Shown here: one piece after another, positions 1 to 64,000 of the stretch
Layout: each line of letters begins with the position of its first letter
Position numbering within the stretch: the stretch's first letter is position 1
DNA from: Sminthopsis crassicaudata
Taxonomy: Eukaryota
Reading direction: 5' to 3'
Length of the DNA stretch: 64,000 nucleotides
NCBI RefSeq assembly: GCF_048593235.1
Contig: NC_133620.1
Span: forward strand, 396,581,261 to 396,645,260
Notes under the pieces: generated by a model
Told to the model about the DNA's origin: nothing
The model's input: the letters and a program-made list of their open reading frames with translations, nothing else
Database searches by the model: none
Made by a program: the position numbers and the translations under genes

Positions 1-431
1 GATTACACAGCAAGTGTCAGAGACCGGATTTGAATCCATGTTCTCCTGACCTGAAGTCCAGTACTCTTTCCACTGAACCCAAAGAAATACCAAATTAATC
101 TCACTTATCCCCCTCCACTCAAACATACTGGATGCATGGATTTAAAACTTTATTCTTTTTGGAAGTATTATACCTGCAAGTATTAAGTAGTGGATTTCAC
201 ATGTGAATAATGATTCTCAAATGAAAGGCATTAGAGAATTATGAAAAATTATTGCAAAAGGATGGGCAAAAATTCAACATTTTTATCCCATTAAGAAGGA
301 AAAATGCGGAAAAAAAATTTCTGTGGTAGCTAACAATCCTTCTGTTTCATCGAGCATTTTTTGTGGTAGACACATTATATGCAAAGTTTTGTCTACAGTT
401 TTTCCATCTGCTGTGATAATAGTTATTAATA

Positions 432-895
432 AAACTGCTGTCATACCATCTTGGGCTATGATCTTGTCAACTCTTTAAATCTAAGTAGGGTCAGTCCTTG
501 GATAGGAAGATTTGCTCGAAAGGCCCAGGAGGGGGTACTTTTCTTTCCAAGACTGGTATTGGGACAATTCTCCAACATAATGTGAGAAGCCCTGGGTTGT
601 GAAATGCTATTTTACAGATGAAAGCAAAAATGGAGACTTTAACCACTTACAGTCATTGAAGATAGCACAGCTGATTTTCCAGAGTGTTCTGGTTAGCCTG
701 GTAACTTGGCTTTACTTCAGGCCTTGCAAAGTTCCTCCCCAGGTCCAATCTGATTATGTATTATTTGCTTTCTGTCTCTCTTACCATTTGGTTTTTCTGG
801 ACCTAGTAAACGCACATACACCTCATCCCATCCACAGATGGTGGCATCTCAGTGGTGAGAGGGGAACAGCAGTGATTCTCAGCCTTTTTGGAAAA
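432..895 (+). mobile_element. AmnSINE1-like ancient 5S-derived Deu-SINE, near full length
   Basis: 5S-like head (GTCATACCATC..GATCTTGTC..CTAAGTAGGGTC..TTGGATAGGAAG), Deu-domain-like ACAGATGAAAGCAAAAA..AACCACTTACAGTCATTGAAGAT and 3' CAGATGGTGGCATCTCAGTGGTG. Collinear with the recalled consensus. Confidence 0.75.
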
Positions 896-3800
896 TGAAC
901 TGTTTATTTGATTTCCTGACACCCTCCCACCTGGGGTGGGGACAGGGAGGAGTAAGTATTACATGAAGTCCATTAAATTCATTTTTTAAAAGTCATGGTG
1001 ACAAGATAAATGTAGTTCCCAGAAACATTTGAGGATTTTTCTACATACCTTAGGTATTGCAAATAAATAAATAAATGAAAATACTGGTGTAGAGTTATCA
1101 AAAATCTGGAGGACAGGGGATGCCTGGCTGGGTTTACGTATGACAATTTCAATTTTTTTTAAATGGAGATGGCAGAAAATTTAGATGTAACATTTTAGGC
1201 TGAAGAAACCATAACTTACTACATCTGCAGCATAGTGAATCTTCAATAAACTATAACCCAACTGATTAGGAGCTTCAATTCATTACAATTGTTCTCACTT
1301 TCTTCCTTTTTTGTTGAAAGGCAGATGACAAGATGAGAAGTATGTATTAAGGATTTATTTTAAGAAAACCCTCTAGGGCATGTCCTGAGGACTAAGTACA
1401 TACTCATTCCAATCTGCTAAACCATCACACCGTCATCCACAGTCCTGTACACTAGGAAATCTTGTTCATAATAATAATAATTCTAATAAGGGTATGTGTC
1501 CAGTGTTCAAAGAAAGATTCAGTTGTGTTCATGTCACTGTATTTACAAAGGCAGCAAAGTGGGCTGATGTACTTTAAAACCATTCAGTCTTAAAACATAC
1601 CCACTGAAATGGGTCAATTCTTAATCAACTAGAAATTCAGTTACTTAGGACCCCTCAGTCCTCAAAGCACTCCAATTAATGGAAGTTCGATTGTACAGTA
1701 CTTGGGTGGTTGTACCTACTTGCTTTCAATGTTCTTGTCAATGTTTGGGTATCCCAGTTACTATATCTAAAGTATAATACTTCAACTCTCCTTATTTGAG
1801 TGTATCTCATTTTGTAGTTATTAAAAAAAAACCTCAGAACTTCTCCAATAGCTTGCATCTCTTATTTTTCCTTCTCTTCAGGTTGCGTTCCATGAAAGAG
1901 GCAGATATCAGTGAGATGTTGCCTGCTTTCTTGCTCTTCCTTATATTATCCATCTTCTCTACTTCTCTTCCCAATGCTTCTATTATTCCTCTAACTACCA
2001 CCCCAGTCATCCAACCTCTCATTTTATATCACATCAAATGGTAAACACTTCTTATCTCTTCACACTGAGCAAAGCGGCCCCTCTATGTAAGAGAAGGTAC
2101 ACCTTTCTAAGCTGCCAATTCAGCATTGCGGTGAGTAGGCAACAGAGGTGCATACATTTAAAATTGCTGATAGGGACAGAAAAATCATGGAGTGTGGTTA
2201 AAAATTGTGGAATCCTTGATTTTTTCAGGGGCTGTGTTCATTACTCACTAAACTTTGGCAGATTGGAGGCTGCTCAATTCTCCTGTGAGATGTATCCTAT
2301 ATCTAATGGAATTCTTCTGTTTTTCCTATGGTTCGGTTTTGTTATCTTTAGGCACTGTGTCAAGTGAGGACATGCCAGCAAGGTGGCAGCTGACCCTGCT
2401 GTTCTGGTCCTGGCACTACGGTGACCCTTCTTTCTGTATCAGCATCAAGAGAATGCTGGTACCCTGTGGAGCACAGTGCCACCCTTCAGTCCTCCCAGCA
2501 AAAGGGCCAATTTTGTTCCAAGGCTATTCCTCTATACCTTTAACTATGATTCCTAGCTTAAGAAAAAATGGTGAGATGGATCCTGAAAGTGCTCCTGCTT
2601 TCCAAGGGGAAACTGGTTTAATTCTGAGCTTTATCTTTTGCAGAACATAGGTTTTTAATTCTGACAAAGCTTAAACTCATTTCTGGGAGAGGGTGGATTT
2701 AGAGAAATTAGTCAACCAAACCATATAGAAATTACACTAAAGTAATTTTTTTTTTGGGGGGGGAAAGAATGAAATATATAGGATTTTACTTAAGGAAAAA
2801 GAAAAACAAGCAGAAACACTATGGAATCACTAACATCCAAAAACAGATGGGAAATTGCTTTGTAATCTATAAAGAAGAATGAAAATATTAGGATGGCATT
2901 TAAAAATTGTTTTCAAATTTATCTTTATTATTATTCAATTTAACTGATTGTTGGTTTTGAGAGCTATGCAATATATTTGGAAGGATGAATAAATGGCATG
3001 GAAAGATTTGGAAAAGCCAATGTATAGTCAGTGGCAATTATAAAGTTCAATGGAAGATCTTAAAACAAGATTGACTGTTAACGTCCTTTTAACCATAATA
3101 GTTAATGTTTAATAAATACTGCATGGACATATAGAGGGCAGTACTGTTAAGATAAGGGAACATGAAACAGGATCAGAAAACAACCAAAAGCTCAGATGGT
3201 GAGTAATGCCATTTTAAAGTCTTTTTCAAAAGAAGTAAATTTGTATCCAATGAATATAACTTTTCTTTAAGTGGGGAGAATTTCTATGCCTGAATTTGTG
3301 GCTAGCCAGAGAAGTTCCAATGAGTCTTCATTAGAAGAGAGCTTTTAAAATGAGAACCACATTTTAGCTAAACAACTTCCTAAATCATCTATAAAGTAAG
3401 TGGTTACATAAATTGTCTTTCCATCTTTTTTTCCCACTGAAGAGAATTATGAACAGAAAAATGCAACATACTGAGAAGTAAATCCTCATTGCAAATACAA
3501 TGATTTGAATTCCTGACTTGATTTATTGCCCCGACGCTCTCCCTTCTCCCTAACAGGAGGATCCTTGCTTTACGCCCAGCATCACTAGCCATCCCCCCAG
3601 CACTGCTCTCCAGACTAGCCATCCATTATCCCCTCCACTGAACAGCTGTTTCCAGCTTACTCTGTGTGCAGCATGGGGCTATTTTCAAACCCCTTTTGGA
3701 AATTTTCATGTATTTTCTAGAATTTCCAATTTGGGAGCTAACCAAATACTACCACATTTATTTATTTATTTACTTATTTGTTTACTTATTTATTTATTTA

Positions 3801-5660
3801 TTATTTACTTATTTATTTATCATTATGGTATTTTATTTGATCAAACCAATATACAATGTCAAGAATTGCAAACTTATCTTTTGAAGTTCATCAAACTGAA
3901 CTAGAATTAGCAAGCCAGTAAAATTTAGAGGATATGGCCCATCTTTGACAATGAGACTGTAATCTGAGGGGAGACTTTGATTTACAAAGGCTGTATCTTT
4001 TCCTGTGCTTGGAGAACACTAGAAATATCTAAGAAGCAGCGGTAACTAAATGGAAAATATATTGACATCCTATCAACCCTGGCAGATGAAAATGTAATAG
4101 GGACCAAAGGTTGCTTGAAACAAAAACAAAGAGTAGAAAGAGGGATTACCTTTTTGTTTTTAATATATACTGAACAGCTGCCACAGGGAATTATTAGACA
4201 TTGTTTAAAATGTTAAAAAATTATGTTAAAATGCTAAATGTAAAAAAGACATACCTTCAATATGTGAGTATTTTGGAATTAGAGGTTGCTTTTCTTTGAC
4301 AAACAAAACTCATACTTGCATACATTTTAATTAGCCTTTTATACTTGCACAAATTTTCCTATCTCACTTATTCTTCCCAGTGATATACCTTTTAGGAAAA
4401 ATGCATCAACATGGCAGTCTGACTTTTTTCTATTCACAGAAGGAAAAAAAAATCTAACAGCTAGAGCTCAGAGAAGTTGAGTATTTTATTAACAGTCACA
4501 CAGCAAGTGAAGGATAAAACATAGAATAGATAAAACTAGAATGCACAGACCTTTGAGTAGTTGACCTTTATGTAATCCACTGAGCAATTATATTTGATAA
4601 GCTCATAAAATGTCCTGCCAAGTTGTAGATTCTTTGAGTTTATTCATCTTTCAAGGGAATCTTGAGAAATTGTAAACCATAAAAGCTGAACTTCAATGCT
4701 TTGCCATTTCTCTGCTAACAGAGGTTTACCCTCTTTAGTTTTCTTACTATTTATCATGTTTTAAAATCTAAAATTACTTTTTTTTCCTCCCTTTGAAAAA
4801 AATTGGGACTTTTCATTTGTCAAAAAAACAAAAAAGAAACAAAAAAACTAAAATGACCCCAAATAGAATGTGGCTTTCTGTTGTATTTTTCTTCTTGTTG
4901 TTGTTTATTTGTTTGTTTGATAGGAACTGTTCAAATGGAAATTCTCATCTTCATTATAAATTTTTGAACTGTGGAATGGTTTAAAGTAGAATCTATTGCT
5001 TGAGCCTGACTTGATATGGTTAGAGAACAGTGTCAGTGAGACTTTGGCCCTGTACGGGCAGGTAGTTTCTTCCATCAGCAACCACATGCTGGCCTTCCTA
5101 ACAGGGCCAGCTGTCTCACAAATGCATGCCGTTGGGCAAGAGGGAGGCCTGCGAAAAGGAGAGTGTGGATGGATCTACGCAAATCCATCATTTCTCCTGA
5201 ATGAACTTCTCACAGGATGCATCCCACCGTCAGCAGGTCAGTGAACAGCATTTTCATGTGGAAGGGTCACACATTTCAACAAAGCAATCTTTTTTCAAAT
5301 GTGAATCGTATTTCCTCCTCTGCTGTAAATAAAAGCCTTTTTGTAAGGCATTTGATTGGCTGTGATCAGACTTAGGAGGTCAGGAATATTTCAAGGAGTT
5401 CAGGTAACGTGTGTGGGCTTCATGCTCTTGGGGAGTTTTGCTGGAGATCTGGGACTAGGCTCGAGTCTATGTCAGGCATGTGATGGCATCACGGAGCAGC
5501 TGGGCTCCAACAGGTGAACGGAGACAATCCAAAGCAGCTGGACAAATGGAAGAAAGGTCACATCGTGTTTGTGAACACTGACTTCTCTCCAAGAGTCATT
5601 TGGATGGGAAAATACATCAAAGCACTCCACCTCGCAATAACACCGGATAGCTTTCCGTAC

Positions 5661-5662
<2 letters not shown>

Positions 5663-5703
<41 letters not shown>
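5663..5703 (+). repeat. Poly(A)41 homopolymer
   Basis: Counted directly. Confidence 0.95.
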
Positions 5704-5707
<4 letters not shown>

Positions 5708-6961
5708 CACAGTGTTGACCCAGAATAACGAGATCCCCTCGTAGCTACAGCCCTCTCATGTACACTGTGTTTTAGTTCCATGCCTGCTGCCTGTGTTATT
5801 TCTGGGAGTGAGTTATATGCTAGTGACACACTTTAATTAGAATGAAAAGGCAATAGACTCATCTCAAATACCCAATTCTCCATGTGAAGTATCTATTGAC
5901 AGTGATCTTTATGAATCTCATTTGTAAATTTTGTTCAGGAAATAGTGAGAGAGGCACCCTGGGATGGGGTGAAGAATGAAATGGGTGCATGGGATGCTGG
6001 AAGTTGGAGTCAGGAAGGAAAGGGGGAGGGAATAAGCATTTATTAAGCACATTATTAAATGTTTTACATGTATTGTCCTTGTAATAACACTGGAAAGTAA
6101 GTACAATTATGATACCTGAGACAGACAGAAGAACGACAAACGATTTATTCAGGATCACAGAGCTAGTGAGTAATGATGGGAGGAGTAATGTTCCTGTTTT
6201 ACAATTGAGGAAACTGAGGTAGACAAAGGGAAGGACAAATAATTTACTCCTGATCATAGAGTAAAGTAAGCTAGTATCTGTAGTCAGATTGTAGTATGTA
6301 GTCAGATCTGTAGCTCAGGTCCTCTTGATTTCAGGTCTAGCCCTCTAAACACTGAGCTAGTATTTTGTCATTTTCTTCTCTGGTGGATTAAAGCAAACAG
6401 GTTAAGTGACTTGACCAGGATCATCCAACTAGTGTCTAAGATCTGATTTGAACTCAAATTTTCCTGACTTCAGGGCCAGCACTCTACCCACTGAGCCCCA
6501 TAGCTGCCAGGACCTCACATTTAATTAATGAGGGTACCGAAGCTCAGAGGCAAGAAAGCAATTTTTCAATGTCACTCAGATCAGTGGTGGAATCAAGGTT
6601 TAAACCTAGATCTCCTGTCTCTAAAGCCAGAGTTTGGTTATGGAACACCGGAGAGATAGGCTTTTTAATTGTTGGCATGGACACCAAAAATTCTAGAACA
6701 ATCCCTCATTTGAGGGAGATTAAGTCTTCAGATAGTAGTAACAGATATTAAAAAAATAAATAAAACAAGCAAAGAGTAGTTTCACACTAGAGGAGGTTCC
6801 AGAGTGCCTTTGATACTGCTATATTCAGGTTGTGATGCTGGGTTAGACAATACATAAAGCCTGGACCTGTGATTTCATTGGTATAGGGAATTCCCAGAGG
6901 AGGCAACTTTCTCTGTCAGTGCAGGGCAACGTCTCCTCTGGAATTATAGAGTTGCCAAGAT

Positions 6962-7155
6962 CAGTGATGTCAAAATTAAGGAAAAAGAAATGCCTGAAGG
7001 CTTCATATTGACTTGGAAAAACACAGATTAACAGTATCTCTGTTGTATTTTTAATTTCTTTAGCTGCATATTTCTCAATTATGTTTTAATATGGTTCTTG
7101 TAAGTGGCAGTGTTGTCGACTACCTGGCATTCGAGGCCACAATTCAACAACTCTG
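6962..7155 (+). mobile_element. hAT-type MITE (second copy in opposite orientation at 25154-25328)
   Basis: CAGTGATGTCAAA terminus. The two copies align. Approximate 8-bp TSD GCCAAGAT / GCCCAGAA. Confidence 0.6.
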
Positions 7156-10100
7156 GCCCAGAACATTGAGTGGCAATGACTTTCCTTGGCTCAAGTTAGC
7201 TCAAAAAGCAGGACTTGAATCTGGGTCTTCCTGATTCCTCTTCTGAACTATATTTCACATTCACTGATAAGATCCAAATTAAGAATTGGTTATATTTCAA
7301 AGGGCTATTTTTAAGTAAGTTGTTTGAAACTTAAAAGACATTTTCCTGGTTAAAACAGTGGCTAGATTTCCACATAAAATTATTTAACCTGCAATGTTAA
7401 TAGATTAATGGAACTTTAGGATATAACTATCATTTATAATATTTTTTCCTTTTGGAAAATGGAGTTCTACATTAGATTCCAGGAACATATTTCTCATGAT
7501 GCAACCTTGGCAACAGTAGCAGAGATTTTGACCCTTCCTCGCAACCCTCCCAGTTCTGGCATTGACCATAGCAGCAGGGACCAGGAGCAGAAGGAATCAT
7601 GTAAGGGATGATTTGATGATGCCAGTGGCAGGTTAGAAGAGGGGAAGAGGAATGGACGTTGCCATTTTCATCATCTCCAGGGTAGAGATAAAATGAGTGG
7701 TTTCTAGGTGGAAGAGGCAGGAAAGAGAAACAGCAACATATGACACTAACTCCTAACTCACTTTCTCTCTCTGCCTTGTCTGGAAATGCATTCCCTCCTC
7801 ACTACTACTTCTTATAATGTCTTCTTTCTTTCAAAACTCAGCTGAGAACCCACCTTGTATAGGAAGTTCCCATAGATTCTTTATGCTTCCCTTTTCCCCC
7901 TAAATTATCTTGAATTTTACCCAATATTTAGCCCAGTGCCTGGGACATAGTAACTACTTAATATATGTTTATTGTCTGACTTCATGCACATATGCACACA
8001 TGCAAACATGTAAATCATACATGTTTGAGCAGAAAACCTATGGATCGCATATGGATATTTTACATTTCCTAATAGAATATAAATTCTTTGATATCATGGA
8101 CTGTTGTATTTTGTTACTACGTCCCCAGGACCTAGAATCTGGCACATAGTAGGTCTTTAATAAATAAATGCTGGTTTATTGGTGCATGATAGATGTTTAA
8201 TAAAATAAACGCCTATTAATTGATGGATAGTCACAAAGAAGAGAAAGTAGCTCCAACATGGTTAAAATATTAGAAAGGGAATGGAAATTCTATGGTTATG
8301 TCCCAGAGGGAAAATTCCATCTCAAAATATGGAAAGGACTCTTACAAGTTGAGCTATTATAAGATGGGGTTACTGTATCAAATTTATTAGATTTTAAGAA
8401 AATTATTTAAGTGAATTATTTTATAATTTAAATTCTTTTGATTTTTTTTTAGGTACGGAAGGACAAATTTTAGTATATTTTTTCTTTGTCTTTTTTGTAT
8501 TGTTGTGTGTGTGCTAGTGTTAAAAATAACCATAAGTTACAGTGATTGTTCTCTAGGATCATTATGAAACATGAATTTGGGATCAAAGGAAGGTTTTACA
8601 GGAATAACTCAGAAAAATTGATCACTCACTTTCATATTAAATTATGCCTCTTGCTGATTTCATGGCACATAGTAGAGAAGATGCAAACAAAGGTAGCAGC
8701 ATGTACTTCAGATTGCTAATGAGGAGATCAGGATTTTGGTCTAGACACTGGCACTAAATAACTGTAACCTTGGGGGTTGTATCAACTCATCCAATAAATG
8801 AGACTATTAGACTTAATCAATAATAATAACAACATTAAGGTAACACTTTAAGGTTTGGGAAGCATTTATTTGATACTCATAATAACCCTGTAAGGTAGAT
8901 GCTTTTATTATCTTCATCTTACAAAGGTAGAAACTGAGGCTGGGAGAGAGATCAAGTCTCTTATCTAAGGTCACCTAGTTAACAACCCTCTGAAGTAAGA
9001 GTGAAACTCTGATCTTGACTCCCAAGTCTTGTGTTCTAGCAATTGTGCCACCTACTTGCCTTAAATCAAAAGTTTCTTCCTATTTTCTTTTTAGTCCTTG
9101 TATTCCTGGGCTTTCATTATTCCCCCCCCCCCCCAAACTCCCTTGTTCAACATGGAAGAAAATTAATTCTAGAATTTACCATATGTATATATATAAGAAA
9201 TAGTATAAAGGGAATCCATTTTACAACAAAAATGTAACTTTGTGGATTGGAAATCACCTTGCAGTTTCTGGAATATTTCAGTGAGTTAAAATAGCTATTT
9301 ACAAATATTCTCCTCTACCTTCTTGAGCAGTTTCTTATGTTTCATGAAAATAAGCATAGCTCAAGTTGGGAACCTCTTTCTTAAATTATTTTTTAAAGTT
9401 CTTTCAAGCTCTCAAATTCTATGATAATGCTGGTAATAAAAATGCTCTAAGGTGCTAATTGTTATGTTTTGTCTTCCCTGTCTAGACTTGTGTTCACCAT
9501 TTTTTTTTCCTGGTGCCATTTCTTTCTCATGTGAGTTGGCTTCCATTTCATATGAACAAATGGGATTCCAAATATTTTCTATACCCACTACCTCTCTCTG
9601 CCTTGTGGAATTAAATTTATTAGCTAGGGATTTCTCAGATACTACTTTCCAAAAGGAGAAATAATTGCTCTTATATAGGGTATTCTATAGGAAGTAGGTG
9701 TGTAGATGATGTACAGGCATGGAGTATCAGGACTGGATTCAGGAACTTGCTGTTTAGTTATTGTGCCTGACTCACTCTGACCCCATTTGGGGTTTACTTA
9801 GCAAAATACTGGAGTGGTATGTCATTTCCTTCTTGAATTCATTTTATAGGTGAGGAAACTGAGGCATTCTAAGGTGACTTGCTCAGGGTCACACAGCTAG
9901 TAAGTCTGAAACAGAAAGTATCATTCTCCTTATTTTACAGAAGAGGAAATAGAGACTCATGGAGATAGTCATGGAATCAGTTCCAGACTTGAACCCATTT
10001 TTTTCTTATTTTAAGTCCTAAGCTTTTTCCATGATGCTATATTGCTAAGTCCCTTAAATCTTTGCATGTCTCAGTGAAAATCCCCATTTATAAATCTGGA

Positions 10101-11427
10101 AATAATTTTAGAAAACAAGTTTTTAATAGGGTGGGGGTCACTGTAAAAATGTAGCACATAATCATTTCACAGAGTGTTTGTTAGATGTCTTATCGCCAAT
10201 TAAAACAAACTTTTTCAAGAGTCTTATTTCCTGGCTATGATATTCCCACCTTCTGACTTCTTCTAAGGCACAAGAGAAGTCTTTCTGATTAGCTGGGGGT
10301 GGGATGCTTCTCCAATCTGTTCATTTTATACATTATGGAGCCTGCATTGATTTTTTTTGTTCCACGTCAGTGGCATATAATTTCTGAAATTAATAAATAC
10401 AATGCATACCATCGATGTGTGAAATATAAAAAACTATATTTCCATCGTTTGACATACAAAAATGTACTCACACACTTTTGAAATCTACTGTCAAATCATT
10501 TCACATCTGTACCTAAAGCAAACAGACATAATGCTAACAGCTTGTTAGAATTCAGAAATGCCACCCACTAATCAGCCCACCTGTGGAATTTTCAGTCCAT
10601 CTTGCAAGCTGCATAGCCTGCTGCCAAGAATCTTGACGAGAAAATGTATATTAAATTATTGAATAAGATTGGAAATATTGTACAGTGTGGTCTAAAGAGA
10701 ATACGCAACGTGTGGCCAATGAACATACTGTACCTCTTGCTTCCACTGCATGCATAGAGGTGACCTAACTTGCCTTCCCATTTGCCATAAATTATGAGGA
10801 TACCATGAAGTCCCTGGATAGGGAAAATATTCCCTTGTCCCCAAATGAGGATTCGGGTCTTTTCTGACACTTTTCTTTTCTTTTTTAAAATATGTCACTG
10901 ACATTTGCCCGGAGAGGAGGAAAAAAAAAATTCCGTAAGCAAATTCTAAGCAATGCTTATCAGGGACAATCCTATTTTCCTCTGCATTTGATACTGCAGT
11001 TCAGAGTAAATGGAATAAGAAGATTTGCTGACATCGGGGAGTCTGTAAGAAACAGAGTTGTTGCTCTGATGTTAACATAATCAAATTGTTAACTGTTACT
11101 TAAAACCCTGGCAAAAATGATCACCTAATCCCTTTCTGCCCTGCAAACAGAATAAAATAAAAGGAAACTGACAAAGTGAAATGAACCTATTCTGCTATCC
11201 AACAAAAACCAAAAGAGCAGGGTACATCACACTGTTCTACTCAGGCTTGGGGAGCTTAAGAAACCCGAGGGGGGAGCGGGAATGGAAGCGGGCGCATTGT
11301 ACAACCCGATTACATTGCTTCAAATTATTAATTTCTATATGATATAAACTAACATGCTCACAAAGTAGCTACTTTGGGTGTCTGTGAGGAAGAAACGTTA
11401 TTTTAACATCTGTTCTTTGAAGGCTAT

Positions 11428-11703
11428 NNNNNNNNNNNNNNNNNNNNNNNNNNNNNNNNNNNNNNNNNNNNNNNNNNNNNNNNNNNNNNNNNNNNNNNNN
11501 NNNNNNNNNNNNNNNNNNNNNNNNNNNNNNNNNNNNNNNNNNNNNNNNNNNNNNNNNNNNNNNNNNNNNNNNNNNNNNNNNNNNNNNNNNNNNNNNNNNN
11601 NNNNNNNNNNNNNNNNNNNNNNNNNNNNNNNNNNNNNNNNNNNNNNNNNNNNNNNNNNNNNNNNNNNNNNNNNNNNNNNNNNNNNNNNNNNNNNNNNNNN
11701 NNN
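11428..11703. other. Assembly gap (others: 12601-12749, 40640-40819, 41236-41635, 59790-59934)
   Basis: N runs. Confidence 1.
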
Positions 11704-13139
11704 AAAAAAGTTCTGAAAAGTGTCAGCGCAAAATAAAAGCCGAGGAACCCATCATGGTCTGATTTTTTTTTTCCCAATGAACTCAGCGTAATAGAATTCT
11801 TAGCAATTATTCTTCACAGTGCATCTCTGTTAAGTGCTACAACTGGCTAGGGAAGGTAGCAAGATGACCTATATAATTAGATATTTATAAACAGAAGCAC
11901 AATAATACCTGGTAAATTGATTGTTAACAATGTTTAATGCTCTTAAATTGGCCATTAAGTGCTGAATGATAGGGAGGGTATTATTGTTATTATGAAGCAT
12001 TACAGAGGTTTTATTTATTATCATAAACCTAATGGGCTCAGCAAATTAGATGTGTTTTAAAAGGTCATTTATTGTTTCTTGATACCGAGCTCTAAGCACT
12101 TTCATTCATCTGGATCATCAGACACAGCGGTATTTTCTAGCATGACTCAAATTTAACCTACCTCCCAAATCAAAGATATGGAAATAGAGTCCCATCAGTT
12201 GTTATCTGGATAGGAAGAGAAAACGTACCAAGTGTTCTAAGTTAGACATAAGGCTATCTGTAGTTTCATTTTCAAATAGTTCAGTGAAAGTCACCTTGAA
12301 TATATCTTCAAGGGACTGAGGCTTTTTCTTTTGGTCTGTCATGGGATTTCTTCTGACGGGGGAATGCTAGCCCTCCTTATTCTTTTAAAATCCATATAAA
12401 CAGTGAAGAGTCCTACATTCTTCACTGTAGGATGATATGGTCTCTACGGAGACCCAAGGCTTCATTTTTTTTTTTTCAAACCAGAGGTCTTTCATAATAA
12501 GATACAAACAAACCAAGAAACCATCCATTCACCTACTATGCTTATGTTTCAACAAATGTATGATGGAAATTATTTTTATATATGTATATGTATCTTCATA
12601 NNNNNNNNNNNNNNNNNNNNNNNNNNNNNNNNNNNNNNNNNNNNNNNNNNNNNNNNNNNNNNNNNNNNNNNNNNNNNNNNNNNNNNNNNNNNNNNNNNNN
12701 NNNNNNNNNNNNNNNNNNNNNNNNNNNNNNNNNNNNNNNNNNNNNNNNNTCACACTGTTTTCACACAAGAAGCAATGATCAAAAGGACTTCGCTGAAAAC
12801 CTTTGGATTTCCTTTTCAATTCATGACCCAATTTATGGTCTTTCCCTGGGACAGAACTTGCCATTATGAGACAATGCCATGTCCATCACTCTGCTCAGCC
12901 AAAAAGAGAGTAGTCTCAGCAAAGGGTATTGCAGATCTTCTGAACCTTCTAAATCTTGTCTCTTTAGAAGAGATTCAAGCAAGAACTGCCTCTTGTAGAG
13001 TCTAAGAGCTATCAGAGATTTACAGATAGCTAGAATTGGATATAAAAAAGTTCAGAAACCATCTCCAACTGCCTTTTTTTGCTTTGCATTCCCAACCCTT
13101 AACATGGTGCATTACAACTAGAATGTGTTTCATGAATGT

Positions 13140-13560
13140 TTTAAGAAGAAAGGAAAAAGGAAGGTGAAAAGAGATAAGAAAAGAAGGAAGTAAGAAGAAA
13201 GGAAAAGAAAGAGGAGATGCAAAATATAAACTCCTTGAGGGCAGGGACTATTATGTTTTTGTCTGATTTCAAAGGAAGAAAGGAAGACAAGACTGAGAGA
13301 GTGGAAGAGGGAAGGCAAAGAAAGAAAAGAAAGGAAAGCCACAGAATGGAAGCTTCCTAATGGCAAAGCCTGTTGCATATTTTGTTTGTCTTTCTCTAGA
13401 AAGTAAAGGAGGAAAAGGAAGGAAAAAAGAAAGGGAGGAAATGAAGGGAAATAAGAAAGGAGAGCAGAAGAGAGGAAGAAACAGAGGAAAGGTGGGAAAG
13501 AGGATGAAAGGAAGGAAGGAAGGAAACAAAAGAAGGAAAGGAGAAAAAAGGAAAGATGGG
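13140..13560 (+). repeat. Purine-rich low-complexity tract (similar tract at about 16780-16940)
   Basis: GAAAG/GGAA-type repeats. Confidence 0.85.
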
Positions 13561-16500
13561 AGGACGATATTCTTTTGTTAAACTATTTTGTGTATTGTGT
13601 ATTTGTGTATTGGGAGAGTATTATTAAATGAGAATTTTAGGACAAAGAGATAAATAAAGCATTATTAGATGATTTGGTCTCTAGTTATAGCTGAAGGCAG
13701 CGTATGCTAGATATTTCAATAACTATAAAGAAGCTCTTATAAGATTATTACACCTTTATCACTATGAAAAAGATAGATTAAAATCAATCCCCCAGTGTTG
13801 TAGTGAGGAGCTACTGAAATAATATTTTCTGAAGTGCTTAGCACAGTGCTTGCCACACAGTAGGTCCTTAAAAAATGTTTATTCCCCTTTCTTTCCCCTT
13901 CCCCCTCAACAGAGGTGCTATCTAAAATATATTCTTAATTTCATAGATATTACAGAGCACTAATACATTAATTGATGTTAACATCACACAACTATATGTC
14001 ATCAAGTTCACTTCAACAAATATTTATTCTGAACTATTTAATTTGCAAGTTGCTGGGCTAGGCCAAACAAGTGATTCCTAAAACCATCTCTGCCTTTCAT
14101 AGAGGATCTTGCAAAATTAGGAAATATCTAAATGTCTAAACTTTTCCCCAAGATATCTTCTGTAATGTAGACAAATCCATAGTCACAGATTGAGCCATAA
14201 CCACTTTCTAATACTTTAATGGAAAATAAATGGAAGTTGTAAAGGTCAGGGAAAATCCCATGGATTTCCATTTAAAGTATGGAAACTGATCCGTGTTCCA
14301 TGGCTGAGCTGAGACACAATGCAGTCCTCCTCTTTGCTTTCTCTCCTCTCTGCTATTGTACTCCAATTCTATTCATCTCCTGATGCTTTTATTTTCTTCT
14401 GACCCCTTCCAGATGCCTTTATTCTCTCACACCCATCCCCAGTCCCTTAGGCTTTAATGGATTAAAAAAGAAAAAAAAAAAAAAAAGGAAAAAAAGACCT
14501 GACTAAAACTAAAGGGATATAGATAGACAAACAAATAGATAAATGAATAAGTGCATATATGCATATAGATATATATGTCTATATCTTTAAATGGTTATAT
14601 ATCTATATTTATAAGCATAGATATAGAAATATGCATAAAACAGTATAGAGTAATATTTATATTATATTATGGATTACTTATATATTGCATACATAGGTAT
14701 ATATACACATATATGCATGTGTGTGCATATATAGATATATAATCCATGCATATTTGTGTATGTGTGTGTATGTATGTATCTGGATCTGAGAATATATTTC
14801 TTTCCCACTTCCCAAAGCTGTTCCTTTCTTTAGTCCTGTTCATTTCTCACTTCTATTTCAATAATCCTTATTTGTTCATTCCTTCTACTTCCCTGGTGTC
14901 TGCTTCCCTCCTTCTCCTTCTTGTCATGCTTTCCATCTGATCAACCTCCCCCAGGGTAGTTATTGGCCTTTGGGATGTGGTTTAGGTGTTAAATGGCTGA
15001 TTATTCATTGTGATCTCCAAGCAAGGGAGCTCTCCTCTCCTTATAGAGACTCTACTCTCCAGAGAATAGTTTGGCAGCGTTTTGCTCAAAGTGGAATAAA
15101 AAATGCATCACACTTAAAAACCCCCACATGGCTTCTCTCATGAAGATTTTTCCCCATGAAGGTTCCCTTTCTGTCAAGAGAGACAACATGGTGTGGTGGA
15201 AAGAGAACCATTCTGGGAATCCAAAGCTCTGGATTGCCATTGACTAGCTGTATTGAGTTTGGACCAAGACCTCTGAGTTTCTAAGGCCCTTTTCAACAAC
15301 AAAATGTCAAATTGGTGAAAAATGGAACCTATTGGTCATGCAACATGTTGGAGGAGGGGAAATACTCTTTAAAATGATACTCCTAGTCCCTGGATGGAAA
15401 CTTAGAAACCATTAGTTTTCTCTCATTTAAAGCTGAGGAAATTGAGGTCTACAGAAATTACATCTTGATTAAGGCCACAGAGATGGCAAGTGACAGAATT
15501 AAGATTTGAACTCCACTCTTTTGGCAGCAAGAGCTGTTAATTTCTTTACTAATGAAACCAGTTAAACCACTCTGATCAGAGCTTCCACTCTGAGGCTGAT
15601 GCATCAAGTGAGTACAAATTCACCTGGTTCACTAGGTAGCCCCAATTCAGACCATGTTTCACATCCCAATCAGTCATCCATTTGAGTTCCCTAGCCACCT
15701 TCCCAACACCAAGCTCTCTTCATCTGGGAGCACTGATGAAATCAATACTATTGTTTCCACAAAAGATGTGTCAATCAATTGCCTTGTGGATTAATTTACC
15801 ATCTATTTTATTTCTTAAATAAAAAATCTCTTCCCTGTCCCCAAAATCTCTTCCCTGTTGTTTCCTTCTATTAAAATGTTAACTTTTTGGAGCAGGAGCT
15901 ATCTCACCACTGAATTTATATCCCCAAGACTGTGTTGTTGTTGTTTAATTGTATCTAACTCTTTGTGACCCCACTTGGGATTTTTTTTGGCAAAGATTTT
16001 GGAGTGATTTATCATTTCCTTCTCCAGCTCATTTTACAGATGAGGAAACTGAAGAAAACAGTGTTAAGTGACTTGCCCAGGGTCACACAGCTAGTAAATA
16101 TCTGAGGCTGGATTTGAAGTCATGTTTTCCTTTCTCTAGGCACTGCACCACTTAGCTGCCCCTCCCAGGCTTATGGGAAAGCATGGCACATATTTAGAAC
16201 TTTAAAAATATTTTTTTCATTCATTTATTCTATGGGGGGAGTATCATAATAGTTTTGTCACAGATATCTCAAGAAGAACAGATACAGAGTTTTATAAAAA
16301 GTGTAGAATAAGAAAGGACTTTACAACTCCCTTAAACCAGCCCTTCATTTTGGAGATAAATTAAGTCTGAGAGACGTGAAGTCAGACTGGAGTCAGACAA
16401 GTGCATAGCAGAGCAAATATGAATGTTGGTTTTCTGAATCCAGCATCAGCATCCTATCCCCTTTGCAATAAGTACATTCCTTCTTTGTCCTTTAAACATC

Positions 16501-19500
16501 TTTGTGTCTATACCATGGAATTCATTTGATATATTTTTAAATGAGTTAATTCAGATCAGTTACATGGCATATTTGATGGACTAGAGAGAAATTAGTTAGT
16601 AGGAACATAAACCAATTATGGCAGGAAATTCAGAAGTGATTTGGGATAATCCCTTCATTTTACAGAAGAGAAAACTGAGGCTCAGGGAAGTTGTGACTTA
16701 CATAGAGAATAAATGTCAGTTAATAATTGAATCCACATCCTGTGATTTCAGAGCCAATATTTTTTCCATTGTAATATGCAAATGGAAGGGATGAAGGGGA
16801 AGAGAAAAGAAGGAAGAAAGGAAGCAAGGAAGGAAGGAGCAAGAAAGCAAACAAGAAAGGCAGGAAGAGAGGGTGGGAAGAAGGAAAGGAGAGAGAGAGG
16901 GAGAAAGGACATAAAAAAGGATAAAAAAAAGAAAGATGTATCTATGTTCCCATAGGTTAAGTTTGGTCAAAACAGATGAAAATGTGTGCAACTGGCTCCA
17001 CAGTAATGTGGCCAATTAAATGTGGATCCCATACCCATTTTAATAATGTGGCAAATTAAAGAATTTTTCATAGTACACAAAAGCATTACATATTTGAAAT
17101 ATTAAGATAGCTAATGCCTGGGGAAACTTTTAGTCAATGTTGAGGTTCTTAAGTGTGCAAACATATTTTAGGCCAGTATTTTGTCCAGTCTTATGTCAAA
17201 ACACATGAGTTTGTTATAAAGATTTCATTGTTTAGTCAAAATAAGGTAGACTCTCCTCACAACTTTACCTTCTCCATACAGAGATGTTGCATATTTGGGC
17301 TGTCTGTCATGTATGTACATACAAATAACATTGGAAGGAGAGTTAGAAGGAATACATTTTGGTTATTGTTATACTCTTAATTTGCTCCATACTCTTGAAA
17401 AAATTATTTTATCCTTCTAGGCCTGTTTTCTCATCTGTGTAATGGGGGTGAGAGTGGGGATGGTTAGATCAACTTTAAGGAACCCTCAACTTTTATTATT
17501 CTAGTTCTTTCCGTTCTATTTTCTTATATTTGATTGCTTTAGTCTATTCCATCTTACATGACTATATAAAGATAAGGGTCATTTTTTTTGAATAAAAAGC
17601 TATTTGAAGCAGTTGACATGGCCTTGATCTACCTGATGATAGCCAAGATGCCTTCACATCTGGGTTCTGGACACATCTGCCCATCTCCTTTCTTCCCTAT
17701 TTCAATATTTTGTTTGAATATATTTTTAATTGGCCTGGCTGCTTATCCTTTGCACTAACATGGTTGATTTCTTTCCTTGTCAGTTTTGCTCAGCAGTATG
17801 AAGTATTTCATTATTTCTTCTACTTTTCCCTCCTTCAATCTTGTTGGAAAATTTTGGAAATATTGGCCTAGAAATTCCAACTTTTTGCCTTGAAACAAGA
17901 GTCTGGTAAAATTTCCAATAGAGATGGAAAATCTAGCTGATAATTTTATATTATCTTCTATTAATCAATCAACATTTATTAAGTAACTATTCCCCAGGCC
18001 TGATACTAAAGGCTGGCTAACACAGTAATTCTTTTAGGCTATTGGCATAGTATTGTTGGTTATAGATTTTCTAAGAGTGACAAGCACAAGAAGGAATCAC
18101 ACTCAAGTCAAGAGAGCCAGGTGCAAAGTGGATAGGCTGTTGGATTTAGCATCGGGAAGACCTGGATTCAAATCTCACCTCTGTCATTAATGGGATGTAT
18201 GATTCTGGGGAACATACTTAACCTTTCTAAACTTCAGTTTCTTCATCTGTAAAATGAGGGGGTTAAATTTTATGATCTCTAAGATCCCTTCTAGCCCTAA
18301 ATCAGTAATCCAATGACTATAAGTCCTGACTTGGATGCTGTATGGACTGGGCAGATGTAGGCACTTGACAAATTCTTATTAATTGGCTGCCATAGAATAA
18401 TATATAATTTTAAGTCAGCAGATCCAATAAAAGAAATGGATAGTGAAAAAATCTGAGAAATAAAGGATATAAATGATTTCTACTCAGGGAATGATGAATA
18501 GCTATTTTTCATCTCTACTGTGTACAGAATAAAAATAAATGAATATTAAATGGAAAATTAGGGATTTTAATTGATTACAAGGGAGAACTCTATGGTGAAG
18601 AATTATGAAACATTTTAATGAGTCACCCTAGGGAAGTGGTAGAATTTCCTTGTAGGGAGGTCTTAAAAATATATTTCCATCCATCCAGAAAGAGTAGATA
18701 AATTAGACCTATAGAATCTCAAAACTGAAAAAGGTATTAAGATCATCTGGGCCAACTGCTAATGCTGAATCCTTTGTATAATATGGGGGTAATTTATTGC
18801 CCAATGCTATCCAGTGATGTACTATCTCTGATGTAATCATTCCATCCTGGGATAGCTTTAATTATCAGAAAGTTCATGTTCTCTGTTTGTTCAGCTTCCT
18901 TTTGTGTCTTGTCTTCCCACATTAGACTGTAAGTTCCTTGAGGGCAGACACTTTTTCTTTTTCTTATGTGTATCCCTAAGTGCTTAGCATAGTGCCTTTC
19001 ACACTCATAGAGCACTTAAGACTCTTTAGGAGTCAGACCATGGCCTCCTCTTTGGAGACTCTTGCCATATAAAGTACCTACAAAATGGAAAGGAGACTAG
19101 TAGGTATCCCCAAATTCACAGAATACAAAGTCCAAGAAGGGAGACAATAATAAAATCCATGACCTCAGATGTCTATGCACAAATAAACAAAGTATGGATA
19201 ATTAGTGAGCCTAAGTTAAGGAGGAAAATTTACTTCACAGCTTTCACTGAGACTTAGTGAAATGGGATTCATGACTAGAATATGGTACTGAAAGATAATT
19301 ATTGAAAAGGAACAGAATAGGTAAAAATGCTAGACTAGAATTATATATGAAGATATACTTACTTGACAAAATCTAGCAGGTGGAAGGTGTGGTGCATTTG
19401 AATGAAGGTCAGTGGAGATCAACATAATATTGTCACCAGAGTAAACTATAGACCATATGTACAGAAGAGAGCAAAAATGACTTAACTCTGGAAACATAGG

Positions 19501-20479
19501 CTTGTATGAAGTTACAATATAGTAGTTTGGTTATCTGGAATCCTTGGTACCCCCCTTTCCTTGCCAAAATCAGGGCAGCTAATGACTTCTTGGCTTGCCT
19601 TAATAACATGAACTATGTATCCCTTTCACCCCTGGAATCATACATATTTATATTCACTATGGGAGAGAATATAGCTGGGGGACTTAGGCAGTGTTTAATC
19701 TATCAACAGACCATGAAGGAACCATAAATCTAACAACAAAATACTTAATTTGAACAGAATAGCAAAGTAAATAATAGTAAAATTTTATATTAGGATCATT
19801 CTCAGCTCTCATATATAAATGAATATAATTTCCCATAGAATTGTGCATTAATGAGCAAAAGAATAAATCCCTGGAAACCTCACACTCTGTGGTGAGAAAG
19901 GGCTTCAGTGTCATTTGCTTTAAATCAAAGCTGAGAAAACCTCTCCAGTGTGAGTTCTCACAACAGCACTTCCCAACAACTGGCTTGACTTTTCTGGAAT
20001 TGTCACTATTCCTGCCATTGCCTTTGGGAAGTGTCATTGAATTTAAGAGGGGACCACCCTGGACAACATCCCTAGGGATAGACTAGCTTCATAACTTTGT
20101 CCCTGGTAATCCATAAAATAAGGTTTCTTGAGCAGCTGTAAGTTTATTGTTGCCCTCTTCAACCTTAGGTGAGTTAGAGTTATGTGTATGGATTAGTTTA
20201 GACGATCTATAAGGTTTCATTCAACTTTCAAATTCTGTGATCCTATGATTCTGAAACTCCATCCATTTCTTTGTTATCTAGTGTTTCAGATTGGACTTAG
20301 TCAGTGTCTAGTCACATGATCCACTGAGGCTTTCTGAGGCAGGGAATAAAAACTCATATGCCTTTTCATTCCCATCATGTGCCTCATTACTAGGGCACAT
20401 GTAAATTGCCCTCAAATTTCTTTTTTTTTTCTATTATATTTTTTATTTATTTGGTCAAATATTTTCCAATTATATTTTA

Positions 20480-21045
20480 AACTTTTTTCTCAATAGTATT
20501 TTATTTTCCCAAATATATATAAAGAGAGTTTTCAACATTCATTTTTGTAAGACTTTGTGTCCCAAATTTTCTCCCTCCCTCTTTTATCTTCCCCTCTCCC
20601 CAAGACAGCAAGCGAACTGATATAAATTAAATATGTGCAATATTTTAAAACATATTTCCAAATTTGTCTTGTTGTGCAAGAAAAATCAGACCGAAAGGGA
20701 AAAAACACAAGAAAGTAAAAACAACCAAACAAAAAAGATGAAAGTCTCCATCTTTCTCTGGATGCATATGGTATTTTCCATTCCAAATCTATTGGAATAG
20801 TTTTGAATCACCACATTGGTGAGAAGAGCCAAGTCCATCGCAGTTGATCATCACATAATTTTGTTATTACTGTGTACTGTTAGGTTCTTACAGTGTACAA
20901 TGTTTTTCTCACTTCACTTAGCATCAGTTCATTTATCTTTCAAGTTTTACTTGAAATCTATCTGCTCATCATTTCTTATAGAACAATAATATTCCATTAC
21001 ATTCATTTACCATAACTTATTGAGAATCCATCCAATTTTCAGTTC
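20480..21045 (-). mobile_element. Older L1 3' fragment
   Basis: Reverse L1 3' UTR and ORF2 end (CCCTCTCCCCAAGACAGC..TCACTTAGCATCAGTTC..AATATTCCAT). Confidence 0.75.
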
Positions 21046-22329
21046 CTGCTCAAAAGAAGGTGGGATAGAGTGGTAAATATGAAATAGGAGTAGCACAAGC
21101 TAGATCCCCTGCTGGCAAATGTCTACTTTCATTATGGAGCATCTAATCCTTTAGAAGGTGAAGAAAGGGAATCTTGTCCATGCCTAGGAATTTATGATGA
21201 TTGAGAAGAAAGATGACATGAACCTTAGATTTTTGGTAAACAGATTTTAAAGAGATCATAGAAAAGATAGTTAGGATTTTGTGGCCTAAAATTCTACTGG
21301 GCAAGTCAGCCCCGATGAATTGAGAAGGACTCAAGAATGAAATTTTGAGGACACAAAGATAAGCGATTCTGATGAAGAAAAAAGGTTGTTGAAAAAGACA
21401 CTGACATGGATATGCAGAGAAAGCACTGACAACAGATTTTAGAAAGGCAGATAAATGACTATGGTCACAGAAGTTTGATATAGCTCGGCAAAAATAATGA
21501 CAGGGACACTGGAATGGAGACTAGAAAAAATAAAGATGACACAAAGGGATTTAAAAGCTAGATTTAGGGAAAAAAAGATCAAATAAATGAAGAGCCTACT
21601 GCTAGGGATGGATCAGATGAATAATAAGAGAGACTAGACAAAACTATCCAATTTTTGTTTTACCCAAACATTAGATTAGAAAGATTAGATTAGAAAGAAC
21701 AGAATAAAAATGACTAACAGAAAGTTAACTTTACTGCTAAGTGATTGATTATAATATTTGGGAAAAAATTAGAGAATGGTTGAGGTGCTACAGGACAAGA
21801 CTTAAAAAAAAAAAAAAAGAGCCATATCTGCAAATGATAATTTGCTGAGCTTGATTCTGATATATGGAAAATTTTTATTAAAGGGATGGCTAATGAGATC
21901 TAGAAAAGGAAGTTGTGATCATCAAAAGCCAGCATGATTGCTGCTTCTTTATTTAAAAACAGGGTAACTAGATTGGTGGATCAATGAAGTCTTGTAGATA
22001 ACAAAGCATTCAAAAAATTTCTTATAATATTTTTGTAGAAAAGATATATGTACAAGGACAAGATGATAGTACATTTAAACAGATTCAGAACTGGTTGAAT
22101 GATCAAATGCAAAAAAAAGTAAGTTATTAATAGTTTGAGGTCAACTTGGGAGGAGGACTCTGGGATTTGTTTTATAAGTGATTTAACAGTTTTATCATCA
22201 ATGTAGATGACAAAGTTATCAAATTTACATATATTGCTACTAGGTAAAAGAATGTGCTGTTACCTATGACAAAAGTTAAGAGAGTTGACACAATAGATTC
22301 CAAAGGTAGATTCCAAATAAGATCTTGAT

Positions 22330-22745
22330 AGTTGTTTATCCTTTCTTTTCAAAGAGGACCAGTAATATTACATGATTACATCTTAACTTGTGCAGGAATT
22401 GGATTTAATAGAGGCAGAATTGTACGAAGTTGTCAACTGTCTCTTCCAGAGTCATCAAAGTCCAGTGATTGGGAATGTGGAGATAGTGGATGACTTTAGC
22501 ATCTTCAATATCTGACCAAGCTCTAAACATTCCAAAGTCCCTGCTTCAGTCACTTTCATGATTGTCGGAACATATTGTCCCCATTCACCTATTCCATCAG
22601 GGGAAGTCTTCACATGCTTGGAGTAGACCTCTCCTTAACTCACTGAGGGGTTCGAGTCCTGTCAATCACCCTCAATCTGGTTTGAATCATTTGCAGAGGT
22701 GGTCATTGTGCTCTGCTCACATCACACCTGGAGTATTCTGTTCTG
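22330..22745 (-). mobile_element. RTE-tail SINE (WALLSI/RTESINE-like)
   Basis: GTTGTTTATCCTTTC..AAAGAGGACC..GAATTGGATTTAA signature. A related RTE-type copy lies at about 59020-59370. Confidence 0.5.
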
Positions 22746-22824
22746 AGTAGCATATTTTAGGAGCGTCAATGATAAACTGGAAAGCATTCAGAGAATGATG
22801 ACCAGGACAATTAAAATATCTCAA

Positions 22825-23191
22825 GAGATGATTCAAAGCAATTTCACTTGTTCAGTGATGAAGAGAGCCCAGAGAAAACTGTGGGAACAGAGTGTGGACC
22901 ACAACATAGCATTCTCCCTCTCTGTGTTATTTGCCTACATTTTTTTTTCCTCAGTTTTTTATTTTTCTTCCTCCTTGATCTGATTTTTCTTGTACAGCAA
23001 GATAACTGTATAAATATGTATACATATATTGGAGTTACCATGTATTTTAACATATTTAATATGTATTGGACCACGTGCCATCTAAGGGAAGGAGAAGGAG
23101 GGGAAAATTTGGAACAAAAGATTTTGCAAGGGTCAATGCTGAAAAAATTATCCATGCATATGTTTTGTAAATAAAAAAAAACTTTAATTTA

Positions 23192-23200
<9 letters not shown>
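22825..23200 (+). mobile_element. Older L1 3' fragment followed by (TA)n
   Basis: GTGATGAAGAGAGCC..GAGTGTGGACCACAACATAGC..TTTTGCAAGGGTCAATG..AATAAAAAAAA. Confidence 0.8.
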
Positions 23201-23235
<35 letters not shown>

Positions 23236-25988
23236 CAAGCACATGGTCTAATTGTTGTCATTGTTAAAACACTAGAAACTAGGAGATTGGGGATTTCTCC
23301 TGCAGAGAGAATACTTGGGATATACATGTTATCTATCGTCAAACACTTGAAGGGTTTTCATATGAAAGACATATTGGTCTTGTTCTTCTAGGCAAAGGGG
23401 AGAACAAGGGTAAAACTGTAAAGACCGATCTTGGGTAGAATCAAAAGGAAAACTTCCTAACCTAATTAGAACTCTCCTAATGTAGTGGAAAGTTGTGCTA
23501 CAATGTAATACAGGTCTTTAAGCAGAGGTTTTAAATTCACTTCTCTGGAATGTTGGGGAGAGAATTGTTGTTCAAAGTATAGTTTGGACTAAATGACCTC
23601 TGACAACCTTTCAAACTGATATTCTGTGATTCACCGGGGAAGACACCAAGATAAATATGGCACAGCCCTAGCTCTAGGGGAAATTCCAACTCCCTCATCC
23701 AAGTTTTTCCTCTGAAGCCAAATAGAATAAAGAGAATTCCTTTTTCACGTGACAATCTAGGAGAGAGTATAGGACTTAGAGGAAATAAGACCTGAATCTG
23801 AATCCTACCTCGGACAGTTACTAATGGCTGACCCTAGGCAAGTCTATTCCTCAATTTCTTCATCAATAAAGTAGAAGGGGTTAGGGATGGAGTCAGTGGA
23901 TGCTAAGGTCCGTTTGAGCTCTAAATCAATGATGCTGTAATTTGAAGAATGCTTTCTCAACCCCCTTCAATTTCATCAGATCCAAGAGACTATGACAAAA
24001 ACAATGTTATTATCTAATTGGCAACATTTTCCCTTTAGTTCTTGATGTAGATGATTCAAAATTGACATAATGAAAGGAATGGAGGTTATTTTAAAAAGGA
24101 AATCCTTAAGAATCAAAATCCAATTGAATACTACTATTCTGAGTGTTGAAGTCTCACAGAAATTTATCACTATGTAGGGAATGTAAAAGATCCAAAAAGA
24201 GGAGGCCTATGGTTTTATGTTAATTAGGAATTCTTATTAATTTAAAATATTTATACCAAAACTCCTTTGCCAACACTGAAGTTGCAACAATATATCATCT
24301 TTGGCCATAGAGGAAAGAAAATTAATTTTAAAAATATTCTTGCAGCCTTGGTAAGCAAGTTTTCTAATCTTTGATGAGCCCAATCACAAGCATGTAACAA
24401 AGATCTCATCTGTGGGTCTAACAATGTGGATGATTCATTCTTAAAAGGGAGAATTTAGTCTTCACTTCTCAAAAAGTAGTGCCCTCGTGTCCTCTGATAA
24501 CTAATGTCTAGATATGATAATTGTCCTGAGGCTTCAATGAACCCTGAGAAAGTACTAGAAGAACTGGAAGAAAGGGACACAAACTGGCACCTCAATTGAC
24601 AAAGCCCTTGTTACTTTTATACATTATTTTTTCTTTAGAACAATAACTCTTAAGCTGGAGCTCATGAACTTAAAATTTTTGACAATCCTATGTTTTTTAT
24701 TTTGTCCATTTATAAACATGATTCTGAGAAGGGATAGACAGAAAAGGGGTCCCAGGACAGATACACAAAAAAGATTAAGAATTTGTTTTAGAAGATAGAA
24801 GAAATAACAAGACAAGCTGCCATACTTTACCAGATTTTCATCAATAGCTAAGATAGAACAGTGGGGGGAAAGTGACTACTTCATTTTAGAACTCAAGAGA
24901 CATCTAGCTTGCACCCTAGATTTTGCACAAAACCTTTTTTCCCCCATAAGTACAGGTATGTAACTGTTTGTCCAATAGCAGTGAACAGAGACCCACAGAC
25001 CTGGGGGAAATATGAGGTTATAAGTTAAAGAAATCAATCTATAAACAATAAAGGTTTTGTTGGGGGACAAGTACTGGACCTGTTATTTAAATGATATAAG
25101 GAGCTCCCAGTCTACTAATTCAGGTAATACCACCTCTGTAGCATTTAGGCTTAGAAAGATGTCAAGATCAAGGCCTGTAAGAATTCTTTCCCAGAAGGAC
25201 CAGATTAAAATGTAACTGGGAAATGTTTAACAAAATAAACATAAAATATAATGTTGGTGATGTTAAGTTGTGGTTTTCTAAGTCAGTATGCAACTCATTG
25301 GGATCTCCTTCTAAGTTTGACATCACTGGTCTAGACACACAGCCGTGTGGTTTTATATGTGCCAGTAACAGGACTTGTACCCCCATTTTCCTGTCCCTGT
25401 GGCCAGAGGTCTATCCACTACAATATATACTGTCAAAGATTTTAATCACAATTTAAAATATTATCCATAGTATTCTCTCTCTGTCTCTGTTTGTCTTTCT
25501 GTCTGTCTGTCTCTCTGTGTCTGTCTCTGTCTCTCCGCCTCTGTCTGTCTCTGTCTTTCTGTCTTTCTCTCTCTTTCTCTTTCTGTAAGTGTTGTTTTTA
25601 CCAGATGTATCATTCCTTTGACATTACTCTGCATGGGGAAAGGTCTGAGAAAATCTAGTGGGCTGGTATATTTAACAAGGCTACTTTGCTAGAAAAAGAT
25701 GAAACTAATTTTTTTTTCACTTTCAAATATCAAAATCATAATTTCTTAGTTGTCATGAAGGACAACAGTGTTTTTTAGGTAAAAATAATATTCCAAACAA
25801 ACTTATCTTTCTACCAGAAAAAATGAATGGGGATTCATACAAAATATTTTTAAAACAATCTATATTACTAAATCTAAATGAAAATTAAGAAATAAGTAGT
25901 ATTTGGGCTCTTTTTTCATCACTTAGTTTTCCCTGAATTTTTTTCTAAGGTTCTGATGAGAATGTACTGATTTAAATGTTTCCTTTAC

Positions 25989-26670
25989 AAATACTGAGGA
26001 GGGGAAAGGGATCTGTATGTGCCAAAATGTTTGTGGCAGCTCTTTTTGTTGTAGCTAGAAACTGGAAGATGAATGGATGTCCATCAATTGGAGAATGGTT
26101 GGGTAAATTGTGGTATATGAAGGTTATGGAATATTATTGCTCTGTAAGAAATGATCAGCAGGAAGATTACAGAGAGGCTTGGAGAGACTTACATCAACTG
26201 ATGCTGAGTGAAATGAATAGATCCAGAAGATCACTGTACACTTCAACAATGATACTGTATGATGATGTATTCTGATGGAAGTGGATATCTTCAACATAAA
26301 GAAGATCCAACCCACTTCCAGTTGATCAATGATGGACAGAAACAGCTACACCCAGAGAAGGAACACTGGGAAGTGAATGTAAATTGTTAGCTCTACTGTC
26401 TATCTATCCAGGTTACTTATACCTTTGGAATCTAATACTTAGTGTGCAACAAGAAAATGGTATTTACACACATATATTGTATCTAGGTTATATTGTAACA
26501 CATGTAAAATGTATGGGATTGCCTGTCATCAAGGGGAGGGAGTAGAGGGAGGGAAGGGATAATTTGGAAAAATGAATACAAGGGATAATGTTAAAAAAAT
26601 TACTCATGCATATATACTGTCAAAAATTATAAATAAATATCTTGATTTGGTTTAAGAAAAAAACAAAAAA
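25989..26670 (+). mobile_element. Young 5'-truncated L1 (ORF2 C-terminus + 3' UTR)
   Basis: ORF 25976..26275 has the L1 ORF2 end (CAKMFVAALFVVARNWK...). 16-bp TSD TAAATGTTTCCTTTAC at 25973-25988 / 26671-26686. A-tail at 26657-26670. Confidence 0.95.
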
Positions 26671-27659
26671 TAAATGTTTCCTTTACTGGTTTAAGCATGT
26701 TATTAGAGATTTTAAGCTGATTACCCAGCTTTTAATAAATCAGTCTATTTTTTTCTCTAACTCATCAAAATGGAGAAAATTGAGTATCAAGTTTCAATCT
26801 CATGTGTTCTGTAATTCTGTGTTCTGGTGCAATGCCCACACAACTGGTCTGATTTGAGTCAAAATAGTGATCTTTCCAAGTTTAATAAAATAAACACTTA
26901 CAGTTGAATAGAATTGGAAATGCAAATATTGAAATTCTTTTAAATGGCACATTTATTGCATTTTAAAGATCCCAATGACACAGAGGATTAGAGAAGAGGG
27001 TTTTTTGAACTATATATCAGAGAGCAGTATGAAGTGGACAATGGATTTCTTGATATAGGGAACTTCTACTCAAGCAGGTCATCCCTTAATCTTAGAATTC
27101 TTTAGAATAGCTAAATGATAGCTATACATCAGTGGAAGACTTGAATCCAGTTTTTGATGGTGTCAAGGCATTCAACAAATAATGAAATAAGGAGAATGAT
27201 TTTTTTGAGAGACAATGAGAGGAAAGACTAATTCCTACAATGATGTTCTCTATTTTTGTCACTATGGTTAACAACATAGATAATGATGTGGAATTATACC
27301 AGCAATAATGTTAAAATAATTCATATTTATGTTGTACAGATTATAAAGTACCTTCCTCCAAGCAACTTTGCTACAGTAGTGTTGAATCTTCTTCTTCTTC
27401 TTCTTTTTTTTTTTTTTAAAGAAGTATTAGAGGGATGATTTTGGAAATTAAAAGGCAGCTACCATAGAAAGGGGAGAGAGTCAGCATCAGAAACCTCAAG
27501 ATCAAGTTCAAGTCCTTTCTTTGTCTCTGATGCACACAGGACAAGTGACAACCTTTTTAAGTGTAGGTGGCTTCTATACTTCCATTATTCTAAGTCTCAC
27601 TCTAGGGCCAGTCAAGTTTTTATACCTATCTTATAATCCACTAAATGAGAGCTTTATAG

Positions 27660-28500
27660 CATTACAAGCTTGCAGAATTGGAAGAGAACTTGGAGGTGCC
27701 TAAACTAACCAATGAAAAAAATCCCATCTACAAAATGTCTTATCTACAGTCATTCTACCTGGGTGGGAACAACACCCCCAGTTGTGGGGAAATCATGGCT
27801 TTATGAAGAGCCCATTTCAATAGTGTGCATCTCTAATGGTTAGGTAAGCAAAAGTTCTTTCATATATTGAGTCAAATTTACTCCTTTTAATTGGCTCACA
27901 TTGACCCTAGTTCTTTTCCCTGAAATGACACAGAGCAAGTGTGCTCTTCTTCCATTTGAAGATCCTTCTGATTCCCATGGGTATTTGCTGTATGATATAG
28001 AAACTTCTCTTTCCCAGTTACTTATATTACTGTGTCTTTCAGAACTTTCCCTTTGAAAAGTTATCTTCCCTTAGTTTTCCCAAGAATTTCCAGTTCTATC
28101 ATTCTTTATTTCATAAGAAATGTCGATTCCTTACTATGCCAGTAAACTGCTTCTGGTAATGCTCTGATTTGTTAGTGAATCACTTAAAATATAGTCCTCA
28201 GAATTAAACATCGCTCCATGTGGGATGAAACCAGTGCAAAGTATAATGGGACTTTTGCTTCCTATAATTAGGACACTATATTTCCTCTTAATATAGCCTA
28301 AGATTTCCTTAGTTTTTTTTAGCAGCTTTATCTTACTATTGGTTTTCATATTGAGCTTATGGTCAACTGGAAGGCTCAGTGTTTCTTTTATTATTTTTTA
28401 AATAGGAACTGTTGCCAATTATTCATGCAATTCATTTTAAAAACTTAAATGCCAAACTTTACATTTATCTCCATTAAATTTCATCTTATTGATTTTAACC
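27660..28500 (-). mobile_element. Degraded L3/CR1 LINE
   Basis: ORF 28134..28349 reads KKTKEILGYIKRK, matching the CR1 RT C-terminal KKANAILGCIKRS motif. Confidence 0.65.
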
Positions 28501-28951
28501 CGGTATAATCAATTTTATGAATCATAGGATCACAGCTTAGAGATTTGGTCCAATGCTTTTATTTTATAAGTGAAGACGAGTCTAAAAAGATTGTGGCTTG
28601 TCACACAGTCAATTAGTTACAAAGTATTAGTAAAAGTAATTGCATCAGCTTCTATTTATACTATATTTTTACATACATTATCTGATTTGATCCTTACAAC
28701 AATGCTGGTATTCCATTTTAATAATAGCTTTTTATTTTTCAAAATACATGCAAAAATAGTTTTCAACATTCATCCCTGCAAAACCTTGTGTTTCACATTT
28801 TTCTCCCTCCCTTCTGCTCCCCTCCCCTAGACAGCAAATAATCCAATACAGATTAAACATGTGCAGTTCTTTTTCCTTCTCCCTACTCTCCCAATGAATG
28901 CATTTGTTTATTCTGTTATAAGCTACAAGAGTTCTTTCTAGTCCTCCTACT

Positions 28952-29563
28952 TCATTCGTCAGCTGGTTCTTTTTGGGAAATCTTGTTTTTTTCTGCCTCA
29001 GCCATGACCTGTCTGTGGAATTCCTTGAGAACCTTTACCTGCCGAGGTCGGATTTGGATGTGAGAACGGATGTCAGCAATAGCTTTCACGGCCTCCTCCG
29101 GACTCCAGTTATACACCTGTATCAAATAGGCCGCCACCATGGTGGCGCTTCTGGAGCGCCCAGCCTTGCAGTGAACATAGACACATTTCCCCAGTGCCAT
29201 GTATTTGAGTGTGAACTGGACACCTTTCTTTAGGTTTTCCAAAGTTGGGACTCCAGTCATATCCACTGTGCTGAGACGCAGTTGTTCTACTCCAACTGCT
29301 TTCCATTCCTCAGAAGTGTTACACAAGAACCTCGTCTCATATTCTTCATTCATGGTGATCACTGCTCGGACATTCTCCTTCTCTACTAGCCGGAGCGTGA
29401 GACTGCGCAGCGGCAGCGCGCCCAACAGCACGGTAGAGTCGATGCGGTGGTACCAGTCGCGGTGCCCGGCTCTTGACACCTTATCGAGCACCAGCGTGTA
29501 CAGAAGTGTCGGATAGAAGAGAATCCGAGCCAGGCCGGCACCCAGCACAGATGAGGCCGCCAT
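28952..29563 (-). CDS. PTPMT1: Intronless PTPMT1 (mitochondrial phosphatidylglycerophosphatase / dual-specificity phosphatase) retrocopy with intact 203-aa ORF
   Basis: Continuous ORF with LARILFYPTLLYT N-terminus, WYHRID, NEEYE, VDMTG and the catalytic loop HCKAGRSRS (Cys132 at 29168-29170). About 148/190 identical to the human protein as recalled from memory. Strong Kozak context (GGC ATG G). No introns. Confidence 0.95.
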   Translation of the reverse strand: MAASSVLGAGLARILFYPTLLYTLVLDKVSRAGHRDWYHRIDSTVLLGALPLRSLTLRLVEKENVRAVITMNEEYETRFLCNTSEEWKAVGVEQLRLSTVDMTGVPTLENLKKGVQFTLKYMALGKCVYVHCKAGRSRSATMVAAYLIQVYNWSPEEAVKAIADIRSHIQIRPRQVKVLKEFHRQVMAEAEKNKISQKEPADE

Positions 29564-29654
29564 GCCGGTGCGGGCCCAGAGCCACCAGTTCAGCTTTCAG
29601 GCCTAACCTTGGATCTGGGTTCAGGCTCCCCGGCTGGAGTTCCTGGCTCCGGCT

Positions 29655-29800
29655 CCGGCACCAGTATAGTCTACAAAGACACCTTATACGCCCTGCTCCT
29701 CCCTAAGCCCAGAGCTTCCTGATGACCTGATTGGGTCACAGACTAGGGGGCTGTGAGCTCTTGGTAGCTAAGCCTCTGAAGGGGCTGGAGGGCGGTGCTG
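29655..29800 (-). promoter_or_regulatory. Candidate core promoter inside the retrocopied leader
   Basis: TATAA(GG) at 29684-29688, ACCCAATCAG (NF-Y-like CCAAT) at 29730-29734, GGGCGG GC box at 29790-29795. Order and spacing fit a minus-strand TSS near 29658. Confidence 0.5.
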
Positions 29801-30019
29801 GAGGGGAGCGAGGGGGTGGTCACTGCGGAGCCATGTGCAATTCTTCTAAACATATTTCCACATTTATCAGCTATCATTCCATTTTGCCATCGAAGAAACT
29901 GAGGCACAAAGAGATTAAAGTAAGTCCGGAGTAATACAGAATAAATGTCTGAAACAAGATCTCAATTCCAATCGGAGGATTCTACCCCTTCTGTACCTTT
30001 TTTCCTTTTTTAAGTTAAA

Positions 30020-30089
30020 ACAAGTTTTTTTTTTTCCTTCCAATTAACAATCATTTATTTTCTTCCCCGCATTCCCTCTTCTCCATGAG

Positions 30090-30168
<79 letters not shown>

Positions 30169-31440
30169 TCGTAATAAATCCTCATACTCAAGGAAAATAA
30201 ATTTCTTTATTGCCCATGTCCAAAAATGTTTGTATCATTCTGCAACATGAGCCCATCACTTCTTTGTCAGGAGGTGTGGTTGCTGCTTCATTACCTGTCT
30301 TTTGGAATCATACTTGGTCACTGGGCAACATTCTTATGTATACAATTTTTGAAGACTATGTTCCTTGGAGATGATAGATGTCATCATCTTCCCCAAGTAA
30401 TGAGTCAGGGTTTAAATGTGCTTTGCATATATACAAATTGGGCCTTTATTTTATCTTTGACATATTTACAACTTTCCATTTATTCTTATAGTTCATCTTC
30501 TAGACACAACCTTTTTGCAGTGCTTTCATATTCTTCATCGGTTATATGCAGTTCCTTCCATTTTTAAATGTTTTTGAAAACTTATAAAGAATGAGAATGG
30601 GATAAAGAGGGAAAACACATACCTATTTGAGAGGCCATAAAAGCCTTCTAAATTCAGATAGAGAAAAGAAGGCAGGAATAAAGGGTGGAGGGAAAGGATA
30701 AGGAAGAGATCTTTGGAGAGGGAGGCAAGCTAGAGAATAAAGCAGAGGAGTCAGGAGAGATACAAACACAAAATAAAAACCAGGAGTAAAAAAAAAAGTA
30801 GGGGTAGTAATCATGATCTCATAAAGTTAAAACTAAAATAGATTTAATCAAAAGAAAAACTATACTACATGTCAGCCATATTAATCAATCTTATTTTAGA
30901 CTAAAGTAACTAGACAGGATAAGGTTGGAATATTGCTGTGGTGTATGAAATGATGAGTTGGTGAAGTTAGAAAAATACAGGAAGACTGGGACTTATGAAG
31001 GAAAATGTTATCAACCTTCAGAGAAACAAAACAAACAAGCATAGTATACATAGATACTTATATAAATGTATATGTATGGTTATAGATCTCTAGGTATATA
31101 TGTATGTTAGTGTATATTTCCACATATGTATATGCATGTTTATATAGGTATGTATTTACACACATTCATAAACATATGTTAGTGGGTAATTACAGCCTTC
31201 TTGGGGAAGGAGGAAAGGAAGAAAGAAAAAAGAATCAAGTAAAAAGTGCACAGAAGAGAACAAAAGAAAATTTACAAGGAAGCAAAGATGGACAGCTCTG
31301 AACAAAATGTGTATTTATTATACAGGCTTTCTTGAAATGGAAATTTATTGCTTTGTATTCTGAATCCTCTTTTATGTTCTGCTGTGCACATGGTAATTTT
31401 TTCCTTTTCCTAGTTTGTATTTAAGTTTTAAATAATTTTT
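30020..31440. mobile_element. Old marsupial L1-type fragments (minus about 30020-30570, plus about 30600-31440) with (GA)n at 30085-30162
   Basis: 3'-UTR-like segments typical of old marsupial L1s. Boundaries approximate. Confidence 0.5.
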
Positions 31441-32989
31441 TAAAAAGCTTATCAAAGAGTTTCCTGTGTAGCCACACGGGTTTCTTCAGATCTCTCTTTA
31501 GGACTTTTTGGAGCTTTTGGGAAGTGAGATCAAGGCTTTTTTTTTTTTTTTTTTGGCCTTTCCTTTGACTTTTACAAATATTGATTTTGCATAAATTATG
31601 ACAAATAAAACTTCTGGTCATAATTACAAGAATTTAAAAATTTGTATTGATGCCAATCATAGAAATAAGGTAGCTCAGAGAGAGGTCTTGATGCTTGCTT
31701 GTAGTTACTAAGAGTTTTGAGTGAAGGAAATTATTACCTCTAGGACTCCTTTCTCTAAGCCTACAATGAATGTGTCTAAAGTAGTATACATAATCATATA
31801 TATTAATACAATGTTAAGTGTCTTGAACCTGAAGATGATTTTCAAATGAAATTTTTAAAAGGATTCTTTTGTTTTAATCATTATTCTACAGAAAGGTTAG
31901 GTTTGTTTATCCTAAGTAACATTCAACTGTTTCCTATTTACTGTTATTTTGTGGTTACTAGAAGAGGTATTCTGTACTGCCTATATAACCTTCAAAATAA
32001 TCAACTCTTGCAAAACTGATTGCATTTCAAGAGTGGCTGAAGGAATCCCATGCATAATTTATATCTCTTTATGCTTATAAAGTGCCTTGCATTGAGGCCA
32101 CTTAGAAAGGTGTCAAATACATCTAAATAATTATCCTTAACTTTACTTCATTTTTCTCTTGTTCCATTAGGGTTGCTAATCATGTCAGTATATGTAAAAG
32201 GGGGATTCTTTAGTGTGGGGAGGGGTATTGAGAGGGATAGAGATAGAGAGAAGGGAATAAAGCTTCAATAGGGACAGGTTTGACCTAGATTCCCAGCTGC
32301 CCATTCTTTGAATATCACAACTCAATTAAATATGGAGGGGGAAGGGAATTTAACTTCCAGAAACATTACATTAATTCATCCCACTATTCTCATCCTCTTC
32401 CTTTCCCAGACAAAATCACCTAAGTCCAAGTTGGTTGTGGACAGGCCACCTTCACATGCACATGTGCTGAGCTTCAAGCATGTATGCCTTTATTCTTCCT
32501 CTAGAAGAAGCTAATTTATTCTGCCACACGCTTCAGAAATGCTTAACCTTGTTATTTGATAGCCATGTGTTTCAGAGCTGAGGTAGGAGGAGCTGTTTAA
32601 ACTCCTTTTTTTGCTGAGAGAGAGATGGAATGTTAGAACTAAAAGGTTCTGTGACAGTTGGGGATGACAGTTGTGGAAAGACTCAGCTAACTGGAGGCAA
32701 AAGTGCCCAGGCCAGGGAGTTCTCAGAGCTGCCTCAGAACAGCATCCAAAACTGTAATTGGGCCAATACAGATTGCCATCGCCATTCCCCAACCCCCACT
32801 TTCTTTATTTTTCCCCCATCAGTAAAATGAGGGGGTTGGATTAGGTTTCCAGAGTCCCTTCCCTTCCAACTTTCAATTTAAGATCCTATCATTTGAGGGA
32901 AATTGATGAGCAGCAGAGCATTTTTAAAGGAACAAACAGTTCTGGAATATTGTAAATCTTGTCTTTCTGAGGTTTCTTTCGTTGTTGGC

Positions 32990-33220
32990 TGGTACAGTGA
33001 TAGAATGTTGGGCCTGATTCAGGAAGACTCATCTGAGTTCAAATCCAGTCTCAGACACTTAGCAACTGTGTGACGTTACATAAGTCACTTTTTCTCAGTT
33101 TTCTCATGTGTAAAATGAAGTGGAGAAGGACATGGTAAATTACGCTAGGGTCTTTGCCAAGAAAATCCCAAATGGACTCACAAAGAGTCAGACACAATTG
33201 AAATGACTGAATAGTAATGA
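32990..33220 (+). mobile_element. Mar1-type marsupial SINE (further minus-strand copies near 9750-9910, 15930-16160, 60705-60930)
   Basis: CORE domain followed by TTTGCCAAGAAAATCCCAAATGGACTCACAAAGAGTCAGACAC tail. Confidence 0.75.
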
Positions 33221-33959
33221 AATCTTTGTGTTTCCGAGTTTTTTTTAAACATCACATTTCCTATTTTGGAATCTGTACCTCATATTTGAAAGTTTAGAAC
33301 TGGAAGAGATAAGTACATAATCCAACCTGCTAGTTTATCAAAGAGGAATCTGGTACTCTTCGGGAGGCTCTGTGATTTGTCCAAAGTCAGACAGGTAGTC
33401 TATATCAGAAGCCAGGTTCTCTGTATCTAAAGTCATAGTCTTTCTGCTACAACACCAATATTGAGGTGTTAGTGTAAAAAGGAGATTCTTTCAGCTAAAG
33501 TTTCAAACTATTAGCAGTATTTATCCACTGTGTGAATAGAATGACCTTGCTCAATTCTATGGGAATTGTGGTATAGAAGTGTGACCCTCATCTTGGTGCT
33601 CTAGAATGCTACACCAACAAACACAGAACATAAACTTGGATGGGTCCTTTAAAGCTGGAAAGGTTTCAAGTATATATGATCAAATGCTTTTCCTTCTCAC
33701 AGTATAGACTAGTTAAGAGCAATTCATGCTAACCAAAGGTGAAAAGGAATTGTGGCCTATATCAGTAGAGAAATAATCCACAGTACTGAAAATCCTATAT
33801 CCTTTATGTAAATATAAGTGGCAACACTATGAGAGGTAAAAGCAAAGAAAAATAGAGGACATAGAGAGTCTTCATGCTAAAGATGCAAAATCCAAATATG
33901 CCCGAGATGAGAATAATATTTACATAAACAATAGCTAAACATTTTCCTTTTTAAATACT

Positions 33960-34470
33960 ATTTTTATTTTACCTAGTAGTATGTAAAAAAGACAAGGGTT
34001 TTTTTGGGGGGGTTATACATGTACATTGATTTTTTACATATTTGCATATAGATTGTGTTGGGAGAGAAAAATCAGAATAGGGAAAAATCACAAGAAAAAA
34101 AATGAAGAAAAAAAAGTGAAAGTAATATGTGTTAATCTACATTGTCTTCATAGTTCTCTCTCTGGATACACAAATTGTGTTTCCCATCCAAAGATTATTG
34201 GGATTACCCTGAATCACTGAACCATTGAGAAGAACCAAATCTATCATAAGTTATCATCCCCCAACCTTGCTATTGCGTGTACAATGTTTTCCTCATTCTT
34301 CTTGCTACACTCAACATCAGTTCATGTAAATCTTTCCAGGCTTTTTAAAAATCAGCCTGTTCATCATTTTTTAGAATGATAATAACCTATTATTCATATA
34401 CCATATCATTCAGCCATTCTCCAATTGATGGGCATCCACTCACTTTCCAATTCTTTGCCAACACGACAGC
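33960..34470 (-). mobile_element. Older L1 3' fragment
   Basis: CATTCAGCCATTCTCCAATTGATGGGCATCC and reverse 3' UTR. Confidence 0.75.
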
Positions 34471-35485
34471 TAAACATTTTCAAGCAGTATAAAGCAAATT
34501 GGAGCAATCAGAACTGGTTTGGGAAGGGGGAAGAAAAGAAATTAGGGAAGATTCTGTAAATGAGGTGATTATTGAGCTGACTTTTGAAAGTATGGGACAT
34601 AGATTGGTGATAACATCCTAGAGGAATTAGTATCACAGATTCACATCTGAACACTGAGAAAAGGGAATAAGAAATCTGCTTGATAACGCTAGATAGACAA
34701 GCTTGGTTGAAAACAAGAGAACCCAAATCATTGTAATAATAACAAAAACTATAATGATGATAATGAGAATATAGTCACTTATACAGTAATTTAAGGTTTC
34801 CAAAGTGCTTTATATACATTATCTCATGAGATCTTCACAGCAGCTTTGAAATCAGTGTTCTTGTTATCTTGATTTTACAGATGAGAAAATAGTCTGAGAA
34901 AGGTTAAATGAGTTATTGCCCAAGGTCACCCCATGGTACAGATGAGTATGGTTATAGTTATCCAGGAGAATTGTTAATTGTTCATAATTGTCTGAAGTGG
35001 CACCTGATCCCAGTCTTCCTTACTCCAAATTCTAAACTCTATTGTGCCATCTAGTTTGTCTAAGAGGGAGTGGAGATTTAATAAGATGACCAGGTTGTCT
35101 CCATCACACATGGCCTGTCCCATTTCCTTCACTACTTGTTAACACTGTTCCACTGAACTACTCTTCTGAAATTACTTGTATTTAATGTATGTGTATACTT
35201 ACACATACATATATATCTATATATAGTATCTTCTTTTGTACATATTGTTTTTCTCCAGAAGAATGCAAACATGTTGAGAGCAAGAACTGTTTTTTACTGT
35301 CTATCCCCAGTTCATAACACAATGTCTGGCACATAAAGTTTTTGTTGAATGAAATGGAATTTGAAGTAGATTGGAGAAGGGAGAGAGGGAGGATGGTAAG
35401 GAGCTGTAAAAATCAGGATGAAGAATTAAGATTTGAAAAAACATTGTAGGCACTTTTTTCTTAAAAAAAAAAAAAAAAAAGCTAT

Positions 35486-35628
35486 GGGGCAGCTATGTGG
35501 TACAATGGATAGAGCACTAGCCCTGAAGTGAAGAGAACCTGAGTTCAAATCTGGTCTCATACACTTAGCACTTCCTAGTTGTGTGACCCTGGACAAGTCA
35601 CTTAACCCCAATTGCCTCAGGGGAAAAA
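35486..35628 (+). mobile_element. WSINE1-type CORE-SINE
   Basis: GGGGCAGCTATGTGG head, GAGTTCAAATC, CTTAACCCCAATTGCCTC tail. Approximate TSD AAAAAGCTAT / AAAAAGTTAT. Confidence 0.9.
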
Positions 35629-36964
35629 GTTATTTATAGTTCATCTTTGAACAATATTGTGGTTACCATATACAACATTGTCTTGGTTCTGCAAGTTTCA
35701 TTCTGCATTATTTCATACATCTTTCAATGTTTTTCTAAGACTAACTATACCTCATCATTTCTCACAGCACATTAGTATTCCATCAATAACAGGCTCTTGA
35801 AAATGGTGAATCTATTCAAGTGGAAACAGGAGAATGAAATCAGTGTGAAAGTGTAGGGTTGAAAATTCTGATTGAACAGTCATCCATGACTTCTAAACCA
35901 TGCCATCATAAGGAGAGAAAAGTGGAAAGACCATAACATTTGGAATTGGAGAATATGAATCCAATTTCCTACCTGTGTGACTCTGGGCATTCATTTGGAC
36001 CTCTTTGTGCTTCTGTTTTCCCATGTGTGAAATGAGGTTGTTTTTGAAGATCCTTTCTAACTCCTATGACCCAATGACAGTGAAAGATAAATTGGACATA
36101 ATCTGACTTCACAATCTGATCCTTCTGGGTTGGCTTCACATAATTTCCCTTCATGCACTCTTTGTTTCAGTTAAAACGACCTACTCATTTCCCAGAGCTG
36201 GCAATCCAATTTCCACTTCCATATCTTTAGCACAGGCTGTCTTCCACTCCAGGAATGCCCATGCAGTGTCAAATAATCATGCATATGTTTTACTGCTTCT
36301 GTATTGTCGAATTTAAGTAGAACTTAAAAGCTCCTTGGGCTCGGGGACCATTTTTCGTTTTGTCTTTGGATCACTACTTCCTATAATTCAGTGCTTCAGA
36401 CATAATGAAACTTTCTTATTGAATTGGTGAAGAAATCTTAAAAGATTCCTGTAAAATAAAAAACCCAAGGATAGAGTTTTTAAAAAGAAAATTGGAAAGT
36501 GTCAAATAAATGTAAAGGAGAGATGCAAAAAGAAACACATCAGTAGTAAACATTTACCAGACAGGCAGCACAACACAGCAGATAGTGAGCTGGAAGTTGG
36601 AAGACCTGTGTGATGTGTCCTGGAGGCTAATGGAATAGTTCTTTAGATTCTGATAGCCCCAAGCCTCGCTCTAAAATGAGGAATTACAAAGGAGATGCTA
36701 ATCTTTAATGATAGGAGTTCCTCACATTGAGGAAACCATAGGTCTGAACTAAGCAAAAAAATTTCCAATATTACATACCTATTTTAACATTTTTTTCCAA
36801 AATAAGTTAGATGTCACGTGGGTAAAGGATCAAATATCTATAATTATCCAATTGGAATCAAACTCTTATCTAGATTATTCTCTTATTATTATGGCTATAT
36901 TTTTGTCATAAACAATACAACTAATAAACATGGGGATTCTAACTTCATAAATAAGAATGCAATT

Positions 36965-37586
36965 GCTGTTATTGGGCTTATATCCCAAAGAAATACTAAA
37001 GAGTGGAAAGGGACCTGTATGTGCCAAAATGTTTGTGTGCAGCTCTTTTTGTTGTAGCTAGAAACTGGAAGTTGAATGGATGTCCATCAGTTGGAGAATG
37101 GTTGGGTAAATTATGGTACATGAAGGTTATGGAATATTATTGCTCTGTAAGAAATGACCAGCAGGAGGAATACAGAGAGGCTTGGAGAGACTTACATCAA
37201 CTGATGCTGAGTGAAATGAACAGAACCAGAAGATCACTATACACTTCAACAACAATACTGTATGAGGATGTATTTTGATGGAAGTGGAAATCTTCAACAT
37301 AAAGAAGATCCAACTCACTTCCAGTTGATCAATGATGGACAGAAATAACTATACCCAGAGAAGGAACACTGGGAAGTGAATGTAAATTGTTAGCACTACT
37401 GTCTATCTACCCAGGTTACTTATACCTTTGGAAGCTAATAATTAATGTGCAACAAGAAAATGGTATTTACACACATATATTGTATCTAGGTTTTACTGTA
37501 ACACATGTAAAATGTATGGGATTACCTGTCATCCGGGGGAGGGAGTGGAGGGAGGGAGGGGATCATTTGGAAAAATGAATAAAAAA
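36965..37586 (+). mobile_element. Young 5'-truncated L1
   Basis: ORF2 C-terminus and 3' UTR. 18-bp TSD ATAAATAAGAATGCAATT at 36947-36964 / 37587-37604. Confidence 0.95.
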
Positions 37587-38639
37587 ATAAATAAGAATGC
37601 AATTTCCCATTTATTGAATATTCATGTGGTGGTAGAGTTCATAGAATGTTGGACTTGAAGTCAAGAGAATCTGAGTTCAAATCTAACCTCAGATAATGTG
37701 TAAAAACTCTGGGCAAGTACCTTTTCTCAGCCTCAGTTTCTTTATCTCTAAAAAGGTAATAATAGAGTTGTCAAGGTAAAATGAGATGATTCATGTAAAA
37801 AGCTTTGCAGCTCTTAAAAGTGTTATATAAATGCTCCCTATTTGGTAGAACTGCTAAACTGGTTTTTCGTAAAGTGTAGTTCTTATCATGCTTCTTTCTT
37901 CTCCATCACCCAACCCTCAACATACTCCAGAGGCTCCCCTTCTCCTTTGGGATCAAATATAAACTAGTCTGACATTTAGATGTCTTCTTGACCTGCTTCC
38001 TTCCTACCTTTCTAGTCTTCTTACATTATATTTCCCTTTTGTCTACAACACAAGCATATGGAGCTGCTTTCTGTTCTATGCATGGGGATGCTCCATCTTC
38101 TATTTCCATTCCTTTATTTGGCCTGTCTCTTGTACCTAGAATGTACTCCATCATGTAAATCTTTGGGATTCTCTGGTTTCTTTTAAAACTCAGTTTAAGC
38201 AGTGCTTTATACATAGAACCATCTCTGATCCCCCAGCTGCTGGTTCAATCCCCTTCCCAAACTATCCTGTTTTCACTTTTGGTTTGTTCTGTATATACTC
38301 ATTATATATATAAAACACGTGGCAAATCCCTCATTAGGATTCAAGCTTTCTTGGTCTCCTTAGTCCTTAATACAGACAGTAAGTACTTAATATGTGTTTG
38401 TTGATAATATAGCTAATATTCATATAGTACTTTTAAGTTTAAAAAACAATTTCTCCACAATTGTCCTAAAATAGTCATCAGAAGTACTATTATTTTCATT
38501 TTAGAGCTAGAGAAACAGGATCAAAAAGATTAAATGATTTGTCATGGTAAAGCATATAATATTAAGGGCAGGATTTGACTCTGGGGGTCTCTATCCTAAG
38601 CATGACATCCTTTTTACTTGGTGAATGTCAGTAGATTTA

Positions 38640-39400
38640 ATTCAACAAATACTTATTAAATATTGACTATAAGATCTTGTACTATGTCCTGGAGGAAGAA
38701 GAAAGATTAATAAAACAGTGTCTCTGACTTAAAGGAACTTACAATCTCATAGTGGAAACAAATGTGTATGCAAATAAGCATAATATTGACCAGATGAAAG
38801 TAACCTCACAATAGAGGTATCACATTGTGGGAGCCAGCCTGTTATAGTATAAAGGGTATAAGCTTTAGATTCAAAGGTGTGGGTTTAAATCTTGCCTTAC
38901 ACTTATTACCTGTATGATTTTCTTGATCTGTAAAAGGAAAGGGTTAGACTACGGGGTGTTTGAGGTCCCTAAAGTTCTGCATCTAGGATTATGGGAAAGT
39001 GCTCTGAAAAATTCAGAGGAAGTTTTCCTTTGGCTAAAAGAATCAAGGAAGATTTCATGAAGGAGATAATATTTGAACACGGCTTTTAAGAGTGGATAAT
39101 AGTTTTAGCAGGTAGAAATGATAATCTGGTGATGAGAAACAGTATGAGTAAAAATAAAGAGATGGGGAACAGTAACATGTATTAAAAAAAAAAAAAAAAA
39201 AAAAAGCAAGAAATCCAGTTTGATTACAACCTAGAGTGAATATGGGGGAAGAGCAAAGAAGGTTTTTATTAAACTATATCCAGCACGTGGAAGGTTTACA
39301 ATACAAGTTAAAGAGGTTAGATTTTGTCTAGTTTAGCATTTAGAAGATCTCAAAGACTGTTCAGTATCAGATTGTTGATGCTGAAATGATCAAGTGTGTG
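38640..39400 (-). mobile_element. L2 LINE fragment (other L2 pieces near 46990-47400, 53600-53740, 54340-55200)
   Basis: Reverse L2 3' end ATTCAACAAATACTTATTAA..GTCTCTGACTTAAAGGAACTTACAATCT. Confidence 0.6.
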
Positions 39401-40519
39401 AATTTTCCCAATAGTGAATGTATTGGTGGCAGAGACTGGAATAAGAAGAAATAAGGACAAATTATAGGTACTCAGATTCTAGCTTTACACAAAGAAGAAG
39501 TTCCTAAGACAGTGGGTTAATCAAGGAATTGCCTGAATGACATGAGCAGGATACAGAGAATTGTAACTCTCAGTAGAAGAGGTAGAAATGCTCTTTTTTT
39601 CATCTAATCTGTTTGATTCTCACTGGGGATGACTGGGAATAATTCAGTTGCTTCAGACTGCTGTGGATCTTAACCATTCCTTAATTCAGCTCCCCTTATA
39701 TCAACAGAATTGTCCCAAAATAAAATAGTCTGTTTGGAAGTGGGGTGGGAGAGAGAAAATTGGGGAAATAGTGAATTCCCATCACTGAAATTCTTGAAGA
39801 AATAGAAGTAGCTCTTGTGGGGATGGAGAGACTCAATTCAAGTAAAAAATTGAAGTTAGTGTGGTCAAAAAGAGGAATGGAAGGTAGGTAGTTGAGACAA
39901 AATATTTTAGCTACAAGACTGACTTAGTGAATGAACAGGCAGATGAAGTGCAAAAAGATAGGGACGAGCCAAAGATGATAGAAGTTTTGAACATGGACAA
40001 GTATAAGAATGATAGGACCATTAATAACAAGAAAGAAATTAGAAGAAGGAGCAGGTTTTGGCAGGAGTGAAGAGGCAAGTGCTGAGTTTAACTGGAAATA
40101 TTGAGTTTGAGGTACGTGGTGGAACATTTTGTTAGAAATAGCTGGCAGGTAGCTAGAAATTCAGAGTTGGAGATCTGGACTTTTTAAAAAATCATGTATT
40201 TTCCTCATCCTTGATTTTGGTACAATTGAGTCTTTAACATAAAGGAGGATAAGTCAGCTTTATGTACATTTTTTTTCCTATTTTACCTATTTGTGGAACT
40301 GGGCTATTAATTTGACATAAGGCCATGAGAGTTCATGGTTGCCTATTTTTCATTAAATCCAAAAATTAAGTCACAATATAGCATTGTGAGTTTCTGTGTA
40401 ATTATTTAACATTGTCTTTAGTTTTTGATCTTAGAAGGCTAGATTATTCCCTCTGTTCTGTCATTTCTTTCCCAAACTGGAGAAGAAACTATGAGAAGTT
40501 TAGTGTCCAAAGATGAAAT

Positions 40520-42260
40520 ACTGTCCTTATAGGTCCTTAATTCCTCCTTCAAATCTTGTATTGAGATCTTTTTCCCTTTCCATAATGTTCAAAATGATCT
40601 GCCCTTTTATGAATGCCTTGAGAATATCCCACAAAGCTANNNNNNNNNNNNNNNNNNNNNNNNNNNNNNNNNNNNNNNNNNNNNNNNNNNNNNNNNNNNN
40701 NNNNNNNNNNNNNNNNNNNNNNNNNNNNNNNNNNNNNNNNNNNNNNNNNNNNNNNNNNNNNNNNNNNNNNNNNNNNNNNNNNNNNNNNNNNNNNNNNNNN
40801 NNNNNNNNNNNNNNNNNNNCTCTCCAACATTCCAACATTTTTTTTCTTTTAATAAATCAAATCAAAATATGATCCATCTTGGGGAGACAGTTCATGGATA
40901 GTAGGTAGGAAGAGGAGTTGCAAACCAAGCTTCATTTCTATAATGATTCCCTTCATCTCCCAAATAATATCCATGGGTCTCCTTATACTGTATATGTTGC
41001 CTTTAGTTAAAGGGATTAAGATGGAAGGTATTTTTCATTATTACATGATTCCCTACCCACAAGAATGAGACAGAAAGTATATAAAAACAAATGCTTCCTT
41101 CAGCTGTCTCACCTGAATGGAGATGCAATTTATTCTTTAGGTCCCTAAATTTGCATTTAGTTGATTCTCCTGTAGAACTTTCCCACCAAAAATAGCTGTG
41201 TCCCTTGAAGTAATGAAGGACAGTATGACCATTATNNNNNNNNNNNNNNNNNNNNNNNNNNNNNNNNNNNNNNNNNNNNNNNNNNNNNNNNNNNNNNNNN
41301 NNNNNNNNNNNNNNNNNNNNNNNNNNNNNNNNNNNNNNNNNNNNNNNNNNNNNNNNNNNNNNNNNNNNNNNNNNNNNNNNNNNNNNNNNNNNNNNNNNNN
41401 NNNNNNNNNNNNNNNNNNNNNNNNNNNNNNNNNNNNNNNNNNNNNNNNNNNNNNNNNNNNNNNNNNNNNNNNNNNNNNNNNNNNNNNNNNNNNNNNNNNN
41501 NNNNNNNNNNNNNNNNNNNNNNNNNNNNNNNNNNNNNNNNNNNNNNNNNNNNNNNNNNNNNNNNNNNNNNNNNNNNNNNNNNNNNNNNNNNNNNNNNNNN
41601 NNNNNNNNNNNNNNNNNNNNNNNNNNNNNNNNNNNATTAGGTTATAGTGAATATTACCACCTGCTCTATTCAGGAGTACAAAATGCACAGACCAATAACA
41701 AAAGCATGCATTCCTTAGCAACTTCCAAACTGCTTATTATCCAGCAATGATACTTTGATCTCTCAAAAATACCTGTGGTGTCATGAGAATTTTGTAATCC
41801 TTTTATTGTAAAATATAATAAAACTTAGATCCAGAGAATACCAATTATGGTATATAATAGTACTGGTGACAAAGCTGCCCCAAATCCTGGAAGCATCATC
41901 CTCTCCTGCTTTCTTCATTGAAATTTACAATCCACCTGGCCTAAGAGAAAGTAGATAATACAGCTATCATGATCTGCTTTTGTTAATCTTCTGAAATTGT
42001 CCCTCTCATTCCCTGTTTATGAAGATCTTGCTAGTTTGAAATTCTGGGAGTGGAGAAATGGCAAACTCCTAACTTTTCCACTGGGTACTTATTAGACTTT
42101 TTTTTCTTTGCCTTAAGGACCAAAGGCAGGAGTAGGCTTTGAAAATAAATAAGAACATTAATGCTGTAATTAAAATAGTAGATTTCTAGCAAAGCAAGAA
42201 AACAAATATCAGGGAACTGCAACTTTGGGATCAAGGGAGGCAACTATCATTCCTGAAAAA
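40520..42260. mobile_element. Highly decayed L1-clade ORF2: EN/linker on minus (40520-41235), RT on plus (41870-42260)
   Basis: Minus: ALWDILKAFIKGQII, PKMDHILI, TSRDTAIF. Plus: KAAPNPG..FFIEIY, NCPSHSLFMKILL and a GTRQGCPLSP-like segment near 42228-42255. Confidence 0.5.
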
Positions 42261-44447
42261 GTCTTGAAGTCAGGAGATATTTAGCATACATGGATCTTAC
42301 AGTGTTAACATTGCTAAGCTGCTACTAGCAATAAGCAAAGTTAAATTTTCAAGCCTGACAACTCCTTCTGAAACATACAAACACAATATTCTTATTTTTC
42401 TTTTTGTACATTGTAAGCTTTATGAATATCATCATCGAAAATTCTTTTATTCAACCAACATGTATTGCACATCAAGGCAAAATTCAAATGTGTATTTGAA
42501 AACACATGTAAATAACATATTCAGAGTAACTTTCTACTGACCATGAAAACATATGAGTGAAGTCCCATTTAATTAAAGTGTGAAAGAAGAAGAAGATGGG
42601 CTTTGTAAATGGGGGCCAGGAAGCATTTAGAAATAGCAACTGCTAAACTGATATCCCCAAACAAAGGGATTTTGCTGCCAATGTGTTTTGCTCCCTGGGA
42701 GGCAGTTTGGTGTCACAGCTTTATAGAGTATTGGGCCTGGAGGGAGGAGGACCTGAATCCCCCAGATCTGGCACAAGACACTTATGAGTTGTCATTTAAC
42801 CTCTAATTACCTCAGCTCCCTTAAGAAATCTGAGGTAAAGTGATTAGCTGAAGACCACCCTTAGTGAAAAAGCTGACCGGATCTAATTCCTAGGCCAGTG
42901 ATATTTTGCAAAACACAGAAGAGGATTTCCCAAGGAAGTTACAAAATTTCCTTTCCTGGAAATGATTGGAAGAACACATATTTGTTTAGAATACTTCAGG
43001 TATAAACCAATCCAAATGTAGGAAAGAGAAAAGAGCTTCCAGATAGCATTTTATGTGTTGGGTGATAGATTATAAATTAGAAGAAATGGTTGTGGTATCT
43101 CAGGTTGAGAGCTGGACAGAAACTTGGAGGTCAGCTGTTCCAGTCCTCTCAAGTCAAGCCAACAAACATTGAACACCTACTATGTACCAGATGCTTTTCT
43201 AAACCCCAAAAGCCAGTCCTTGCTTTCAAGAAAATCACAATCTAATATGGGAAATAGCATCTAAACAAAAACGTATGAACAAAAAAAGAATGAGATAAAA
43301 GGAATAGAAGGACTAGAGGTAAAGCAATTTGTCTAAAATCAGGTAGTTAGGAATAATACAGGTAGTAAGTGAATGAGTTGGGATCTGATCCTAGACCCCC
43401 TGACTTCAGGGCTAGGTGTCTTTCCATAGTACTATAGTACAGTAGGGGGAAAAAGTCCAATTCTGAAGTTCTTCTCCAAGAAATACTCTATGATGTCAGC
43501 AAGGTCAAGACAATCCCATCTTTTCTTCCTAAGTAAATTCTTCCAAGAAAACCAACTTTTGAGACAATAGGCAGACTTCATTCAATATCATATCCTATAT
43601 ATATGTAAAATTTGCCATTGGATTTCCATAAAAAGAGTAGATATTTACAAAAATGGAAATGGTCTTACTGTGGGGATTATGCCCCAAATATGATGACCTG
43701 GATGAGTGAAACACAGTCTCTTTTCATGCTGCCATGGTTATAAAGCCCAGGGAGCCAATGTAGCAAGTTTTCTTCTAAGAACTTAATGTAGTTTTAGGTA
43801 GTGATTTTCATTGGATTTAGTGCAATAAATGCCATGAATAATTGGACATATTCTTTGGTCCAGTATTATGAACCACCCTAAAGAAATCAAAATGTTTTTG
43901 AGAATAATTCCAGTGAAATTATTTTAAAAGGCAATAGGAAACTGAAACATAAAACCTATGCCCTAATGTGCAAATACATCCATAAATACTCATTATACTA
44001 AGACAATTAAAGTTATTGCTATAGAAACAGCTATATTTTGAAGAAAAGCACTGGAACTTTCCTAGTTTATTATTCAAGTATAGTCAGGATGCCAAACTTT
44101 TGAGTCTTCATTCCCATTCTGCCACTGTTACTAGGTGATGACTTTGTTGCAAATAATTTGATCTATTGTCAATTTGCCCATCCATGAAACAGGAATGTTC
44201 AGATACCTCTTTGGGGGAATCAGGATTAATGAATATTGGACATATTCTTTGAAATTTTAGCATGGAGGAAAATTTATTAATGCAAATGACAATGACATAA
44301 ATAATACCTTTTGGAAAATAAGTGTATCTTCTGTGTGAACTAAATTGGCAATATGAAAACTGTGCTTAAAATGAGCTGTGCATTCACAGGAACAGAATTC
44401 TAATATACTCGAACTGCTCAGTATGCTCAAGAACATTTGTTCTAGAG

Positions 44448-45860
44448 CAGTGGTTCATTACTTTTTGGGGGAGAGGAGACATGAATACTTTTGGAAGTCT
44501 GGTGTAACCTACAGACCTCTTCTCAGAATAATGTTTTTAAATACATGAAATAAAATTCAAAGGATTTTAAAGGAAATCAAAGAAATGAAAGCACAGCTAT
44601 AAACTTTTTTTTTAATTCATTTTTCCAAATTATCCCCTCCCTCCCTCCACTCCCTCCCCCCGATGGCAGGTAATCCCATACATTTTACATGTGTTACAAT
44701 ATAACCTAGATACAATATATGTGTGTAAATACCATTTTCTTGTTGCACATTAATTATTAGCTTCCAAAGGTATAAGTAACCTGGGTAGATAGACAGTAGT
44801 GCTAACAATTTACATTCACTTCCCAGTGTTCCTTCTCTGGGTGTAGTTATTTCTGTCCATCATTGATCAACTGGAAGTGAGTTGGATCTTCTTTATATTG
44901 AAGATTTCCACTTCCATCAGAATACATCCTCATACAGTATTGTTGTTGAAGTGTACAGTGATCTTCTGGTTCTGCTCATTTCACTCAGCAACAGTTGATG
45001 TAAGTCTCTCCAAGCCTCTCTGTATTCCTCCTGCTGGTCATTTCTTACAGAGCAATAATATTCCATAACCTTCATGTACCACAATTTACCCAACCATTCT
45101 CCAATTGATGGACATCCATTCAATTTCCAGTTTCTAGCTACAACAAAAAGAGCTGCCACAAACATTTTGGCACATACAGGTCCCTTTCCGCTCTTTAGTA
45201 TTTCTTTGGGATATAATCCCAATAACAGCAATGCTGGGTCAAAGGGTATGCACAGTTTGATAACTTTGTGGGCATAATTCCAGATTACTCTCCAGAATGG
45301 CTGGATTCTTTCACAACTCCACCAACAATGTATCAGTGTCCCAGTTTTCCCACATCTCCTCCAACATTCATCATTATTTGTTCCTGTCATCTTAGCCAAT
45401 CTGACAGGTGTGTAGTGGTATCTCAGAGTTGTCTTAATTTGCATTTCTCTGATCAGTAGTGATTTGGAACACTTTTTCATATGAGTGGAAATAGTTTCAA
45501 TTTCATCATCTGAGAATTGTCTGTTCATATCCCTTGACCATTTATCAATTGGAGAATGGTTTGGTTTCCTATAAATCAGGGTCAGTTCTCTATATATTTT
45601 GGAAATGAGACCTTTGTCAGAACCTTTCCTTTTAAAAATATTTTCCCAATTTGTTACTTCCCTTCTAATCTTGTTTGCATCAGTATTGTTTGTACAGAAA
45701 CTTTTTAGTTTGATGTAATCAAAATCTTCTATTTTGTGATCAATAATGATCTCTAGTTCTCCTCTGGTCATAAATTCCTTCCTCCTCCACAGGTCTGAGA
45801 GGTAGACTATTCTCGCACAGCTATAAAATTAAAAAAAAGTTTATAGATTAAAAACCTCCA
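44448..45860. mobile_element. hAT-Charlie (Charlie4-like) non-autonomous element interrupted by the L1
   Basis: Begins CAGTGGTTC. Internal CTTCTCAGAATAATGTTTTTAAAT. 8-bp TSD TTCTAGAG / TTCTAAAG. Confidence 0.65.
44605..45814 (-). mobile_element. Young 5'-truncated L1 with 284 uninterrupted ORF2 codons
   Basis: ORF 44917..45771 includes the C-terminal CWRRCGKTGTLIHCWWSC zinc-knuckle region. 13-bp TSD GCACAGCTATAAA at 44591-44603 / 45815-45827. T-tract at 44605-44613. Confidence 0.97.
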
Positions 45861-46724
45861 TTCTAAAGGAGGCTTGATTGAATATAACAATGCAATCATT
45901 CTTCAATATTATTTGGTTTAGTTTTAGCATTCTAAAATAAGATGCCTGAACTGGAACACTAAGGAAGATGTCACAACTTCTTGACACAAAAGACTTCTTT
46001 AAAGTAAATATGTAAATACATGAACATGCCAAGGTGCTGCCCAAAATGTACAGACAAAACTATTAAGCACAGTAATATAAGTGATCAATAGGACAACTTT
46101 TATGAGTTACAAGGAAGGCTTTTTTTTTTTAAATAAGCTATTCAGATTTGCTTAAAAAGAGATCCAGAATTAATGATGTATGCATGGCCAATGGATGGAA
46201 TATACTTAGTATCTACTGTGTGCATGTTACTCTGCTTCTCAACAAATATCAGGGGAAATTTGGCTTCCGTGTACTTTGGATTATTCATGTCCAGTTTTGG
46301 GTCTCCATGCTTTGCTGATAACAATTTGATGTTTGTACGCTCTGTGTCTTGTACAATGCCTCACACCTAGTAGGAGCCTAATATTTGTTGGATTGAATGG
46401 AAGCCTGGTTCCAAGTTGTTGATTTAGTATTTGCCTTAGTATTCTTCACTAAGGCTTAATGTCAATGTATTCCATGAAACAAAGCAATGCCAGAGTTTCC
46501 CAATCTTTTTGACTATGAAGCCTCTTTTAAGAATTTTTTAAAAATGCAAAAATCCTCACAGGATATCAATTGGATTATTAATATCCATTGATTGAGAAAT
46601 TGTGCAATGATAAAAAGAGCAATGAATTTAGTAAAGCTTTAAAAATTAGTTTGCATTTTATTGGCAATTAAAAAGGTCCCATTTTGCTTATTATTCCTAA
46701 ACTCCATGCAATACCTCTTAACAC

Positions 46725-46930
46725 AGTGGAGTGCTGGTAAATATTTAACAACTGGCTCTCTTAAAAAATGACATTTTAAATTTTAATTTGCATTATTAAC
46801 ATTTTATTAATTTCTTAATTATAGACAATTGACAAAGCAATTGATAAAGCTCTGATTTGTAGAATTTGCCAGTTTCTGAGGCGTAAATACTCACTGAATA
46901 TTTAACAATTTACCCTCACACCTAGGATTA
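46725..46930. mobile_element. MER63-like hAT-Blackjack element
   Basis: CAGTGGAGTGCTGGTAAATATTTAACAACTGGCTCTC..CTGATTTGTAGAATTTGCCAGTTTC. Confidence 0.7.
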
Positions 46931-49900
46931 GATAGCTAGCAGACAGGGATAATGGGAAGTTGATTCACTGAAAATAAAAGAATGCATTTGGAATATTTGG
47001 ACAATCCATAGCAAACATTTAATAGATGTCCAGAGCATAATGCTAGATGCTGGAGGGGATACAAAGTTCAGATAAATTGTTATCCTTCCCCTCATGGAGT
47101 TTATAGTCCAGTAGGGAGGGAGAACATCTATATAGATAACAAAGTATATAAAATTGTATGAGACAAGTGGTTAAAAACAAGCATTTAAGGAACTGTGGAA
47201 GGTTTTAAAGGATAAAAGGATTCTGAGGGAATCAGAAAATGTTTCATGGAAGAATTAGCATTTTGCTTGAGCTTTAAAGAATGGATAGTAATTCAATAGG
47301 GAAAAGGATTGGGAACATCCGCAGCTTCAGGAATAGCATGAATAAAAGTATGGAGGTAGAAAGTTCAGGACTTATATGAGGCATAGCAGATAGTCCAGTT
47401 TGACCAGAGCAAATAAATATAGACTTACTTCCTGAATTTGTGTACATGAGATACTCCTGACATTCTGATGAATAATACCTTACTAGATGAAAAGCAAGTC
47501 ACAATATCCTTGGGATTGCATGGAAGAGACCACATTTATGGTAAGAGTTTTGCAACCAATTCTATTTTTAAATATATCTTGAATAAACCAATGGTTCAGA
47601 TTCTCCCATAGAGCTAACTACACAGGATGAGAATCTGGCTCTTTATATTTAGCCGCAGGCCACCTAACAAGTTCTTAGGCGAAACACATTATTTTGTTAG
47701 CACAAAAAGAATTAAAAACTGTACTTGGAAACTAGGAAAGTTCCAGTGCTTTTCTTTAAAATATAGCTGTTTCTATAGCAATAACTTAACGTACTAAAGA
47801 GTGAAAGTGTTTCTTTAGAAGCCATGTGTATAAATGTGCTCTCACATTGAAGGCATTGAAGCAGCTCACCCTCTTATGATACAGAACTGGAACAGTAATC
47901 AACCAAAGAAGATGGGTCAATGATCTAGTTGATGGATCACTAAAGATCTGTCTGCAGCACAATGGAGTTCCAGGAGCTTGACTCTTTGGTTAAGTTTTGG
48001 TCTATTGGCTTAGGTCACAAGTTCTGTGAGTACAAAATAAGCCCAAGCACCTAGGACAGTACCTGGAGCTATACTAAGTGCAGATTGGCATATAATAATA
48101 AATGCCCCTTGACACAGCCTATTGTTCCAAAGACTTTAAGGACTGCCACATCAGAGAATGATCCATGTTAAGCAGAAAAATCTTAGATCTTGTTATAGAT
48201 TTTAAACCAGAATAGCCCTCAGAACATATAATTGATCATTTAATTTTATATATCAAAAAACTGAGTCCCAGGGTGGCTATATCTTCCTCTAGGTAACAAA
48301 AAGCAATATATGTTTATGAATATATACATATATACACACATATACATACACACACACATATAAACTGTATTTGGGGCAAGGTAACTGGAGCATTACCCCA
48401 GGACCTTGAATTCAGAGGATTCTGCAATACTTAGTCTTTAGCACCAAATTAAAACAATCAAAATAGGAAACTGGCATAGAGGATTTGAGGTGAGCTCTCT
48501 TTGTTGGAATAATTGTGGAAGAGAGCTGAGCTGTACTATCTCCTCTTGCTTCACTATCTTTGCCAGTCTCAACAACTGTTTTCCCAGAATCTCTTTCTCC
48601 CTGATTACCCTGTTTGGAAGATGTCCCCTCACTCCCCCTACTATACCTTTCTTCCCCAGTTACAAATCATGTGATTTGCCTTGAGAACTGTATGTAGCAC
48701 TGGCCCTTGGCCCTGTGTGACCCTGGGCATAGCACTTAGCCTCTCTCAGCCTCAATCTCCTCATCTGTAAAAAGGAAATGCTATATTAATATTATCAGTA
48801 TATATTACATAATAATAATAATCTAGCTCACAAAGTTGTTAGGATCAAATGAAATAACATCCATATTTGTTCATCTTAAGACATTATATAATGAGAATGA
48901 TGAGGATAATTCTTATCATTATTACCATTACTATTTACTATGAAACAAAGCAACTGGGAAATCCAATCTCATCTAAAAAAAGAAGTAGAAATAATTTCTT
49001 CTTAGTTTGGGACCACTGAAACTGTTCTAAAACATGAACATGGAGGAAGTCATCATGGGTGAACGGCACCTCAGACTGGAACTTCCACTTTGAGCAAGCC
49101 ACAAAACTTTCCGAATCCTGGGAACTCCGAATCTCTGATGAATTACTGGGGGTGGGGGTGAGGGAAGGATTCAAAATTAATCCAACTTGGCTTTCTGTGG
49201 AGGTCCTAGTGCCCCACCCTCCAGTGATTTCTCCAGCTTCTAGCCTATTCCTTAGCAGCTATTCTTGGGGGCAAGGGGGTTAGTGGGTGGGAATATCTGT
49301 GAAAAGGTCGATAGCCTGGCTTACTAATGGCCTTTTAGCATCTGGCAAGGGAAAGGCAGGTCACAAAAGTCTTCATGCTGTGTCCCTCTCTATTCAGAGA
49401 AAGAGCCGTAAATGGATCAGCCCCCTCCCGACCCTCCCTCCCTACTCCCTACCCCTCCTGGGGCCACGCATCTTTGTCTCCTATACAAGGCTTCACTTGT
49501 GCTCTCCGTAGCAAAAAAACGATGAAATACTTAATTCCTTAAGAAACCCTTGTATATTGACATGTGCGAAGTCCTTTTGTAAAGAAACCTCCCTGGAGCC
49601 CTTTTCCAGGACAGAAGCCGAAGGCTCCTGACTCCCCTAGACTTTAGATGGATTTTGAGAGAATGTCTCCCTGTTAATGCTGCTTATTGGTTGTAGGAAC
49701 TTTCCAGATAAGAAAAAGAAAGGAAATAACTTCACAGGCGGGGGAAAGGGGATGTGATGACAGGAGGATTTTCACTGAAGTCACGCTTTCTTTAGAAGTC
49801 AGAGAAGATTGGTCAGATCATCCGACAGCTTGCTGGATTTCCTACACCCTTATTCTCAAACAGGAACGAAATCCCCCCAAAACTGTCATTTCATAGACAA

Positions 49901-51517
49901 GAAGCAGCACGGCAGGATGGGAAGAGCCTTAAGTTTGGTTAAAGGTCCAGGCAGGCTTAAGTGCCACTTTAGCCACTCACTACCTGCTGCATGAGCTTCT
50001 GAGGATGTCACTTGACCTTTTCTGGTCCCATTTCCTTTTATGTAAAATAAAGGGGTTAAGATAGATGGCCTTTCAGGTCCCTACCAGATCTGAATTTATG
50101 AACCTAAGAACTTTCAATAAAATTGTCCCCCATCAGGCCTGGAATCTCAGAAAAAAAAAATTCCAACACTTAACAAAGAGGGCAAAGATTTGGTTGCCAA
50201 CCACCCAACTCTTTTAACCACCATGATTTTACCCAGATGTTCTTTCTCAAATGCAAAGGGATTATTTTCTTGCCAAGAAACTGGATGATTGATCAAACCT
50301 TCTTTAAATCATTTTTCATCTTATTCGTTCCCATCTGAAAGAGCAGATATTGCATGAATATTAATATTCTGGGAGAGTAGCATGTCCACTTATTTCTTTC
50401 ACCCATCTTCTTTCTTTCTTGCTGTCTCACTTAAGAAAAAAATGCCCCCTTAACCCAACTTCCAATTACTGCCAACAGTGTATAGATATGAAGTAAAAGG
50501 AGGAAGCTACTGAGGGAGGTTCTATAGTTGTTTTTTATTAGCAACAGCTGGTGGCAGTTCCCCCTTTTTGAATGTGAGTGAGTTTTTTTTTTTTTTAATG
50601 TTATACATGTCATATCCAGCTTCATAAGACTGGACGGCAAAGGGGGAGATAGGAGTGTATTTCAGCTTTTGCACACATACAAAAAAGGAGATTTATGCTA
50701 AATGTGGTGAGGGTAGCATCCTGAAGATTAGGAAACTTTCAAAAGGAATATTTGCTATAAATATTGTGTAGGTAACATTTGAACAATTAGACAAACATAA
50801 TGAGTAACTGAAACCACCTGTACCATAAAAAAATACAATAACATTTCTTCTTATTTGTCCAAAATCCATTAATAGAAATAAAAATGTGGGCTGCACATGT
50901 CCAACATCAATCCTTATTGTAACTTGTAAGTATGTTTATAATCAAGGGTGGAGTTTGCAACACCGGAGCTCTTTATAACTACATTGGAAAGAGTGGGACA
51001 TCAAAAGGAAATCTTTGCCATCAGTCTACCATGGAAATAAATCTTCCTTTATTCACATGTTCACTGGCTCTTACATGAGAAACTATAATGGACAGCGTTT
51101 CATCTTATTTCATGTTTGGAATTCCAGGTAGTATTTTCAAGCATATTAAATTCACATGTGGCATCTGTCTTAGACAGACAGATCTTGCTGATTTCATATG
51201 CGCTCTATGCCCTTGCAATTATTTTATTTTCATTTGTTTTCACTACTCTGAACTAAAATGCACGAACTGCATAAATGTCTGACATTGGGAAAAGAGAATT
51301 GGTTTTGGAGTCAGCGACTAGTAGTTTGTTTATTGGGTATGTGATCTCAGCTAAAACACTTGACTTCTTAGAACTTCATTTCATCTAACAAATTTAAATA
51401 ATACTTACCCTGTCTACCTTATAGGGTTGTTTTAAATGACAAATTAGACTTTGTAAGGATAGAATGTTACCTAAACATGTGATTTATCTAAGTAATAATA
51501 AAAGCAACAATAAAATT

Positions 51518-51655
51518 TATCTAATTCTGAGAGTGTAAGGTTGAGATCTCCCACTATTATAGTTTTGCTTTCTATTTCTTCTTGCAGTTCTCATCTTTTC
51601 TTTTAGGAATTTAGATGCTATACCACTTTGTGCATATATATTTAGTATTGATATT
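51518..51655 (-). mobile_element. Internal L1 ORF2 endonuclease fragment with TSD and no 3' end
   Basis: Translates ISILNIYAQSGIASKFLKEK..LQEEIESKTIIVGDLNLTLSELD (one frameshift). 15-bp direct repeat AGCAACAATAAAATT at 51503-51517 / 51656-51670. Confidence 0.85.
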
Positions 51656-54600
51656 AGCAACAATAAAATTGACATAACATTAATCTTTCCCAAACTTCAG
51701 AGCACTTTAAACAGATTTCACATATGAAACACAATTTCCAAATTACATGAAATGAACAGCTTCTCAAAATGTATAGAACTGGCAGTAAAGATCAAAATCA
51801 TGTGGAACTAGGCCAATCTTGGTATCTTGTTTGTTAATAGAATAATAGAGATAGGTCTACTAATGGAGATGAGCTTATATCACACTTTTATTCAACTTCA
51901 AAAACCAATTATTTTTATCTAACTGTAGAATAGACTATAGATTATTAAAAAGAATGACAACAAGATAGTAACTTGTCTCAGGATTTTTCATCTACACCAT
52001 CAAAAAAACAAGATAATAAGATAATTGTTTATATGCTTAGGGATATAATAACTTACATTTCAGAAAATATCATTTATATATGCTACAGAAAAATAATATG
52101 CAAATATCCAAATGCAAACATATTCTTGGTATTAACAGAAAATGGGTTACAATACAGTCAAAGCTGTCTGCTTACTCCAGGATCTTGAATCGACTCTATT
52201 CCAGATTACTTCTACAGAATCCTTTCTATTATGGAAAAAGTAAAGATTCCAGGCCTGAGATGTCTGGAGTAACTGTCCACTCTAGAAATGTGGGCAATTC
52301 TTTTATTTGTTCTGACTGAGAGATGGTCCCAAATACTTAGAATCCTATCCACACAGGCCAAGAATCTGAACTAAGTGGTAGAATGATTTTTCATGCCTGT
52401 TCTAAACATAATTTCCCATCAAACTGATCGAGATCCCAGAGTATCACTTGCTTCAAGTGACTGAATAAATATATTTTTTCCCCAAGTGCAAATGCATTTC
52501 ATCTCAGACTTGAGACTTGTGATACTTGGTGTTTCTGCTCACTTGGGGGCATGAGGGATCTTTGAGATTTGTTACCCTAAATATCTCATCTTGATACATT
52601 GGAAAGAGTTGGGTTTGGAGAAAAGATCTCAGTTCAAATGCTAGCTCTGCTACTTGCAACCTGTGTGATCTTAAGAAAGTTACCTACCCTTTTTAGGCCA
52701 CAGATTCCTTAGTTATAAAATGAAGGAATTAAATTAGATGATCCCTTTCCAGCTCTAATTTAATAATCCCATGAATGTTTTGTAGAAATGAGACCATGAA
52801 GGATACAAGCCCCAAAGGAACAAAAATATATTAGAAAACTGGTTAATTTGTCATATTTTCAGACAAACCATCAAATTGAGATTAAGGTTTTAATTTTTCA
52901 AGAAATATGGCAAATCTTAGTGTTTTCAAAATTGAGTTGGTTTTATTTAGATTTTAAAAGAAATTTCCAACTTCCATGTCAATGACACAACAAATCATAA
53001 TAAAAAATATCCTCTGTCTTTTTTGTTGATATGTTTGTCTTCTGATAAGCTAAATAGATAACAGAAAATCAATACCCTTAATGATATTCAGAGGCTCTCT
53101 TTTAAATCCGTAGGAGAAATCTTGATCAAACGATTCCTTTTTGTCTCATTCTCTTTCATCAGGAAAGTTAGATGTGGAAAAGACCCACCAGATCATAAAT
53201 TAATGATCCTGTGGTAATGCAGATGTCCCTGCTAATTAATAAAAGGAAGTGAAATATGAAAGCATGCAAAATTTCAATAGATTTCATATCAGAGAGAAAG
53301 ATGGGAAACTTGTTTTCCCTATGCCTTGGCATTCTTTGGACATAGCCCAAAGAATAGACTTTGACAATCCATTTAGCCCAAGATTCTGAAGGCCAATAGT
53401 TCTATTCAAATAAATTTTCCTCCCTAATGGAGACACAATTATATTTAGGTAATCTTCACAGTACTGAAAGGATTCATGCTCAGGACTTTAATGTGATATG
53501 CAGAATTGCTGATGGTAGAAGACACCATCCCACTTCAATTTTCTTTTCAGGTTTCCATGATTTCTCTTGAGATAGCCTGCTTAGAAATCTTTTATAGTGA
53601 TTAAATTCAACAAACTTAAAAAAAACCCTAACCATTCTGTTCAAAATACATGAGACACTGGAGATAGAAAATAAAAAATTGAACAGTCCTTGTCTTCAAG
53701 AAGCTTGAAGTCTCCAGATTGGTGGGAGATGATATAATATTATTATAGTATTTACAGTATAAAGCAAATGGAAGAAAAATAGAGAAAAGGGGGGGGGGAG
53801 AAGAGAGAGACAGAGAAAGAATACAAGTTCCAGTAGGAAAAGTTAAAGATAGGTTTGAATAGTATATGCCTCAAGCCTCTATCTTGAGATTTCTCATCTG
53901 ATGATGATTGCTCTCTCTTTGATGATCTCAATTCCCATCTGTTCAATTTTTATTTCTATGCAGAATTCCCAAATCTACATATCCAGTTTTCATCTTCCCT
54001 CTCCCTCACCCCCCTGAATTCCTCACATGACCAACTTCCAGCTGGAGAGATCTATCCATTTCAGTGTTTCATAGTGGCAATAAAGGGAACAAGGATTTAT
54101 TAAGCACCTACCTTGCACCAGATAACTGTGTTAAGCACTTTATAAATATGATCTCATTTTATCCTCACAACAGTCCTGAGAATAGGTTTCTATCTAGCAT
54201 TCTAGATTGATTTCACACAACTGCTCCATGTTGCAGCCAAACCAGTATACTTGCTGTATGTAAGATAGCCATCTTCCATCCTCTTATGCTTAGAATGTTC
54301 TCCCTCTTTACCTCTACCTCTTGGAATACCTAGTTCCCTTTAATTAATCAACCAACCAACATGAATTGATTAAAAACTTAAGTGTCAAGTACTTCACTAG
54401 ACACTGGGGACATAAATACAAAGAAATTATTCCTACTCTTAAGGAAGCTACATTCTAAGGGGAGACAAGAAGAGCATATATAAATATAAACAGAATAAAT
54501 ATAGATGATGAAATACAAACTCTATAGGAAGGAAAAGCACTTTCAGGTGGGGGGATCAAAATATGTCTACATGTAGAACTGGAGCTTCTGCTACCTTTTG

Positions 54601-56364
54601 AGGAAGGCATGCATTCTAAGCAAAAGGGATTGCTAATACAAAGGCATGCCTTGTTTGAGGGACAGAGAGAAGGATAATTTGCTTGGTTTGTTTCATATAG
54701 GAAAGCAGTGATGTCCATTGAGGCTGAAAATGTAAGCTAGGACTAGGTGTAAAATGCTTTATCCTAAAGGCATTAGGGAATCAATGGATGGATGTAATCA
54801 TTGATTAGGGGAATGATATAATCAGATCTATCTTCAAGGAAAATAGCTTTGACTGCAGCAGGGAGGACCAAAGGGAATGTAAAGATACTTGAGGCAGGGA
54901 AACCAATTTGGAGGCTGTTGTAATAAAGTAGACAAAGGGCTATGGGGACTTGAATTAAAATTGCAGCTATATGAATGAAGAGAAGGGATAGATATGAAAG
55001 ACATTGTAAAGATAGAAATGGCAAAAATTTGCAATTGAATCGATATGTGGGATGAGAGATATGGGAGGATTAAAGGAGAATGTCAAGATTTTAAAGCTGA
55101 GTTACTGCAAGAAATAAGGAAGTTTGAAAGATACATCAATTTGAAGAACAGAGCACAAGTTATGTTTTAAACATACTGAGTTTGAGATGTCTTCAAGGCT
55201 ACATTTTATCTAAGGGCTATATCCTACTTGAGACCTTTCTATCCCCTCCAGATTACTTAGTATTCATTTTATATTTGCTTCTCTGTGTACCTGTGGTTTT
55301 CCCCAAATAGACTGAAAATTCTTTAATGACAGGAGCTGCTTAGTTTTTACCTTTGTAGCCTCAATGTTGACATAGCAAGGTATAGTGAATAGAGAGCAGG
55401 ACTTAGAGTCAAGAAGACCTGGGCTTAGGTCCCATTGGAGAAATAAAGGCTATGCAACCTGAGAAACTCAATTGCTTAGTGCTCCAGTCAACTCTCCAAG
55501 ATTGTAAGTTGCAAAGAATGTGCCAAATTGCATTTTTTAAGAGAAATTTCTTCATTGGTAGTTCCCCATACCAATAAAATAACAGTGAAAATCAAATCAC
55601 AATGAAGCCAAATGAATTAATATATCCAAAAGTTCTTTGCAAACATTAAAGTACTACATAAATTTTATCTATTATTACTATTATAGATATCATTATCCCA
55701 TCCCATTCTATCTCATCCCTAATGCTTATTATAGTTACCAGCACATAACAAGTATTTAATAAATGCTTCTTATTGAAAAGAGAGGTTTGCCATGGCAGAA
55801 AGAGGGTTCATCTCAGAGACAGAAGTAAAAGAGGATAAAATGGATGAAAAAATATACAGGTTTTGAGTTAAGGGGCAAGAAAAATGAGGGAGCTATAAAT
55901 GATTGACTTCAATTTTCCCAGTAAGAGAAAAAAATCACTGCTGAGGGGGTAAGAGAATGGTGGTTAAAGGGGTCTGAAAAGACAAAAGATGATTTAGGAT
56001 ATCTGTGTAGATTTGGTTGTGGTGTGAAAGATTATGAAATCAATTTGGGAGGAATAGAAGTATTACTTTGCAGCAATCATGACCTAATTGAGATTAAGTA
56101 ACATAAATTGGTTTAGGGCCAAGCTGTCAGGAATGCTTGACTTCCTCCGTTGGTATTCACTAATATTGAAGTAGGACTAGAGAAAGCAAATGGTGGGGAT
56201 AACAGGGTTGGGTGTTGGGAATGCCTGGGCAGCCATAGGACAAGGGACAAGGTGTTTGTTTGTAGAGAATAGTATATGGATTAATTAGTTAAATCTAAGG
56301 TCAGGGTTACAAAGGGAAGAAACAAAACTCAGAAGTGATGATTAAGTGATGGTATATGAAAATA

Positions 56365-56770
56365 ATAAAATATTGTTGTTCTATAAAAAATGATCAACAG
56401 GCTGGTTTTAGAAAAGTCTGGAAAGATTTACATAAACTGATGTTTAATGAAACAAGCAGAACCAGAAAAATATTGTACATAGCAACAAGATTGTGTCATG
56501 ATCAACGATGATAGGTTTGGCTCTTCTCAGGAATTCAGCTATCCAAGGCAATTCCAATATACTTTTAATGGAAAAATACCATCTGCATCCAGAAAGAGAA
56601 CTATGGAGACTGAATGCCAACTGAAGCATACTATTTTAACCAGTTTTTTCTTGTGTATTTTTTTCTCATTGTTTTTCCCTTTTGTCTGATTTTTCTCTTC
56701 CAATATGAATCACACAGAATTATGTAAAAAATTGAATATACATGTATAACCTAAAAATAATTTTTAAAAA
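56365..56770 (+). mobile_element. Older L1 3' fragment
   Basis: CTGGAAAGATTTACATAAACTGATG..GCAGAACCAG..GAACTATGGAGACTGAATG. Confidence 0.75.
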
Positions 56771-57879
56771 GAGTAATGGGCTGGCAGAACAAGAAAGGTT
56801 GAGGGAATTAGGTCACAATAATGCTGAAATATATGTTATAGATTATTGCAGTTGACTATGTCTCTGTGTGGATGAGGCTGAATGAAAGTCTGGGTCATGG
56901 AAATTTCGGGAGCTGATGTATATTGAGTTCCCTAAGTACAAATGCAGAGGTTGAAGTGGAAAGGAAGATTATTAGTCAGTATCCTGAACTTCTTGAGGAA
57001 GGAAGAAGAATGACTAGGGAGCTAGAGGATGACTAAGAACATCTGGGAAGAATGATGTAGACAGATATGGTGAGTCTTAAAGGAAAAGGAAAAGCTGCTT
57101 AGTTATGGTAAAAGAAGGAGAGTCTGGAAGTAGTAGTAAGAGCAAGAAATATACCTACTGATTCTTCTGGCTAAGCATGTTGGGGAGCATGTGAAAAGGA
57201 ATAGTACAAAATGGGTAGGGAGGTAGAATTTTACAAAATCAAGAATAAAGAGGAATTCATTCTCAATAAAACAGGGATTCTAGAGAAAGAAATGGAAAAG
57301 GCAGTCAGTCACTGATTCTTCTGTGTTTGGAAATTTTTTTTGGTAGGGGGGGAGAAGGAAGGACTATATTAGGATGCTGATCTATTATTCATTAGCAAAC
57401 CTACACGGGAAAGTAAGAATTTAGTGATTCTCTCAAATGAAGGTAACTTGAAGATTTAAATAAGAATGTATATATGGATTAGGGGAGGTATAGGAGAGGG
57501 GAACTCGTTTGAATTATGTGTCCAAAGTATGGTTAATATTTGTGGCACAAACAGCATTTCCTATTTTAATAACTAAAAAAACTAGAGGAGATAGGATACA
57601 ATACAGTCAGTCGTGTGCTAGAACTGTCATCAGGAAAATCTGGATTCAAATTCCACCTCGAATATTTACTATGTGTATTACTACTCATATAACTATGTGT
57701 GACTGTGAGCAAGACCTTTAAACTTCCTGTAAAAGAATTAGCATTTTCCCATATTGATAACATCCCAAGTACTTGAAATGTTGACACATTACACAAGTAA
57801 ACACCAGACACTATGTGCCATATTAAGTAGATAATTGGCCTTATTAATAGGAATACTTGGGTTCATGTCCTTGACATCT

Positions 57880-58512
57880 ACTGGCTTTACTCAAAGTCTC
57901 AGTGTTCCCACAGCAGATGTCCATCTCTATTGTATATGGAGTTTCTTTGTCCTGGAATTCCCAATACCATAGTCCCTAGTTTATATGAAAAGTTATACAT
58001 AGCACCGCTGGACTACTTCCCCACCTTGCACTGGTAAGTTATAGGATTACCTCTATGGAGCTGCACTCTTAGTATTGGTGTGCTTTCCATTTACGATTAG
58101 TTAATAATATTAATTTGCTCTTAGAAAAGACATTTACTCAAATGGCATAGCAAAAATAATTGTTATAAAGCTTCTCTTCCCACCACAAACTTATGATGGA
58201 CTATTCCACGAATATACACTATGGTGTGGGGAAAAGTGTGCACAATCTTAAAGAACAATGGTAAAGGGATTAAGATGGAAGATATTTTTAATTACTAAAC
58301 TAAAATCATGAATCCCTACCCACAAGATCCTGCAGAAGAAGTAGATCCTGTGATTCAGCAAGTACAGAAAAACAAGTGCTTCTTTCAGCTGTCTCACCTG
58401 AATGGAGATGCAATCCATTCTTAAGATCCATAAGTTTATTTGATTCTCCTATACAACCATCCCATCAAGAACAGCAGTGTTCCTTGATGTAAGGAAGAAC
58501 AGTAAGACCATT
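57880..58512 (-). mobile_element. Second decayed copy of the same L1 EN region
   Basis: 58262-58512 aligns to 41008-41235. Decayed TSRNTAVL, VGIHDFSLV and LLWE motifs. Confidence 0.45.
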
Positions 58513-59554
58513 GCTCATAAATTCTGCTGCGTGTTCTTTCTCTCTGTCTCTTTTTCTCTTTTTCTGTAGCTGTCTCTGAATGTCTTTTGTCTGTCTTTCT
58601 CCCCTTCCGCAGAAATTCTGCTTGTTCTTGGCTTAATTCTCAGATTTGCTTGATCTCAGATAGTGGAAGAGCAGCAGCTTACCCTCTCTTTTTTTTTTGA
58701 CAGTTCACACTGCTTCAGAGCTTATTCTTGGTGAGAAACTTCACCCTAAACTTAAGGTGACAATCTAATACATTCCCCAAATCTTTAATTCTGCATAAAT
58801 GGCCTAACTAATAATGGTCATTTGCTCAATAATCACTGAACAGTCAGCTAGGTCAGAATTCCTCAGGTTATTCATGGTTGTTTTTCACTCCAGTGTCCTT
58901 CCCTTGGTCTGGGACTGGGAAAAAGGTAGACAATTTTTACCCCACAGGCAAGCTCATTGTTTCCTTTGGTTTTTTCATTTGCAAATGAGCTACTTAAAGC
59001 TTTACCTCCTTAATTAGATGGTTGGTTGGTTGTTGTCTTGTTCTTGAAGAAGACCCAAATGACATCACTATGTTAGAATCAAGTTACTGTATGGCAAACT
59101 GTGACCGATCAATCTAATAGGAGCTCAGAATACTCTATCACAGGTTAGGTGTCCACGTGAACATTTGAGTTGGATTCTTTAACTTTATGCATTTTGCATT
59201 TCTTTTGGGCTAATTCAATCCTGCTTTAGTCATAGAGCACAGCACCTTCTTTGATGAGGACAAGCCATTCTGGACCTATATCACAGAATTGATTCCAAAG
59301 TTCTTAAGAGAAATTTTGAGGGTGTCCTTGTATTGCTTTTCCTAACACTTTGTGAGCATTTGCCCTTTACTAGGTATAGAATGATACATTGCCATCTGAA
59401 AGAGGTTCACAGTCTATGGGGTACAAATGAATTTTGTTTGGGAGCTGCCCTTTATATCTCAACATCTTGGTCACTATTTCCTTAAAACCAGTTAATTTGC
59501 TGAAGTGTGAATGGGACATACCCTCACATGTATGTGTACATATACACACTTATA

Positions 59555-60577
59555 CAAGCATATCTTGTTTTATTATGCTTTTTATTGCCCTTTGCAGATA
59601 CTGGTGTGTGTGTGTGTGTGTGTGTGTGTGATATTTATTTTACAAATTGAAGGTTTGTGGCAATCCTGTGTTGAGCAAGTCTGTGGGCACTATTTTTTCC
59701 CCAAAAGTATATGCTCGAATTGTGTCTCTGTGTTACATTTGGGTAATTCTCATAATATTTCAAACTTGTTCATTATCATTATATTTTCTNNNNNNNNNNN
59801 NNNNNNNNNNNNNNNNNNNNNNNNNNNNNNNNNNNNNNNNNNNNNNNNNNNNNNNNNNNNNNNNNNNNNNNNNNNNNNNNNNNNNNNNNNNNNNNNNNNN
59901 NNNNNNNNNNNNNNNNNNNNNNNNNNNNNNNNNNCTCTTCTAGAGCCTCCCTATTCCTTAAGTAGCAATATTGAAATTAAATCAAATAATAATCCTACAA
60001 TGGCCTCTAAATGTTCAGGTGAAAGAAAGAGTCAAGTGAAGTGACAAACTTCATGGTTATGTTGTTTTCAGAAATTGCCATAGCTCCTCCGACCTTCAGT
60101 ATCCACCACTCTGATCAGTCAGCCCCCATCAACATCAAGGAGAGACTCTTCCCCAGGAAAAAGAGTACAACTTGCTGAAGGCTCAGATGATGACTAGCAA
60201 TTTTTAGCAATCAAATATTTTTGAACTAAGGTATAAACATTTTTTAGACATAATATGGGGCAGCTAGGTGGCGCAGTGGATAGAGCACCAGCCTTGAATT
60301 CAGGAGGACCCAAGTTCAAATCTGATCTCAGACACTTGACACTTCCTAGCTGTGTGACCCTGGGCAAGTCACTTAACCCCAGCCTCAGGGGGGAAAAAAA
60401 GACATAATACTATTTTATAGTTAATAGAATATAATTTACTATAAACATAACTTTTATATGTTAGTGTAAACATAACATTTATATGTATTGGGGAATCAAA
60501 AAATTGCTCTTTTGAGATATTTGCTTTATATTGTGATTGTCTGGAACCAAACTCATAATATCTCTGAAATATACTTA
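59555..60577 (+). mobile_element. Tigger1-like (TcMar) internally deleted DNA transposon
   Basis: TA|CAAGCATATCTTGTTTTATT start, TTTTACAAATTGAAGGTTTGTGGCAA, end GTCTGGAACCAAACTCATAATATCTCTGA. Contains a (TG)n tract, an N gap and a WSINE1. Confidence 0.85.
60257..60400 (+). mobile_element. WSINE1-type CORE-SINE inside Tigger1
   Basis: GGGGCAGCTAGGTGGCGCAGTGGATAGAGC head, B-box GTTCAAATC, A tail. TSD AGACATAATA at 60246-60255 / 60400-60409. Confidence 0.9.
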
Positions 60578-60599
60578 GATACAGTATATATAAATACAT

Positions 60600-60629
60600 G
60601 TGTATATGCGCATTGTGTGTGTGTGTGTG

Positions 60630-60677
<48 letters not shown>

Positions 60678-61160
60678 GTGTGTGTATGTGTATGTGTGTG
60701 TGTATTTGTTGTTATTGAGTAATTTCAGTCATGTATTACTCTAACCCCATTTGGGGTTTTCTTGGCAAAGATACTGGAGTGGTTTGCCATTTCCTTTTCC
60801 AGATCATTTTATAGATGAGGAAACTGAGGCAAACAGGGTTAATGACTTGCCCACAATCGCACAACTAGTAAATCTCTAAGACCAGATTGAACTCAATTCC
60901 TCTTGACTCCAGAGCCAGTACTCTACTGTGCTATCTTACTTGCCATAGACATTTATATAAATACATAGACATAGACATTTATATAAATACATATATATAT
61001 ATACACATATATTATGTATATGTATATATGTACACATAGACACATATATGTATATAGACACATATATGTATATATAATCAGTTAAATATCTGTGGAGGCA
61101 TATATACATATTTATATCTACATCTATTTGTATAACTATCAATCTACCTAGAGAGATTTA
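60600..61160. repeat. (TG)n/(TA)n microsatellites and AT-rich low complexity (others at 3755-3820, 14570-14780, 25470-25580)
   Basis: Direct inspection. Confidence 0.85.
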
Positions 61161-63636
61161 TATAGAGGTAGCTAGGTAGCACAGAAGATGGGAGTATCGT
61201 CATGGAAATTCAGTGCATCCTTCCTACCTCCTGCAAAGTATGACTATCATGCTTATATAATAGACCCTTGTCACATAGATTGTCCCCATCTCATTGCCAC
61301 AATGAGACCTGGAATTCTTTAATTTAATTTAATTTAATCCAAAATTCCCTGATTTAGAATGACCTTAGGACTTGTTCCATGGACCCAGCTGGATAACATG
61401 TAACATCTGGCAAGTCACTTGTTTGTCTCAGTTTGCTTCACTGTAAAATGGAAATAATAATAAGATCCCCTAGCACCCAGGGTTGTTGTGAGGATCAAAT
61501 GAGATATTTTAAAAAAAAAAATGTAATACCGTGTCTGGCTTGTGATATGTATATAAATGCTTATTCCCTTTCTTCCCATTTCTTTCTATAATGATATCTG
61601 ATTCTGTTTTCTCTCTTGTAAGATGAGGATAAGAATACTGATAGTGCCTATCTAAATGGGATGGTTGAGGATCCAATAAAATGTCAGGATACTTTGAAAA
61701 CTTGTGTCACTTATTATTATCATTATCAATATTTACTCCCCTGTTGCTTCCTCATTTCTAATAAAATCTTTATGAGACAGAGTCAAAAATAAGGCAAAAC
61801 ATAATTTTGGCATATTGACTTCTGAACCCCACTCCCTTCCCTTCCATTTATTTGAAATCATTGAAGTTGAACTGGAATTGGTATTTTTCCATGTTGCTAG
61901 CCAAGTGCATGGGAGGGGAAGAGGCCTCCTTTGTGGAACAGTCCCCACTCCTGCTTCAAGAATACCTTCTCTTTTTGTTGGCGTCTGTTGTGAAGGGGAC
62001 AGTGATTCCGTCCGCAATGCCAAACGTGAACCTGCCTATTTTTATTAGTTACCATGGCAGTGACTAAGAGGGTCCTCTGTGGAGCCTAAGGACTCTTTAC
62101 CATTGAAACAAGGACAATGGGAAAGTATGTTTTCTTGACCCATTGCAGGAAATCCTGCCCTAACTTAAAGGGGAATGCAGCATTTCCATGTACAGCTAGC
62201 TAGCTAGTACTATCCCAGTTCTCGGCAGTGGGCCAGAATGAGCGAGCCTTGAAGAAAGAGAAAAATTTACAGCCTTTTGACCAAATCAAATCATTTCACC
62301 AAGTACTCCCATTTAGATACCATTGATCTCACCTATTTAAAGGGCAGTGAAAATTCTTTCCAATTGCTCTGGATCATTTGGAAAGCACTTGCTGGTGATC
62401 CATGTACTTCCAAACATCTAAGAGAGAAATAGGGATGCAAATATTTCCTCTAACTCCCATCATTGCTGAACTCCACTTCTTGGCTTATTTTTTTTTACTT
62501 TGGAAGTTGCTTTTGTACCTCCACTCTCCATATTCTAATACAAATGATAATTATATTCTGGAATTTTGAGCTAGAAAGGGTCCTTAGAGATGGAAAAACA
62601 AAAGCTACCTTGTGGCAAAAGAAACAAATGACTGAGCTTGATAATTTTATTCTGGAAGTCACTGCCTCTAAAGGGGAGATATGTATGGGTATCCTATGTA
62701 TGTGTGTTTATTTTTCTCTATTTATAGATATGTATCCTATATACCCTTTCCCTCAGCCCCAGTAGAAATCACAAAGATACATTAAGCACAACTGTCCTGC
62801 TGTGCATTGATATTTCTGTCCCTTGCAGAGGGTGACTTGTCGTAACATTGATGGCTGTCTCCAAACAAAAATAATGAGAGAAACATCTGTCTCACTGTTA
62901 CTCTCTTTTCCAGGCAAATGACACTTAAGAATCTTAGGATTCTTATTTTAGACTTGTTAAGTGCTCCCAGAAAAAAAAAAGCCATCTCCCCAGTGTTCAT
63001 AGAGCTCTCTCTTAGGCCTTAGGTCTGTGGTCACTTTTCCCTCATTAATGTATTTAAGCCTTTTCAAAGACCCCAAACACTAAGGCCAAGTCATTTATCT
63101 ACTTTTCTAACACTATCAGCTTGGAAAAGAAGTAAAGGAACCGATAGAATAGCTTCTCATATGGATGCAGCTAATTTTCTCTTCCTCTTTTAAACATGAC
63201 AGAGATATTCTTGGAAATGTTTCTACCAGAATCATTTGATGTTTTTAAAAACTAACTCTCATAGCAAACTACTTCAGGGATGAAATATGATCAGTATTGC
63301 TATCTTAGGAGAACAGAAAATGATTTGAGCATAGGCACACAGACCTACCCATGTACTCTGAGTCACACGCATAGAAATACTCAGATATTGCATACATGCC
63401 TAACATGCTTTAACATGAAAGTTTATGTCATCAAGCCATTATGATGTTATTACAAGTTACAGGAAAGACTGAGAGCCTTTGTCTCCTACATGAGATGGAA
63501 ATTTGGTTTTAATGCCACAAAGTCGGGAGGCATAGAACACCTGCTTTAAAAAAAGTTCTCACCCTGTTTCACTTTGGCTCACTTAGAATCTTAACATTTT
63601 AGAGTGGAAAGAGAAATTAGGAATCATGTTCTAGAC

Positions 63637-63821
63637 CAGGGGATCTTAACCATTCCAGAGGATTCTGGAATTTGGATGGGAAAAAAAATGCATGTCTAAT
63701 TTCCACTGACTTCAAGTTGGCTCTTCCTTCTATTGTTTAGAAACATTACTATAAGTAGGCATCCATAGGCTTTAACCAGATGTCAAAAGGGTTCTTAACA
63801 AAAGAGAGTAAAAAATTCTTG
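63637..63821. mobile_element. hAT-Charlie (Charlie4-like) internally deleted element
   Basis: CAGGGGATCTTAACC start, TTGGATGGGAAAAAAA and CCATAGGCTT..ACCAGA segments, NTCTAGAN-type flanks. Confidence 0.6.
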
Positions 63822-64000
63822 ATCTAATCTAATCCCCTCATTTTAGAGATGAAGAAACTGAGTCCCAAGGGAGATGAAGTAACTGCTCAAGATAAGTCTC
63901 TGAGCAAAACCATCTATCCTCTTTTCTTTTTTTTAATTTCCTGTCTTTGCCATCAATCTTAGTTCTCAGTGAAGTGAATTAGTAGATAGAGTACTGGAGG

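Follow-up and report, generated by a model that had tools for sequence, protein, structure and literature searches.

An intronless PTPMT1 copy under purifying selection in addition to its intact parent gene in dasyurid marsupials

Introduction

PTPMT1 is normally a single-copy gene and is essential for cardiolipin synthesis. The window analysed here, a 64,000-nucleotide stretch of DNA from the dunnart Sminthopsis crassicaudata, contains an intronless version of this gene, and the question raised by the locus is whether such a copy is the relic of a retroposed mRNA, a gene that took over from its parent, or a gene retained next to it. The original prediction, made from the letters of the window, proposed an old yet undamaged candidate for a marsupial second copy, in keeping with purifying selection and possibly a tissue-specific paralogue or a replacement for the parent. 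We have followed this up by comparing the locus with its parent, with the corresponding loci of other dasyurids and with known PTPMT1 structures, and by tests of selection on the coding sequence.

Results

Anatomy of the retrocopy

The retrocopy, including its target-site duplications, occupies positions 28858-29845 on the minus strand and is a complete processed copy of a PTPMT1 mRNA. The insert proper (28872-29831, minus strand) is flanked by direct repeats of 14 nt on each side. The 3'-side duplication (28858-28871) reads CATGTGCAGTTCTT on the plus strand, the 5'-side duplication (29832-29845) reads CATGTGCAATTCTT on the same strand, and the two match at 13 of 14 positions, with one mismatch. 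Both sit exactly where homology to the parental mRNA ends. We estimate at ~1e-6 per position pair the chance that two given boundaries would carry a direct repeat matching at 13/14, and the presence of the same junctions in three genomes, described below, rules chance out.

Between these repeats, all on the minus strand, a 5' leader (29564-29831), homologous to what precedes the MAAS start codon in the parent, is followed by the intronless coding sequence (28952-29563), identified by its open reading frame, by Pfam and structure comparisons and by the selection tests. It comprises 612 nt, with an ATG start, 203 codons and a stop codon, and there are no internal stops or frameshifts across the 203 codons. 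The 3' UTR (28893-28951) carries an AATAAA at 28907-28912 which, together with its surroundings, is identical in the three species compared. Fourteen nucleotides after this signal begins a purine-rich remnant of the poly(A) tail, GGGAGAGTAGGGAGAAGGAAA (28872-28892), with parental 3' UTR homology stopping at ~28891. The GC content is 0.51-0.60 within the insert versus 0.28-0.40 around it. An mRNA origin is evident from the absence of introns where the parent has them, the target-site duplications, the poly(A) signal and the tail remnant. The reading frame, the HCKAGRSRS loop, the 14-bp duplication with one mismatch, the AATAAA and the tail remnant named in the original prediction are thus all present, on the minus strand.

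The parental gene

The parent PTPMT1 of S. crassicaudata was found in the same assembly (GCA_048593235.1) on CM109186.1, so the intron-containing gene for which the original prediction had proposed a search exists. It has four exons separated by three GT-AG introns of 968, 1944 and 917 nt. The retrocopy is on CM109184.1, where the locus is 100% identical to the window. It aligns in one piece to all four parental exons, across all three exon junctions and without the introns, and its 5' end coincides with the first annotated base of the parent gene. Within the coding sequence the two genes differ at 47 nucleotides, an identity of ~92%. The parent lies tail to tail with a BTB-Kelch (KBTBD4-like) gene, an arrangement that recurs in every other marsupial looked up. 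The positions of parent and copy, one on a record of 258 Mb and the other on one of 479 Mb, do not in our reading indicate an out-of-X origin.

In dunnart, devil and antechinus alike, the parent gene is intact, spliced and constrained, which excludes its replacement. Dasyurids carry two PTPMT1 genes, and the retrocopy is the second copy, not a substitute as the original prediction had allowed.

Nearly all marsupial PTPMT1 protein models retrieved have an N-terminal extension of ~100 residues (MPPVPAPS...), encoded at 70% GC. Its dN/dS is ~0.8-1.8, except for a single pair that reaches 6.05 at a dS of 0.013. This extension is probably 5' UTR or CpG island mis-annotated as coding, the real protein starting from MAAS. 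Annotations of the parent treat the stretch homologous to the retrocopy's 5' leader as this coding extension; in the retrocopy its reading frame is not open.

Protein fold and catalytic residues

The protein encoded by the retrocopy matches the Pfam DSPc family (E 7.7e-19) and, over residues 37-193, the crystal chains of mouse PTPMT1 (3rgo/3rgq, E 6e-83). It is 81% identical to mouse PTPMT1 over the catalytic domain, with an identical HCKAGRSRS sequence. An AlphaFold model built on an alignment has a mean pLDDT of 70, with low confidence for N-terminal residues 1-36, and superposes on 3rgq/3rgo with a TM-score of 0.94 and an rmsd of 1.5-1.6 Å. The DSPc match and the structural superposition both identify a dual-specificity phosphatase fold.

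The catalytic features of PTPMT1 were taken from a published list (PMC3576122). Both the Cys-X5-Arg loop with its basic residues (HCKAGRSRS, residues 131-139, at 29147-29173 on the minus strand) and the general-acid aspartate of the WPD-like loop (Asp101, 29261-29263, minus strand) are intact. Asp101, Cys132 and Arg138 are unchanged, as they are in all 119 other PTPMT1 sequences compared. Like known PTPMT1, the copy also keeps a hydrophobic N-terminal segment: the core LARILFYPTLLYT is conserved, with R26L, G31R and P32A derived, in a region (residues 1-36) where the model is of low confidence. By fold and catalytic motifs, the retrocopy encodes a member of the PTPMT1 family. It differs from the parent in being intronless, on another chromosome and restricted to one lineage, and its protein differs from those of the dasyurid parents at 18-22 amino acids.

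Orthologues and age of the insertion

The protein cluster at 90% identity groups the dunnart protein with Antechinus flavipes XP_051852525.1, which is named 'PTPMT1-like', and with Sarcophilus KAM9003078.1 (UniRef A0A7N4UZG4), three members in all. Over ~20 kb, the loci of Antechinus and Sarcophilus harrisii align collinearly with the window at 85-94% identity, and the target-site duplications, the 5' and 3' junctions and the AATAAA are the same in these syntenic copies. One ancestral insertion was inherited by dunnart, antechinus and devil. Since the junctions are identical and syntenic in three species, the insertion is older than crown Dasyuridae. A comparison of the orthologous site across marsupials had been proposed; within dasyurids, which are the group covered, it returned intact copies with identical junctions in both Antechinus and Sarcophilus. 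Neither of these two genomes has another called gene within 10 kb of the retrogene.

In a protein tree of 20 sequences, the retrocopies form a clade with a support of 100, sister to the three dasyurid parents (94), with a joint node at 93. Bilby, diprotodonts and Dromiciops fall outside the node uniting retrocopies and dasyurid parents, and a nucleotide tree agrees. The Dasyurinae-Sminthopsinae split has been dated to 20.6-29.3 Ma, depending on the analysis, and the Peramelemorphia-Dasyuromorphia split to 47.6-64.4 Ma (Kealy and Beck 2017, PMC5715987). Combined with these dates, the protein-tree placement puts the insertion between the two splits, on the dasyuromorph stem, after the divergence of bandicoots and bilbies and before that of Sminthopsinae and Dasyurinae. 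The retrocopy is therefore old, as had been predicted, its insertion predating crown Dasyuridae (20.6-29.3 Ma). The further description as a marsupial second copy is right for Dasyuridae, in three species, and wrong for marsupials generally, given the tree.

The chromosome records of dunnart (CM109184.1) and devil (CM109177.1) have near-equal lengths, 478.68 and 479.45 Mb, and the gene is at 396.61 Mb in the former and 396.72 Mb in the latter, though the sequences differ by ~7%. One of the two assemblies may have been scaffolded on the other.

Selection on the coding sequence

The codon set comprised seven coding sequences, from three retrocopies and four parents, with Dromiciops as the single DNA outgroup. 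All seven are 612 nt long, without indels. Pairs of retrocopy orthologues differ at 14-16 nucleotides and 3-4 amino acids, giving a dN of 0.0065-0.0087, a dS of 0.080-0.095 and a dN/dS of 0.07-0.10; among the dasyurid parents dN/dS is 0.11-0.19. The coding identity among the three retrocopy orthologues is 97.4-97.7%, with no indels in 612 nt. The adjacent flank (~1 kb per side) is 91.6-93.9% identical and has 8-15 indel events per kb, and the distal flank at 30901-32900, which contains a conserved non-coding block, is 95.5-96.0% identical. The dS of the retrocopy orthologues equals the flank divergence, so the region mutates normally.

In a branch model (our own GY-type codon model with F3x4 frequencies on a fixed tree), omega was 0.10 for the retrocopy crown, 0.17 for the retrocopy stem and 0.30 for the background. 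An omega of 1 was rejected for the crown (2 delta lnL 25.8, p 3.7e-7) and for the stem (2 delta lnL 16.4, p 5e-5). We also simulated neutral evolution with flank-derived substitution and indel rates; the simulation started from the crown ancestor and ignored the stem, and is therefore conservative. A fraction of ~0.07 escaped nonsense mutations and start loss in all three lineages, ~3e-4 escaped frameshifts, and ~2e-5 escaped both.

The reading frame is thus intact in the orthologues of several species with a dN/dS significantly below 1, as is expected of a functional retrogene. The retrocopy is a gene under protein-level purifying selection. The selection that had been suspected from the sequence is borne out by an omega of ~0.10, by the rejection of neutrality and by three intact orthologues, and the proposed dN/dS comparison gives 0.07-0.10 among orthologues. 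The properties by which a young processed pseudogene was to be recognised, namely near-identity to the parent, a dN/dS of ~1 and disabled orthologues, are all absent.

Derived residues near the N-terminus

With changes polarised by Dromiciops, 27 substitutions fall on the retrocopy stem (19 synonymous and 8 non-synonymous) and 15 on the parental stem. Three radical changes, R26L, G31R and R57L, are fixed in all three retrocopy orthologues at positions that rarely vary elsewhere. Residue 26 is arginine in 116 of the 117 other amniote PTPMT1 sequences having a residue there, residue 31 is glycine in 114 of 119, and residue 57 is arginine in 98 of 119. The first 37 residues of mouse PTPMT1 carry the mitochondrial targeting signal (PMC3576122), and residues 26 and 31 fall inside the segment matching that region. 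Changes of this kind could reflect a shift in targeting or function, as opposed to mere redundancy, and R26L and G31R may leave room for changed import or anchoring.

The CpG island and the leader

The first 200 nt of the coding sequence (29364-29563, minus strand) form the core of a CpG island derived from parental exon 1. This segment has 19-21 CpGs and an observed/expected ratio of 0.99-1.06 in all three species, and the ratio in the flanks is 0-0.3. A silent transition was possible at 20 CpG positions, and 1 of these changed on the whole crown tree, versus 17 other silent changes, which indicates that CpG hypermutability is switched off here. Promoter CpG islands are unmethylated in the germ line, and by this inference 29364-29563 would be too. 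As this stretch stems from exon 1 of the parent, part of the parental island came along with the retrocopy.

The leader is the fastest-evolving part of the insert, at 83% identity between dunnart and the other two species, with indels. Its CpG observed/expected ratio is 0.34 in dunnart, 0.46 in devil and 0.65 in antechinus versus 0.92 for parental exon 1. We considered the leader as a conserved promoter and rejected it: no part is less conserved, and the CCAAT- and TATA-like motifs of dunnart are missing in the other two species.

Signals in sequencing runs

Sequencing runs of the window species were searched for 31-mer words. Three runs (X1-X3), whose type was guessed as RNA, have 650-850 million letters each and contain 0.65-0.70 of the sampled 31-mers of 28700-30000; their shares for the upstream flank at 29860-31160 are 0.05, <0.05 and 0.12. 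In this query, 73% of the words are inside the insert and only 4.8% are common to the parental gene or mRNA. With 650-850 million letters and a single-copy locus of 1 kb, coverage this full is, in our estimation, unlikely to arise by chance. For runs of guessed type, the word shares, which are indirect evidence of transcription, fit a discrete transcript over nearly the whole insert.

Five other runs contain the upstream flank (29860-31160) at shares of 0.60 (X11), 0.50 (X4), 0.42 (X31), 0.36 (X32) and 0.31 (X10), in each case at least their share for the retrocopy. The word shares may thus owe something to a transcript that overlaps or neighbours the retrocopy, or to libraries that are not RNA, and the pattern suggests that 29860-31160, adjoining the retrogene, has a transcript of its own or is an enriched regulatory region. 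Within this interval, the three species are 92-94% identical over the block 30171-30370. Runs from a second organism, some labelled RNA-Seq, contain 0.13-0.47 of the words of 28700-30000, which exceeds the maximum of 5% that any dasyurid parental mRNA could contribute.

The neighbourhood of the retrogene

A block of ~0.8-1 kb at 31955-32950 (and also 31374-31473) is 95-100% identical in the three dasyurids, a conservation exceeding that of the retrogene coding sequence. It has no notable open reading frame, and an Rfam search over 24000-36000 returned no match. The block is probably a conserved non-coding element that lies within the gene desert, at 2-3 kb from the retrogene on its upstream side. 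The other long open reading frames within the 64-kb window have no Pfam match. The longest of them, at 44917-45771 on the minus strand (284 aa), we take by its motif to be the cysteine-rich C-terminal end of L1 ORF2.

Discussion

We consider it very probable that this locus is a functional retrogene, retroposed on the dasyuromorph stem and kept as a protein-coding gene in addition to an intact parent. L1-mediated retroposition would have copied a full-length PTPMT1 mRNA, with all four exons, a leader of ~270 nt and the full 3' UTR; the insertion would have taken place in the dasyuromorph stem lineage, and the copy would since have been maintained alongside its parent. Since the Cys-X5-Arg loop, the general-acid aspartate and a hydrophobic N-terminal segment, putatively for targeting or anchoring, are kept, the product most likely still acts in the cardiolipin pathway as a mitochondrial phosphatidylglycerophosphate (PGP) phosphatase. 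The retrogene probably relies for its expression on the small CpG island that came with parental exon 1, around the start codon. For the retrogene, we only infer that the enzyme is active and located in mitochondria, where the promoter lies and in which tissues it would be used.

Other explanations have to be weighed against this one. The anatomy of a retrocopy, the lack of introns and the AT-rich, gene-poor surroundings are what a processed pseudogene would have, and its reading frame might have survived by chance in a slowly mutating region. This explanation is refuted, and we give it practically no credence: a dS of 0.08-0.095 that equals the flank divergence points to a normally mutating region, the omega of 0.10 departs from neutrality at p 3.7e-7, and joint neutral survival is ~2e-5 with three independent lineages intact. 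Repeated gene conversion from the parent, or an artefact of assembly or cDNA contamination, are generic alternatives for any intact retrocopy, and nothing specific speaks for them here. They too are refuted and have a negligible probability. The retrocopies are monophyletic (support 100) with 27 fixed stem changes common to three species, they are 47-58 nt from every dasyurid parent, and parent and copy are on different chromosomes; three assemblies have the same junctions with diverged flanks, and the species' DNA runs contain the flank.

A further possibility is that the retrogene is a neofunctionalised paralogue, in which N-terminal and surface substitutions have changed its submitochondrial topology or location, its partners or its substrate. 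R26L, G31R and R57L, fixed in three orthologues at otherwise conserved positions and two of them within the first 37 residues, argue for such a change, as does a retrocopy stem branch 2.8 times as long as the parental stem over the same interval. However, the stem omega of 0.17 in the branch model gives no sign of positive selection, the N-terminal net charge is kept because the arginine lost at 26 is regained at 31, and the catalytic residues and fold are unchanged, so we regard neofunctionalisation as unlikely. A functional retrogene of conserved activity is our preferred reading.

How does this gene compare with known retrogenes? Carelli et al. 2016 (PMC4772013) reported 88-280 preserved retrogenes per mammal species, of which ~3% inherit the parental promoter. 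The dunnart gene resembles theirs in being mono-exonic and mRNA-derived with target-site duplications, in having orthologues under purifying selection and in its association with a CpG island. It differs in that the island is parental exon-1 sequence within the insert rather than a recruited external one, with a promoter role that is putative. The retrogene is real yet fairly ordinary; a hundred or more such preserved genes are to be expected in any mammalian genome. Annotations of all three genomes already list it as PTPMT1-like, and a literature search found no publication on a PTPMT1 retrogene or retrocopy, nor on dunnart or devil retrocopies of PTPMT1.

A closer comparison is the 'PTPMT1-like' gene of the shrew Sorex araneus, which is also intronless, with a gene of 663 nt encoding 220 aa. 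The catalytic loop is retained by all three shrew copies (Sorex araneus, S. fumeus and Suncus etruscus), which also have in common a derived C-terminal extension. In contrast to the dunnart copy, to which they are 65-67% identical, they keep Arg26 and come from an independent eutherian event. Mole and bat genomes also carry annotated PTPMT1 '-like' copies. It is conceivable, though we think it improbable, that the dasyurid gene is no redundant spare and instead a specialised second PGP phosphatase, with import, membrane topology or regulation altered through the N-terminal changes R26L and G31R, and that PTPMT1 retrocopies have been retained recurrently in small insectivorous mammals of very high metabolic rate. 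If this were true, the retention of copies in dasyurids and shrews, and perhaps of the '-like' genes in mole and bat, would be a sign that selection has acted convergently on the supply of cardiolipin.

For dasyurids, the locus is a clean case of a retrogene that brought with it a piece of the parental CpG island and stayed CpG-rich in an AT-rich gene desert. Studies of PTPMT1 in dunnart, devil and antechinus, be they by RNA-seq, by knock-out or on cancer metabolism, must separate two loci whose coding sequences are ~92% identical. Kept for more than 20 million years and more tightly constrained than its parent, the second copy would give dasyurids two PGP phosphatases, and offers a natural experiment on dosage or sub-functionalisation in a lipid enzyme of mitochondria.
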